NCBI GenBank assembly: GCA_000182565.2
Contig: KQ257459.1
From: Spizellomyces punctatus DAOM BR117
Taxonomy: Eukaryota
Length of the DNA: 64,000 bases
Reading direction: 5' to 3' (one strand)
In this document: piece after piece, positions 1-64,000 of the stretch
How positions within the stretch are numbered: position 1 is the stretch's first letter
Layout: every line of letters begins with the position of its first letter
Made by a program: the position numbers and the translations under genes
Notes under the pieces: model-generated
What the model saw: the letters and a program-made list of their open reading frames with translations, nothing else
What the model was told of the DNA's origin: nothing
Database searches by the model: none

Positions 1-3000
1 ATTAAGCCTCGCATATACCTTGCGCAAGAGATTCACATAGCGCTCTCCGTCCTGAAGACGATCTGGATAATTGCATTGCTGTTTGCTACAATCGGTGGTC
101 TCTTCCACATTGCCAGGGGCGGACGTGGCGGGATAGACAGGTTGCCCGCCGTGTTCGAACCCTGGAAACTCCCAGTCTACGTCAACCCCATCGAAATCAA
201 ACACATCTGTCCACTATCAGGCGAAACGGGCGCTTGTTGAGTACAGCTTTACGACACTTAATAGCGACAGATTGCCACGCAGACATACCCGTCCAATTGA
301 CTCAACAAAGCGGTCGATATACTTTGAACTTGTAGCCACACTCCAGTACGGACTGTCATACCAGCCACCGATAGATACGATCACTCGAACATCAGGATTT
401 GACATTTTCACTTGTTGGAGTAAATATTGAAACTGGCCGCAAATCCTCGGCTTTCCATTGGCCTTGGGTATTCTGAACGGCCCATCGAGTACTGTATAGC
501 ATGGTACTTTTCTCAGGCCAGGTACTCCGGCTTTGTTGGCGCAGGTGTCCGGTCCCTGTGGTTTGGGACAGGATCCGTCAGGATTACGATACCCAAGGTA
601 TGGCGCTACCGCCACAACTCCTGGAGCGCATTCGGGGATGTCAGCAGTCATGCATCCTGGCGACTCAAAGTTGACTTCTGGTCCTAAGATGGCACAATGG
701 GCAACTTAATCACCGTATTCATTTCACATGACTATTAAGATAGTTACCATTGTAAGCGTGGCATTCGTCGTCTGGGAGCCCACGACACATGTTCAGATCT
801 CCCCATGGATCCGAAAAGTCGAGATAATAAGAGTCGTACTGAATGCTGTAGCTGATGGTCTGGAATCCCACATATATGTGAGTTAAATGTCGAGCTTGTT
901 CCAAAAGTCGAGGAAGGAGGCGATCATCATGGTATGCGACCCTAACACCGAAATGGTTTAGGCATGATGTGGTGTTCGCATCAACCATTGAATAAAGTTC
1001 ATATCTTGGCTTACCAGTTTGGAAAGTACGAGCCAACAACACGACCTTTAACGGGATTGGGAACTTTTCTATTTAACTGAGATATCTTCTCCTCCTTTGG
1101 GTTGCATTCCTCCAGCTCTCCAAGTGTCTTGGTAAACACTGTGGACGACCCGACGATATAATCAACTTTAAGCATCAGCTAAGATATTGTATTGTCAGCG
1201 GAAGGCTAAGCACTGCAAGTATCTCATATAATAACTCACTTTGCCCGTCGTATCTCCGTTCTTTGCTCTACAATAATCGTGTGCACAGGGATCTTGACAG
1301 AACAGATCACTCTGATATATCTGAGTGTTGCCTTGTATTTCGAGAATCAAGGGCCCCTGTAAAAGACCATTTCAAAATGTACTCGGACGCAAACGCTGGC
1401 AATGGAATAGAGCTTACCAGCTGCAGTTTGGCCCCGTATTGTACGTCCCCTCTTTGGAGGCAATCGTGTGGTGGATATTAGGAAGCAGCGTCAATAAAGA
1501 CTAGAGTACGAAGATGCCAACTGGATGCCTACCTGAACGCAAAGAGTTTTAACGAAATCTCCAAAAGACATCTCATCTCTTCCAAGATATGTCCTATTAT
1601 TGGTGTACTGTATAATTTATTCACTTGATCGTTGAATTCAAAGCTGGGATAGAGGTAAGTGATTAACTTGTCCCAAAACATTAGAAAGCAACAAGACATA
1701 CCAAAACTTGAGAAATAGAGAGATATGCAAGTCGCGGACGCTCACGTCGGTAAAGGCATTTCCAGCATACTTGCAACCTTCCTCGGTACACTCGGAGCCA
1801 AACGCATTCTTGGTGTCAAGGTCCGCCAAGCACATGCCACCACCAAAGCAAGGACCAAACTGCACTCCAGTGGTAGCAAGATTTCCCCACATCGGCCAGC
1901 AACATCTAGTTTCGGCGAAGCATTCAGCAAGACACACTCTTGTAACCGTAAAGAACACTGCACACGTACTGGGCAAGAAGGCACGCATCGGCAGGGATCG
2001 GACTTCCGGTGCCTGGGTCTTTCGCCCAATCCATTAATCCTGCCTTTCCTCCTTTCTGAAGAGCCCTAAAAGCTCCAAAAAGCTTGGAAATGCCACCATC
2101 TGCCTCACATTTTACACCTGGCAATGATGGTGCTCTTGCGTTCAACGCTGTTGCGTTCCTCCCATTGGTGGCCTCTTTGATGTCCCGCTGAAAGGCTTGA
2201 ATGTCATAGCCTTGCTGCAAGGAAGCTTGCTGAATTCGTTCCGGCGTCAGATTCTTTTTTATGGCTTCAGTGAATGCCTTCCGAATTAGTTTGACGGTGG
2301 CAGCGTCTTTGAGTACGTCATTCATACGGGTCTGAAGAATTGACATGCTGGCAAGACGTCAGTAGTCATCACATGAAGAAAATGCCAGAGTCTGTACGCA
2401 GCCTACCAATAGAGTAGAGGATCACTTCCACAGAAACACTTGGAGAGCTCTGGTTCGGAATTTTTTTCAAATCGCTTGCAGTACTCGGCTCGCTGGGCGG
2501 CTTTACTCTTTGCAAGCGCTTTGAAATAAGGATCACCACTTTCGAGTTGAATCAGCGTTTCACGCCCCTTCGCCGTCCCAAGGAGTTTGAGCAACCGGAG
2601 ACCGAGAAGCGAATAGTTGGCTGCCAAGTCAAGACTCAGCTAACGCATAGTGATGAGCGAAAAGATTTATCATACCATCTGAAGGATTATTACGATATTG
2701 GGCAACAAGCTGGGCAACCTCTGGGTCATCGGCTCCCGCAATTTTGATTGTTTCCGAAAGAAGCTGAGTGTTTTGACTTGACGCTGCTTCAGCGGCACGA
2801 ATGCAGACATTTGTCATCATAGGAAGTGGTTTCTGGCAAGTGATGTGCGGATTCAGCCGTCTGAAAGCATCGGGCGTCAGCTTGTACTGTGCGGCTGCAT
2901 TGTCGCAGCTGATGGTGCTGTTGGCGGGACCCATCAAGGTTATCTCGATTTCACAAGAGGGTGGAGGCACTTCCAAACAAATGCGTTGGCCTTCACGGAG

Positions 3001-4779
3001 CACTGAGCATTGCAGCCCGTTATTTGCAAGAAGCAACTCATCCTCCGTCAATCCATTGGCGGAAGAAATAGATGAGCATGTTTCTCCTGCTTGTACGGTG
3101 TACATTTTTTGGCAGCCGGCAGTCATGCGCGAAGAGATGCAGTATCTTTCTCCTTCCTATCATCATTTTAGTGTGAGATAAAATCCAATCTGTAGCAAAA
3201 ACAATGGATGTAGACTCTACCGCCAATGGTCTATTGCAATCTAACCAGGTGTTAGCTTGCTGGAAGTCAGCCAAACGTTTCTTCATCTTTGCAGTGAGAG
3301 ACTTGCAGGTTTCTCCACTCTCAGCAAGTCCAAAGGCGGAGCAGCCCGTGTATGGACCTCGCACGCATAGACGGGTACCAACTTGAAGATTTGCACCGCA
3401 TACCTGATTAGGACCAGGGCCAAATCCGTTGAGGGCGGTCCATTCTTCTTCAGTGATTCCGGCAGCCATTTGTAGGGCGTAACAGGTGTCACCAGGTTTA
3501 ACCGTCACATACTGGATGCATGTAGCAGGTTTGCTGCCCATACAAAGCTGCGATGGCAAAAGATTATTAAAAGAACCATTCTTCAGGGCAATATTTATGA
3601 CGGTAGACTTACCGAGGCACCTACTAGCGGTGCATTACAATTTAATCCAGCATTGATCTTTTGAAACTCGTCCACTGTTAAACCATAGTTCGCAGCTAGT
3701 GATGCGCATGTATCGCCCTCTACAGCAACGTATACTTGGGGGCAATGCGACACCCTGTTACCAACGCAGAGCTTTTGGCCAATTGAGAGTTTTGTGCAAT
3801 CGACATTTGCGTTCATAGATTGGAACAATGTCCGAGACAATTGGTTTTTATCGGCAATCAAATCACAGGTGTCCCCTGACACCACTTCATACGTCTTTGT
3901 GCATGTAGGCGGCGGCTGTGTCGGCTTTGGCGGTGCAGGAGCAGCCGGTGGAGGCCAGATCAAAGGAGAAGTGGGGGCACCAAGCTTAACGCAAACACGG
4001 TCGCCTGCCTGCAAGGTGTTACAGTTCAACCCTGTAGACACGAGCACATTCAGATACTATGAGGATTACGGAAAGTAGACTTTACATCGTACCTGGGTTC
4101 ATCTTCAGCAAGTTATCCACGCTACCCAACTTGTGTTTATCTTGAATGGCCCAGCATGAATTCATTGCGCCGCCAACCTTTTCGTAATTCGCACATGCGC
4201 CAGTGCACATCTGTTGCCCAATTTGCAGTTTACCACAGTCCAGTGTCGGATTCAATCGGTCAAGATCGCTTTGTGATATTTTCGCATCCTGGGTTATTGC
4301 CCAGCAACTGCCCCCGGATTGCAATTTAGTTTGCCTCACTGTCGAGTCAGATTGTCTGGTGAGGTTCAAAGTCAAGAGGCATCAAACCAAACAGAGAACT
4401 TACGACAATTTTGCACACAGATGGGTTGACCCACTTGAAGTGTGTTGCAGTCCAAGGCAGGATTCAACGCATCCCACTGCGCCTGAGAAATGCCTGCTTT
4501 GCTCCTGATATCCCAGCAATTTTCCCCAGATGCAACTACATGATAATCTTGACATGGCTGTAAGCACACCGGTTGACCAATTTTCAGGTTGTTGCAATCC
4601 AAACTAGGATTGATCGCTTTGAAGACTTGCTCGTTGAGACCAGCAGAGGTACGAAGATCCCAGCAATTATCGCCTGCCACGACCTGCTTCGAGGCTCCAC
4701 AAGCGATGGCCGAAACAGGTACAGCAGCTGCCACTGCACCCAGGATGATGCCGAATACGACCCACTTTGATTGGGCCAT
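1..4779 (-). CDS. Secreted multi-LysM (10x) GH18 chitinase, multi-exon; 3' end runs off the left edge
   Basis: ATG 4779 starts a signal peptide (MAQSKWVVFGIILGAVAAAVPVSA). Ten Cys-framed LysM repeats (e.g. YEVVSGDTCDLIA...NANVDCTKLSIGQKLCV) follow across ORFs 4372-4815, 4082-4375, 3595-4047, 3038-3559 and 2629-3126. Manual splicing stays in frame through the middle region to GH18 motifs: RVVGSYFPNW, HLTHIYVGF, DPWGD, VIVSIGGW and catalytic FDGVDVDWEFP (195-163). Confidence 0.9.
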
Positions 4780-5499
4780 TGTAAGAGGCTGCTGGCAGAA
4801 TACATAACGATGCACATCTTTTTATATGGATAAGGCTGAGCAACTTTCTGACTAGAGTTGCCCGTCTGGAAGCAGTTTTGTTTGCGGCAAAAAAAAAAAA
4901 AGAACATTGCTTAAATGATGATCCTTGTCATCGTGGAGTTGGGAATGCTTCTTGAAATTGTCGTCTACTGCCATGGTCAAAGGGCTGCGCACGACCAAAA
5001 GACCCACAAGATGTACAATTCCAAAGTATAAAAAAGAGCCAGAAAAAAACCTGCGGGCAATTCAACGTTCAACGTTGCGAAAGCCCCTGAAAAAAGCTGC
5101 TCAAGAGATGGAGAAAAATGAAATTGCAAACCCAGCCGTTTGTAAGTCCTTTCTTGGTTTGCGACGATGGCAGCTTTTTGCTGCTGTGCACTACTTTAAA
5201 ATGTCTCCCGCCGATACCTTCCGTGGTCTAAACCATCCCACGAGAGTCAAAGTCAACCAAAACGCAAACTCTTGCAGACAGTTTTTTCTTTTGTCGTTGT
5301 TGTTTTTCGCCAAAAAGTCTCCGGCTGGCCAAGGACGATCAAGAAGCACTTTAGCAAAACAAGACAAACGACTGGCTGACGCGTTTTACTTCGTTTCAAC
5401 CGGGAATTTCAATCGTTTTCGCTCCGAGTGTTCCTCGACGGTTACCAGCACGGTCTTCATCCTTCAACGTCACAATATCCCTCTCGAGAATCCTCTGCC

Positions 5500-6224
5500 A
5501 TGCTGTACGGGCAATTGCCTTTTCATATATACCTTACATTTGCGTATAATCCGGATAACATGTACCGCAAGGGCATGTATGCAATAGACGCTGACTACCG
5601 GCCCCTCTACTGTATAGCACCGGAAAAGCAACCTGGAAAATGGGGATCCGTCGTTCTCGTCCGTAAAGTTGTAGAGTACTATGATCCTGGACAGGGAAAA
5701 GCGTTTCTGGAGAACCTTCCGCCTGTTAAATTGACGAAACCTTTATACGAGGTTGCCTTTCGGGGAATGCTAAAGGCCGGGTGGAAGTTCAAAAACTGCC
5801 AGACAACAGAGAAGATTGAGATTGTGGCAATGAATAGAAAACGCACAAATGCTCTTTACATTCCGGTAAGTTGACGGTTCCAATCAATGATAAGTACAAA
5901 CTCTAAAGCTCGTCTATTACGTAGGATGCCTACGCAGATTTTCAATTGAGGGACGGCTCTCGATGGCAACTGGAATTGCTACAGCAGGGATTGACTCGTA
6001 TTAAGATATCCCTTAACAATGCTGATGGACTCACGCTAGTAGCAGAGGTTCGGAAAAGTTGCCCTCACCGACCACCTGATTGGAAGTTTGGATATGGAGA
6101 TTTCATTCTCCTGAGGCCAGAACTCGTTCCATCCCCAGACGTTTACGATTTTTTTATAGCCGTCTGCTTGCAAATTGTAGATGCTGACGTTCCTCATGAT
6201 CTGTGGAGACAGCTGAATAAGTAA
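5500..6224 (+). CDS. Hypothetical protein (~220 aa, 2 exons), possibly tubby-C/LURP-like beta-barrel with a C-terminal helix
   Basis: ATG 5500; intron 5866-5924 (GTAAGT...TAG) joins ORFs 5428-5874 and 5946-6224 in frame. Beta-strand-like pattern ends in a hydrophobic helix (VYDFFIAVCLQIV). The fold call is an impression only. Confidence 0.65.
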
Positions 6225-7618
6225 AGTAGGCAACATCCGCGTGCCATTATCCTGTAGATAGAGATTGAAGTCGGATGGGATAGAGAGGATATCCAACACT
6301 GGCTCTGAGGGTCCCTGGCATGAGATACTCTCCGCGTATTGGATCTTGAAAAGCCAAGACTGATTGCTGTGAAAGACGTGCCAAAGCGGAGATGTTGGAT
6401 CTCCAAAGGGATGATTGGGGGCGATCCCCTTATTACGAAACAGCTGCTGGACATGGCGCTGGCGCTTCCAGTCGCATTCATATTTTGGGCTCTTGGGGTG
6501 ACGGCGTCAGGTTTTCACTGCCATCGGCTTCATAGAACCTGCAGTGGTCCGAGGATGTATTCTGTGATATTCGTGGTCACCTTGAACCCAAGATATAGGC
6601 AGCTGACCCTGTGTAGGAGAGAAAGTCATTTGCAGAAAGAGTCGAATGTAAGATATAGCGCTTTAAGTTGGCTAGCAAAGAAGATGAGCTTGCCCAAATT
6701 GCCTCAATACAATTGTCGCAATAATACAAAGTCCTCAGTCTAAGCGCCAGTGCAGCCCGATAATCCACATCTTGATTGAGGGAGCAACTTCTCGGATGCA
6801 CTGGGTCATGAATTATTATAAGAAAGAGAGGATAGAAAAATAAATCTTCATTCGCACTCATTTTGTTCCACGGCTTCAAAAAGTGTGTTTGCGATAACAT
6901 CATTGCCTGAAAATGGCCCCTCCGTCATACTGCCTCTTGAAATGATCCGGAAATGTTGGAAGCAGCTTTAACCAATACTGCTATGAAAATATAGCGATTA
7001 CAAAATATCAGGGAGAGCAGGACGAATGTCACGGATTCATGATACAGATCCTATTCTGCATGCGAGCGTGAATTCTGGCCTTTGGGAACTCTGTTCAGGC
7101 ACTTGTCCAGAGTGATGACTTGGAGTGCGCCATATTGTGTAGTATGTGCACCAGAAACAAGCTACGTTACGTTAAAGCGCCAAGCGGGAGAGACATGCTG
7201 AACGCAACATCGACCTAAAACCTGAAATCTGAACAAAAATCCACCAAAACGTGGAGCAAAAGTGTGTAGAGCCAAGTGGAAGAGATGCAAGGAAACAAGC
7301 GACGGAGAAAGAGTTGTTCAATATTTATTTTGCTACCAGCCATACAAGTTCGTATTGGTCCCCCCCACTGCATACTTGTATCGTGTGGATCTGCTTGCTA
7401 CAGTGTGAACAAATAGCCAGCACCCTCGCATGGGTTGGTCATTCAACCTGTCGCTAAATAGATAGCAGCAGAGGGCAACGGAGGGCTTTTTGTGGATAAT
7501 AACTTTTTCGATGACTCGTGGTCAGTTAAATAAGGTTTTTTTTCATTTTCATTTGCAACTTAAATTCTGGGGGCAAATGGGAAATGGACACGTTGAAATG
7601 CAACAAAGGAGTGTGCCA

Positions 7619-7625
7619 TGACTCA
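7619..7625. promoter_or_regulatory. AP-1/Gcn4-type bZIP site TGACTCA
   Basis: Exact consensus about 115 bp upstream of ATG 7741, followed by an AT-rich TATTTAAA. Confidence 0.3.
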
Positions 7626-7740
7626 GAGCGCGATAACGAAGCCAGTTATTTAAACCACATCTCAGTTTGTTTCCTTTGGACTTTTACATATCTATCAAAC
7701 ATTTGAAAAGCATTCCTCAAATTTCAACTATCACTTTATC

Positions 7741-8565
7741 ATGCGTGTACTAGTAGTCGGCGGAACAGGAAACGTTGGAAAGCTCCTTCTTCAACAATTA
7801 CTAGAAAGAGGTGTCGAAGTACGGGCCATTGTTCGTTCCCCCGAAAGCATTCCTGCTACAATATCTGGCAATCCAAAACTATCTTTGATTGAAGCAAGTT
7901 TGCTGGATATTAGCGAGGATGAGTTGATCACTCACATCCGAGGGTGTGACGCTGTCATGTCGACCCTTGGGCATAATATGCACCTTGGTTCTATTCCTTT
8001 TCTTGGTACGCATGCATATACTTATCGCTCGTGGATTTGCGTGTATTAACCTTATTCAATGTTGGTTTATGCAGGAATCTGGGCGGCACCCCACGATTTG
8101 GTTCTGAGAGCTTCAAAAAACTTGTGCGGCGCAATTGAAAAAATCCGACCAGAAACACCCATAAAATTCATTCTCCTCAACACGGTTGGCGTCACCAACC
8201 CAGCAGGAACCGACGTTGGAGTGAGAAGCCGGACTGAGAGGGCAATATTCTGGACGCTCGAAGCTCTGATTCCTCCACATAAAGACAATGTCCGTGCTGC
8301 CGAGTACATCAACAAAGAGATTGGAACAGGAAATCAATTCATTGAGTGGACCGCTGTTCGCCCTGATGCCTTCATCGATGGAGACGTTAGCGAATACACC
8401 ACCCACGAATCAATCCAACATTCCCTTTTTGACGTTAACGACACCACAAAAGCAAACATTGCCCACTTTATGGCTGAATTGGCTACGAACCCCGAAACAT
8501 GGGCTACTTGGAAGGGCAAAATGCCAGTGATCATTGACGCGAAGCAGAAAAAGCAACATCAGTAA
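7741..8565 (+). CDS. NAD(P)H-binding atypical SDR (NAD_binding_10 / flavin-reductase-like), 2 exons
   Basis: Rossmann motif VLVVGGTGNVG, then RAIVRSPE, GCDAVMSTLG and EWTAVRP. Intron 8006-8074 joins the two ORFs in frame. Confidence 0.9.
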
Positions 8566-9554
8566 TACTAGGAATAGAGTGTACGTAGGATTTCTAACTA
8601 TAATATTATGTGCCAATCGTCACTGTCATCCCGCATTCTGTTTTGAGCTTGCTCTCCACAGGAGCGAGCACAGGAAATGCTCACCCGAGTCATTCTACAT
8701 GTCAGGATAACTTATGAGCTACCACTATGAACTGAGAGTATTCTGTAGATGTGTTACTTCACAAGTGGGATCACATCGTACGTCCTTTTTAAGTGCTTCT
8801 CACTAGCGAAGCGCCCCTCCTCGTCAATAGCGTCAGATGTCCAAGTATGCTGTGCGACAAGCTATGATTCGGGTGAGGGTTACAAGGCATCCCGATAGAT
8901 GGTTGATTCTCCATGCTATGGGCTAATGGAGAATGCCCTACAGGTTGACTGGATGGACTCTACGGAGCATTATCAAGTCAATCAGTGAAAGGCATCAGCG
9001 ATTCACATGGTTGGCACTTGTGGATAAAGGTTTTCGTAGTCATTTTGTTGCTCCTCACACCCTATGATTTCTGTCCACGACAGGGAGGGTTACAATTAGA
9101 AGATGTGGATCTTATTATCGGTGGGAATGATCCTTAAAAAAGAAGTATACAATTCCACAGAGACAACTATCCGGCCCAGTGATGACCTATATTATTCTCT
9201 TCACTTTTTGCCGCAATTATCTTTTAAGTTTCTGATCATTGCCATTTCTACAGATTTCTCAATACAGGTAGCTCAGTTATGATGGCTAAACTAATGACTT
9301 TATAACATGCTTAACAAATAAGATTCAATGCCACTGCCCGGGGTTGGAATGCATTGATTTCGTTTAAGCTGTCATAGGACGGAAACTTGAACAACTTCAC
9401 GAGTTCTTATCAACTGGATAGCTACAAGGAACCAGAACAAGGACGGTCATGCTTCATTGCCACATCAATGTGCGTGGCATCTCGTTATTGGTTCGCCACC
9501 GAATAACATTGTGGGACAGTGACATTGACTAGTCATTGGAAAACCCCACACTCT

Positions 9555-10839
9555 CTAGAAATCTTCCATCAAATAGCCTCGATCTTCATCCACGCCCGCG
9601 CTGGGCTCTTCACTATCAAAATATGCATCCGCATCGTCTTGCAGTGATTGATCGGAAAGGTCATACAGGGCGTTATTGTCCACCTACAGCAATCCCGCTT
9701 AGATGTGTCAACTACCAGAGCCATCCGTCATAACTTACGTTCGAATACTCAAAGTCACTCTAGCAATCAAGCAATGGTAGCATTGAGCATCTTCAGTGGG
9801 AGTTAAACGACATGTAAAGTGCGATGATTACCTCCTCTCCATCAATGAACCTAAGTCGCATCAGTGTGCGAAATTCCTCTGCTAATGCCTCCTTCTCCTC
9901 GTCTGATATTGGCCCTTCGTCCTCCCCCTCAGCCATTGTCGCTTCCAGATCGATGCTTTCGTCGACTTTTATAGCCCTTTTATTTTTCGATTCCAAATCC
10001 CTTTCCTCTTGCTGGTCCTGAACGTCCTCTTCCTCATCGGTATCAAACTCTTCAAATTGCTCCTCTTCAATCTCATGCTGGCGTCCGAGAGTTTCCAAAT
10101 GTGTGGCACGATCCATATTTGAATATATTCGGTCCACAAGAGTCATACTATCCGGGAATGCCTGCGGTGGCGGAAGATACCGACCTGTAATTAATGGCAT
10201 CAGCTGAGAATGGAATAAAATATGAAATCATCCTCGCTAGGTACCAATGTATTCCTCGTAAAGGGCTGGCTCACGGTCTTTGAAGGCATCATCGGAGAAG
10301 TATTCGTCGGACAGATTTTGATTCATATAATTGATTCTAGTGACAGACAACCATAATTGAGGAATAAACCCTTACATTAGTGTGGTAATGTTACATGTTC
10401 ACTGACCTCCGATTTCGAATCTGGGCTTTCGTCAGTGATCTACTGACACTTTGGTATTGATTCAGGTAGTATTTCACTTCATACTGATCTTTGGACAGAT
10501 TAGCGAGTAAACCAGAGTCCGGAGATTTTATTAACGTACCTGCAAACGGATGAAAAAACTCCAATTGTTGCGAACCCAAAAACTTTCCCCATTTCTCTTA
10601 TAGTAAATCAAAATCAAAAGATAAGACATGGAAGAGGGTAACAGACTAGCAGCCGTAAAGAACAGCTTTGGAGTAAGCTTACCGAGAAACAACCCTTTAT
10701 CTCGTTCTAGTGTACTCGATAGAATGGTACGTTGCAGTTCGGCTGTTGGGGGTTCTTCACCCAGACGCAGTGTTTTCAGGTTAAAGTCGGGATTGGACAG
10801 GAGATGATCTAATATTGCATGTACGGCGGTAGTATCCAT
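9555..10839 (-). CDS. CCDC97: CCDC97-like (DUF2052) protein
   Basis: Motifs GLFLEKWG, IRNRR, EYFSDDAFKDREPALYEEYIG, acidic tract, FRTLMRLRFIDGEE and DADAYFDSEEP across exons; stop TAG 9557-9555. Confidence 0.85.
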
Positions 10840-11445
10840 GTGCGAGTTTGTCAGGAAGCATTGTCATTGCATGCTCTCGCACCCATTGGCAATGACAAAT
10901 GGCTATAACCACCGTCAAGGTGGCTTTGCCACCCTCCAATGCATAGAACCGGTTGCTTACTTCAGCGAAGCTGCCGATATACGCTGACCTTCGCCGTGCT
11001 CCTCCCCAAAGCGGCAACGGTGCGGGAGAACGGAGGACTTATCATCCGGACATGCACACATAATGTACAGAGCATTCATGTGGTATTTATACCACATCCC
11101 ATGGAGAAGAGCCTCATCGGCCACGATGATGTCTGCCACGGGCCTAGTGTAGCCCAAATACATCCAGTAACTTATCCAAAGTATATAATGACGGGATAGA
11201 ACAAAATCCCAGGAATGACACACAAATACTAGCTACCATTAAACAAATTACATGCAATAAAACTCCCAACTAACACATGGACACGGAAGGAAGCGGCAAA
11301 GGCAAGACAGGGGGGTATATACAAAAAAGCGAGTCTCACCTGCCATCACCTTCCGCACATACATATATATCACCAAACTGCTGACAAACTATAAGCTAAT
11401 CTTACAGAGCAAGTCCACGAGAAGAAATGCGCTCTATCTATCGTC

Positions 11446-13404
11446 TTAGGCCTTCGCATAGACCTGAGGCACAGGCGGAACAGGAGGCGAATCCGGGTCC
11501 CAATACCACGCATCCCCGTCTTCCCCTATTCCAAATCGTCCATTTCCGTTGAAATCAAAAGTGACAATCATACCGCTACGTCGAGTGTCGGGAGAACGCA
11601 TACTTTTAACCTCGGGTAAACTCATTGGGGAGAGAGAAATTGTTCGTTCCGGAGGAACTGGTGGAGGAGGTGTGGTAGGTGCTGGGTATCGGGGCGGTTC
11701 TTTGTAAACTATATCGTCGCTCTTACGAGGCAAAGACTGAGACATTGGATTGGGTGGGAGTTCCGGTTGGGGTGGAAGTTGCATTTGGATCGGTAGTGGT
11801 GGGGGAGGTGGCGAGGGTGGTTGAGATTCAACGGCCGCCTTTTTCGAATCCAGCGAAAAAGAACGAAGCTTTCGAATCGGCTTTTGGTGTTTTAGTTTTT
11901 GTGTCAGGTTTTGTAGGGTGAATCGTTTATTCGAACCTGACGTCTTCTGAGAAGGTTGAGACTGCGTATTTTCGGTGGGTGTCGAGAAGGAAATCAAAGG
12001 GTCACGAGATAGTGTTGGACATTCAGACCGTATCGGAATGAGTGTTCGAGGAGCTTTGATGGGTGCGCCGTTAGCCACCTTGACCAAATCCGCTATCCAC
12101 ATTAACATATCCAATCTCGATTCTGCTGCAAAGTAGAACGGAATCGCATGCGAGCCGGTTCCCGGTTGAGGTGTGACGATTTTAAATGCGTATTGTGCCT
12201 TGTTGGAGCGGCTGGTCGTGCCCGTGCTGTTCCCACCAGAGTCATCAGGTAGCACGATGAGGTCCGGGGTGAGCATGATGATGGTCATTACGGTATTGTC
12301 CTGTTGGCCAAATCGGTTAATTGGGCAGGTTACGGAGCCATCTGGACGCAAACAATGCTCACCATTTGAGATTTGAGCACGTAAACATGCTCATTCTTCA
12401 ACAAGCACCAACGTCTTTTCCATGGACTGTCCCTGTCAACACGGAACAAAAGATGACCTTCCCGATCCGGATTCGTCAGCCCTTGTTCAGCCAACGTGCG
12501 AGGAGTGTCTACTGTTCGCGACTTTGACCGCGACAAGGTGCGAGCAAGGGTACCATTTCCAAAAATGGGTAAAAGCTTTGGTGATTTGGGTCTTCCTAAA
12601 CTTCCAGATCTATCCGACGACGTCTTGGAGCTCTTTGAACTCTTGCTGCTTTTCCTTGAAGCATGGTTGTCGCTTGTTGGCCATTCACTGCGCACACTCT
12701 CCGTAGTCAGGCTTCTTTCCAGTCTAGGTATTGGTGTGGCCTCGTCCATATTATACATATCCATTAGATCACACATTTGGACATGCATTGAATTTGTCCG
12801 CGACAGTGTTTGGGAACGACTCTCCTCCATCTCTTCAGGTTCCGAAGTGAAGAAGGTCTGATAGATGGAGCTCACTTTAATGTACTGCATGCAAGGATAA
12901 GGTTAACCAAAAATTTTGTGGGGCTGGATACACTCGTGTAGTACTACTAACCTGCTCTTGCTCCAAGGCCCCGGCCATGTCGCGTCCCGGAATTGGCGGC
13001 TCCTCTCCTTGAGGACTTCCAGTCAACGAAACCGACACACCCATCGCATGGCTCAAGGAGGCTTTGCGCGGTGGAACGGCAGAAGGCGCTTGTTTGGCAC
13101 GAGCATCGCCGTCCCTCTGATCCGCCGTACCACTACCGGACAGCAGTTTGATCAAGCCAGCCGCAAACTCGTCTTCCAATGATGGGTCTTGGTAAAGGTC
13201 TTCGCGGAGAGCTGCGCGCCGCGGGGATGACTTTGTGCGTGGAGGAATAGGAACGTCGGTAACAACATCTGGTCGACTTGGTAAAGGCTTTTGCATGCGC
13301 AGAAAGTCGGCAGCTGTCGACGTCGAATGTCCCAAATTCCCAAAGGTCGGCAGATATGGCGAGTTGGGAGGCATCGAGCGTCGCGGCAGTGTAAGTGACG
13401 ACAT
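11446..13404 (-). CDS. PH-domain protein with Pro/Ser-rich disordered flanks
   Basis: PH motifs PDREGHLLFR...WKRRWCLLK, YAFKIVTP...FYFAAESRLDMLMWIADL; polyproline tracts; three ORFs linked by introns. Confidence 0.85.
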
Positions 13405-14350
13405 TTTAACAATGCTCGGCTCTCCCGTCGTGACGATGCAATGCTTCTATTTTCTTTGTTTATTCTCAAGTGAATCGCCGTAAGCAACGCTTTTGTTTGT
13501 TTTGGAACGTCCGTTCGCCCAAGAAGCAGAGACGACAAAAGAACAAAAAGCACAGAGAGCTGCAACAAAAAGAAAGGCCTCCAAGCGATGCAGCCGCCAA
13601 GAAAAAGCGCAGTAAATCTAAATGTGTCTAACGTCTATACGCAAATAAAAAACGAGGCCAAAAAAACGTTATGAGATCTCAGAAATCAAAAGGCAAAAAC
13701 CCTCTACCCTTCCTTCTATTCTCCTTTCAGCCCCCCCTGTTCCTACGACGTTCTTCTTTGCAGGTGTTTCCTTGTTTTGGCGGCTGGCACTGGAAGAACC
13801 TCCTCCTCCAACAACTCACAACCAAGTCGCGTTATTTTAAAAACGGCTCAACGCGCGTCATGATTTTCATTAACCCTAAAAGGGCAATAGCAAAAGTTGG
13901 CGATGAGCGGAGTTTTAAAGCAAATGTAATTAAGGAGCAAGGGGATAATGAAAAGGAGATCAGGCTTGCCAATGCACATTAGGTTTGTTTGTAAGAGTTC
14001 GTCTGCGCAATGGAGCGGGGGTTGGAGACAACCAGCACGAGGTTGCATGTAATTATTCAATGACGGTCAGGGCTTTTGTTCAAATCCACCACTATGCGCG
14101 CGCTGGTGCAGTTTTTTGCTTTATCTGATGTATAGTTCCTTCAAAGTGCGAGCCCACCAGATGGGCCATACGCCAATCATCCGATGGCTGAATGTACTGC
14201 TCGTTGTATGGATTCGGATTCAATAAATATAAAAATGACATACATTGAAGAAAACATTTATAGATAGATACTCGAGACCTTTTCTCTCCCGTAACGTTTT
14301 TACCACTTTTCAGTAACTTTTCAGTTGCGAAATGACACGACATCACATGT

Positions 14351-16305
14351 TTAAACAGGGTCTTCGGTCTCAACTTGATATCCACTACTTGGTCCAATTG
14401 AATCTCTTCCGTCCTCGGGGGAGGGGCTCGGCATCATCTCTCTATGCTGATTATTAAGCAGGGTTGGCCGTCGCTCAGAGAACCGCTTGTTTTGCGAAAC
14501 CGCTCGCGCAAAGGTGATCACCATCTTGTGAAACGCTCGCTGAATCTGCCAGCTAGAAAAGGAGCGAGCGTCAGCGTCATCGCCAAAGTTGCGGGCGAAC
14601 AACGAGACGATACTTACAGCTCTGATATACGACTATACTGGGGCCGACGAACTCCAGACTCCTTATCGATATCTTGCTGCAAGACGTCTTGAAACTTGAA
14701 ATTGGCCAACATTCTCAAGTCCCGTGTAATTCGATGCAGCGCCTTTGCCAAAAAGAACGAAAACACAACCGCAACCGAACATCCAGCCACTACCACTCCA
14801 GCAACGATCGCGATCGTTTTACGATTGGCAGCTTGTAATTCGCCCATGATCGCATCACGGTTGATAAAAGCGATGATGGCCAAATCTGTGTTCGCTCGCT
14901 GAATTCTGCCAACCATCATACTGAACGTGCCACCCGATAATTCAAGCTCCACCGCCTCATTAGTTGGATGTATAGATAGCCAGTGGGAGAGAGAACCATC
15001 CGATTTTGTTTGCAGCAATTGATACAATGCAGCGGTGTCCTTATCCGTAACCGCAATTTCGGGTAAGGTCAGCGCTCGTACGGCCGCACCGTTCGAATCT
15101 AGTTCGTAGAGCTGGACATCTGGCTCAGATGAAGCCACGATCGTATCCGTCCCTCCGGCCATTTCAAATGCGTACAATAGGTTGTTGTACGGGATCGATG
15201 CTTTTGATTCCGCCAAGAGAGTTTGAATAAAGCTTAATGTAAGGTCCGCTCCGACAACACCTTGAATTGTGCCATGGTCGTCCGAAAAGACGCGAAGAAA
15301 ACTCTTCCATCCTTTATAGTCCCAAACTTGCACCGATGACCAATTGAACGCGTTGGCATTTGACACATCGATCGCCTTTCAAGAGCAACGTAGGATAAGG
15401 AATGTGACCCATATCTCCCGGTGCGTACAGTTGATGGCATTATACTCACTTGAACCCAGTAAGAATTGGTATTATTTTGGTTGAGGTCACTAGTCACAGG
15501 GCCGAGATTGGTTCCATTTGCGGCAACGTCCCAGGTGGTCAGATTCCCCCCATATTGTCGCCATAGGTGGTATTCTCTGACTGTTCCTTGTGTCGAAGTC
15601 GACGCTCCCCATAACTCACCCTCTGGAACGGTAGTAAAGTATTGAGTTGAGTAGAAATTGACGTTGGGAACGAGGACATTGAGCTGCAGCGATGCAGTTA
15701 AGAGATTGATTCGGGATGGAGCTTTTTGTCGCTATGCCAGCCACTCACCAATTTTTGGGTCGTGATATCCTTGTCTGCATACGTGGCCGCGGAGTAATAA
15801 CCCTGGCGAAAGTTAAGCACAGAGACTGCGGTTGATGCCTCTACTGCTAGAAAACGAACGGCAACATCCGAAACCTATGGAGTCGTGCTTACTTTAGATG
15901 AGCAGCCACAACTGTGATGACAAACGAGAAGCGTACCACTTGGTCAATAATTCGCCTCTGAAGAGCTTGTGCCAGAATAGTTGCCGAGTTCTTAAAGATG
16001 AAAAGACAATCAGTCGTCAAAACCCCGAATATGCGCAAACTTGGCAGACCTACCGTGGCGGCACGAAAAGTCAATCCCCATGCCAAAAAAGCGATCCCAG
16101 TTGCAAGCGACGTAATAAATGCAATCAAAATCAAACTGATCGGCGCCCTTCCACTCTTCAATCCCGTTATGAACCGGTGAAAGGTCCATACGCGGTTACT
16201 GAGGACCATTTCACCCTTGCTATTGAGGGACATGGTAGGGTCCGTCGTCGACGACCCGCCATTGACGGACTGCTCTGGTCTTCCTGGAGATCTACTCATA
16301 CTCAT
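14351..16305 (-). CDS. Two-TM membrane sensor: TM1 - extracellular dCache-like domain - TM2 - HAMP-like region - short tail, no output domain
   Basis: TM1 ISLILIAFITSLATGIAFLAWGLTF; Cache-like YWVQA...NWSSVQVW...VFSDDHGTIQGVVGADLTLSFIQ; TM2 TIAIVAGVVVAGCSVAVVFSFFLA; HAMP-like KALHRITRDLRMLANF...SRISELWQIQRAFHKM; stop 14351. Exons splice in frame. Confidence 0.8.
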
Positions 16306-17659
16306 AATCGTGTGTGATCAATTTTTGTAAAGGATAGGTACTGGAAAGGCAAGAAGAAGCTTTTGTCTTTTGGTGGGCTGTTGAGCAGCCTGGGTCGTAG
16401 AGTGCATGACATATCCCTCTTAATCATCCGTGGTAAATTACACAACAATCATGGTTCCTGGGGTAAAGGCATTGAAAGACACAAAAAATGTTAATCCTGA
16501 ATTTTGAATGGATGTTTGCCCTTCTTTGATACTGAAGATAATCGCACGCTGTCAGTATTTGAGAAGCTCCGCCGTTACATAAGCAGGTCTCCGCAAACAA
16601 CAAACGCTGACAGGTGCCACTTGAAATGGGAGACAGATGGGGCTATCTCCTAAATACAGTTGGATATGCCAACACTATCTTAACCTGCGCCCGTAAAGCG
16701 TCGGAGGCGTGATGTTTACCAGGAATGCTGTTCTTAGATTGGAATGCCACCATCGCACCCATGTCACGTTGCGACTTGACGACAATGACAACCCGTTGCA
16801 GAACAATGCTTCCACCCACTACTTTTCAAAGGCTCTCGTGAGAATAAACTATTCAAGGAGGGGTAAAAGGAAGGCGATGCGGGTTGAGGGATGTTTACAC
16901 GAGACCCGCATCAGGGCTGAAAATTGCGGAGCGTATTAGTCCAATGTTACCTTACCCCAAACCTTCATACCCATTGAATTTGTCGAACGGGCGTTCTCCG
17001 TTGCAACAACGCCCGCATTGTCAATTTCTTGGGGTTGAGTCCCGTGCTGTTTGTGTTTTGTAGGATGTCTTCTCCGATCTCATCAATGCGGCTAGCCCAG
17101 ATTCTCTTTCATTTAGAAAGGCTTGGCCATCGGCCCTCACAGTCCACTTCTCAAATAGGTCTATGGCCATGTGGTTTTAGAGCAATGCCCTTCCCTTCAT
17201 TCACTTTTCTAGGGTCCGTTCTATCGTGTGCTTTAGAACTATGACTTGCTCAGGCGGGACGGAATGTTAACAAGGTACGGCCAGCCACATGTCAAATCCA
17301 TCTCTGTTCAAGCATAACCTAGCAAAACAGTATACATTTACCCAGGTATTTCTGGCAATCAGCCCTGCCGTCGGTACGTCCATGAAGATGATTTCCACCT
17401 TCCCGCAGCTACAAGCAAAAAACAAAACGTTCACGGTGATCCAACTTGTTTCTTGAGAATATTTGACCAATATGTTCGCAACTGACTCTGATTTCTACCA
17501 AACATATCGTTGAATTCCTGTGTTATAACAGGCCAATTGCCGAGTTCGCCGTGTTTTTGAGCTAGCATTTGGAGAGCCTGCGTTCGGCATCAGACTAAGG
17601 TCGCTAAAAATGTCATCGCATCTATTGAGATAGGAAATATCCGAAATGGCAGTGATGGA

Positions 17660-17992
17660 TTCACATGCATACCGCTCGATTGCGAGTGCTCTCGGCTTCC
17701 ACTTTCTTTGCTTTCACTGGCTTTGGCTCCTGGGTGCCTGGTAAAAGTTGGTCCACATGATCTTGATTTTCATCAAGTTCGTTCTGGAGAATTCCATCTG
17801 GAGTGCTGCCAATACGATTGTCGTCGTTGGCGCCGACCACTTTCTTTGTTCTTTTCTTCTTCTTCTTTGGCTCTGATGATGTGCAAGTGCTTTCATTGCC
17901 ACGTACTCTTCAGGCTCAGCTTTCATAACCTTTCTTTTCTTCTTCTTCTTTGGCTCTGATGAGCTTTCCATCAAAGAATGATGCTTTTTCAA
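17660..17992 (-). pseudogene. Possible degraded coding relic (Lys-rich, duplicated SSEPKKKKKR, frameshifted)
   Basis: Two SSEPKKKKKR-encoding copies lie in different frames; protein-like text continues after a frame change (RTKKVVGANDDNRIGSTPDGILQNELDENQDH) and then hits stops. Confidence 0.3.
17849..17962. repeat. Perfect 31-bp direct repeat, 2 copies
   Basis: ttcttttcttcttcttctttggctctgatga at 17849-17879 and 17932-17962. Confidence 0.9.
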
Positions 17993-18342
17993 TTACAAAA
18001 ACTGTTATTCTTTGGCTATTGAATTCGAAATTAGATTTTAACAAATTTTGAAAATTGGTGAGCAGCGAGTAGATATGAAAGCTTGATGCGCATCGTAGTC
18101 TGTTCCCAAGTGCAACTTGTTAAGCGTCTATCACATGATCCACCCTTTGCCCTTTGCAAGCTTCCACAGATGATATTCTAATGACGCAACAAGTGGAATC
18201 GTAACCTTGTGAAGCCCCATTTCAACTCGAGAGGATAAAAAGCAAGACAGTACGCCGGACAGACCATCTCGCAAGAAAACACGACAAGCACTCGACCAAG
18301 CAATTGATTGTAAACCAAACATCAATCAACGACAAAAAGGAC

Positions 18343-18665
18343 ATGGGCAAAACACCAGGACACCGTAAGTCTTTCGCAAGTTCTTCCACGATATAAACCA
18401 TCCTTGTTAAACTGTTCCATTTCCAAAAGGTGAACACAACGCTCCTCCGCTGGGTCACGAACCCAACAGTGCGTATATCCTCCACGGCCGACAGGACCAA
18501 CCGCACCACGATGCAGTGCGAGCTGTCGAAGAAGTTGCTCATGCACAAAAGGACAAGCCCGGATGGGAAGGGACAGAGCATCTAGTCAAACCTAGTGTAA
18601 AGGACAAGCCGATTGTGGGCAAGTTGGAGAAGGATTGGGAAGAGGAGCAGAAGAGAAAGGAGTAG
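18343..18665 (+). CDS. Small hydrophilic protein (85 aa, 2 exons), absent from the ORF track
   Basis: ATG 18343, intron 18365-18429 (GTAAGT...AAG), stop TAG 18663-18665. Product MGKTPGHREHNAPPLGHEPNSAYILHGRQDQPHHDAVRAVEEVAHAQKDKPGWEGTEHLVKPSVKDKPIVGKLEKDWEEEQKRKE. Confidence 0.7.
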
Positions 18666-19004
18666 TTTGGGACATTTAGAGGGTTCGACCACATGTACAT
18701 AGCAATTTCAGAAGAGAATCTGTTTTCATTCAACCTTTAACCGCTGAGTCTGTAATATCTTTTCTTTTTCGGTACTTGCTCTGGACAAATCTAGCTCGCT
18801 GAGATAAGAACAATGGTACTCAGGCACGGAGAATGGTGCCTCAAGATCATCACCAACGCCAGTCACATTCCCATTAACACATTCAACTTTATCCAATATG
18901 TATATATTAACCTCAGGTATGGCTTGTCTTTTATGACAGTGTACCAAAAATTCCATTCCCAAAGACCCGACGAACCGTACAATATCATACATTTGCAAAC
19001 GTCA

Positions 19005-20064
19005 CTACTGATCGGGAGCCAACTCGTACTTTTCAATAACGTTTCTCATTTCCTTTGCTGATTTCTTTAGCAATTCTTCTTCTTCCTCTGTCAAAGGAGG
19101 TTTGAGGGTTTGCCTGACTCCGCTATGGCCTAGCACGACGGGGAAACTGAGGCAAACGTTGAGTTCGGGAATGTAGTGTGAGAGGGGACGGACGTGGCGG
19201 AGGTCAAAGATGATGCATTCGCAGATGGAGGCTGCTACACCGCCAATACTGTGGGCACATGAGGAGTTTGTTGGTGGGTGATCAATAGTCAAGTGAAAAC
19301 ATGAGATGTGTACTCACCCAAAATATGTGGCGCCCTTTGCTTCAATAATCTTGTATGCCTTATTCTTGACGTCCTCCGCCAACTTTTTCTTGTCGACCCC
19401 CTTCATTGCAGATAAACTCAACAAGGGCGTATTGGCGACATGAGCCGAGCTCCACGCGACAAACTGACTGTCACCATGTTCACCTAGGACGTAGGCATGC
19501 ACAGCAGTCTCTGCCACTTCCAGTCGCGATGAGAGTTCACTTCTCAGCCGCGCCGAGTCAAGGTATGTCCCAGATCCCAAGACTTGGCTTTGAGGCAATC
19601 CACTCAGTTTTTGTGCAAAATAAGTCAAAACATCAACAGGATTAGCAATGAGCAACAAAATTGCCGATTGCTTGAATGGTTTCATTGATTCTATGACGGA
19701 ACTCAGAATCGCTCGATTACGGCCAATGAGGTCCACACGGGTTTCACCGGGACGCTGCTTGGCCCCGGCAGTGATAATGACAATATCGCATTGCCCGGCT
19801 TCTTTGGGTGTACCCATCCTGACTTTGGTGTCCGACAGGAAAGCAGCGTCGGAAAGGTCCAAGACCTGGGCGGCACATTTTTCAGTGTCGAGATCAACTA
19901 GGAGGAGTTCCGAGGCGCAACGACGGAGGAGGATGGCATAGGCGGCCTAGATGGTTCAATGTATCAAGATATGCCCGTCTCTCTGCGTGATATTGATGAA
20001 TAACCAACGTTACCGTAGCACCAACACTTCCAGCTCCACCAATGATAGCAATCTTGGCCGGCAT
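19005..20064 (-). CDS. ldh: L-lactate dehydrogenase (NAD-dependent), 3 exons
   Basis: MPAKIAIIGGAGSVG; TAGAKQRPGETR (Gln specificity residue of LDH rather than the Arg of MDH); ANPVD; GSGTYLDSARLR; LGEHGDS; KGATYFGIG. Confidence 0.93.
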
Positions 20065-20203
20065 TCTTTCTGTATGCTATGCTCCTTGGTTGATAATCTC
20101 AAGTAAGGTAGATACAAAGCGTATTGAACAGAGTTCCGGCTGTTAAAAAGAACCTTTAAAAGAAAGGAACCTTAAATAGGCCCCCGCCATGATGAGATAA
20201 TGG

Positions 20204-20212
20204 ATGAGTCAT
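20204..20212. promoter_or_regulatory. Gcn4/AP-1 consensus ATGAGTCAT upstream of LDH
   Basis: Perfect 9-bp site 140 bp upstream of the LDH ATG. Confidence 0.35.
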
Positions 20213-20882
20213 TACAGCGCAACAAAAACTCAACGCGTGCATGGCAGGATGTGGGTGACAATCCTTTCTCCTCGCCATGGGAAGCGATATTTAGGCAAAA
20301 CATTGTAAACAAAGTAAAGCGAGAGCAAGTTATTTAGCATAGTATTGTAAAACGGATTTCCTCACCGTACATATTGCGGAACGTCCGCTTAAAATGTCCA
20401 ATCTATTATGAACCATGTGGATCGGTTGATCCGCTTTTCAAGTGTTGTTACATGATTGGGGTATGATTCGGGTATCAACAATGTTGAGTATAAATGTGAA
20501 TAGATATCAATGATCGCCGATCGCCGTTCAAGCATGGCTTTTCTGGGCAAGAGTTTTATAAAACGGACGGAATGCCATGCAGAGGATCTCCAAAAACAAA
20601 AAGTAAGCACACTCAACAAAATATAGATGGCTAACTGAAAGAGGCATCAAAAAAAGACCATGTAAAGAAACCGGTGAAGCTGTCAGTGCCCAAAAGTATG
20701 CTTTTGCAGTGTTATTTCCAAGTGTGTATCCAAACTTGCAATTTACAAATTGATTACATAAAGCTCCGCTCAGGAAGGCCCAGCGACCCATTGGCGGTAT
20801 CGCGCATCGGCCAGTTTACAACAACGACCACGCACCCGCTTTATCATAAAGTGCAACTACAAAGAAGTGAGCAAAAAAGATA

Positions 20883-22689
20883 ATGTCGGACGTCATTCGC
20901 CTGTTGGACAGCTCAGGCACAAATGTTCTCGACTCTGTCTCAACAGACTATGAAGACTCTTTTTGCCTCGAAACCTTTGGAGACCTTATTTCCATGCACC
21001 GCGAGTCCGAACCAAAAGGCACAAAAGAGTTTATTATTGCAAGAGTACAAACGTGGGATCATAAGCAGCCTGAAAAAGTTTGTAATGGTGGTTGAGCCCC
21101 GTTGAGCGTACGGAGAATGTAACTGATAGAGATTGGCTTTTGCTAGGCGTTTTATTCTTATTACAGCGCATACCAGTTGAACAAGATTCTCATCAAAACA
21201 CAGAAATATAAAGGAAAACGATTGATCCATCGACTGCATGTCTTGAATCCATTGACGAATACAGATATTATTGGAAATGTTCAGGTAGGTGCATTCTGTG
21301 TACGCTTTGAACATGTAAGCTGCAGCAAATGTTGAATTCTTGCGATAGTATTTTATGGTAAAATCTCAATCAGATGCAAAGGAATCTGAAAATGAGGCAA
21401 ATCCAGCAGAAACTTTGCAACCTGTAGAGGTAACATCCGTACCAGAACCCGTCCCAGCTCCACAAGAAATGCTGCAAGTCCTCCAGCCCCCAATTCCTAC
21501 TGATAACGAAGGAGACGAAGGCCTCCCTTCCTCACCAATAGGACCGCTTCCCCCTCCCATGATGAAACCTGCTCGGAAACGGCCCACTTCCCTCTCCATC
21601 AAAACTGGCCCACACTCTCTCCCCCGTCCTGCGCGCCGGAACTCGGATCTCATCATCCCGCCCAGTCCAAGCGTCAAGCAGGTGGAAGCAGGAACAGCAA
21701 CGTCATGGACAATGAGTGCTCCTAGCGCTGTCGAAGCGCCCGATGATGAACCCCTGTTAGCAGGTGACCGGAAAGCCGATGCCACAGGCGAGGAAGCCAA
21801 ACAGCAACCACGGAAAAAATCCATTTTTTCCAATATCATGTCGCCTCGTCGAAAATCTGTCGCACCAGGGACACCTAAAAAGATGTTGTCCATGCGTCTC
21901 AGGGCTTTCTCTGATAAATCCACACCACAAGCTCATGCACCCTCTCAACGCCGTCACCATTCCGCCGGCGATGCTTACCATCCCACAACGACCACCCCGC
22001 CGCTAGCCCAGCCGCCCATGTCAGCGTTCCCAACCACGCACCCAGACGCGACAAAAGTTCCTGTACCCGCAGGGAACGTAACCCGTTTCGCCGTTCCGGT
22101 TCCCATTGAAGAACTGACTTCCCTTCCCCCTACATCACGAAATAGGAGAAGAACCCTCTCCTACCACAACGCTGTAACAGCTGCAGGAACTCACGCATCC
22201 TTTGAAGACTGGTTGCATATGGTTACATTAGAGCGAAAGGCATTCAAGCGGAAGGGATCAAGATCAGATGCTGGGGAGGAGTACGATGTTGTGAGGCCAT
22301 TTGGGAGGGCTAGTTTGGTGAATAAGGGGTTGAGGATTAGTACTCCAAAGTTGGATACCATTCGAGGTTCGCCTCCTGCAAAGCAGACAGGGGATATTAA
22401 TCAGTCGGCACCCACGACACCGAAAAATGAACAGGAACAAAAGGAAGAGGAGCATGAACAAGATGATGAGACAGAGAGCACGATCAATATCTATGATGCC
22501 ATACTATTTGCTACAGATATTGATTTTCTGGAAAGTAGTAAAGTTCGGGCCATTTTCCGGGAGAATGCTGTGACGCCGGATGATGCCAAGCTGTTTGAAT
22601 TGCCACCTGTGCCTGCTGAATCGCCGTCGCCGACGTCGCCGAGACGGCCGCCAGTTTCACCGGATGAACCTCTCTGCTTTTGTTGTTAA
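20883..22689 (+). CDS. DUF5092-like protein with a long disordered insertion and C-terminal CFCC
   Basis: EDSFCLETF...FIIARVQT...FYSYYSAYQLNKIL...NPLTNTDIIGNVQYF and YDAILFATDIDFLESSKVRAIFRENA; the family match is from memory. Ends LCFCC-stop. Confidence 0.7.
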
Positions 22690-22984
22690 TTGTACACGAT
22701 GAGGGTCATTGTACTATGGTAAAATGGGTTATTGATTAGCCAACATGAAATACATATTACGAGTGAGCAAGTTACTGGGACAAACTGTTGTTGAAATACA
22801 CCCACTCCATACGTTTATTTCTTTCATTTAGTGTTTTTACATACGTGTGCTATGGCAAATACTATATCTACTAGGGTTCACCCACCTCTAGTACTACTAG
22901 CATAAGAAAAGTACAGACTAGACATGAAAACAAACAATAATCCTAATCTAGGAAGCACTATATTTATCGTGTATCTAGATTTGC

Positions 22985-23965
22985 TCATTTAAGTTTCAAA
23001 CCAGTTCCAGCGCGGCGTGCGCGGCGAACGAGGCGGGCGGCAGCGGTTGTGGTTGGTACGGGGGCAGCTTCAGCAGTTGATGTAGCGGTAGAGCTGGGAG
23101 CAGGGACCGAGCCAGTAGGAGCAGGAGCAGGCGCTGCTGTGGAACCGGTGGATGCGGGAAGAGTAGCGGGTGTACCAGCTCCAGAACCTCCGCCGACAGT
23201 GACTTCAACATCGACACAGTTTTCATCTGTAACATACAAATCGCGAGTTAACATGTTGGATCTGAACAATGTCAACGTGAACATCAATCTGGAAACTTAC
23301 AGTGCTCAGGGTTGGTGACGCCCAAATGCCAACCCTCCCAGTACCACCTCAGGATGCACCGTTTGCAGGTAATTTTATCCGCATTTTCAACGGTAAAGGT
23401 CCATGTCGAGAGACACATATCATCGGTTATCAATCCTGCTGGAATATCACCAGGACATGCTGACGAGGCGGCCGCCTTGACATCACCGGTAGAGTGCTGG
23501 TTGATGGGCGGCACGGCGCAACCCTGTGCCTGCCACAGGTTGACAATGACAGCGCCGGTGCCGGGGGCGGGGTTCGCAGGATCAATAATTTCAATACTGC
23601 AAGGACCAATGTGGGCGGCTCCGGTGGACATGGCCAAGGTCACTGTGAAGGGCTCGCCGTTGGTGAGTGTGATGGGTACAATGGGACCAGGAGGAGCATT
23701 GCGGCAAAAGGTAGAGTTGCCCGGTGTGGGACTACGAAGACTGTCGATATCTAAAAAGAATTGCCAAAATGTTTATTCAATAAAATCAAGATCGATCGCG
23801 CTCATGACAAACATTGCATTACATACCAATATTGATAGCACCGTAATTCCTAACGGTGCCCCTCTCGCCGGCACCAATGACACCAGGACCCACAAGGAAT
23901 CCATGTCCAGCGACTGTCGAAATGAAGGTAGCAGCCAATGCGGCAACAGACAAGATAGATTTCAT
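22985..23965 (-). CDS. Secreted His-brace copper protein, putative LPMO (AA17-like motifs), 3 exons
   Basis: Signal peptide MKSILSVAALAATFISTVAG is followed directly by His (HGFL); then AHIGPCSIEII and CILRWYWEGWH...PEHYENCVDV. Introns 23826-23751 and 23300-23227; S/T/P/A-rich tail. Confidence 0.85.
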
Positions 23966-26241
23966 GATGTGCAAGTGGTTGTTAAAAATATGTGATAGAT
24001 GTGGAATGATAAAATATGCAAAAGGGTGCAATCAACAAAAAGGATGATAAGTGCCCCCACAGGAGAAGGACCCAAACCCGATGAAAGGTGGAAGGAATTT
24101 GCTGTTAATGGATAAACTGACCACACGGAGAAGGAGGAGGGGAAGGAATGGATCCCCCCCTATTTATCTTTTTTCTTGCTTTTGGTCTCTGGCTTCCGTT
24201 CTGCCATTTACGTCTCCCGTTTACAGCTTTTTTGGAGGAAGAAAATGACATGTTTGTCCAGCAGTGGCTGGCAGAATGCTCTCGTAGGTGAAGTCACAAT
24301 GCCGATTTCCTCGATTTCCTAAAAGTTCCTTTTGGGTTCAGAAACGACATCAGAATGAGGACGACGAGGCTATCAAATTTTGTTTGGCTCGCCTCTGATT
24401 GTTAGTTGCTCGGGTAAAGAAGATGCAATGCCCCAAAAAACGTTGTTGTTTCTCAATGTTCCACTGGGCCATCCAACCCAGCATCATCGATGACATACAA
24501 ACTGCAACACACAACACATGTGGAAATGACAGCATGGCAGAAATTTTAGTTCTTGCTGTTCCTTTTGTACAAATGTGTATTCCATGCCGTTGCAAAGCAT
24601 TTTAACGTCGCTGTGGTTGTTTGTTGCAACGGTTGCTTTTGCTGCGCATTTCACACTTACGAACACGTGTTCACGATGGTCTCTAAATGACGTGATCAAG
24701 ACCGCAAGTGTTCCTTTTTTTTTGATCTCTTTTGCTCGCAGTTGCCCCTCGCATTTGCCGAAAACGGTTTAGAGTTTCTTTTTTTTGCAAATGAACAACA
24801 GCGACAATGTTGACAATGGCGACGCAAGGAAAATGAATGCGGAATCAGTCGAGGGGTTGGACGAACACTAGCATGCCTATGGCACACACACAGAGAGACA
24901 AGGCTCAGTTTTATTGAACCTGTGGTGGTGGAGGAGGAAAAGGAAGAGGAGGAGGAGGAGGGAAGGGGGAGAGGGGAACAGCAGGCCCTCCTTCCAGCGC
25001 AACATGCCCCCGAGGTGACTCATGCTCAACAACAACTGGCAACTCGTCAACCAACATCGTCATCTATTCTCCTCTTGCAAACTGTTCCATTCATCAAGAA
25101 TAGCCATGCATCACCACAGCCGCTTGTCTCTCCTCATTTTACAAAAGATAAATAAAAAAAGGGAGAGAAAAGCAGGGGAGGAGGAAACTCATTAATAAAG
25201 TAAACAATCAGTACACTACATGTGCAAAAATCCCTTTCTTTAAAGGATCAATTAGACTCCTTTGTACAAAAATCCGTACGACAAAATGCAAGGAGAAAAT
25301 ACGCCAGAGCCGTGTGATATGTCCCCTGGCAACCTATTTGTGCTCACTGCGCACACACCCCCCATTTTCTTGTTATTTGGGGTTTCTTGAAAAGAGGTGT
25401 GTTGGAAATTTCCTATAAATTCAGGCCATTCCGGCCATTTCCCTCTCTTCCCGATATCACCTTCTTTTGCTTTGTTTGTCTCTCGCTCCCTGCTATGGAT
25501 GTTACCGCTCATTCGCTCCTGAGTTTGTCTGCATTTCTCGCTAAAATGATAATGCAAATGAAATACAGACATAACTTGGTTCGTTTGAATGGTAGCCTCT
25601 AGGCAGGGTCAGCAGAGCAAAAAGTTTTAGCAGCGCTTGTTGTTCTGTTTTGGACATTGGCTTTCAGGATTCTTTACCCTCGTCAGTACCGAGTTCGTCG
25701 TTGTCATTGCCGTATTGGATTTTTGATCAAGGACAACCACGTAACTTGGTATTTTGGAGAGTGGTAGAGTTTTCGGAATCTTTTTTGTCAGACTTGGGTC
25801 TTTGGCTGTGTCCTGCATTTGACATTGCAGTATCACAGTGAATGATGGGCTGATCTTTGAATCGCCAACTGTGCAAATTGTTGTTCACCCGCAGTAGGTC
25901 CTATGACCTCTCTCACCTTGTCCTTTCTTGACCGCTCTTCCAGCCATTTTGTTTCCTATGCCAGAACTATAGGTACCCTATCCATTTCAAAATTGTTTTC
26001 AACGAAGGTGGGCCCATCATCTAGGTGATAACGACGAGAATATGATGAACCCTACTGCCCGAGGTCTAGATAAAGTGACAAGGTGAGAGGGTAGGTAGAC
26101 AGACATCTTCGATCCTTAATAATTGACAATCTCGAATTGAGCCCTCCTAGAGTCCCTCCATATATTTCACAAGTACGTAAATATACAAATCTTTCTACAT
26201 GTTCTGCTGACATTCGTCGGGTTTAGACTATATTCAAGACC

Positions 26242-29200
26242 CTACTCCATATTAGCCATATTACTAATCAGCTTTTCAACTTCCTTTACAGTTTCCACAT
26301 AATATGCAGCCTCAGTCTGTTTCTTGCCAACCGTTGCCGTGATCAGAGAGTCGTTACCCTCAAATTCATGCTGAAGGAACTGGAAGACCACTTCATCTGT
26401 TTTCCCATCTCCCACACAGAGGCAGTAATCCGTATCTTTTGGAGCTCCGAGATCTTTGAGGATTGCCCTTGCTGCCGTCGCCTTGTCCACCATAGACGGA
26501 CGCAATTCAAGGGTTTTATTTCCCAAGATAATCTATCAATATCCGATAAAAATGAATCGCTTTCAGTGACTGCCGTATTTCATGCATTGAAACTGTGCAC
26601 CAGCTTACCGAGACAGCCATGTGAGACAATATCTTTTCAAGATTAACTTGCAACTCTGCAGACTGCCAGCTGCCAAACTCGGGATCAGCGTTTCTGTAGT
26701 GCCATGTGAGATTAATCTCCTTCTCTTCAATGAAACTCCCTGGTGTGCGTTCCGTGTAGTGTTGGAACAATGGCCGGATTGTGTCGCGCCATGACGAGTC
26801 TACTTGGTCCACCAATGCGAGCCACCCATTGTTTGCCCGTCGTCGAAAGATTTCAACTCCCTTGCTGGTAGGCTTTCCACTGGAATCAGACGTACCGGCA
26901 GCCGTGTCGCTCTCTTCAGCTGGGATCTCATTGAACCCTTCATCCACATCAGCCTCGGGGTCCCCGAAAGCCTCTCCAAGTTTTTGAGGATGACGGTAGA
27001 AGCAACCATGCTCAGCTGAAAGTCCTACTCCTGTTTCCGAGAACCATAGGTCCAAATGCATGCGAGAGCGCCCAGATAGAATATACACAAATACATCTGG
27101 CCGCGATGATAAGCGCTTGAGTGCGTCGAGTACTGCAGAAGAAGGTTTGGCAAACTCTGGAAGCTTGTGCGTAGTGGTGAGAGTTCCGTCATAATCGAGA
27201 AAGATGATCTGCAAAATTGCAAGTCAATACAAGAGCCCTGTGCATTGTGCCATTTCAAAGAGATGCACCTTTTTCTTTTGCGATTTGCTGAATCGCGATA
27301 GCACCACATCGAATGGTAGCTTCGGCAACTTTTGAGGATCATACTGCTCGGAAACACGCTACGGCAGATGAGGCGGTAAGCTAGATGCCTCATATGTATT
27401 ATAACAGCGATTGCGGCGAGTCCTACCTGTAATTCCTTGACGAACGTCAACCCCCAGTAGGCCGCCGTATACTTTGTAACGTAGCGATATAGCTTTTGAT
27501 GATTTGCCTTTCGCACATCATCTGGCATTGTCACAGCATCATGGATAGCTTGAGCCAACTCCTCAGTGTTCCATGGGTTCACAATGATTGAGCCTACAGC
27601 ACATACTGTTACTACTGGATTCAATGCTAATATTACATAGCTTTCAAACTCACCGTTCAAGGATTGCGCCGCTCCGGCAAACTCACTTAGAATGAGCACA
27701 CCATGTCGGTCCTGCTGCGACACGATGTATTCGTAAGATACCTATAAAGCGCCATCAACAAGTCAGTCACTGGATGTTAAAAGTGTTGTTCCATCAATAC
27801 AGACCAAGTTCATGCCATCTCTTGTCGATGATACAAGACATGCATCCGCCACTGCGTACAACGATACCAACTCGTCAAACGGAACAGACTTGTGCATAAA
27901 GTGTATGGGAGCGTATTCAACAGTTCCAAAACGGCCATTGATTCGTCCAACGAGTTCGTTCACCACTCTTTGCAGATGCTGGTATTCTTCGACATCCTGC
28001 CGTGAAGGAACCGCTACCTGCACAAGAACGACCTGCATACAACGGCGAATAGAGTGCATTATTACGCAAGTCATTGCAGGCTGTCGTGTGCAGGAAATAC
28101 CTTTTCAATCCACTCGGGATGCTTTGATAAGAACAGTTCGAGTGCATGCAACTTTTGAGGAACCCCTTTGATGTAATCCAATCGATCAACTCCTACAATC
28201 AGCTTTACGCCCTTGAATTTTTCCTGAAGTCGCTTGATCCGTGATTGGATATGCTCAGTTTGTAGTCCCTACCGGATAGAACCTGCATCAGAAAGAAGCT
28301 CATCCCCATCGGTCAGTGAGCAGCACTTTTACCTGCGCAAATTTTTCCGTGTCAATTCCGATAGGAAAAGTCCCCACATGTACTACGCGGCCCTCAAACT
28401 CTACGCCATTTGGCATGGTATGCAGTCCAAGAATACGCGTGCAAGAGCTGAGGAAATGCCGTGCATAATCGTATGTATGGAATCCAATCAAGTCACAGTT
28501 GAGGACTCCAAGAAGGATTTGCTTCCGCACTGGTAAGATTCTTCATGGGCGTTAGATAGATGATTTAGAAGTATACACACGTATATAAACACACCGGTAG
28601 ATCTCGCTGGACGGAAAAGGCGTATGTAGGAAAAACCCAATCTTCACATTTTTGCGCCTCTTTTCAATGAGTTGCTCTCGCAACATCGTTGGCAACAACA
28701 TTAGATGGTAGTCCTGCACCCATATAATGTCGCCATCCTCGACCATGTCCGCCACTGCGTCCGCAAATGCGCGGTTGACCTTTTGATAGGCATCCCAGTG
28801 ATCTTCGTTAAAGTTTATTTCCCCGGGATGGTAATGGAAAAGAGGCCACAAGATACTAATGAGAAGAAACTCGTAAGAGAAGTTCCAAAGAAAGGATAAT
28901 ACACCAATATGAACCTGTTAGAGAAGCCGTTGTAGTGCATATCGGCCAATTCATCACTGACAAACACAGGTACGCATGAATGTTGCTCAATGAGTTGTTT
29001 CTTCATACTATCCTGTTGATCACGGATAACATCAAGACCTATAAAGTTCGGGAAGCATGTCAGATCCAGGCAAATATTGACTAAACAAACTAGTCACCTA
29101 CCGGGCCATCCAATCCACGTAAACTTCATCTCCTTCTTCAGACCAGATAATGCTGAAACCAGACCACCAGAGCTCATCGCAAAATTCCATCCTTCATCCT

Positions 29201-29306
29201 TCTTGGTAATCGTCACAGGCAGACGGTTTGACACAACAATAAGGCGCGACATTTCTCCTGACGCCGAGACGGGTGAAGATGGAGATTTGTCGGATGCAGC
29301 CATCAT
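26242..29306 (-). CDS. TPS1: Bifunctional trehalose-6-phosphate synthase/phosphatase (GT20 + HAD)
   Basis: GT20 motifs VVSNRLP, SSGGLVSAL, HYNGFSN, WPLFHY, QDYHL, HTPFPSSEIYR, GVDRLDYIKG, RDGMNLVSYEY. HAD motifs FLDYDGTL, ILSGR, VDKATA, GDGKTDE. Confidence 0.93.
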
Positions 29307-29630
29307 TGGTTTCACCAAGAATGTGGTACTTGTTTAAGCGTACTTGGCAAAGTTCCAGTATGTTTATAGTCGGTGCACTGGACCCTGCCGCTCTTGAATA
29401 AGGGAAGGAAAGGGTGCTTGTCTCGTCTATCTCTTGAAAACGAAATAGCACACTCGCAAATGTAAAAAGGCTGTCAAGACTGCTGAAATTGAAATATCCC
29501 AAACTGAGAGGATATCAGCGATACTCTAGCAAAATTCCGTCGTTGCACACTATATTTCACCTCAAGAAGCAGCAGGCAAAAGATGTTTCGTTGCCGTTAA
29601 GGTACAGAAGGAGTTGGAAAGATGGAGAAC

Positions 29631-29638
29631 TGACGTCA
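29631..29638. promoter_or_regulatory. CRE/ATF site TGACGTCA (plus E-box CACGTG at 29674-29679) in the TPS/prolidase divergent promoter
   Basis: Exact palindromic consensus 325 bp upstream of the TPS ATG. Confidence 0.35.
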
Positions 29639-30379
29639 ACACGCGGTTTGCCCAAATGCAATCCAGTGAGAATCACGTGCGCCCATCAAGCCACGAAGAG
29701 CGAAATTGCGTTTCGAAACTCGCTGGATGCATTCGCGGGTTCGGCCAGACTTTTGAGCAGAAGAGCACTCAGATCACCGAATGGTAAACGATGGAGAGCG
29801 CCCACTATATCGTTCACTATTTCCATCCTCGTTCATGTTTTCGGTGTGGTGCCTGCCTCACAAATCTCTTCAAAGACTACAATTATGATCTGATTTGATC
29901 AGATCTGAACAGTTTTTGTGGATGGGCTTGCATATATGCAGCTCAACCGATTGTCCTGGATTACCGCATATGTGGGGGGGGCATCATTTCAATGCCCGCT
30001 CGATGTACATCAGATACTGACTTGATAGCAAGGATTTCGATAGTATTGGCAGGCATTTACCTGTGCGGTTTTGCACAAGCAATGCATTGTTTGGGATGCT
30101 ATGAACGAAAGGACAGTCGCTAGCATTAATTGAATATAACACCTTTTTTCTCCAGCTCACGGATTTGCTTGGTTCTGCTCTTTCAAAAAGGCAGGTATCT
30201 TTTTGAGCAATATCCAATCTTGCAGGATTTCGAGTTGAGTGAACTTGCCACGGTGAGCTACAACACCCTGTCCGCGCAGTGGCACAGCCATCCATGCGTC
30301 AGTCAACGCCTCAACTTACCCCACACCTCCCGCTTTGGTGTACTCATCCTCAACTTGAACTCTGATCTATCCCTTCATC

Positions 30380-31965
30380 ATGTCCTCAACATACGGTCAA
30401 CAATGCGCATCAACAAATCGCCAGAAACTGCTGCGAAATCTTCAAGCAGCCGGTGTTAGCGGCGTGGTCTATCTTCGGGGCATGGAAACAACCGAACGAA
30501 AATGGACTGACGCTGAAATGCCCTTCAGACAGGAAAGCAATTTCTTTTACCTTACAGGTGCCACGGAAGCAGACTGTCACTTCATCCTTGACATTGGCAC
30601 GAGTGAGAACCATCTGTTTATTCCCAAGTATGGAGAGGACTATGCCTTGTGGTGTGGCAATCCTCCGACTGTTGCGGATGTGAAGGCTAAATACGGAGTA
30701 GACCACGCTGGGACTGCCGAGGATATTTTGAGGGTATTAGAGAAGCTGAATCCGGGAAAGGTTCATATCCTTGACCAAGAGCAGAATCTGAGTGCTCTGG
30801 GAGACTGGAAAGGAAAGGCGGACAAGGGTTCTTTGAAAAAGTAAGTTGAAAGTGTGGTTGAACGTCAAAGCTCGCACGCAATAGATCTGATCAGCTTGTC
30901 GGCCTATCCCACAGAGCCATAATTGATGCACGCGTCATCAAAAGCGAAGCCGAAATTGCATTAATGCGGAAAGCTGCCAAAATCAGCGGGGACGCCCACA
31001 TTGCATTGATGAAAGCCGTTCGACCTGGAAAGGACACCGAACGTCAACTCCATGCGTTATTCGAATACGAATGCTTCCGCAACGGGTAGGCTCTCGTCAT
31101 GATGTAATGAGGGCAGGCTTGTAACCTCCTAATCTCGTCTTATATGTACCTTTTTAGTGGCCGCTTCCAAGCGTATACACCAATTGTTGCATCAGGCCGA
31201 AATGGGAGCGTCCTCCACTACGTCAATAATACTGACCCTGTCACCTCTGAGAAGAGAGATATGCTTTTGGTGGATGCTGCTTGCGAGTACGAATGCTACG
31301 CTGCGGATATCACCAGGACGTACCCTGTCGGAGGCAAGTTTGAAGGAGATTGGAAGACTACATATGAGATTTGTTTAGACATGCAAAAGGTATGCTCGCT
31401 TCTCGTACTCGGCACAGGGTAGGATGTTACTCAGATTACTCGGTTACAGGCCGTGTTGCGGGCTATCAAAGCCGGAGTGGAATGGGAAGACATGCACCGT
31501 CTGGCGAATAAAGTCGCCGCGGAAGGCCTCTTAAAAGCGGGCATCGCCAAAGGCACACTCGAGGACCTCCTTGGCAACCACATTCCAAACATCTTTTTTC
31601 CACACGGCCTGGGGCACCTTATTGGCCTTGACGTTCACGACGTTGGAGGTTACCCCGAAGGCGTGTCGCGCATCCCAGAACCTGGCCTACGGTACCTTCG
31701 TATGCGCCGAAAGTTGGAAGCAGGCATGGTAGTCACCGTGGAACCAGGGATCTATTTCGTTGATCCCATACTGGATGCTGCCCTGGCCAACCCTACTCAA
31801 CGACAATTTTTGAACGTGGAGGTGTTGGAGAGGTTTAGGCGGAATGTTGGAGGTGTGAGGATTGAGGATGATGTTGTAGTTACAGAGGATGGAATTGAGA
31901 ATCTGACGGGATGGGTGCCAAAGGAGATAGCGGATATCGAAGCCGTTATGGCTGGAGCGAAATGA
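30380..31965 (+). CDS. pepP: Xaa-Pro aminopeptidase/prolidase (M24B)
   Basis: [20 protein letters not shown]...[13 protein letters not shown]...[44 protein letters not shown]. Confidence 0.95.
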
Positions 31966-32908
31966 AGATTTTGATATATTTCGACAACGGCAGTTTAGAA
32001 TCTCACAATGCTTAACCAGCAATTTGAATGCATGAGTGGTGACCTATTACGCATTACTGCGATTTCTATGTCTAGAGAGGATATCAAGTCTAGAGTTGGG
32101 TTTCCTTACCGGTAGATGATCAATAATGTACTTAGATAGGGACGTGCCATAATAGCGCATTCATCTTTGAACACTCTTTTGAAGTGTTTGAGGCTACTTT
32201 TGTGCCGCCCACTTGAGGACCCACCAAATTATCTTCGTACCGTTCATATCGCTGGGTTCTAACTACATTCTTCTGTGAGAGTACCCTTTTATTGAGAAAA
32301 GCTATTAAATTTGAGACTTCACATGAGGTTTGTCCCATCGTGTCCGTTTCTGATCTCGGCGGACTAGGTAGCTGTCGCGGCTTTTTCAAAAAGTTTCTGG
32401 TCAAAGACCAAACTTGCAACTGAGTGCACTTTCGAGAGCTGTCCTCAGCCAACCCTATTTTCACATAACTTACGTTTATGTCATCAAGACCTGGAATACA
32501 TGCAGTTGAACCCTGCAGTCTCACCATTTAGACATCATGCAGGACTGTGATGCATTAGAAACCTATTATACTGGGACCTGGACACATGGATAAAGGATAA
32601 AGGACTAAAAAGAAAATGTCCGAAGGAAACTTGGTCTCTGCCTAAATTTGTTGCAAGATCAGTGTCGTGGTCGATGAGGGATCATCCCTAAATCTGTAGG
32701 GTATGCTTGATCGCAATCAGATGGCCCCATTTAACATGACAAGCAATTCTTGGACACCTTCTTTTTGCAGGTGAGCGATGCGACCGAGGTGGCGACCGAC
32801 TGCCTATCACAGTCTACACATCGAGTCTCGCTCTCTAAACTTGACCGCTGCATCCAAAGTTCACAACGTTCTGCATACCGTCTCCATTCAGATCAATTCT
32901 TTAAATAG

Positions 32909-35040
<2,132 letters not shown>

Positions 35041-35220
35041 GCCAAGTGTTAGTTTCAAAGAAGCCATGACGTTCGTTTGGACGGAGATATATGTTTATAT
35101 ATACCAGTTATGGGCATTGACCTCCTCCTTACAATCTACTCTTTCCGATCTATGTACATCCAGACTGAAGTTCAGTCAAACTATTGCTACAGATGGGCGG
35201 CGACCCGCCAACTTTGCCTA

Positions 35221-38200
35221 TCACGGTGAACTAACACCAGAAAATCGCTCTAAATAATGTGCACGCATTTTGGGGCTGCGCGCATACGCATTAAGGATTT
35301 GTTTTGCATCTACACCAGGGAATTCAGTCGTCGATGCTACCATAATACTCTAGTACAAGAACAATGCCCTACCTGTTGCTTTCACATAAATCAAGGCGTA
35401 AGCATTTGCTGTTGATCCAGTTGTATCCGAAAACACATCCGATTCGGACACCTGTAGAAGGTTGACAAAGGGACAAATCAAGCTATAAGGAACATCCTGT
35501 ACCTTGGATACGACGGAATCGTCAAACTTCAGCCATCTGTCGTTCTCCTCGTCGTAAATATATGTCCAGTAATGTCCGAAGGAGGCTTCGCCTAAGCATA
35601 GCAGTCAGAAGGGTCGTTGGAGGAGTGCAATCGAAATAGGCAAGCACGTACCAAGATGGATGAAAACAGCGTGCAGTTTGTACTCCAGCTGCTTCATGTC
35701 CGCAGACGAAGCCACCTCGCCAATATCTGTCGGCAAACCTGAGTGGAGAACACGTTACATGTTACGCTCCCAGTTCCTTGAAAACCATTTGATCTAACCA
35801 TTTTCTTCGTCGGTTAGCATCGTATCTTTTCCTGACACGCCATCGTCCTATTTTCCAGTACAATCTCAGTCTTCAGGCAGAGTTCAGTACGTACAAGCTC
35901 CTAACCTGCGTTGTTGGGTCACTGTCCCCGTCAAGCTTCGTGGAATGGTCTCCCAATACATGATCACTCCCTCTTCCTTCCCGACATTCGGCATGATATC
36001 GATCCAAATATATTGTCTTATGATATCGCAGGTAATCATTTGATTTATAGGCCTGATTCTTTTCGCGATCGTATTTTACTCGCTATAACAAGCAGTCAGC
36101 ATTCCAAGTTGGGAGAGTATTGCACTTGGAGTTGAACTTAACTCTTATCTGCACAGTCAAGACAGGAGGGGCTTCCAAAATAAACAATTCCTTCTGCGCC
36201 TCTTTTCCTTCCAGATCTACCTGATTCCGACATACGAGCCAAGTGTGAGAATCAGCCTATTTCTCAGGACTATAGAATAAAACACCTGTCCCACTCACCT
36301 GTGTCGTCTCAAAGTAGGCATCCAATGCGGTGTACAGATCTTCCTTCACCTCAACAATTAGATGACTAAACTCCTCGCTCTTATAGCTTGTATTCGGCTC
36401 TCCAGTGGGATTCGAATATCTCAAGGTTTGCTTGGTCTTGCCGAAAAATAACCTAAAGACGCTTCTGAGCAGTGCTGGAAGATTCTTGCTTCTCGATATG
36501 CTCACATACCGTTTGACAAGGTTGGTCTGCACTTCAGCTGGTACGAGCACAGTCTCCAGCAAATCCAGGATATTATCCATTGACTCTATGATGAAATGCA
36601 TAAACCCCAGCCAACATTCCAGTGGCAGTCATTTTGGCTCACCACTGATGTCTTGCTGTTGTCCAAACAAGTTCTCATTATTGAGTGCAATTTCTGCCAG
36701 TCGCTTAGGAGGTTCAACGCTTGCAGTGTCCGTCCAGATAAGGTCGGTGAAGAGGCGTTGAAGCTGCTGAACAACTGCATACAAATCAGGCTGCGTTTAC
36801 ACCGTCAGAGACTGCATTGAGGCTCACATTCAGCCGATCTTTGTCGTTTTTGCTCCTGCTCTCCGTTGAAGGTCTCAGATTTGAAATCTATGACAGCATC
36901 ACGGAGAGGTCGGATAGTGAAATATAACTGGAGATTACGGGAAAAGGGAACCATCAATCATCCGCGCGCACAAGGACCATGCAAAAAGAAACAAACCTGG
37001 AGTAGGGAGTTTAGATAACACCTGCAATGGAATTCTGGTCAGTGGATGTATAGAATGCAGAACTGGAACTTCACACTTACGTGTTTCCAATATTTTGCAT
37101 CCCCGCTGGGCTGAAAAATAATAATTAAACAGGTATCGTGGTTGGTCAATGAAGTACCGGAGGCAACTTACAGGTCCGTGACACCAATGTCCATAGGCGC
37201 CGCGTCCTGGACAAAGTGCTGGCCAGTCTCCAAGAAATGCTGAAGCACAGAACTGTCCCGGGCGATGGCAATGCTTTTGAGTGCCTCCTTAAGTTCTCGT
37301 TCTTTCTGGAGTTGATTAGTAGCCTATACTAGCTTTTAGAACGACAAAGAAGCGGTACGATGATCGAATTGGACTTACAGAGCGTGCATACGCAATTATC
37401 ACCATGTCATCCGAAGCATCTTTCACCAATCCGAACATCGCATACGCGGCTTGAACCTCAGCTTCATAAGGTATGCCTTTAGACCTCTCCACAACAACGA
37501 GTTCTTGTAAATCGTTACTATTTCGTGCCTGTGCAATTTCGGCCACCGCATGCTAAGTCGCCAAGTCTCATGTGAGCTTTCCACTATGGACCGGCAAGCA
37601 GAAGACGAGGCTTAGCATCCACAGCCTACCAGATATGTGGGTAACCCTTTTGGGTCCTCCCTTTGCAGGATTGAATACATCCATTGTATATTCTTTATGC
37701 TGGTATCGGTTGCGTCCCTGGACATGTGGCGCCGTTAGAAGGAATGGTCGGTTCCTTGATTCAAGGGGCCCTTACCTAGTAAGACCCAAAGTTTGATGAT
37801 GTTTCGTAAGGTCTCCATTTGAATCCGCATTAAGGCTTTTCAGTCGCGCCACTATGTCGGACCCTGCGTCTGCTTGAACTGAAATGTAGCCAATGAGCGA
37901 CAGTTTGCTTTCAGACCATTCACAAGATGCCAAGAGTTCGAGCGACGTACATTTACTACCGATAAGAGAGCATATCGAGACAGTAGCACAGGTGAAATTT
38001 AGCCAGTCGTCATTGGAACCTATTGTTGTTTGTCGGCGTTATGGTCCGCCAGCAAGGAAAAGGTGACTCTCAGAATGCATGGAGCAGACCTGGAGGTCCT
38101 TCTTTTTTCCATCTTTGAAACTGAACTTCTTGGTATGCAAACTGAAGTCTATTGTCACCCTCGGGTAGCTCTTGTGGTATAAAGTGTCTAGTGATAGAAT

Positions 38201-38815
38201 CGTACATGTAGCCAAGCTGGCTAAAGATGAAAGAGCTGTGGGGGCACCAGAGAAGATTAGGGAATATGAATCATGACCAGCCATCCACTTTCATTTGAGT
38301 ATCCAGTTAACGAAACGGCACCTGTGCTCATTGTATCCGATCCAACTGGAGAACGCCCTATTTTCGACATTGATGTTCCTTCGTACCTTGTTCTTGACCA
38401 TGTCCTCCAAATATTTGGAGAATATCTTTAATCCATTAAGCTGATGCCGTATCTCTTTACCGGCAAACAGCTTCTGAAGGGTTTGCAGTGGAACTATTGG
38501 CCAATTGAGTCGGCATTCTACCAGTTTGCTGCATTGGCAACAGCTCGCCACAAATTCCGTTCCACTACTCGCTTCATGCACATGGAAATGATGGCAAGGG
38601 GCATCGGTCGAAGGGCACTCTGAAGTCCCAGCAGAATTTATCACCTCCAGGTGCACCGAGCAGTCCTTGCAGATATATGACACTGCCAACGAATTAGGTG
38701 GTTCGCACCGGAAGAAATGATGAATCTGGCAAGAAGATGCAAGAACTGAACGTGAGAGTGTAAGCAACAGTAGGGTGGGCGACATGAAGCGCACGGGCGG
38801 CGAGTCGGTGGTCAT
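35221..38815 (-). CDS. UBP2: Ubiquitin-specific protease (C19), Ubp2-like
   Basis: Cys box AGMQNIGNTCYLNSLLQYYFTI; His box AVFIHLGEASFGHYWTYIY...WLKFDD...ANAYALIY; N-terminal Cys/His-rich and helical-repeat regions. Confidence 0.88.
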
Positions 38816-39110
38816 GTTTGGCAAGCCGATCTTTGAAGATCGCGCGTAGCGATTGTTGACGAACCTCGCTAGTTGGCAATGGGGGACACCTCATGGGTGG
38901 TAATTCACGTGGGCAGGAATTTGGTGATGAACCTTTGCTCGTTGCTTTTAACTAATCTTCGATTGCACATACTGCTCCAATTAAAAAAAAAATATATATA
39001 GGCTCAATATTGGAAATGCAGCAGTAGGTATTATCGTTTGAATTTCACACGTAGCAAAGGTAACTGGAATCGGAAAGTATCATCAATTGTAATCTACCGG
39101 GCAACAATAT

Positions 39111-42100
39111 TCATGTATGTGGGACTAATTTGGCGGATACTCTTCCCACCATTAACAAAGGTTTATCCTCCTTCTAATATCAGATGTTAGGAAGAAGGCA
39201 GATAATCAAGTACATTGGTTGTCCATGGTCACGTTTACCTTTATTTCTCCACTCTTCGGTCTCTTCTTAGGCGGAGCAGCCCCCCTCTCTGTATCATCAT
39301 AAATCTTTAGGACTTTAGGATCCTTTGCTTGCGGCTATTTTTATATAGTGAGTCCTCATCACAGAAAGGGACAGCATGAGCGAGATTGGAAACTTACTCT
39401 GGCAACAGCAGTCGGGTCCCCTTCAGGTATATACACTAACGGCTTTGGATGCGGCAGTTGTTTGGTAACTTCTTCTCGTGGAGGCTCTTTATAAAGCCGA
39501 GCAAGAGTGACATTTGCGTCTTCGAGTTTGGCGTACAATGCCGTCTACAAGAGGGGACATGTTGGCCACAGTCATGCTGAATCTACTATCAATCAATACG
39601 CCGAGTTACCTTTTGCCATGTTCCAGGCATACCTTCTGTAGAGGTTGTAGGCTCTCCATTGGGAATAATGCGGAAATCACCGGTGGCAAAGGCGCGGGAA
39701 AGGGTTTTGAAACGACGTAGATACCTGGTAATGGGCAGGCGAACGTTGAAGACCAGGACATATGTTCAACTATGTGCGGTTTCCAGGCACTCACGCATAA
39801 CCTCTTTCCAGCTCGGCTTTTCTTGTCTCCTTTTCAACCTCTGGCGGTATGTGGAGGGCGCTTAGGCTTGCTCCCTGATAGGGTAAAGCGGGTGTCATTA
39901 AGTTTATAGATGTAAACGACCATCCGGAGTGTCATGCCAAAATGTACCTCTTTCTCTGGAACCCGTGCTTTAAGCAGTCCTTTGGCATCCATATACCCTG
40001 GGGGCACGCCTTCCTGCTGACTAGATGACAGAATGAGTTTACGTCCCCGGACATATGTATATATCATAAAATTACCTCTTTGTCCAGGCGCCTTCATCGT
40101 CGAGTGTGACTCCTGATTGACACCGGTCAGTTTTTGCAAAATCGATTGATGGAGCAGTACATTAAGTTACCATGTAGCTTCATCAATCGCTTCGCTCGAT
40201 CCCGTCGTGACTGCCGTGCTCTAGCGGCAAGGAAATCTTCAAACGTCCGGGTCTGGATATAGCGGTTAGTCTCCTGACGGATTCGGCTCCTGAAACTCAT
40301 TCAGAAAATGCACACCATATTTTGGAATTCCTCCGTCCTTCGGGCTACTTCTTTCTCCAGGAAGTCTACAAACTTCTCTCTTTCCTTCAAGCGTTTACTG
40401 AGCAATTGATTTTCGCTTAGCATAGAGTCGTACTTGACACTCATTCCTTCGTAGTCAAAGCGAAGTTCATTGGTTTCCTGGAGTGGAAGGGGATGGTTCA
40501 TGGGACATACTGCTTTGGGAATCCCGAATTACAAAAACGTACCCTTGAGATTCGTTTCAACATATTTTCAATGGAATTATGTCCCTCTCCCTTGGCATCC
40601 AGAGCCAATCGAATGACCTTGTGCCTCAAATGCTCCTTCTCCTGGGCCAGCACATTGATTCTCGCAGTCATATCATCCAATTTTCTCTGATTATCTGTCT
40701 CTGCCCGCAGCCGCGCTTCTTCCCTATCCGCAATCATCTTGTTTTTCACTTCAATCGTGGCCATTAGATCTTTAATGCGCGTTTCCAGCGATTTGAGGTG
40801 TGCTTGAAGTTTGTCACATTTGGATTCAAGTGAGACATTTTGACGTTGCAGGAGCGAAACTAAATGTTTCTGTTCGCTCTCTTGGTCGGATTTGACACGC
40901 TCAATTTCCCGGGCATGCTCTTTACGTATGTTTTCCATGTCCTGTGGTAACTTGCATGTAATTATCTTTCAAGACAGCAAAGTAAAGCAGGCGCCATACC
41001 ATCTCATGCTTCTGCATTAGATTCTGGAGGTCGGACCCTTCAATAAGGTTCATAATCTTCGCATCTTTTGCCACCATCATGTCCGCGTAGAACTTGTCCT
41101 TGGCTTGGATAACGTACATGATTTCTTGTTCATATCTGGCTGCCTGGGATGACAGCTCATCCTCCAGCTTGGCAACCTCGGCATTGAACAGGAATTCAGC
41201 GGTCATCCGATATTCATCGAATTGCCCTTGCATTGAATACAAAAGACCCTACGGAAAGGCACAAATCTCTATCACCTTCATCTACTGTGTGGACATGGAT
41301 ACTATACGAATATTATACCTGGTACTCTGTCATCAGGCGCTTCTTGTCTTCAAACTGCTCTCGTTTATGGTTCTCATATTCGTCACGCAGTCTTTCGTAT
41401 TCTTCTTGCTGCATTTTCTGGTACGACTCGTTCTCGAGTTTTGTCACTTCGATGAATTCATCGTATTCTCTTCGAATGCCTTCAATGAGCTGTTGTGTAC
41501 GTGTTAATACCTTCCAGATGCGCCGTGGTCCCTGCAAACGGATCGACTATGAACACTTTTAACCCACCGCTTCAACTCCTTGCAATTGGTTTTGCTGCTC
41601 ATTATGTCGTCGGTTGGCGTCCGCTGCAATGTCCATGATTTGCCGCTTCTGCTGTTGAATGGTTGCATTCGCGTCTTCGAGTTTTTCTTGTAGGTCCATG
41701 ATGTCGTCAGGGACTGCAACTTGGACCTCTGCAGCAGTGTAAATACGTATCACGTAGATATGGCAAGTTGTAAAAGAGTCCAAAATACCAACCTTTCTTT
41801 GCGGCATTTTCTGCGTCTTTCAGTGCCGTGGCACGGAACTGCCGCAGATCGTGCAACTCTTCCTGGACGTCCGTCATCTGACGTTTAAGATCCTCTAGGA
41901 AAGTTTATTAAGAAGTGATACATTCCGGTCAGCCGAAGCCATCACTTAACTCACCCGTTTTGGCAACTTCTTCTTCGTACATGCTCTGGGTTTTAGCCAA
42001 GTCCTCCCGCACTTGTTTCAGCTCCGCTGACTTGCGCTCTAATGTAAAAAGCGCTTCGGAAAGATCTTTTGCTGCATTCGGTGTGGATGGGGATGCTACC

Positions 42101-42588
42101 TTCATGGATGCGACAAGCGATGTTTAATTCATGCCAATCGGATTCACCAAATCGTCACCGAGCGAACATTTACCGAGTCGTTGGTGATCCTCGCCCCTTT
42201 TCGTACGTGGCCACCTTGAGTCTAAAACAAATTTGAAGCAAACAAATATGCAAAGAGCTATGGAAGTCAAGTTCTCAAGTGCTTTTCCAACTTGGTTGCT
42301 TCTCTTCCTCTGCTTACCGTTGGTCGGGATGGTGTAGTCTTTCCTTCTTCTAGCCGCAATTTGAGCTGTCGGATTTCATCCTCCATGGTCTCATTCTGCA
42401 CAGCTTTATTGTACAGCTGTAGGGGTACCGCAAATCAGATAAGATCTCAGTTTGGTTATGATATGACTTCTGGTAGGATTTAGCAAGCTTTGAAACTGTA
42501 CCTCTCGCTGCAGTGCATTGAACTTCGCACGCAGTTCATTATTTTCTCGGAAGAGTTGATGCAAAAAGTCCGAGTCTGCCTTATCCAT
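39111..42588 (-). CDS. Long coiled-coil protein of unknown function, multi-exon
   Basis: Many short ORFs with heptad E/K/Q/L composition (ENNELRAKFNALQRE, LESKCDKLQAHLKSLE) separated by canonical introns; 3' end reconstructed to TGA 39113-39111. Confidence 0.75.
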
Positions 42589-42673
42589 TGTTCAACCGCC
42601 GCAGAGAGGGCAAGCTGGTTGGTGCGAGACAAGCTGATCGGGTTTGCGACACGACGTGGATTATGTCAGCAAT

Positions 42674-45600
42674 ATGCAGCAACTTGCCTTGAGGACCTTC
42701 ACCGAGCTGAAATATCGATTCGCACCACCATGTTTGGAGATATTCGCCAGTCAGTGGTCCGTCCATCACGCAGTGCCTTTCCCGAGCCCAAACTTGGCAT
42801 CCTACGACCTTCTACCACCCGACCAACCTCTAGACAAGTACCTGAACACACCTCTCGTAATGAGCCTGGGTCGACGAAAGGGCTGCGAGGTATTTACTGA
42901 AGAACGGCAAAATTTCCAAATCTATATCAGCAACACTCATTTTGTTCCAATGCGGTGCTTCTAGCCATTGATGCCTCCCTTGGTGGAGCAAATATCCGTA
43001 TCGCCCGCCGCATGATTGTCACGACGACTTTAAAACGCTCCTTAGCTGTTGATGTCCCCATAACGAACTTCGACGTATGCCTGCATGCAAATCTAATTGC
43101 TACATGTACGGGAAAGGTTGTCTATGTATGGTCCCTGGACTCACTGTCGATCGTACACAAGGTAGGTTGTACCGCGATGGTCAGGAAAGGATGGTCATGG
43201 TCGTTTACCAGATGGTATAATCCAGTTCGGTAGGACTACAGGAAGTGTTCACCGAGGTAGGACTGTGATGACCCCACACAATCCATTGTGAAGCAGGGAA
43301 GAGTGTACTGAACTTCACTTAGAAAATATACGAGATTGCAAATTCAACATTGCCGGAACGCTGCTCGCCACATGCGGGGAAGACAAACGTATCGTTGTAT
43401 GGAATCTCAAAAGTTTACGAGCAGAAAAGTGGGTAGGGGAGATTTCATGATTCATACTACGCTTTAGAAACCTCGATTCGCTCAGCTCATCTCATATTTA
43501 GGGTCATCGAAGCCCACAGCGGCGTGGTCTATCAGATCGCCTTCACAGAAGACGACAGCAGACTTCTGTCAGCGTCGGATGATGGCAGAATTCAAATCTG
43601 GCAATGGAAGACTGGTACGACTTGCATCTACGGTGCCAATGCTTAACCAATGTTGTCAAATTGTACCAATGCTGCTGTCCAGGTACGCTAGTCGGATCAT
43701 ACATCCGACATCCCGCAGCAGTTCGATGCTTCGACTTCAATTACGGCCACGCTGACCGCATTGTCTGTGGTCGAAGTGATGGCCATATCAGCACTTGGGA
43801 TACACTCAGTAAGCTAATCATTGACGACGTAAAACCAGACCCAGATTGGTGAGAGTGCAATGATAGCATACCATGAAGATATCGGAGATCTCACCTTTAT
43901 TTTCAGGGTGCAAGACGGTGCGGAGATGAATTTGATGGCATGGGCCGATGTAGATCGAAATCATACCGGTAATGAATAGATGGGTGAACAAGAGCGAGGC
44001 AACAAAATCTCACATTGTGCCGCAAGGGTCCATTCTCTGTGTTAGAGTCTCTCCGAACAACCGGCTACTAGCTTCAGGCGCAACTGACAATACCTGTAAA
44101 CTATGGAACATGACGTCGTATGCGAAAGATTACAACAGCGTGCAACAAGAGCTACAGGTCGGCCAAGTGTTCAACTGTAAGATGGATTTCTCCGTATCTT
44201 ATTCCTCAATATATGATAGGAGTCAAACCGAGTTGCGCAGAAAATGGAAGACCCAATTAGAGTAGACGATGAGTCTTATAATGTCCAGATTGGCACGAAA
44301 GATTTCACTGGGTTGAAAATTGGCGATGTAAGAATCAAACATAAGCAATCGGCCGCTGGGAGCGCTTGTCTTAAAGTTTCCATTCAAGCTTCCAATTCCC
44401 CTCGGTTTTCACGCCGACCTCTTGTTTACTTTCCGGCATGAGGGTCCTGTATTAGCTGCACGGTTCAACAACAGCTCAAGGTATTTTGCACACACTCACA
44501 GGAAAAGGATACTGTCATGAAGCGTTCACCTATCTTGCAGCATTCTTATAACAGGCTGCGTAGATTCCACATGTCGCCTATGGTCCGTACGTCGAGGGGA
44601 TCTACTTTTCCAGATCAACGTCCCTGCACCAGTCACTTCGATATTTGTTGATGCTGTTGATGACATGTACTGTGTTTGCCAAAATAGGCTATTGGTAAGT
44701 TGTGCATTGGTGGATATATGTGTCATACGGTCTAACAGCTCCTTTCGTAGTTCTTTGGTATCAAAGCGCACACAAAGGAAGAGGACCTGCCAAGTTACTG
44801 GTAAAGATCTTCAACTTTTCGGAAGCATTATTTCTCTTCTTCAACGTTCTCTGTAGGCAACGCCGCTCCATGAAGTCACTACGAGAAGACGCGGTGGCAA
44901 CAGATAAGGTCTATCAGTCACTCGAGGAGTAATGCATTTCAGGAGCTAACGAATTTCATGCAACAGCAATTTCCCATGGAGCAGCTCACTACTGAAGACG
45001 CTCAACTCGTGTCGCAAATTACGGAGGAAATGGAGCAGGGCGGTGCACAAAAGAGTGAGTGAAGTTCCAAGCCGTCCTTTCTCTGCACTGGTCTAAAGAC
45101 AGACGACAGAAATCACGATTCCCGAACTACGCAACCTCATCTCACACGGTCTCATCCTTCCAACGTTTCTGGACACCCTTTTGGAGCAATACAAAAGTGT
45201 AGATACCGCGCAATTAGCCGAGAACATGAAAAATGTAGGTAGCTGCTTCTTCTACGACAGCAACATCAGTATCGAGGCTCATTTACTGTTCCTGCATATG
45301 CAACCAAAGCATGAAATAGCGTCGCGACAGATTCTGCGGCTCATTGTAAATACCAACTTCCACCCGCGAGATATTTTGACCGCAATGGCTTCGAAGAAAG
45401 ATGCGGACACTCTATACAATATGATTCGATCTGTATGTGTTCGGATTTTGCATCGTATTGCCGCAGAACGCTGAGAACTTGTATCTTCCTTCTGTAGGGG
45501 GTGCCAATCACGAATTACATGCTAAAGCTGGGATACCGACCGATAGATGAATCCGCTACAGAAGGTATTTGCGAACAAGTGTTGGGCAATCTATCAGCGA

Positions 45601-46895
45601 GTTAACACTACCTGGAACGCCAAAAAAAACGCAGAGAGTAAAGCTATCTTCCTTAATTTACATGACTTCTTCCCTCGCGGGAAAGCATTGCGTAGGTTCA
45701 TAATCACTGCTAGTAATGGCTCGATGCTAATATAGACTATCGATATAGTACCCCGTGGCCAAGGTCCAACTCGGATGCGCACAGGTCCCAAGGGCCAACA
45801 AGCGAGCTTTGGGCCAGGCGAAGATACGGAGGAATACAGTTGGTCAGATGAAGACGAGGAGGCATACCTACTCGAAGAAGAGATGCGAGCAGAGATGCTT
45901 GCGGCCCGTAATCAGCCAAAAGGAAAAGTTCTGCATTTCATTCCGTCCGAGCAGATAAAGTTATTGAAAGGTTCAAAGTACTCTCCAATGTTCCTCGCAA
46001 GAGAAGGCCTCTAAATGTCGTTTTCGCAATACAGATTTCCACGCAAACCGGGACATGAAGCCGATATTCCTTAGGGATATCGTTTTGGATTTGAACCCGA
46101 CATCTGGATATCCGAATTTCAATGTTGAAGCAGAGACTCGTGATACACGGGTACTTATCGCTTTGCTCCCGTGTCGAAATCATTGAGGTCCTCAACCGTA
46201 ACCACCTTTCTGTAGCCGATCATTGCACAAAAAGCCGTACAAAGACAAGGCGTTCGCTTCAACGAAATGTATGTGTAACGCTCCGTGCACAATTTGCATA
46301 GCATACAATACTGACGACAAACCGCTCATTAGGTCAACACTGAACCGGATCAATCGTCAAGCTCCCCGGGGGCAACGATCATATGGGGGCAAGGTTGGTT
46401 GACGGCACTACCTGAAGTTCAAAATCATAACTGTCGTCTAAATCTTGCTGGTCATTACAGGCATTCAACATCCGAGACTTACCATTACAGCTCGGACCCG
46501 GATACGAAAGAGTCCGGGCATCTCTATCCAGTTCCCAAACAGTTTTCCAACCAGCCAAGTAATTTACTTTGGGAGTATTTTATTAACTTGACCGATTGAA
46601 GTACCTAAACGAAGATTTAGGTACCTTCGGGCACGCGGTCTGAACATACGCTTTCATCAGCACGGACAAAATGTACGAGGTGGTCATTACCAGCGGGGAC
46701 ACGTATATGCCGAGCCTATCGTGATACGGCAATCAAGATCTCAGGTCCGCACACCAGTAACAGAGTTCCGTCTCGTGTTCACAAGCACTGTTTGCTGACA
46801 ATCATATCCATTGCCAGGATATCAGACAACAATTTGTTGTCGGACACTCTGTCTCCTTACGCGAACAAACAATCGATGCTGATGCGGATATGTAA
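42674..46895 (+). CDS. WD40-repeat protein with a long C-terminal region, multi-exon
   Basis: WD repeats (ATCGEDKRIVVWN, AHSGVVYQIAF...SASDDGRIQIW, ASGATDNTCKLWN, TGCVDSTCRLWS); boundaries approximate. Confidence 0.8.
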
Positions 46896-47161
46896 ATATG
46901 TGTTTAGTAATGTACCTGCAATCTTCCCTATAGGCCGCATTTAGCGCTAAAAGTCGTCCATGGTTCCTTTAATTCTCATGAGCGGGCGCCTCTAAATGTG
47001 GTGATGATTGATCCACAGATGCCACTACAATGTTCGCACATGCTCAGCATGACATGATGAACCGCAAGAGGCAATCTTTTCTCATCAAGTATATATTCAC
47101 GCGGAGAATGCCTCCAGTGACTCAGGTAGCGAAAATCTCTATATGTCCTCTATCTGTAGGC

Positions 47162-48586
47162 CTAGTCAATCCCCAACCAACTTTTCATCCACTCATAAAC
47201 GAAGAAGCTAACTGCACTCATGGGCATCACCTTCATGTAACCTATGCTCAATCCTACAAAGAATCCTCTCCAGCCCCTTCGTCGCGCGATATCCAGAGCG
47301 GTTTGTGCTGTAGTGCGCCGCAACTCGTTTCCGTCTCGAACCACCCCCGCGACTTGCATGTTACGGCGAATTACTTCAAACGGGTAGGCAGACGTTTGGG
47401 CGATGGCCCCTGACACTGCCCCGCATGTCAGGTACGCCCACCATGTCAATTCTGCTTTATTAGGGTATTTTGGATGTGAAGTGAGGGTGTATTTTCCAAG
47501 TGTTGTTTTGGCGAAGGTCTTTAGCCGTTCGTACACCAAGAAGCTGACTCTGCACAGGTGGGACAAGTCAACGTGTGAGTCAAATTACCAGCGATACACA
47601 AAAGACTTGGTATTCCACATACCCAGCATAGGGAATAATTCCATACAGCGTTGGCATGAATCCGCGGTAAAAATTCATAACACCAACTAGTGGTCGCAGC
47701 GTTGGCCGAGGATTGTGGACAAAGGGACTCGGTTCCGTATAGATCATGCGAACCACATCACTTAGTTTTATCGGGTGATGGTGTGCCCGCACTTCGAATG
47801 CCAGCCGTACTCTTATAAGATCCAATGGGTAGGAAAAGAATACAGATGTACAACCTAGTGTTCTTAGAAATGAGAATAGTCCCCATACACAAAGGCAGGC
47901 GGCAGGCGACCAGAACACTCACCAGCCAAAGATCCAGCAATCATATTCCGAAAAGCTGACTGACTCTCTTTTGTTGGCATGATTCTATGCTTTATTTGCT
48001 CGTAGGCCATAAACTTGATGGCAGCGTAGGGAAAGATTCTGAGTAATGTTGCGGAATGCCCTTGAAACAGCCCTCGCACACCGTAAGCCCGCTTGATATC
48101 ACTTGCAGCTCTAAATACACCGAAAAAGGTTCCTGCCGTTTAAAACGCCATATTAGCTCCCGCGCGCTTGCCAATGCACAACCATCCGTCTGCCAGCACA
48201 CCTGAATACTTTTCGAAATGAGGGTTATTGGTTTGGAACAGAATCTTCACTCTATCCAGGGGTGCTACGGCTGTCTTTGCCGCACATCCTGCAACACCTC
48301 CCGCCACCAAACTTCGCCAAATATATTCCAGACTTTGTCTGTCATAGTTGGGTTTTATCTTGGCTGTTGTTGGGGTAGCATCCGCTGTCTCCAGACCCAC
48401 AGCAGACGATGTGCTAGATGCAGATGATGACGCTGATGTTGGGGTTTGCGGTGACAGGGGTGTGAGCGGTGCTATGCTTTGGTGAGATGAGTGCACCGAC
48501 GCTTGTGGGGTGTTGGCCATTTCGTGTGTCATCGTGAACAACACTTGCATCGCCCGAAGAAAAGGACGAGGCTGCTTAGTAAGCAT
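47162..48586 (-). CDS. LEU5: Mitochondrial carrier, Leu5/SLC25A16/A42-like (CoA transporter)
   Basis: Three PxD/ExxK/R motifs ([29 protein letters not shown]), plus [17 protein letters not shown] and GLSIGYMKV. Start could be 48586, 48550, 48532 or 48520. Confidence 0.9.
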
Positions 48587-49028
48587 GATGTGGTCTCGTA
48601 AGAACCAAAAGTCAACTGTATTTTGGAGTCTGGAGCCGGTGAGCTGACTATGGTCGTAATAGATTGCTGGATATATTGCCTTGAAAACTTCTCCGGAGAT
48701 CGTTCTAATAACGATCGGACAGACATGAGCATGGGTCGCTTAACCCCCACTTGAGAGTGGTGCGCATCATCAAACCAGATAATAATATTCAACCTGCAAA
48801 AGGTTACGAATACGGCCATCTGAAGTAGGTGCAAGCCATTATGTCATAGTATATATTTTCTTAGGATTACATTGTAGTGTTACTGGTTAGAAAAAGCAAG
48901 ACGAAAGTCAACTCACGTCTTAAAACTTGGTCTTATTCTGCAGCGTGTAGATCAGTTTGCAGACCGATCGCGGTCGTTGGTGCGCGTCCGAATTTGAGCC
49001 CCACTTAGATTGAATATCAGTCAGTCGC

Positions 49029-50307
49029 ATGTCGCCAAGCTCGTCGCTAACGACCATTCCAGACGACCAGACGCTGGCCCCAATCGCAACATGGATTCTG
49101 GAACATTGTGCCGCACGAGTGTCATCTGCGACCACATTCAAACCAAGTGCAACCACTGCCCTGTACTCCCGATTGCACCGCAAGCTTGCACCCTATTCTC
49201 CGGCTTTCAGCGCTGAATTCTCCACAAACCTAGCCGCCTGTATTGCAGAGATCCGCTATTGTTTGACCCTATCCCCCAAGTGCAAGCAGGTGCGACAAGA
49301 TTTTGTTCACCTGCTGCAGACTATGCAAGACATGGAGGGAATGAGGCGCACGACGGTCAACCGAGCTCTGGAACCCCATAGTACAGAAAAACGAGACTGG
49401 TCAAAGAAACGCCGAAAAGTCACGGTCGTCAGAGAGAACCAAACGGAAACTTTGCGAGAACGCTCGGGGGCTGCTGAGAAGCTTTTCGTCTCAGCATTTC
49501 TTGGTTTAAAGCGACAAGTAAGCTAACCTGTTGTGCACTTTTATTCCGTACCTGAATGTACATTTACGTTTTTCCTCCATGGAGCTCATTGTGCAGTCAA
49601 TCTACGAAACACCTTACTCGCTCTCAAAGTGCCTGGCATTCCTCAACACTCTTCTCCCCAATCCCGTCTCTGAGCAAACCCTACAATCACGGTGGACTCT
49701 CCCGGATAGCCACGGTCCGGCACACCAACTTCGAATAGAACTGTACGATTTGTTAGACAAAGTGGATGTATACCTGGAAAAACGTACAGTGATCTCCAAT
49801 CGGAAGCGAAAATCGCATGAACCAGAAAACGGGAAAGCGTTTGAGGATTCAGGCCCGGGGTACGATCGCGCCTCCTTGCCTATCTTGTCACAGATCATCA
49901 TGTTTATGGATATCCATTTAGGGGAGAAAATGGCTCTATGATACCAGAAGAAGAGCGCTCGTCCATCGAGTCTTTCGCAGTTCTTCGCGAATACGATGCC
50001 GCCCTCAGTTGGGAGAGGGCATGTGAACAGGTGAGAGTATAGTGGAGTAATGCATGTAGCGAGACGATTCTATCTCATGCTCTATGGCGAAGGTGATGGA
50101 ATACTTGCAGGCTGCAGAACAACTGTTGCTGGATGTGTTGAGGACCGAACAATGTCCAACATGCGGCGAGGACAGCTGCGTAGGTATAACCGAAGGAAAA
50201 ACGATCCTGCAGAAAGTACGTGTATATCCACCTCTGTCAACTGCTCTCATGTTTTGACACCTTTGCTACTTGATTAGATCCAGACGCACCGCTGTGCTTC
50301 ACCATGA
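49029..50307 (+). CDS. Hypothetical helical protein, multi-exon
   Basis: ORFs 49029-49526 and 49531-49941 plus downstream exons (intron 49860-49921 etc.) ending ...CPTCGEDSC...IQTHRCASP-stop. Confidence 0.6.
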
Positions 50308-50556
50308 TATATCCAGGCCCCAGTTGGATTATTGCGTTCATGTATTCATGCCATATTTTCGAAATGCTCAATGTATGCATTCATGTTTTATATACTACAT
50401 CCTCTCCAATTGACTGCATCAGCCATCCAGTTGTCGTTTGTTTATATGAAGATCGAATATTAGGTAAGCCTCGTCACGTGGCCCAACATCTTCCCAGAGC
50501 TCTTCCGTCCCAAGTTGCATCTTCCCACGTTGTTTCTGTCCCTCGGCCTTGACAAA

Positions 50557-52624
50557 ATGTCAATAGGTGGCCTGCGGGTCCGACTTCAATTTTCCCCTCC
50601 TCTACCGTCTAATCGTTGCTGGTATGAAGTTTCATATACAGATCGACATACCCTTATTAGCGATCTAGCTACCTCGCTTTGGCATGACTTTGATCTGAAG
50701 AAGCTCGCAAAGGCGGAGCAATTGAAGTTGGAGGTCGATGGCTTTGAACTAGGGAGGTCGTCGACGACAAAGGGCATCGTTAGAGAGGGCGACTTGATTG
50801 TGTAAGAATATATTAGACTCCTTTGGTTCTCAACATCACCGTACTGATCTTGGTCGTCTGCCTGCAGTGTCAGCTGTGTCCAAGGGGGCTCTGTTGCATC
50901 TCCTAGGATAGATGGTATTGAAATTTGAACAACAGCTTATTTTGACGTACAGATTCTCACATGTCGATTTATGTCTGGAAACCAGTTCGGATCAAGCGGA
51001 AGCGGCGAGTCTCCTTCTCATCAACTGAAGGCTCGGATTCCAAATCCAAGAGAACAAAGACTGTGACCAATGACACCGTGTCTGGCAACAAGAAGATTGA
51101 GGTAGCATCTGAAGTAGATAAAATTCAAGTCGGCACGAAAGATACCGTAGAAGCGGAGGATGATGGTTCTTCTGATTCGTCAAGTGATGAGACTTCCAGT
51201 GGAGAGTCATCTGAGGAGTCGTCGAAGGAGTCGTCGGAAGAATCTTCTAAAGAATCCTCAGAAGAGTCATCGGACGAGGCATCTGAGGAATCAGAAGAAT
51301 CTTCGGACGAGTCGTCTGAAGAGGCATCCAAGAAGCCGTCCGTAGTGAAATCTTCAGAAAAGGAGCAGAAAGGAGATTCATCGAAACAAGCGAATTTGAA
51401 AGAGAGTAAAGTGGGATCGAAGGAAAATGGGATACGTGTGGAGAGTCGTACGCTGACCGTGAACGGAGTGACTTCGCAGAAAGAGGTTCGTTATCCCCCA
51501 CCAAGAGCAAAGCTGCTGTGCGCTAACGATGGTGTAAAGGTAGGACGACCACAAATGTCTGTGAAGAGCAGCGAAACGGGACAAGTTGGCAAGCGCATCT
51601 CCCGGTCACCGGCGGGAGCCACAATATCTGATATTGCTCCTCCATTATCGCTGGGGAAGAAAAAGAAGCGTCAAATGGAGGAGTTGATCAATCACCAAAG
51701 AGTTCATGTGAGGTTTGCAGATGCCGACGATGAAGAAGAGCATGCGGCTGAGCAAGATGGTGAGTGGTCGAATCATCCCAGTGCAGCGTTCGAAGGCACG
51801 GTGTCTGATGTTGCTCTGCTAGTGTCACTTGGGAAGAAAAATGCAACGCTTTCGCAAGACTCAGTGAATGTAGGTAGAAACCATGTGAGATTTGGGGATG
51901 GAGAGGACAATGCAGTTACCGAGGCATCAGAGGTATATTTCACTCTGGATTTCTTTCTGGGCACTTCACACTGTTCTTACCTACGGTTCAACCTACAATT
52001 GCTTTAGCCTAGTCATACTTCAATCGGTCGATCGCGTGTCATCTATACACAAGTCTATCTTGAGGATGACCAGAAGAACAAGGGGAAAAGACGTCGAAAT
52101 CGTTCAAGGTATTCCATGGAGGGACAAACAACAACAGATGGCGAAGAGGTGAACGGATCAGCACGCCCTACGTCGGTATCAGCAGCTGCAGTTGAGAAAG
52201 GACCAAAGAAGAACTACGCTGCCATGCCTGCTCTGATCGGAAGCCCAGTAAGTGGGCAGACAATTGCCTACAAGATTTTAGAGATGTCAGATACATATTG
52301 CCCGGTGATATCCGACTTTAAGGTGATCGCCTTGCTGATATTGAGCATTTCTCTAATACATACTAACGGATGTTGCTCTGATGTTTGTTGTAGGAGGGAT
52401 TAGTCCTTTCCGTTGACCCTCGGCGATCACTTGTTACACTCAAGTTGAAAAATTCTTTCCGACCAGCAACCACGAGTAATGAAGAGGACGAAGAGGTTGC
52501 GGAAGGCATGCTAGGGAAGTTCGACTTACCTCCAGATGATTGGTACATCTTGGAGGGGGCGCAACATCAAGAGATCATAACATTGGAACTCGCCAGCCTC
52601 ATTGATACCAGGATTGTCTCGTGA
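50557..52624 (+). CDS. COIL: Coilin (Cajal-body scaffold) homologue
   Basis: Coilin_N pattern LRVRLQF...RCW...ISDL...LEVDGFEL...IVREGDLI; acidic Ser-rich middle; C-terminal Tudor-like YAAMPAL.GSP..GQTIAYKILEMSDTYCPVISDFKEG. Confidence 0.85.
51204..51329 (+). repeat. Degenerate 12-bp coding tandem repeat, (ESSE/ESSK)n
   Basis: About ten synonymously diverged units encoding ESSEESSKESSEESSKESSEESSDEASEESEESSDESSEEAS. Confidence 0.8.
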
Positions 52625-52790
52625 GAATGAACTGCGAGTCACCATTATGCGCGGGATGTGACACCAACATAGAATGTGTTCGCAAGTTATATTTTTCTGC
52701 AGATGCATTCTCCATCTTCATTTTCAATAATACTTCATATATACAAAGGGGTAACAGGAACTACTATACATCTCGCGCATTGCTGTCTTT

Positions 52791-53221
52791 TCAACGTCGA
52801 CGCTCGCCAGGACTAAGGTTATACCACACCGCCAGTCCCTTGACGTGCGAAACAAAGTCAATGATAAGAGTCAGTAAGCGCGAAAATGCCACGAAAAGAT
52901 ACAGTCTGCACCCACCGCAATTAACATGCCACCTCCAATAATTCCGTAGGAAATCGAAAACATTCGCGCACTTTCTTGTCTGATATGTTTTCGAATGGCT
53001 TCCTTTTCTTCTTCCGACATGTTTGCCATTGGATCACGTTCCTTTGAATAGACCCACGTCTCGTCTACAAGAGGTTTTTCCTGGTCGGGTGGAATGGGCG
53101 GTGTCGTGGACTGACGCGGGCCTGTCTTTCCTGTCAGATCTGCGGGAGTGGCTAGGCGTCTGATAGGCAGACGTGTAAGTAGTGGAAGGCTGATACGAGT
53201 AGAACGGGCGAGAAGGGGCAT
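52791..53221 (-). CDS. Small putative mitochondrial single-pass membrane protein, 2 exons
   Basis: Arg/Leu/Ser-rich, acid-free presequence MPLLARSTRISLPLLTRLPIRRLAT. The predicted intron (GTGGGT...AAG) gives the C-terminal TM SISYGIIGGGMLIAGLAVWYNLSPGERRR. Confidence 0.65.
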
Positions 53222-53575
53222 TGTTATGCTAGTAGGGTTGTCAGCGATGGAGAGGTGTTCATTTGCTTGCAGGATAGAACCGATCAGAGGAGCGACGAGT
53301 TGAGTCATCCGTCGTATCGGTTACGTCATCAGAATTGAAGTCGTTATGTCGATATGTCGTCTCAAGCTGTAGAGATTTTCAGGCAATAAGTTTCTACGCA
53401 TGTCTGTAACGTAAATAGAACAAATTGTGCTCTTCGTATCGGTTATACTGTGTTTTTTGTTCAAAAAGATACAGATACAGCAAAAGCGTGGTAGACATTT
53501 CAATAGACCGGAATGTACAATCCAAAAAGCAAAACTACCACTATACAGTCCCCCCCAAAAAAGTTTGCTTTCGAA

Positions 53576-54082
53576 CTAAATCACATCATCTGCTGATTTC
53601 CCCTCTAGCAGTGCCTTTTCCTCCTCTGCCCTTTCAATCTCAGGATCCTTTCCTTGATTGAAGAATTCTACAACGGGTTTCATGGCCTCTTGTCTCGCCA
53701 TTGTCTCATCAGCGAGCTGTCTCTGCTGTTCTCTCCGTAACTCGGCAGCAAGTTCATCACGCTTTTCCAATGCCTCGTGTGAAGGATGTTCGCCTGATTC
53801 TCGGGCAGCTGCATCTGCTGCTTGAATAATGTAGGAAGCAGCCTTGGAGATTGTTTCGGTTGCGGATTGATAGAGTTCGCGAGTTTCACGTCTGATTCGG
53901 TCAGAAGTCTCCCGGGCTGCGTTCATGGCTTCGATGGACTCTTCTTTTCCTTCGTTTGCGTAATGTGCGGCGGTTTCTGTTCCTGCGTGTTTGGCATCAG
54001 GAGAGGTCTCTAGGGCTTTTTTGGCATGGGCTGCCCAGGTATCTGTAGGCTTTGGTGTGGGATTTGATGGATCAGAAGCCAT
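53576..54082 (-). CDS. LEA/hydrophilin-like protein (168 aa, intronless)
   Basis: Ala/Glu/Lys/Arg-rich, helical, Cys-free single ORF with a good ATG context. Confidence 0.7.
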   Translation of the reverse strand: MASDPSNPTPKPTDTWAAHAKKALETSPDAKHAGTETAAHYANEGKEESIEAMNAARETSDRIRRETRELYQSATETISKAASYIIQAADAAARESGEHPSHEALEKRDELAAELRREQQRQLADETMARQEAMKPVVEFFNQGKDPEIERAEEEKALLEGKSADDVI

Positions 54083-54188
54083 TGTAAAGGTATCTTGAGT
54101 CGTCGTCGTTTTGTAGGTGTGTGTGTATGGTTTGGACGAAGAGAAATGGAGATTAAGACTTTTCGCTTTTTAAGAGTCCTCGTCCCTT

Positions 54189-54198
54189 GTGACGTCAC
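54189..54198. promoter_or_regulatory. CRE palindrome GTGACGTCAC upstream of the LEA-like gene
   Basis: Perfect 10-bp palindrome about 107 bp upstream of ATG 54082. Confidence 0.4.
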
Positions 54199-54396
54199 CA
54201 GACAACAACTCGATCCCTCGGCGATCTGACCCTGCAAATGACCCATCATCCAAGGATTTTGTTTATACGCTTCCAAGTAGATGAATTCTATTTCTTTGTG
54301 TGAAATATCAAATAATGATACGAGAATGATTCTATATACAATACACTATGTAAACAACTATGCAAGAAACATAAACACATAAAAGTGACTACGAAA

Positions 54397-55971
54397 TTAA
54401 TTCTTTTTGCTGGTATCCGCAGAGTTGGAAGTCTGCCCTTCCACCTCATCTGTCGGGGATGCCTCCTGAGTCAATAGCGTCAACTCATCTGTAGGATCCT
54501 TCAGAGGCACTTGTGATGCATTTTCGGCCTCCCAATCCTCCAACTCTTGTCGTTCACCAGCCAACATGGTTATCAGATCTATCTGTTCGTCTTGTTCTTC
54601 TATAAGCATCGTCTTTAAGTCAATTCTTTCGTCCCGAGTATCAAACTTTTCATCTGCTTCTGGGTCTATGTATGCGGGGGCGGACCAACTCCGGGAAACG
54701 CCCGCGAGAGTGCATGGAATGTTGGCATTGCCTTGACTTGCCCCACTGGTTCGGCCCTTCATTCCACTCGTGCCGTTCCATACAGGAACACTCACCGAGA
54801 CATACTCGTCTCTTCTCTCCTCCAAACCGGTCATCACCCCCAGCATATCTCCGACATCCCACCCTGCAGCCATTGTCTGTTGCAACTGTCGGCGAGCTCG
54901 TCTTCGAGCTAGTGGTCGAGCGATAAACTCTGGGATAAAGTCTTCGTAGAGCAAATACACAATTCCGTTGATGATCCCCCCAATGTGGAAAAAGATGTAT
55001 GGGAATACGTAATAAATAGGAGGTACTCGTGCAGGTCCTTGTCCAAGCAGCGGGGTATATAGTGGCACCCCACTAATCCACTAATTCATAGCAAGGACAG
55101 GCAAAAGTATTTAGTTTCTGCAAAGGATTCGCAGTCATCTTGGGGGAGCACTTGAACTCACCTTGACAGAGTAGACCAATACATAGACTGTGATTTTACT
55201 GGCCGCTTTATTGACATCAGAATGAGCGAAAACAAGCTTCCCACCCTGAACAGTAATTGCAAGCACCCGTTCCAGATCACGACTTGTTCTCCAAATTTTG
55301 ACCAGGACAGGCGTTGAAAACGCCACGACCGAAGCTATACTGCATAGCAGCAGGGTGACTGCCGCAATTGCGATATTTCGAGAGTGTTCACCTTGGGTCG
55401 TGTCAATAAAACAGCTTTATAAAAGATCAGCCAAAGTCCCTCTTTCCATAACATGATCGTAAGGGCAAGACACGTACGAAAACTCTCCCAAGGGACCGAA
55501 CCAATTCGTCTCCCAGCAAATAACAAGGAGAGTGAGGCATATTCCATTCGCTGGAATGAGGAGGCCCCAGTCGTACTTTCCCCAGCTCACTTCCCACTGC
55601 CGACACACACGAGCATAGGTAAAGGCAGAGAGAAACGAGGACAGAAGGTACTCGACCGCAGCAAAGTAGCCCGTAAAAGCACCCATGGCTCGACAAGTTG
55701 TTCCCGTAAACAGTCGCTGTTTGATAATTTGATACAATGCTGTCGTTCCAAAGCTTGTCAACATGAGAAACTCTCCTATTACAATATACACTGGTATTCT
55801 CTGTGATAGTGACAGTGCTTTTTTCTCCTTGAAGACGAGAACATAGGACCGGTAAAAGACGAGTGAAATGACAATGAGGTGTATTGGGGCGAGAACAAGG
55901 AACGAGAGGTTCACGAGGAGGTAGTTGTCAAGGTAAAACTGTCGTGCAGCATCATCGTCTGAAGACGACAT
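54397..55971 (-). CDS. 7-TM GPCR-like receptor (Git3/cAMP-receptor-like)
   Basis: Successive hydrophobic helices; LSQRIPVY, TCRAMG (TM3 Cys), TYARVC, WGKYDWGLL, VNKAASKITVYVLV, GGIINGIVY; acidic C-tail. Confidence 0.8.
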
Positions 55972-56217
55972 GATGACTTGCTGGGAGCGATGAACAATGG
56001 GCAATCATGCAAAAACCAACGACAATGTCACCAGCCATAGAATCCCAGTTCGTGTGTGCCAAAGCGGCACAAAAACAAGTCCAAGAAAGCAAATAAAAAA
56101 ATTGTCTTTTATTATTAAACAAGTTGAGTGAAACCATCGAATAGCGCGGCTTCACACTTTTACCATTAAAGATATTTAATAAGAACTTGGTTTTAATGAT
56201 CTTTTTGTTGATTAAAG

Positions 56218-58307
56218 ATGTCGCCCAACACAACAACAACGACGACGAGGACGAGCTTGTCGGAATTCCAAAGCTCATATCCCCCCATCCAAATTCCTTG
56301 CACCGATTTATATAGTTTTATTTTTGGCCAACTTTCAAGGTGTTCATCCAATGTACCAGCTCTCATCGATGCTGCGACGGATGAACAAGTGAGCTATTCA
56401 GAGCTTCATGCTCGCATAAATCGTCTTGCTGCCGGCTTGAGCGCCCATTGGGGCATCAAAAAGGGCAATGTCGTCGCGATCTACGGTAACGATTAAAAAA
56501 AGAAGGATGAGGCTTATGATGAAAAGACCTGATATATTTTCAAATTTTGGCCCTTAGCCCCAAATACCATTGATTTTGTCATTTCCGTTTACGCCATTGT
56601 TCGACTCGGCGCAACAGTCACCACTGCCAATGCTGCCTACACGTAAGTGCTACTTGCTACATCTAAAGCTCAAGTTGTGCTAACGGGGATTGTCGGCAGA
56701 TCCAAAGAACTCGTATACCAACTACGGGATGCCAACGCAGTCGCCATCCTCACCGTTCCCTCCGCGTTAAATGTCGCTCGGGAATCCGCGTTATCTGCCG
56801 GTATCAGTACAAGCCGGATAGCAGTCATGGGCTCTCGAGCATCAAGTGATGCACCTCACATACGAGATCTCATGGTGGATCTCGAACCTCCCAAGATTGT
56901 CTTTACTCTAGACGAATTGGCACAACATCCTGCCTTCCTCTGCTACAGCTCTGGTACAACTGGGAGATCAAAAGGAGTGATACTAACTCACAGAAACATA
57001 ACAGCAAACGTTGCCCAGAACGCGGCGGTAAAAGTCACGGATTACACCCAATGTCGGGTGTGGTCCGCCATCCTACCATTCTATCATGTTTACGGACTCG
57101 TGTCGATCATGGCCGTTGCGTTGTACCAACGCTGTACGCTCGTTATCATGGAAAAATTTGAGTTCAAAGCCTTTCTCGAGATGGTGCAAAAGTATAAAGT
57201 GCAAGGATTGCAAGTTGCGCCTCCAATCGTCGTCCAGATATTGAACGTAAGAACATCAAATGGCTGGGCTTGCATACTACCGCGATTAACCGTTCCTTCC
57301 TTCTCAAGAACCCACTAGCCAAACAGTATGACCTTTCGTCCATCAAAGCAATGCACTCCGCAGCGGCACCTCTCAGTAAAGACATTGAAGACGCAGTAAG
57401 CGAAAGATTTGGGTTGCCAATAAAACAAGGGTTTGGCATGACAGGTATGCTACATGGGTTTAGCAGAGTATTGCTGTACCGATGGAGTACTTACTGTCTC
57501 TTTAGAATCCGGACCAAGCTCTCACTCAAATCCCAATCACAAGATAAAGTCAGGATCAATCGGCATTCTGTACCCGAACATGGAGGTGCGTTTGATAATT
57601 TGATTGTAAGATTGTTTCGGCCTTCACGGACTGGCAACATTTAGGCCAAGATTATACATGTCGAAACCGGACAGACTGTGCCAATTGGGGAGGAAGGCGA
57701 AATGTGCCTTCGAGGCCCAAATATCATGAAAGGCTACCTCAACAATGCAGAAGCCACCAGAAATACTATTGATAGCGAGGGATGGTTGCACACAGGTAAC
57801 GATCCAACTCTTTGTTTATACTCGAAACACGTGTTTCTAACGATCCAGTGGGCTTCATGTATAGGCGACATTGCGCGCGCCGACACAGAAGGTTATTTCT
57901 ACATCGTCGACCGACTGAAAGAGTTGATCAAATACAAAGGCTTTCAAGTACCTCCGGCGGAACTCGAAGGAATCCTCCTAACACATCCCATGGTCCTCGA
58001 CGCTGCAGTCATTCCACGAAATGACGCACGTGCCGGAGAAGTTCCCCGAGCATATATTGTCCTGAGACCTGAGAGTTGCGTGAGCGAAACTGAGATTCGA
58101 GAATTCGTGGATGGGAAGGTCTCGGGACACAAGGTATGTCACCTTACTGCAACAATATACATGTATCGATAATACTGATTTGACAACACACAAAAGAAAC
58201 TCCGTGGGGGTGTTCGCTTCATTCCCGCAATTCCAAAATCGCCCTCTGGAAAGATTTTGAGACGAGTTTTAAGAGATATGGATAAAAGGGAAATGGCAAA
58301 ACTCTGA
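56218..58307 (+). CDS. Peroxisomal 4-coumarate-CoA-ligase-like acyl-CoA synthetase
   Basis: YSSGTTGRSKGV, LPFYHVYG, QGFGMTE, GWLHTGD, IVDRLKELIKYKGFQVPPAELE, IPKSPSGKILRR; C-terminal PTS1 AKL. Confidence 0.93.
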
Positions 58308-59323
58308 GAGGTTGAAATCAAAATATGGGGCGGGTTGCAATGGTGCTTGTAGAATGTTTGTTATTTAGTTGAGCAGCTTCTGGATAGAATGGATAAAACG
58401 CCCTGGTGGTAAAACTCCAAGAGGGACACCGAGCTCTCCCTGCTCAATCATTGCCCACACCGTCTTTTCTCCAAGGTCCAACATCAAGTATGCCAAACTT
58501 CATCAATGCATTCACAATCGTTATAACCCCCAAAACCTCATACGGATCCCCAGCTTCCGAGAGATACCGCGAATAGTAGTTAATACCAATCAACTGATTG
58601 TCAACTGATTGTCACAGCCGATATTTGCGGAAATAAAGTGACCTATACGGGTATACTGTAGATATGATACTCTGCTTAACGCATGTTGCTCTGACCAAAG
58701 TCAGCAACGTAAACCATTGACAAACTTGATTACAACTGATTGATTATCGAAAACCAGTTGTTCCAGCCAGCTTCCCAAATGCTATCCTCCCAATGTCGAT
58801 ACATAGGTTGACAATCATCGGAGTTTTTCCCTTGGGCGGAAGATCTCATCCAAAATACCGCTCGTCCAAAGATAAGATGCTATCATGATTGTGTCGGTCA
58901 GTTGATTTCTTCAATGAAAGATCAAAGTTGGATGATCCCAGGGATCAGTAATGGGCGCATCGCAACTAACAAGTAGCTGCATGCAAACAATGCCCCTTAT
59001 CTCAAATTCTATGGCGATGAAGGAGCGGCAATGATGTGTATAGGACGATATTGGGTGGTAGAAACAGTTTGCCAGCGTATGAGAGAATCAGGTAGGAAAC
59101 GTTCCGGGTAAGAGATGATCGGTGAGCATCTGATTAGTTTGTTCTGAAAGTCTCGTTCGATGGGCTGGCAAACACAGCTAGAACGGAATGCCACCTGAAG
59201 GAGATAGTTTTTTATCATCAGATTAGATAGAATGTGGGTTTTCAATTGTTGAGACTCTATTTTGCGTGCATTTATGCTAGGATAGGTTAACAAATGATGT
59301 GCATGACTAATTTGTGATTCTCT

Positions 59324-62300
59324 TTACATGCGAAGTTCACTAGAAAAGCGATCCAAGATAGAAATCGTGTGCGCGTAGAGTCTGCGTTATGGCCCAGGAG
59401 ATGAGTATTTGCAGTAGCGTCAGATGGAACACAGACTCTTACCGATTGAAGGCCATTTCGCTAACAGAAGCAGCACCAAAATCATCGTCATTGCTATCGC
59501 TTTCACTGTCCGAGTCGAGGACCATCACCTAGTCAAAGCATCATATGTGAGGCCAAAAGCTTGACTGCATAATGGTTTTCAATACTTGCATCCTCCTCGC
59601 GCTCTGGGACTCGTTGCCCGGATTTCTCAGTCTGTTCGCCAGACCCGAAAAGGACATGGAGATTTTCCTGGTCATTTGGTAAGCTGTTGAATCCGAGAAT
59701 CGAGATGCCATGGGCGGCGGCCATTGTTTCTTCCACAAAGAGGATACTAACAAAAGGTTGGGGATTGGAGCGTACGTAATGACTTCCAGGCAGAATGCCC
59801 CACCTGACAAGTCCATCATCGATGAGAGCAGTATCACGAAGACACAGCTTCAGGACGAATGGATATCAGCAATGGGCCGTATAAGAGATGTCAGAGTGGA
59901 GATACCTTGGCATGGCAGCATGCTAAGCGAATGAGAGTCTATCGTCAATGCGTAAAAAGGTCAGAAACATCTTTCCCTGTGTCGTCGATTTTTACCAATA
60001 GCATCATTCATCCATACCTCCATTTTAGCGAGCATAGAATCAGCTGCACTCGGGATGTTCCCAACAAGACGCCGAAGAGCGGAAAAATAAGAGCGTAGAA
60101 AGGTCTGACATTCCAGGGATAGCCTGCGCAGAGAGTAAATGTAGGGACAAGGTATTTGAACGCCAGATATTACGCTTTAAGGAACGTACTTGACTGTAAT
60201 GTTAGAAGCCGCATGGACAAACTAGGTAGAAGGATACAGAACATGTCAGCGAGAAGCATGACAATGGAGAGTATCAAGGTATACCTGCACAAAGTCTTCA
60301 TGGGACACATAGAACGGGTCGGCCGTCAGCTCATCGCCATGCTGCTGGTCGTTCAACTTCCGCATCTCTTGTGACAGAATGTGGCCGCTGATGATTTCAT
60401 CGTGTTTACTCTTGGTGGACGATTGGCACATGTTGAGAACAACGTCGAATTTGCTATACACTCGGAACGCATCAAAGAGTGCAGTGAGTTTGGATGTGGG
60501 CCGTATGTACGTTACCTTAGCAATGGCTTCACGGCCTCTTTCACCGTTTTCTGGATAGGGCGGTCAGAGCAACAACATATAATTCATTGCAAAGAACGTA
60601 GATGTCCACCTCCAAAGAAGTCTTTTCCTCTGGATCCCATCTTTTATTCTTGGCATTGTGAGTGCATGCTGATCCCCAGACACAGACATTTGCATGCAAC
60701 GGGACAATCTGTTCGCCGTGTGCCAATCCACGAAGGATAGGTGTGGCCACAGCTGATTGCATTGTCAGCTCTCATGGGTGTTCCGCTCGGCGTTAATGTG
60801 CAGTACGTACCTTCGCTCAGGCTCGCTACCTGCTTTCGGCTAAGCTTGTCTAATTCCACAAAAAGCACCCCGTCTCTGGCTTGTGTGAGCGGACTCGCTG
60901 AAAGGAAATAGGCTAGTATCAGCATGCCAGAGTTCGAGTAGGACAGTAAAAAGAAATAAGGTTCTGAATGCTCCCAGCAGACCTTGTATGCGCTGATGTT
61001 GTAGTTTTCCAGAGTCACTGATCTGTAGCAACGGATCATGTTTGGAATGTATTCCATGTGTCCAGATTTGGTTTCTATAAGCCTGATTGATGGATAATTC
61101 TACGGCACGTAGCTTAGGTGGTACTCCTTACCTACGCAAGCTTGCCGCCCGTAATATTAAGCGCAATAGGACTGGCGTGGTCAAGTCCACAGTGTACAGG
61201 AGATTAACGGATTGTCTCTGTGATCTAAGATCTGGCATAATATCCCCAGATGATGGTAACGATACGAGACTACAATGTCCTTGGTTCATCGTAGCAGCAG
61301 GAACCAATCGTTGCATTAACTCTTCACCTTAAAAGCATAGCAAGTTTCGCTTTCCTCCACATTGTCCGGGGCACGACATCATCTGTACCGTAATAAGAGA
61401 TTATTTGAAAATTGGATTAACAGGTTGGGAACTTACGACAGAAGCTGTCAACAAGCTTTTGTGAGAATGCATAAGGTGACAAGTTCGCTGCGATGTATAA
61501 TATTAGCCGTGCTCAAAGTTTGTCAGAACAATCATGTACGCAGCTACCTTGCTGCATTCGCAGAAAAACTTGTGGCAACAGATCGGTCCCGCGCCCGAAC
61601 ACATCGGGCTTTTGTGTGTTCAGAGTCCATGCCCTTCCAAGGTTCAAGTTGGCGGATAACGCAGGAGTCTAGTTCCCCATATGGTAAGTTAAACGTGTGC
61701 TGTAACGACCGCCATCAATGAACACATACCCAATTCAATTTGCGAGCATTATTAACCTGGATTCATGCCATCTTAGTTTGAACTCATCCTTACCGTGAAC
61801 GAAATACTAGTTAACTCACCCGAATCAGCATCCGATAGGTACTGACGAACCGAGTGCCAATGGTATAACCTTCAAAGGAAGTTGTTTACTAAAACATTCA
61901 TCCTCACTTTTGTTCTCTTATTACCAGGTTGGGCGTGCACACTGCCAATAAGCTCAATGTAGTCACCAACTTGGACAACATTGACAAGGTCATCTAGTGT
62001 TGTTCTCAGCACAGACTGTACTTGAGCGTAAGTCAGTTGATGATCCAAATACCTACCTTCCAAGTCGAATGTTACTTCTAACGGTGATATCAGTTTGGTG
62101 AGTGGTAATAATTAGGTAAAAGTAAATGCCATGGCATGCGTTACCGTTCGAGAAGCAACCGTCAGCGCATATGTTGAGCATTTGGCCCTTCTGCCGTACT
62201 TTGGGTTCGTCTTCGTTAGTGTGATCGAGGTTGACGTCAATATTTCAATAGTAGCGCATTCTACCTGTTGTTACTCGATCTGCAGCCATATCTAACATTA

Positions 62301-64000
62301 TATCTCCACAATGGCTACAGTTTAAATCGACGTCATGTACCGTTGCGCTGCATTTTCGATGAAACCATCATTCACTGTGGGCACCGCTCTTGTTTATTGT
62401 ACGTACAAACCTTGTCGTGGTATGCAAGCAGGTGCCGTCCTCCGCCCTTTTGACTACTCGATGCACTCGATTATTGATTGCAACATACCTTAAAAGCCCG
62501 ATGGGTAGTTCATGCAGACTAGGTCGAGTTCAAGACTACAACAATAGCTCACATAGTATTCCGATTTCTGCATTTGGGGTTAAGGCATCCATACGTCTGA
62601 CTGTATCTGGATAATCATTGAAGATGTTTGATGTTGTATCGGATCACGTCAAGCAACTTGTCGGACATACATGGTATGAAAGGGTAGGTGCAAGCATGAT
62701 ACAATGCCACGAATAGCGACAAGGTTTTGCTTTGTGACTTTGCAGAGTTCTCCGCGGCTGTGATTGAAGACCTCCCGTAAGTTGTAAAAGTGCAGCCTGT
62801 ATGGCAGCGTCAATGTAGCGAAACTGAAGATGAGAGCATAGTCCAGATGCATCTTACTCTGGAATCGCTGGCAAGTAGGCCAGACGGATGGCGGCTCGTA
62901 CGTGCTCTGGAAAGAGGGTGGATTGAGCGCGTGTCGCTTTTTCAATGTGCCAAAAGCAGGCTGGAGCTGTCATCAATGCCTTTGCGTCCGAACCATAGAA
63001 GCAAAGCTAATCGCCTACCACTGGCAAAATCTTCTTTGAGGTTCTCAGCCAAACCCCGTATTAATTCATTTCCAATATTCTCTGTGCGGGTAGGTGGAGA
63101 ACATTATAAGCTGAATCTTCGTTCAGCAGGTAAAAAGCCATGTCATTACCGTCGTAGTCCAACAACACTGCAGGATCAATGTGGAGGATTACGCAGTATC
63201 TCTCCTTTGTCGATGTTCGCTAGAGATAGTAGTTCAGCAGTGGTCATTTTGTCAACAGCTGAAAAACTAGTATTACCTGCGCCTTGACGCGCTGTGCGTC
63301 AAAGATTGCCTTCATAATATCTTTGATGTGATAGAGCTGGATATCTAAGAAAGCGTTGTGGTCAAGATCGGGAAGGACGAGTTGGGAATTTTTGCGAAGG
63401 GCAGTTTGTATTCTTACATTCAATTATTCGTTCTCTTGTTGACCGATTAGCTGAATCGGGCATGTATTCCTCCGCATACCCGTAATGCCGAGACATTGTA
63501 TTGTCAGATATCTTGACAGGTTCGGTCTCTGGAGCTGACACAGATTCCAGATCATCCGGGCCACTGATAAAGTTTTCGTCCTCAGGACCTCGAATCGGTG
63601 GACTGAATAGCGACGTTGCCAATTGTAATGAAGGACTCTTAGCAGGGCACGGAGTAGAAGATCTGCTGTCACTGACGCGAGATCCTGTGGACGATACAGG
63701 TGTACTACAGGAAGAGTTGAGGAAAACAGCCGGCCGAAATACTGGTGTGGGTGGTGCCTGGAGCTGAGAAGAGGAAGACCTGTAGCTATTATGTTCGGTA
63801 CATTGCTGCTGGGGTAGTGTCGGCTGCCTTGAAGATCCAGAACCTGGTTGTACTGGAAGATTTGGATTCTGAGCGTCCAAAGGAGGTTGTCCAACCATAA
63901 CCTCTTCTGGTGACTGCCTATACGACGCTGGAATAGAATGCTTGGCTGTTATTTTCCTGAAATTGGCCTTTCAGGTAGTTAGGTGAGCTAGCGTCGCCAA
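59324..64000 (-). CDS. MCMDC2: MCMDC2-like ATPase-dead MCM-family protein; 5' end probably off the right edge
   Basis: Spliced N-domain ILHIDPAVLLDYDENIGNEL...ACFWHI...IRLAYLP; OB-fold LVAIRGIV and LDDLVNVVQVGDYIELIG; degenerate Walker A (VNLLYTVDLTTPVLLRL) and Walker B (ARDGVLFVELDKL); SKFDVV; lid LRSYFSALRR...TLIRLACCHA; stop TAA 59326-59324. Confidence 0.8.

Follow-up and report, generated by a model that had tools for sequence, protein, structure and literature searches.

Structure and transcription of the SPPG_05787 locus

Positions 14351 to 16305 of the window (the whole 64 kb stretch analysed, 64,000 nucleotides of contig KQ257459.1 from the soil chytrid Spizellomyces punctatus DAOM BR117) hold the whole coding sequence of SPPG_05787, a minus-strand gene that begins with an ATG at 16305, ends with a TAA at 14353-14351, and encodes 541 amino acids in six exons. 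The gene and the regions of its product are:

14351..16305, minus strand: coding sequence of SPPG_05787 (gene model; product matching the database protein; intron 4 spliced out in one contig of RNA run X1)
16305-16054, 15990-15937, 15874-15749, 15683-15450, 15375-14618 and 14552-14351, minus strand: the six exons (gene model)
16141..16305, minus strand: predicted N-terminal cytoplasmic segment, aa 1-55 (conserved columns; low-confidence structural model here)
16066..16140, minus strand: predicted first transmembrane helix, TM1, aa ~56-80 (hydrophobic windows starting at 53-62; within modelled helix 56-125)
14821..16065, minus strand: predicted extracytoplasmic double-Cache (dCache_1-like) domain, aa ~81-407, broken by introns 1-4 (AF2, Foldseek, VIA and family profile)
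14746..14820, minus strand: predicted second transmembrane helix, TM2, aa ~408-432 (hydrophobic windows starting at 407-418; within modelled helix 395-459)
14477..14745, minus strand: HAMP domain, aa ~433-500, comprising AS1, a long connector and AS2 (hhalign; 71% identity among orthologues)
14354..14476, minus strand: C-terminal tail, aa 501-541 (pLDDT <50; 13% orthologue identity)
14143..14350, minus strand: probable 3' UTR, with the transcript end within or near it (sense-read depth falling to 0 below 14143)

All five introns (63, 62, 65, 74 and 65 nt) have GT..AG borders and the predicted product is identical, letter for letter, to the deposited SPPG_05787 protein (P0001 in our sequence set), bearing out the clean splicing that an earlier sequence-only reading of this DNA had described. 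RNA coverage was thin (332 reads in a pool of four runs, with depth over the gene body mostly <2), and read orientation was calibrated on a CT..AC joint (17603/17673) in a minus-strand neighbour gene. At the 3' end, sense-read depth was 4.26 in the bins 14143-14353 and 14354-14564 and 0 in 13932-14142, the last sense-oriented reads lying about 200 nt beyond the stop codon, and reads of opposite orientation were present at a low level across 13299-14142. A rare isoform that splices farther downstream may exist.

The genes adjoining SPPG_05787 are PH-like and Myb-like. Pfam gave nothing for the open reading frame directly after its stop codon, and for the minus-strand gene that follows it gave a weak match to a PH domain (E 0.0012, 19.8 bits against a cut-off of 25.1). 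No kinase was found by Pfam in nine neighbouring open reading frames, the matches there being PH-like, Myb-like, LDH/MDH, NAD(P)-binding, CCDC97-like and DUF5092; eukaryotic gene order does not follow operon logic. Literature searches with the name SPPG_05787 returned no match, and the literature found on Cache domains in Spizellomyces and in Chytridiomycota held nothing on this gene and nothing relevant to its family, respectively.

A double-Cache ectodomain between two membrane helices

Exactly two hydrophobic segments were called in SPPG_05787 (19-residue windows with mean Kyte-Doolittle hydropathy >1.6; window starts at residues 53-62 and 407-418), and all four N-x-S/T sequons (aa 191, 200, 214 and 233) lie between them. 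The head preceding TM1 carries a conserved juxtamembrane motif (S.NS.GE...W...RF......GR.P, aa ~24-55), with G31, F45, R53, P55, S26, S29, R44 and G52 invariant or near-invariant in the family alignment. The protein contains one Cys in total and no CXXCH motif. The gene is intact and transcribed, and we hold with middling confidence that its product is a receptor with its N-terminus inside the cell and a predicted location in the plasma membrane.

In the AF2 model the ectodomain consists of a long helix (56-125) followed by two strand-rich modules, with pLDDT of 70-90 across most of its length. When it was compared by VIA with 50 listed entries, all 50 were dCache ligand-binding domains (Z 15.3-18.7), superposing 211-269 residues with an rmsd of 3.0-4.7 A at 7-19% identity to the solved domains. 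Foldseek with the ectodomain gave 111 matches at E <=1e-3, with E values of 1e-7 to 1e-5 among them, and a profile built from 12 family sequences matched Pfam-positive bacterial dCache_1 receptors (E 1e-13 to 1e-9). Modelling had been suggested as a check on the Cache fold proposed from sequence alone, and the ectodomain did model as a double Cache, with Foldseek and VIA both returning dCache matches. The threshold for PF02743 (dCache_1) was not reached: exon 5 alone scored 12.8 bits (E 0.086) where 45 are required, and the whole protein gave no dCache_1 row in Pfam at E up to 0.1. A profile search of the PDB returned 5c2m_A (E 7e-4), a repeat match within the ectodomain that we judged irrelevant, and four other rows at E 1.1.

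The ligand is unlikely to be recognised as it is in PctA, in which R126 and W128 make up the R-x-W motif (accessible part of PMC13267403). This motif marks dCache_1AA, the subclass that binds amino acids, AI-2 or MHF. At the corresponding site six family rows read S-Y-W, G-Y-W, A-P-W, E-P-M, G-Q-W and L-W-I, with Arg in none of the six, the register being inferred from the motif itself in an alignment to eight bacterial receptors (R-P-W or R-Y-W) other than PctA. With the Arg missing, we rejected the reading as a PctA-type amino-acid sensor.

A HAMP-like region followed by a short tail

Profile comparison indicates that the region after TM2 is homologous to HAMP. Aligned profile to profile with hhalign, this segment matched HAMP over 46 of 53 template columns (probability 92.9, P 3.7e-7; probability 94.7 when the TM flank was included), as compared with P 0.054 for the reversed control and P 0.044-0.72 for all eight column shuffles. 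This was the profile check that the sequence-only reading had called for, and shuffled and reversed controls alike remained at P >=0.044. Both AS1 and AS2 keep the register of bacterial HAMP, while the connector between them exceeds the usual length by 9-13 residues; the phase-2 intron 5 (14553-14617) interrupts the coding region of the HAMP. An HMM of 38 bacterial HAMP segments, run against 62 family sequences, gave weak but consistently placed matches (E 0.01 for P0001), and Pfam HAMP (PF00672) gave no row at E up to 0.1 in any of 12 homologues, SPPG_05787 included. Since Pfam calls neither dCache_1 nor HAMP, the layout rests on fold and profile evidence; on that evidence (two TM segments, VIA Z 15.3-18.7, hhalign P 3.7e-7) the TM-Cache-TM-HAMP arrangement originally proposed stands.

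After TM2, AF2 places a helix (395-459), a coil (460-470) and a second helix (471-501). The model is a monomer with pLDDT <50 for the HAMP segment 442-475, and a four-helix HAMP dimer therefore remains predicted; a homodimer prediction for residues 396-510, run without an alignment and without controls, scored 0.01, a value that weighs neither for nor against the dimer. The SRIxE...AF..M pattern, previously likened to HAMPs that precede cyclases, is a general AS2 motif of HAMP and not specific to cyclases, although the nearest output-bearing relatives of SPPG_05787 are indeed dCache-HAMP cyclases, as described below.

The tail beyond the HAMP is disordered and rich in Ser, Pro, Glu and Gly, in keeping with the low-complexity end noted earlier, but at 41 residues it is slightly shorter than the roughly 50 first estimated. 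It is poorly conserved except for its acidic end (..ETEDPV). A C-terminal Val is found in 15 of 46 family rows, implying that the C-terminus itself is conserved, and these 46 rows extend past the end of the family profile by a median of 24 and a maximum of 85 residues. The acidic, Val-ending tail may resemble C-terminal valine ER-export or PDZ-type motifs.

SPPG_05787 itself carries neither an enzymatic nor an adaptor output. No Pfam row for a cyclase, kinase, GGDEF, EAL or MCP domain appeared at E up to 0.1 in SPPG_05787 or its close homologues (P0001-P0012), confirming the absence of cyclase, kinase, GGDEF and MCP domains from this protein that had been noted by eye. An output domain was likewise found in none of the 12 close homologues and none of 50 further representatives (P0013-P0062), and a search for longer homologues at 442-2000 aa recovered only 12 proteins of 450-545 aa. 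When the cyclase receptors P0063, P0084, P0064, P0164, P0091, P0097 and P0147 were used as tblastn queries against the 64 kb window, they matched only the Cache region of SPPG_05787 or nothing, and receptors with HK (P0087), GGDEF-EAL (P0093) and SpoIIE (P0105) outputs gave zero matches there.

Conservation, distribution and origin of the family

Conservation is distributed unevenly along the protein. Identity to six orthologues was 0.71 in the HAMP, 0.30 in the dCache and 0.13 in the tail, and residues 428-475 hold 19 of the 45 invariant columns of the family alignment. A DK.SG..RP.YS stretch of the HAMP is among the conserved sequence. Architecture and stop position are common to named homologues from three chytrid orders, which, together with sense reads that end just past the stop codon, agrees with the initial impression that the gene is not decayed. 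The family profile retrieved 39 clusters (50% identity) at E <=1e-30, and the ESM Atlas cluster of SPPG_05787 has 76 members, for 71 of which a phylum is recorded, most commonly Chytridiomycota.

Of the relatives that do carry an output, the nearest are class III cyclases of the dCache-HAMP type from chytrids, among them P0063 (Borealophlyctis) and P0164 (Fimicolochytrium). The representatives examined comprised 62 without output and 6 cyclase forms, and named matches from Borealophlyctis nickersoniae included eight output-less proteins and one cyclase form. In a tree rooted on 22 bacterial rows, 52 eukaryote-like rows fell on one side (SH-aLRT 99), where the cyclase forms either sit at the base of an output-less clade of 44 rows (support 89, not starred) or share a polytomy with it; the output-less rows P0044 and P0059 lie outside that clade. 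The tree comes from a fast procedure whose only support values are SH-aLRT, its bacterial outgroup was chosen by hand, and most of its representatives are unnamed.

Read by eye, AS2 of P0064 and P0084 leads straight into the cyclase linker, and in SPPG_05787 the sequence conserved in the family fades right after AS2. Alignment of the family profile with the cyclase forms stops at profile position ~440-455 and so does not span the HAMP, implying that the HAMPs have diverged. As judged from these alignments and the tree, the chytrid family shares ancestry with the bacterial-type dCache-HAMP class III cyclase receptors that chytrids still possess, and most likely arose through loss of everything past the HAMP. 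The five spliceosomal introns, and the branch (SH-aLRT 99) that separates the eukaryote-like rows from the sampled bacteria, argue against a recent horizontal transfer from bacteria, which we rejected.

Comparison with known Cache and HAMP systems

Bacterial dCache_1-HAMP receptors (PctA, PctD, Tlp3, TlpQ and McpB, as well as sensor kinases and GGDEF and cyclase receptors) share with SPPG_05787 the topology TM-dCache-TM-HAMP, the dCache fold (Z 15.3-18.7) and HAMP homology at the profile level. In contrast to them, SPPG_05787 is a eukaryotic gene with five introns, misses the Pfam thresholds, belongs to a family in which the Arg of R-x-W is missing from all six rows inspected, has a connector 9-13 residues longer, and is without an MCP, kinase, GGDEF, cyclase or phosphatase module.

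A closer match in layout is found in the Cache_heme-HAMP (CHH) receptors of Pseudomonas azotoformans and other proteobacteria, whose HAMP is described, in the accessible part of a preprint, as "uncoupled from intrinsic enzymatic output" (bioRxiv 10.64898/2026.05.25.727664). According to the same part of that source, a Ser/Thr kinase docks on the HAMP through helical repeat modules, and the ligand alters phosphorylation of a HAMP threonine (bioRxiv 10.64898/2026.05.25.727664). Among the sources as available, this is the only description found of such a HAMP that a separate kinase both docks on and phosphorylates. As far as the available text goes, CHH receptors resemble SPPG_05787 in having a periplasmic or extracellular Cache and TM helices and in ending, as far as domains go, with the HAMP, but they are bacterial, with a single Cache that carries a heme c CXXCH insertion and a partner found through operon linkage, whereas SPPG_05787 is a chytrid protein whose Cache is double, which has a single Cys and lacks CXXCH, and for which no such linkage exists.

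Among eukaryotes, the dCache-HAMP class III cyclases (P0063, P0164, P0064 and P0084) fall with SPPG_05787 on the eukaryote-like side of the split from bacteria (support 99). The chytrid cyclase receptors are like it in their homologous sensor, their HAMP-like AS1/AS2 and, where named, their fungal class; they carry Guanylate_cyc (PF00211; E 1e-17 to 1e-28), whereas SPPG_05787 does not and ends where the cyclase linker begins. A Cache adenylate cyclase has been noted in Naegleria, and fungal Cache domains are said to be limited to histidine kinases, in the accessible portion of PMC4822843; dCache_1AA proteins are reported as absent from fungi in that of PMC8915833. The position of this family below the Pfam thresholds would explain its omission from Cache surveys.

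The metazoan alpha2delta and CACHD1 proteins are also eukaryotic dCache proteins without enzymatic output and act through another membrane protein (PMC8915833, accessible portion). Unlike SPPG_05787, in which Pfam found no VWA match, they contain a VWA within the dCache, lack a HAMP and are anchored in the membrane in another way. NPR-C is a member of a cyclase-receptor family with a ligand-binding ectodomain and a short tail but no cyclase, and is a conceptual parallel only, being unrelated to SPPG_05787 in fold and lineage.

A receptor whose HAMP may be read in trans

We propose, with moderate confidence, that SPPG_05787 is a ligand sensor that has lost its cyclase and whose HAMP is read in trans by a separate partner protein. 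A small ligand, other than a PctA-type amino acid, would bind the fast-evolving dCache; the signal would pass the membrane through TM2 and switch the conformation of a dimeric HAMP; and a separate cytoplasmic or membrane partner would dock on the almost invariant HAMP surface and the long connector, reading the HAMP state and possibly phosphorylating the HAMP. Signalling in trans is plausible, and is favoured because the HAMP is by far the most conserved region (71%, against 30% for the ectodomain) and because a bacterial precedent exists. The conservation of the HAMP could instead reflect a structural or dimerisation constraint, and not a partner surface. An extension of this proposal, about which we are doubtful, is that the family constitutes a set of chytrid chemoreceptors in which varied dCache domains would receive different cues from soil or host and one common cytoplasmic partner would dock on, and perhaps phosphorylate, the nearly invariant HAMP with its long connector, a eukaryotic counterpart of the CHH-kinase pair reached through loss of a cyclase.

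Another use for an output-less receptor, which we regard as rather unlikely, is that of a modulator or pseudo-receptor that heterodimerises with a dCache-HAMP-cyclase paralogue or competes for its ligand, thereby tuning or silencing cNMP production, much like receptor variants in which the catalytic domain is missing. Cyclase-bearing relatives in chytrids do have the sensor and a HAMP-like linker in common with the family, no relatives with an output lie closer in the tree, and the two kinds co-occur in Borealophlyctis nickersoniae; moreover, chytrid rhodopsin-guanylyl cyclases are reportedly active as homo- and heterodimers. However, output-less forms are far commoner than cyclase forms (62 versus 6 representatives), the HAMPs of the two groups have diverged (the profile stops at ~440-455), and no S. 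punctatus cyclase paralogue was among the proteins retrieved by our word-limited searches. Class III cyclases require two catalytic domains, and a heterodimer with a single one would therefore be inactive. It is less probable still that SPPG_05787 is a surface protein that does not signal, serving in binding or clearance, adhesion or trafficking, with the HAMP as a dimerising stalk and the tail as a sorting signal. Such a role would suit the absence of an output domain and the acidic, Val-ending tail in 15 of 46 rows, and metazoan alpha2delta dCache proteins are auxiliary subunits without enzymatic output (accessible part of PMC8915833). Yet a mere stalk needs no 71% identity over 72 residues, connector included, beside an ectodomain at 30%, and HAMP is recognised only as a signal relay.

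The absence of an output domain might also be an artefact of annotation, with the true transcript reaching such a domain downstream or elsewhere. The thin RNA coverage and the low-level opposite-orientation reads across 13299-14142 leave some room for this, as do several homologue models that are wrong at this point, breaking off with '..RI(A/S)EL' at the very donor site of intron 5. We nevertheless consider a mis-annotated 3' end very improbable: the stop position and acidic ..V end are common to Geranomyces and other genera at ~40% identity, sense reads end at ~14143, the following minus-strand frames yield just the weak PH-domain match, tblastn found no output domain in the 64 kb window, and no longer forms were found among the homologues. 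Equally little credence attaches to a decaying, functionless remnant of a cyclase receptor, if anything slightly less. SPPG_05787 does lack a domain that its nearest output-bearing relatives possess, but its frame is intact over six exons, the gene is transcribed and spliced, the same architecture recurs in multiple paralogues and orthologues from three chytrid orders, and the HAMP is under strong purifying conservation.

Elsewhere, HAMP passes signals between domains within a single protein, the one uncoupled mechanism described, in the portion of the source available, being that reported from bacteria in 2026 (bioRxiv 10.64898/2026.05.25.727664). If this eukaryotic family follows the same logic, it would offer a tractable system for a HAMP that communicates with a separate protein. 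If located on zoospores, these proteins would become candidates for the receptors behind chytrid chemotaxis, and the chemoreceptor-set reading, if true, would give a first molecular handle on zoospore chemotaxis. To our knowledge no chytrid chemotaxis receptor has been described. S. punctatus can be cultured and is transformable.

Gene structure and transcription

SPPG_05787 is a previously annotated but uncharacterised gene: the product of its six-exon frame was identical to the stored NCBI protein 'uncharacterized protein SPPG_05787 [Spizellomyces punctatus DAOM BR117]' (its UniRef name begins 'Cache domain-con...'). The extent assigned to it in the sequence-only reading (14351–16305) was therefore exact, and the clean splicing claimed there was also recovered, with GT..AG borders in 5 of 5 introns. 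In an excerpt of its source, the S. punctatus genome annotation is described as combining predictors with RNA-Seq (PMC4991717).

Features of SPPG_05787 and its neighbours (window coordinates)
14351–16305, minus strand: SPPG_05787 coding sequence, ATG at 16305 and TAA at 14353–14351, six exons, 541 aa
16305–16054, 15990–15937, 15874–15749, 15683–15450, 15375–14618 and 14552–14351, minus strand: the six exons, separated by five introns of 63, 62, 65, 74 and 65 nt
11446–13446, minus strand: ORFs with a weak, sub-threshold PH-domain match (E 0.0012), the next minus-strand ORFs past SPPG_05787
17431–17700, minus strand: Myb-like gene, intron 17604–17672 spliced in 5 reads
19314–19946, minus strand: lactate/malate dehydrogenase
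7654–8565, plus strand: NAD(P)-binding protein
9793–10227, minus strand: CCDC97-like protein

No signalling output or obvious partner was found among these neighbours. A contig from one RNA run (X1) joins 15374 to 15449, removing intron 4; it represents a close relative or another strain, because it carries three base differences. From the pooled raw reads of four runs (X9), 332 were placed on the window. Reads across the 17603/17673 joint (CT..AC) of the Myb-like neighbour, a minus-strand gene, had their first mate on the minus strand, so this orientation marks minus-strand RNA, at least in those runs. Depth in this orientation was 4.26 in 14354–14564, 4.26 in 14143–14353 and 0 in 13932–14142, as expected if the transcript ended some 200 nt beyond the SPPG_05787 stop. 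Coverage is thin, and rare isoforms may exist. Reads of the opposite orientation covered exon 1 and the 5' flank (16042–16674; depths 6.98, 23.4 and 4.76; 0 beyond 16675). They could be plus-strand antisense or promoter-associated RNA ending near 16674, or they could mark the 5' end of SPPG_05787 itself, if one run of the four has the opposite strandedness.

A double-Cache ectodomain

Only two hydrophobic segments (TM1 and TM2) were detected, as 19-residue windows of mean hydropathy > 1.6 starting at residues 53–62 and 407–418. All four N-x-S/T sequons (191, 200, 214 and 233) lie between them, which agrees with a predicted topology that has the N-terminus inside the cell and the middle part outside it. 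Before TM1, at about residues 24–55 (window 16141–16236), lies a conserved cytoplasmic juxtamembrane motif, S.NS.GE...W...RF......GR.P, in which G31, F45, R53 and P55 are invariant in an alignment of 12 members of the chytrid family. Bacterial receptors of the dCache-HAMP type usually have few residues before TM1.

Pfam searches of five exon translations returned a single row, dCache_1 (E 0.086; 12.8 bits against a cut-off of 45), and nothing reached the curated cut-off in whole SPPG_05787 or 11 close homologues. Below threshold, these 12 proteins matched MCP-like_PDC_1 (6/12), dCache_1 (2/12) and HAMP (0/12). Despite the unmet Pfam threshold, the fold of the ectodomain and its remote homology to bacterial dCache_1 are established, on the grounds of Foldseek, structural realignment, profile search and the ESM Atlas. 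An AlphaFold2 model based on the 12-sequence alignment (mean pLDDT 67.3; 70–90 across most of residues 60–430) shows a long helix (56–125) followed by two strand-rich modules. Foldseek against the PDB gave 111 matches at E ≤ 1e-3, headed by the dCache ligand-binding domains of PctD, Tlp3, PctA and TlpQ (E 1e-7 to 1e-5). Realignment of the 1000 best Foldseek chains over residues about 79–405 yielded double-Cache sensor domains in all 50 listed entries (Z 15.3–18.7, rmsd 3.0–4.7 Å, 211–269 residues aligned). The 12-homologue profile retrieved 870 proteins at E ≤ 1e-3 from 1.84 billion representatives; of the 73 ranked 86–158, 42 have an output recognised by Pfam (kinase, GGDEF/EAL, class III cyclase or SpoIIE; profile E 1e-13 to 1e-9), and in most of these 42 dCache_1 and HAMP are Pfam-positive too. 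An ESM Atlas search gave the same kind of result.

At the R-x-W site (residue numbering from an excerpt of PMC13267403), eight bacterial receptors of the alignment read R-P-W or R-Y-W, and six family rows inspected read S-Y-W, G-Y-W, A-P-W, E-P-M, G-Q-W and L-W-I. With the Arg in 0/6 of these rows, a PctA-type amino acid is an improbable ligand.

A conserved HAMP after TM2

The segment following TM2 was compared, as family residues 429–500 (51 of 67 rows were long enough and were used), with an alignment of 38 Pfam-called HAMP segments from bacterial hits. The profile–profile match (hhalign) had a probability of 92.9 and P 3.7e-7 over 46 of 53 template columns, with both HAMP helices (AS1 and AS2) in register; the reversed template gave P 0.054, eight column shuffles P 0.044–0.72, and adding the TM2 flank raised the probability to 94.7. 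The family connector is 9–13 residues above the usual length, and in the monomer model the segment is a helix, a coil (460–470) and a helix, at low confidence. On this profile evidence the segment is a HAMP; the dimeric four-helix bundle, by which a working HAMP is defined, is putative here. Both the dCache ectodomain and the HAMP proposed in the sequence-only reading were thus recovered, the former as a modelled fold and the latter as a profile match, and we consider the architecture of SPPG_05787 very likely to be correct.

Mean identity of SPPG_05787 to six full-length orthologues, by region
N-terminus, residues 1–55: 0.29
TM1, residues 56–82: 0.45
dCache, residues 83–398: 0.30
TM2, residues 399–428: 0.47
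HAMP, residues 429–500: 0.71
Tail, residues 501–541: 0.13

Invariant columns of the 12-row alignment were concentrated in residues 428–475 (19 of 45). Receptor families converging on a single downstream machine show this pattern: the sensor varies and the cytoplasmic module stays constant.

Absence of an output domain across the family

The absence of an output domain, also claimed from the sequence alone, is a trait of the whole family: no signalling output family was found in SPPG_05787 and its 11 close homologues (P0001–P0012) or in 50 further representatives by profile-search rank (P0013–P0062), that is, 0/62. Within the 64 kb window, tblastn of cyclase, kinase, GGDEF-EAL and SpoIIE receptors matched the SPPG_05787 Cache region only, or nothing. 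Tests for the domains that define the MCP, kinase, GGDEF and cyclase receptor classes were negative, which places SPPG_05787 outside all of them. A search limited to relatives of 442–2000 aa found only 12, of 450–545 aa. Beyond AS2, SPPG_05787 has 41 residues at pLDDT < 50, and the 46 family rows reaching AS2 extend past the family profile by a median of 24 residues (maximum 85).

Six homologue models (P0005, P0006, P0009, P0011, P0016 and P0022) stop at '..RI(A/S)EL', the point where the phase-2 donor of intron 5 (CT|GTAAGT; intron 14553–14617) reads through to TAA in S. punctatus. They are probably annotation truncations from an unrecognised intron; if so, the position of intron 5 is conserved between chytrid orders.

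Relatives and origin

The named homologues that lack an output belong to Spizellomyces, Geranomyces and Gaertneriomyces, which we take to be Spizellomycetales, and to Borealophlyctis (Rhizophlyctidales) and Phlyctochytrium arcticum (Chytridiales in NCBI). Named paralogues number at least eight in B. nickersoniae and at least two in S. punctatus (SPPG_05787 and SPPG_02651). The 381-aa model of SPPG_02651 (P0018), outside the window, starts mid-ectodomain without N-terminus and TM1, and is probably 5'-truncated. P0056 (1057 aa) carries the family region at 593–1043, after a 590-residue low-complexity N-terminal extension without Pfam match; this may reflect a fusion in the gene model, or else a long cytoplasmic head in this member. 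The ESM Atlas cluster of SPPG_05787 has 76 members (phylum recorded for 71, Chytridiomycota commonest). Bacterial clusters from the same search (rows 2, 6 and 7; 361–437 aa) bear a Cache or HAMP domain label; some of their members have dCache_1 and HAMP, and an output family is listed for none. These may be genuine output-less dCache-HAMP proteins, or fragments.

The first output-bearing representatives are class III cyclases (P0063, P0064, P0084, P0098 and P0120). P0063 is a B. nickersoniae protein, and P0164, related to it, belongs to Fimicolochytrium jonesii. In P0064 and P0084 the cyclase linker starts directly after AS2. A quick maximum-likelihood tree (LG+G4; 468 columns; SH-aLRT the only support) of 74 rows (46 output-less, 6 cyclase-bearing and 22 bacterial), rooted on the bacteria, split these from the remaining rows (SH-aLRT 99). 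P0084 was basal. The other cyclase forms, a clade of 44 output-less rows (support 89) and two further, stray rows without an output together made up a polytomy. The simplest reading of this provisional tree would be that a eukaryotic dCache-HAMP-cyclase lost everything past the HAMP and that the truncated form then diversified. Excerpts of two surveys describe fungal Cache as limited to histidine kinases, with one Cache adenylate cyclase in Naegleria (PMC4822843), and dCache_1AA as absent from fungi (PMC8915833); no description of the chytrid dCache-HAMP family was found in open-access main texts.

Possible modes of signalling

SPPG_05787 works like the front end of bacterial dCache_1-HAMP receptors, and it shares a common logic with bacterial Cache_heme-HAMP (CHH) receptors. 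According to an excerpt of a 2026 preprint, the latter are 'uncoupled from intrinsic enzymatic output', their HAMP binds a Ser/Thr kinase at nanomolar affinity, and a threonine of the HAMP becomes more phosphorylated once ligand is bound (bioRxiv 10.64898/2026.05.25.727664). SPPG_05787 is, however, not a CHH protein, because CXXCH is absent and its Cache is double. Since the HAMP is the conserved part, and by analogy with CHH receptors, the most likely reading, held with about as much doubt as confidence, is signalling in trans: SPPG_05787 would sense a ligand outside the cell, and a separate partner would meet the ligand-dependent state of its HAMP. A place in a zoospore chemosensory system, as suggested in the sequence-only reading, is a hypothetical setting for such signalling. 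That SPPG_05787 instead modulates cyclase-bearing paralogues, by forming heterodimers with them or competing for ligand, seems unlikely to us.

A mis-annotated 3' end is very improbable: the conserved C-terminus of the family speaks for a real stop, and Pfam found no match in the ORF directly past it. We give slightly less credence still to a decaying remnant, the exons being cleanly spliced. Less far-fetched than these two, and nonetheless improbable, is a surface function without signalling, in which the tail would act as a sorting signal. Val is the C-terminal residue in 15 of 46 family rows (background frequency 0.077; binomial tail 1e-6, the rows being phylogenetically non-independent), usually after acidic residues or Ser (..EDPV, ..EEHV, ..AESV, ..ESQV, ..DSEV), and such an acidic ..V terminus presumably resembles a C-terminal sorting or PDZ-type motif. 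SPPG_05787 itself ends in ..ETEDPV (window 14354–14371).
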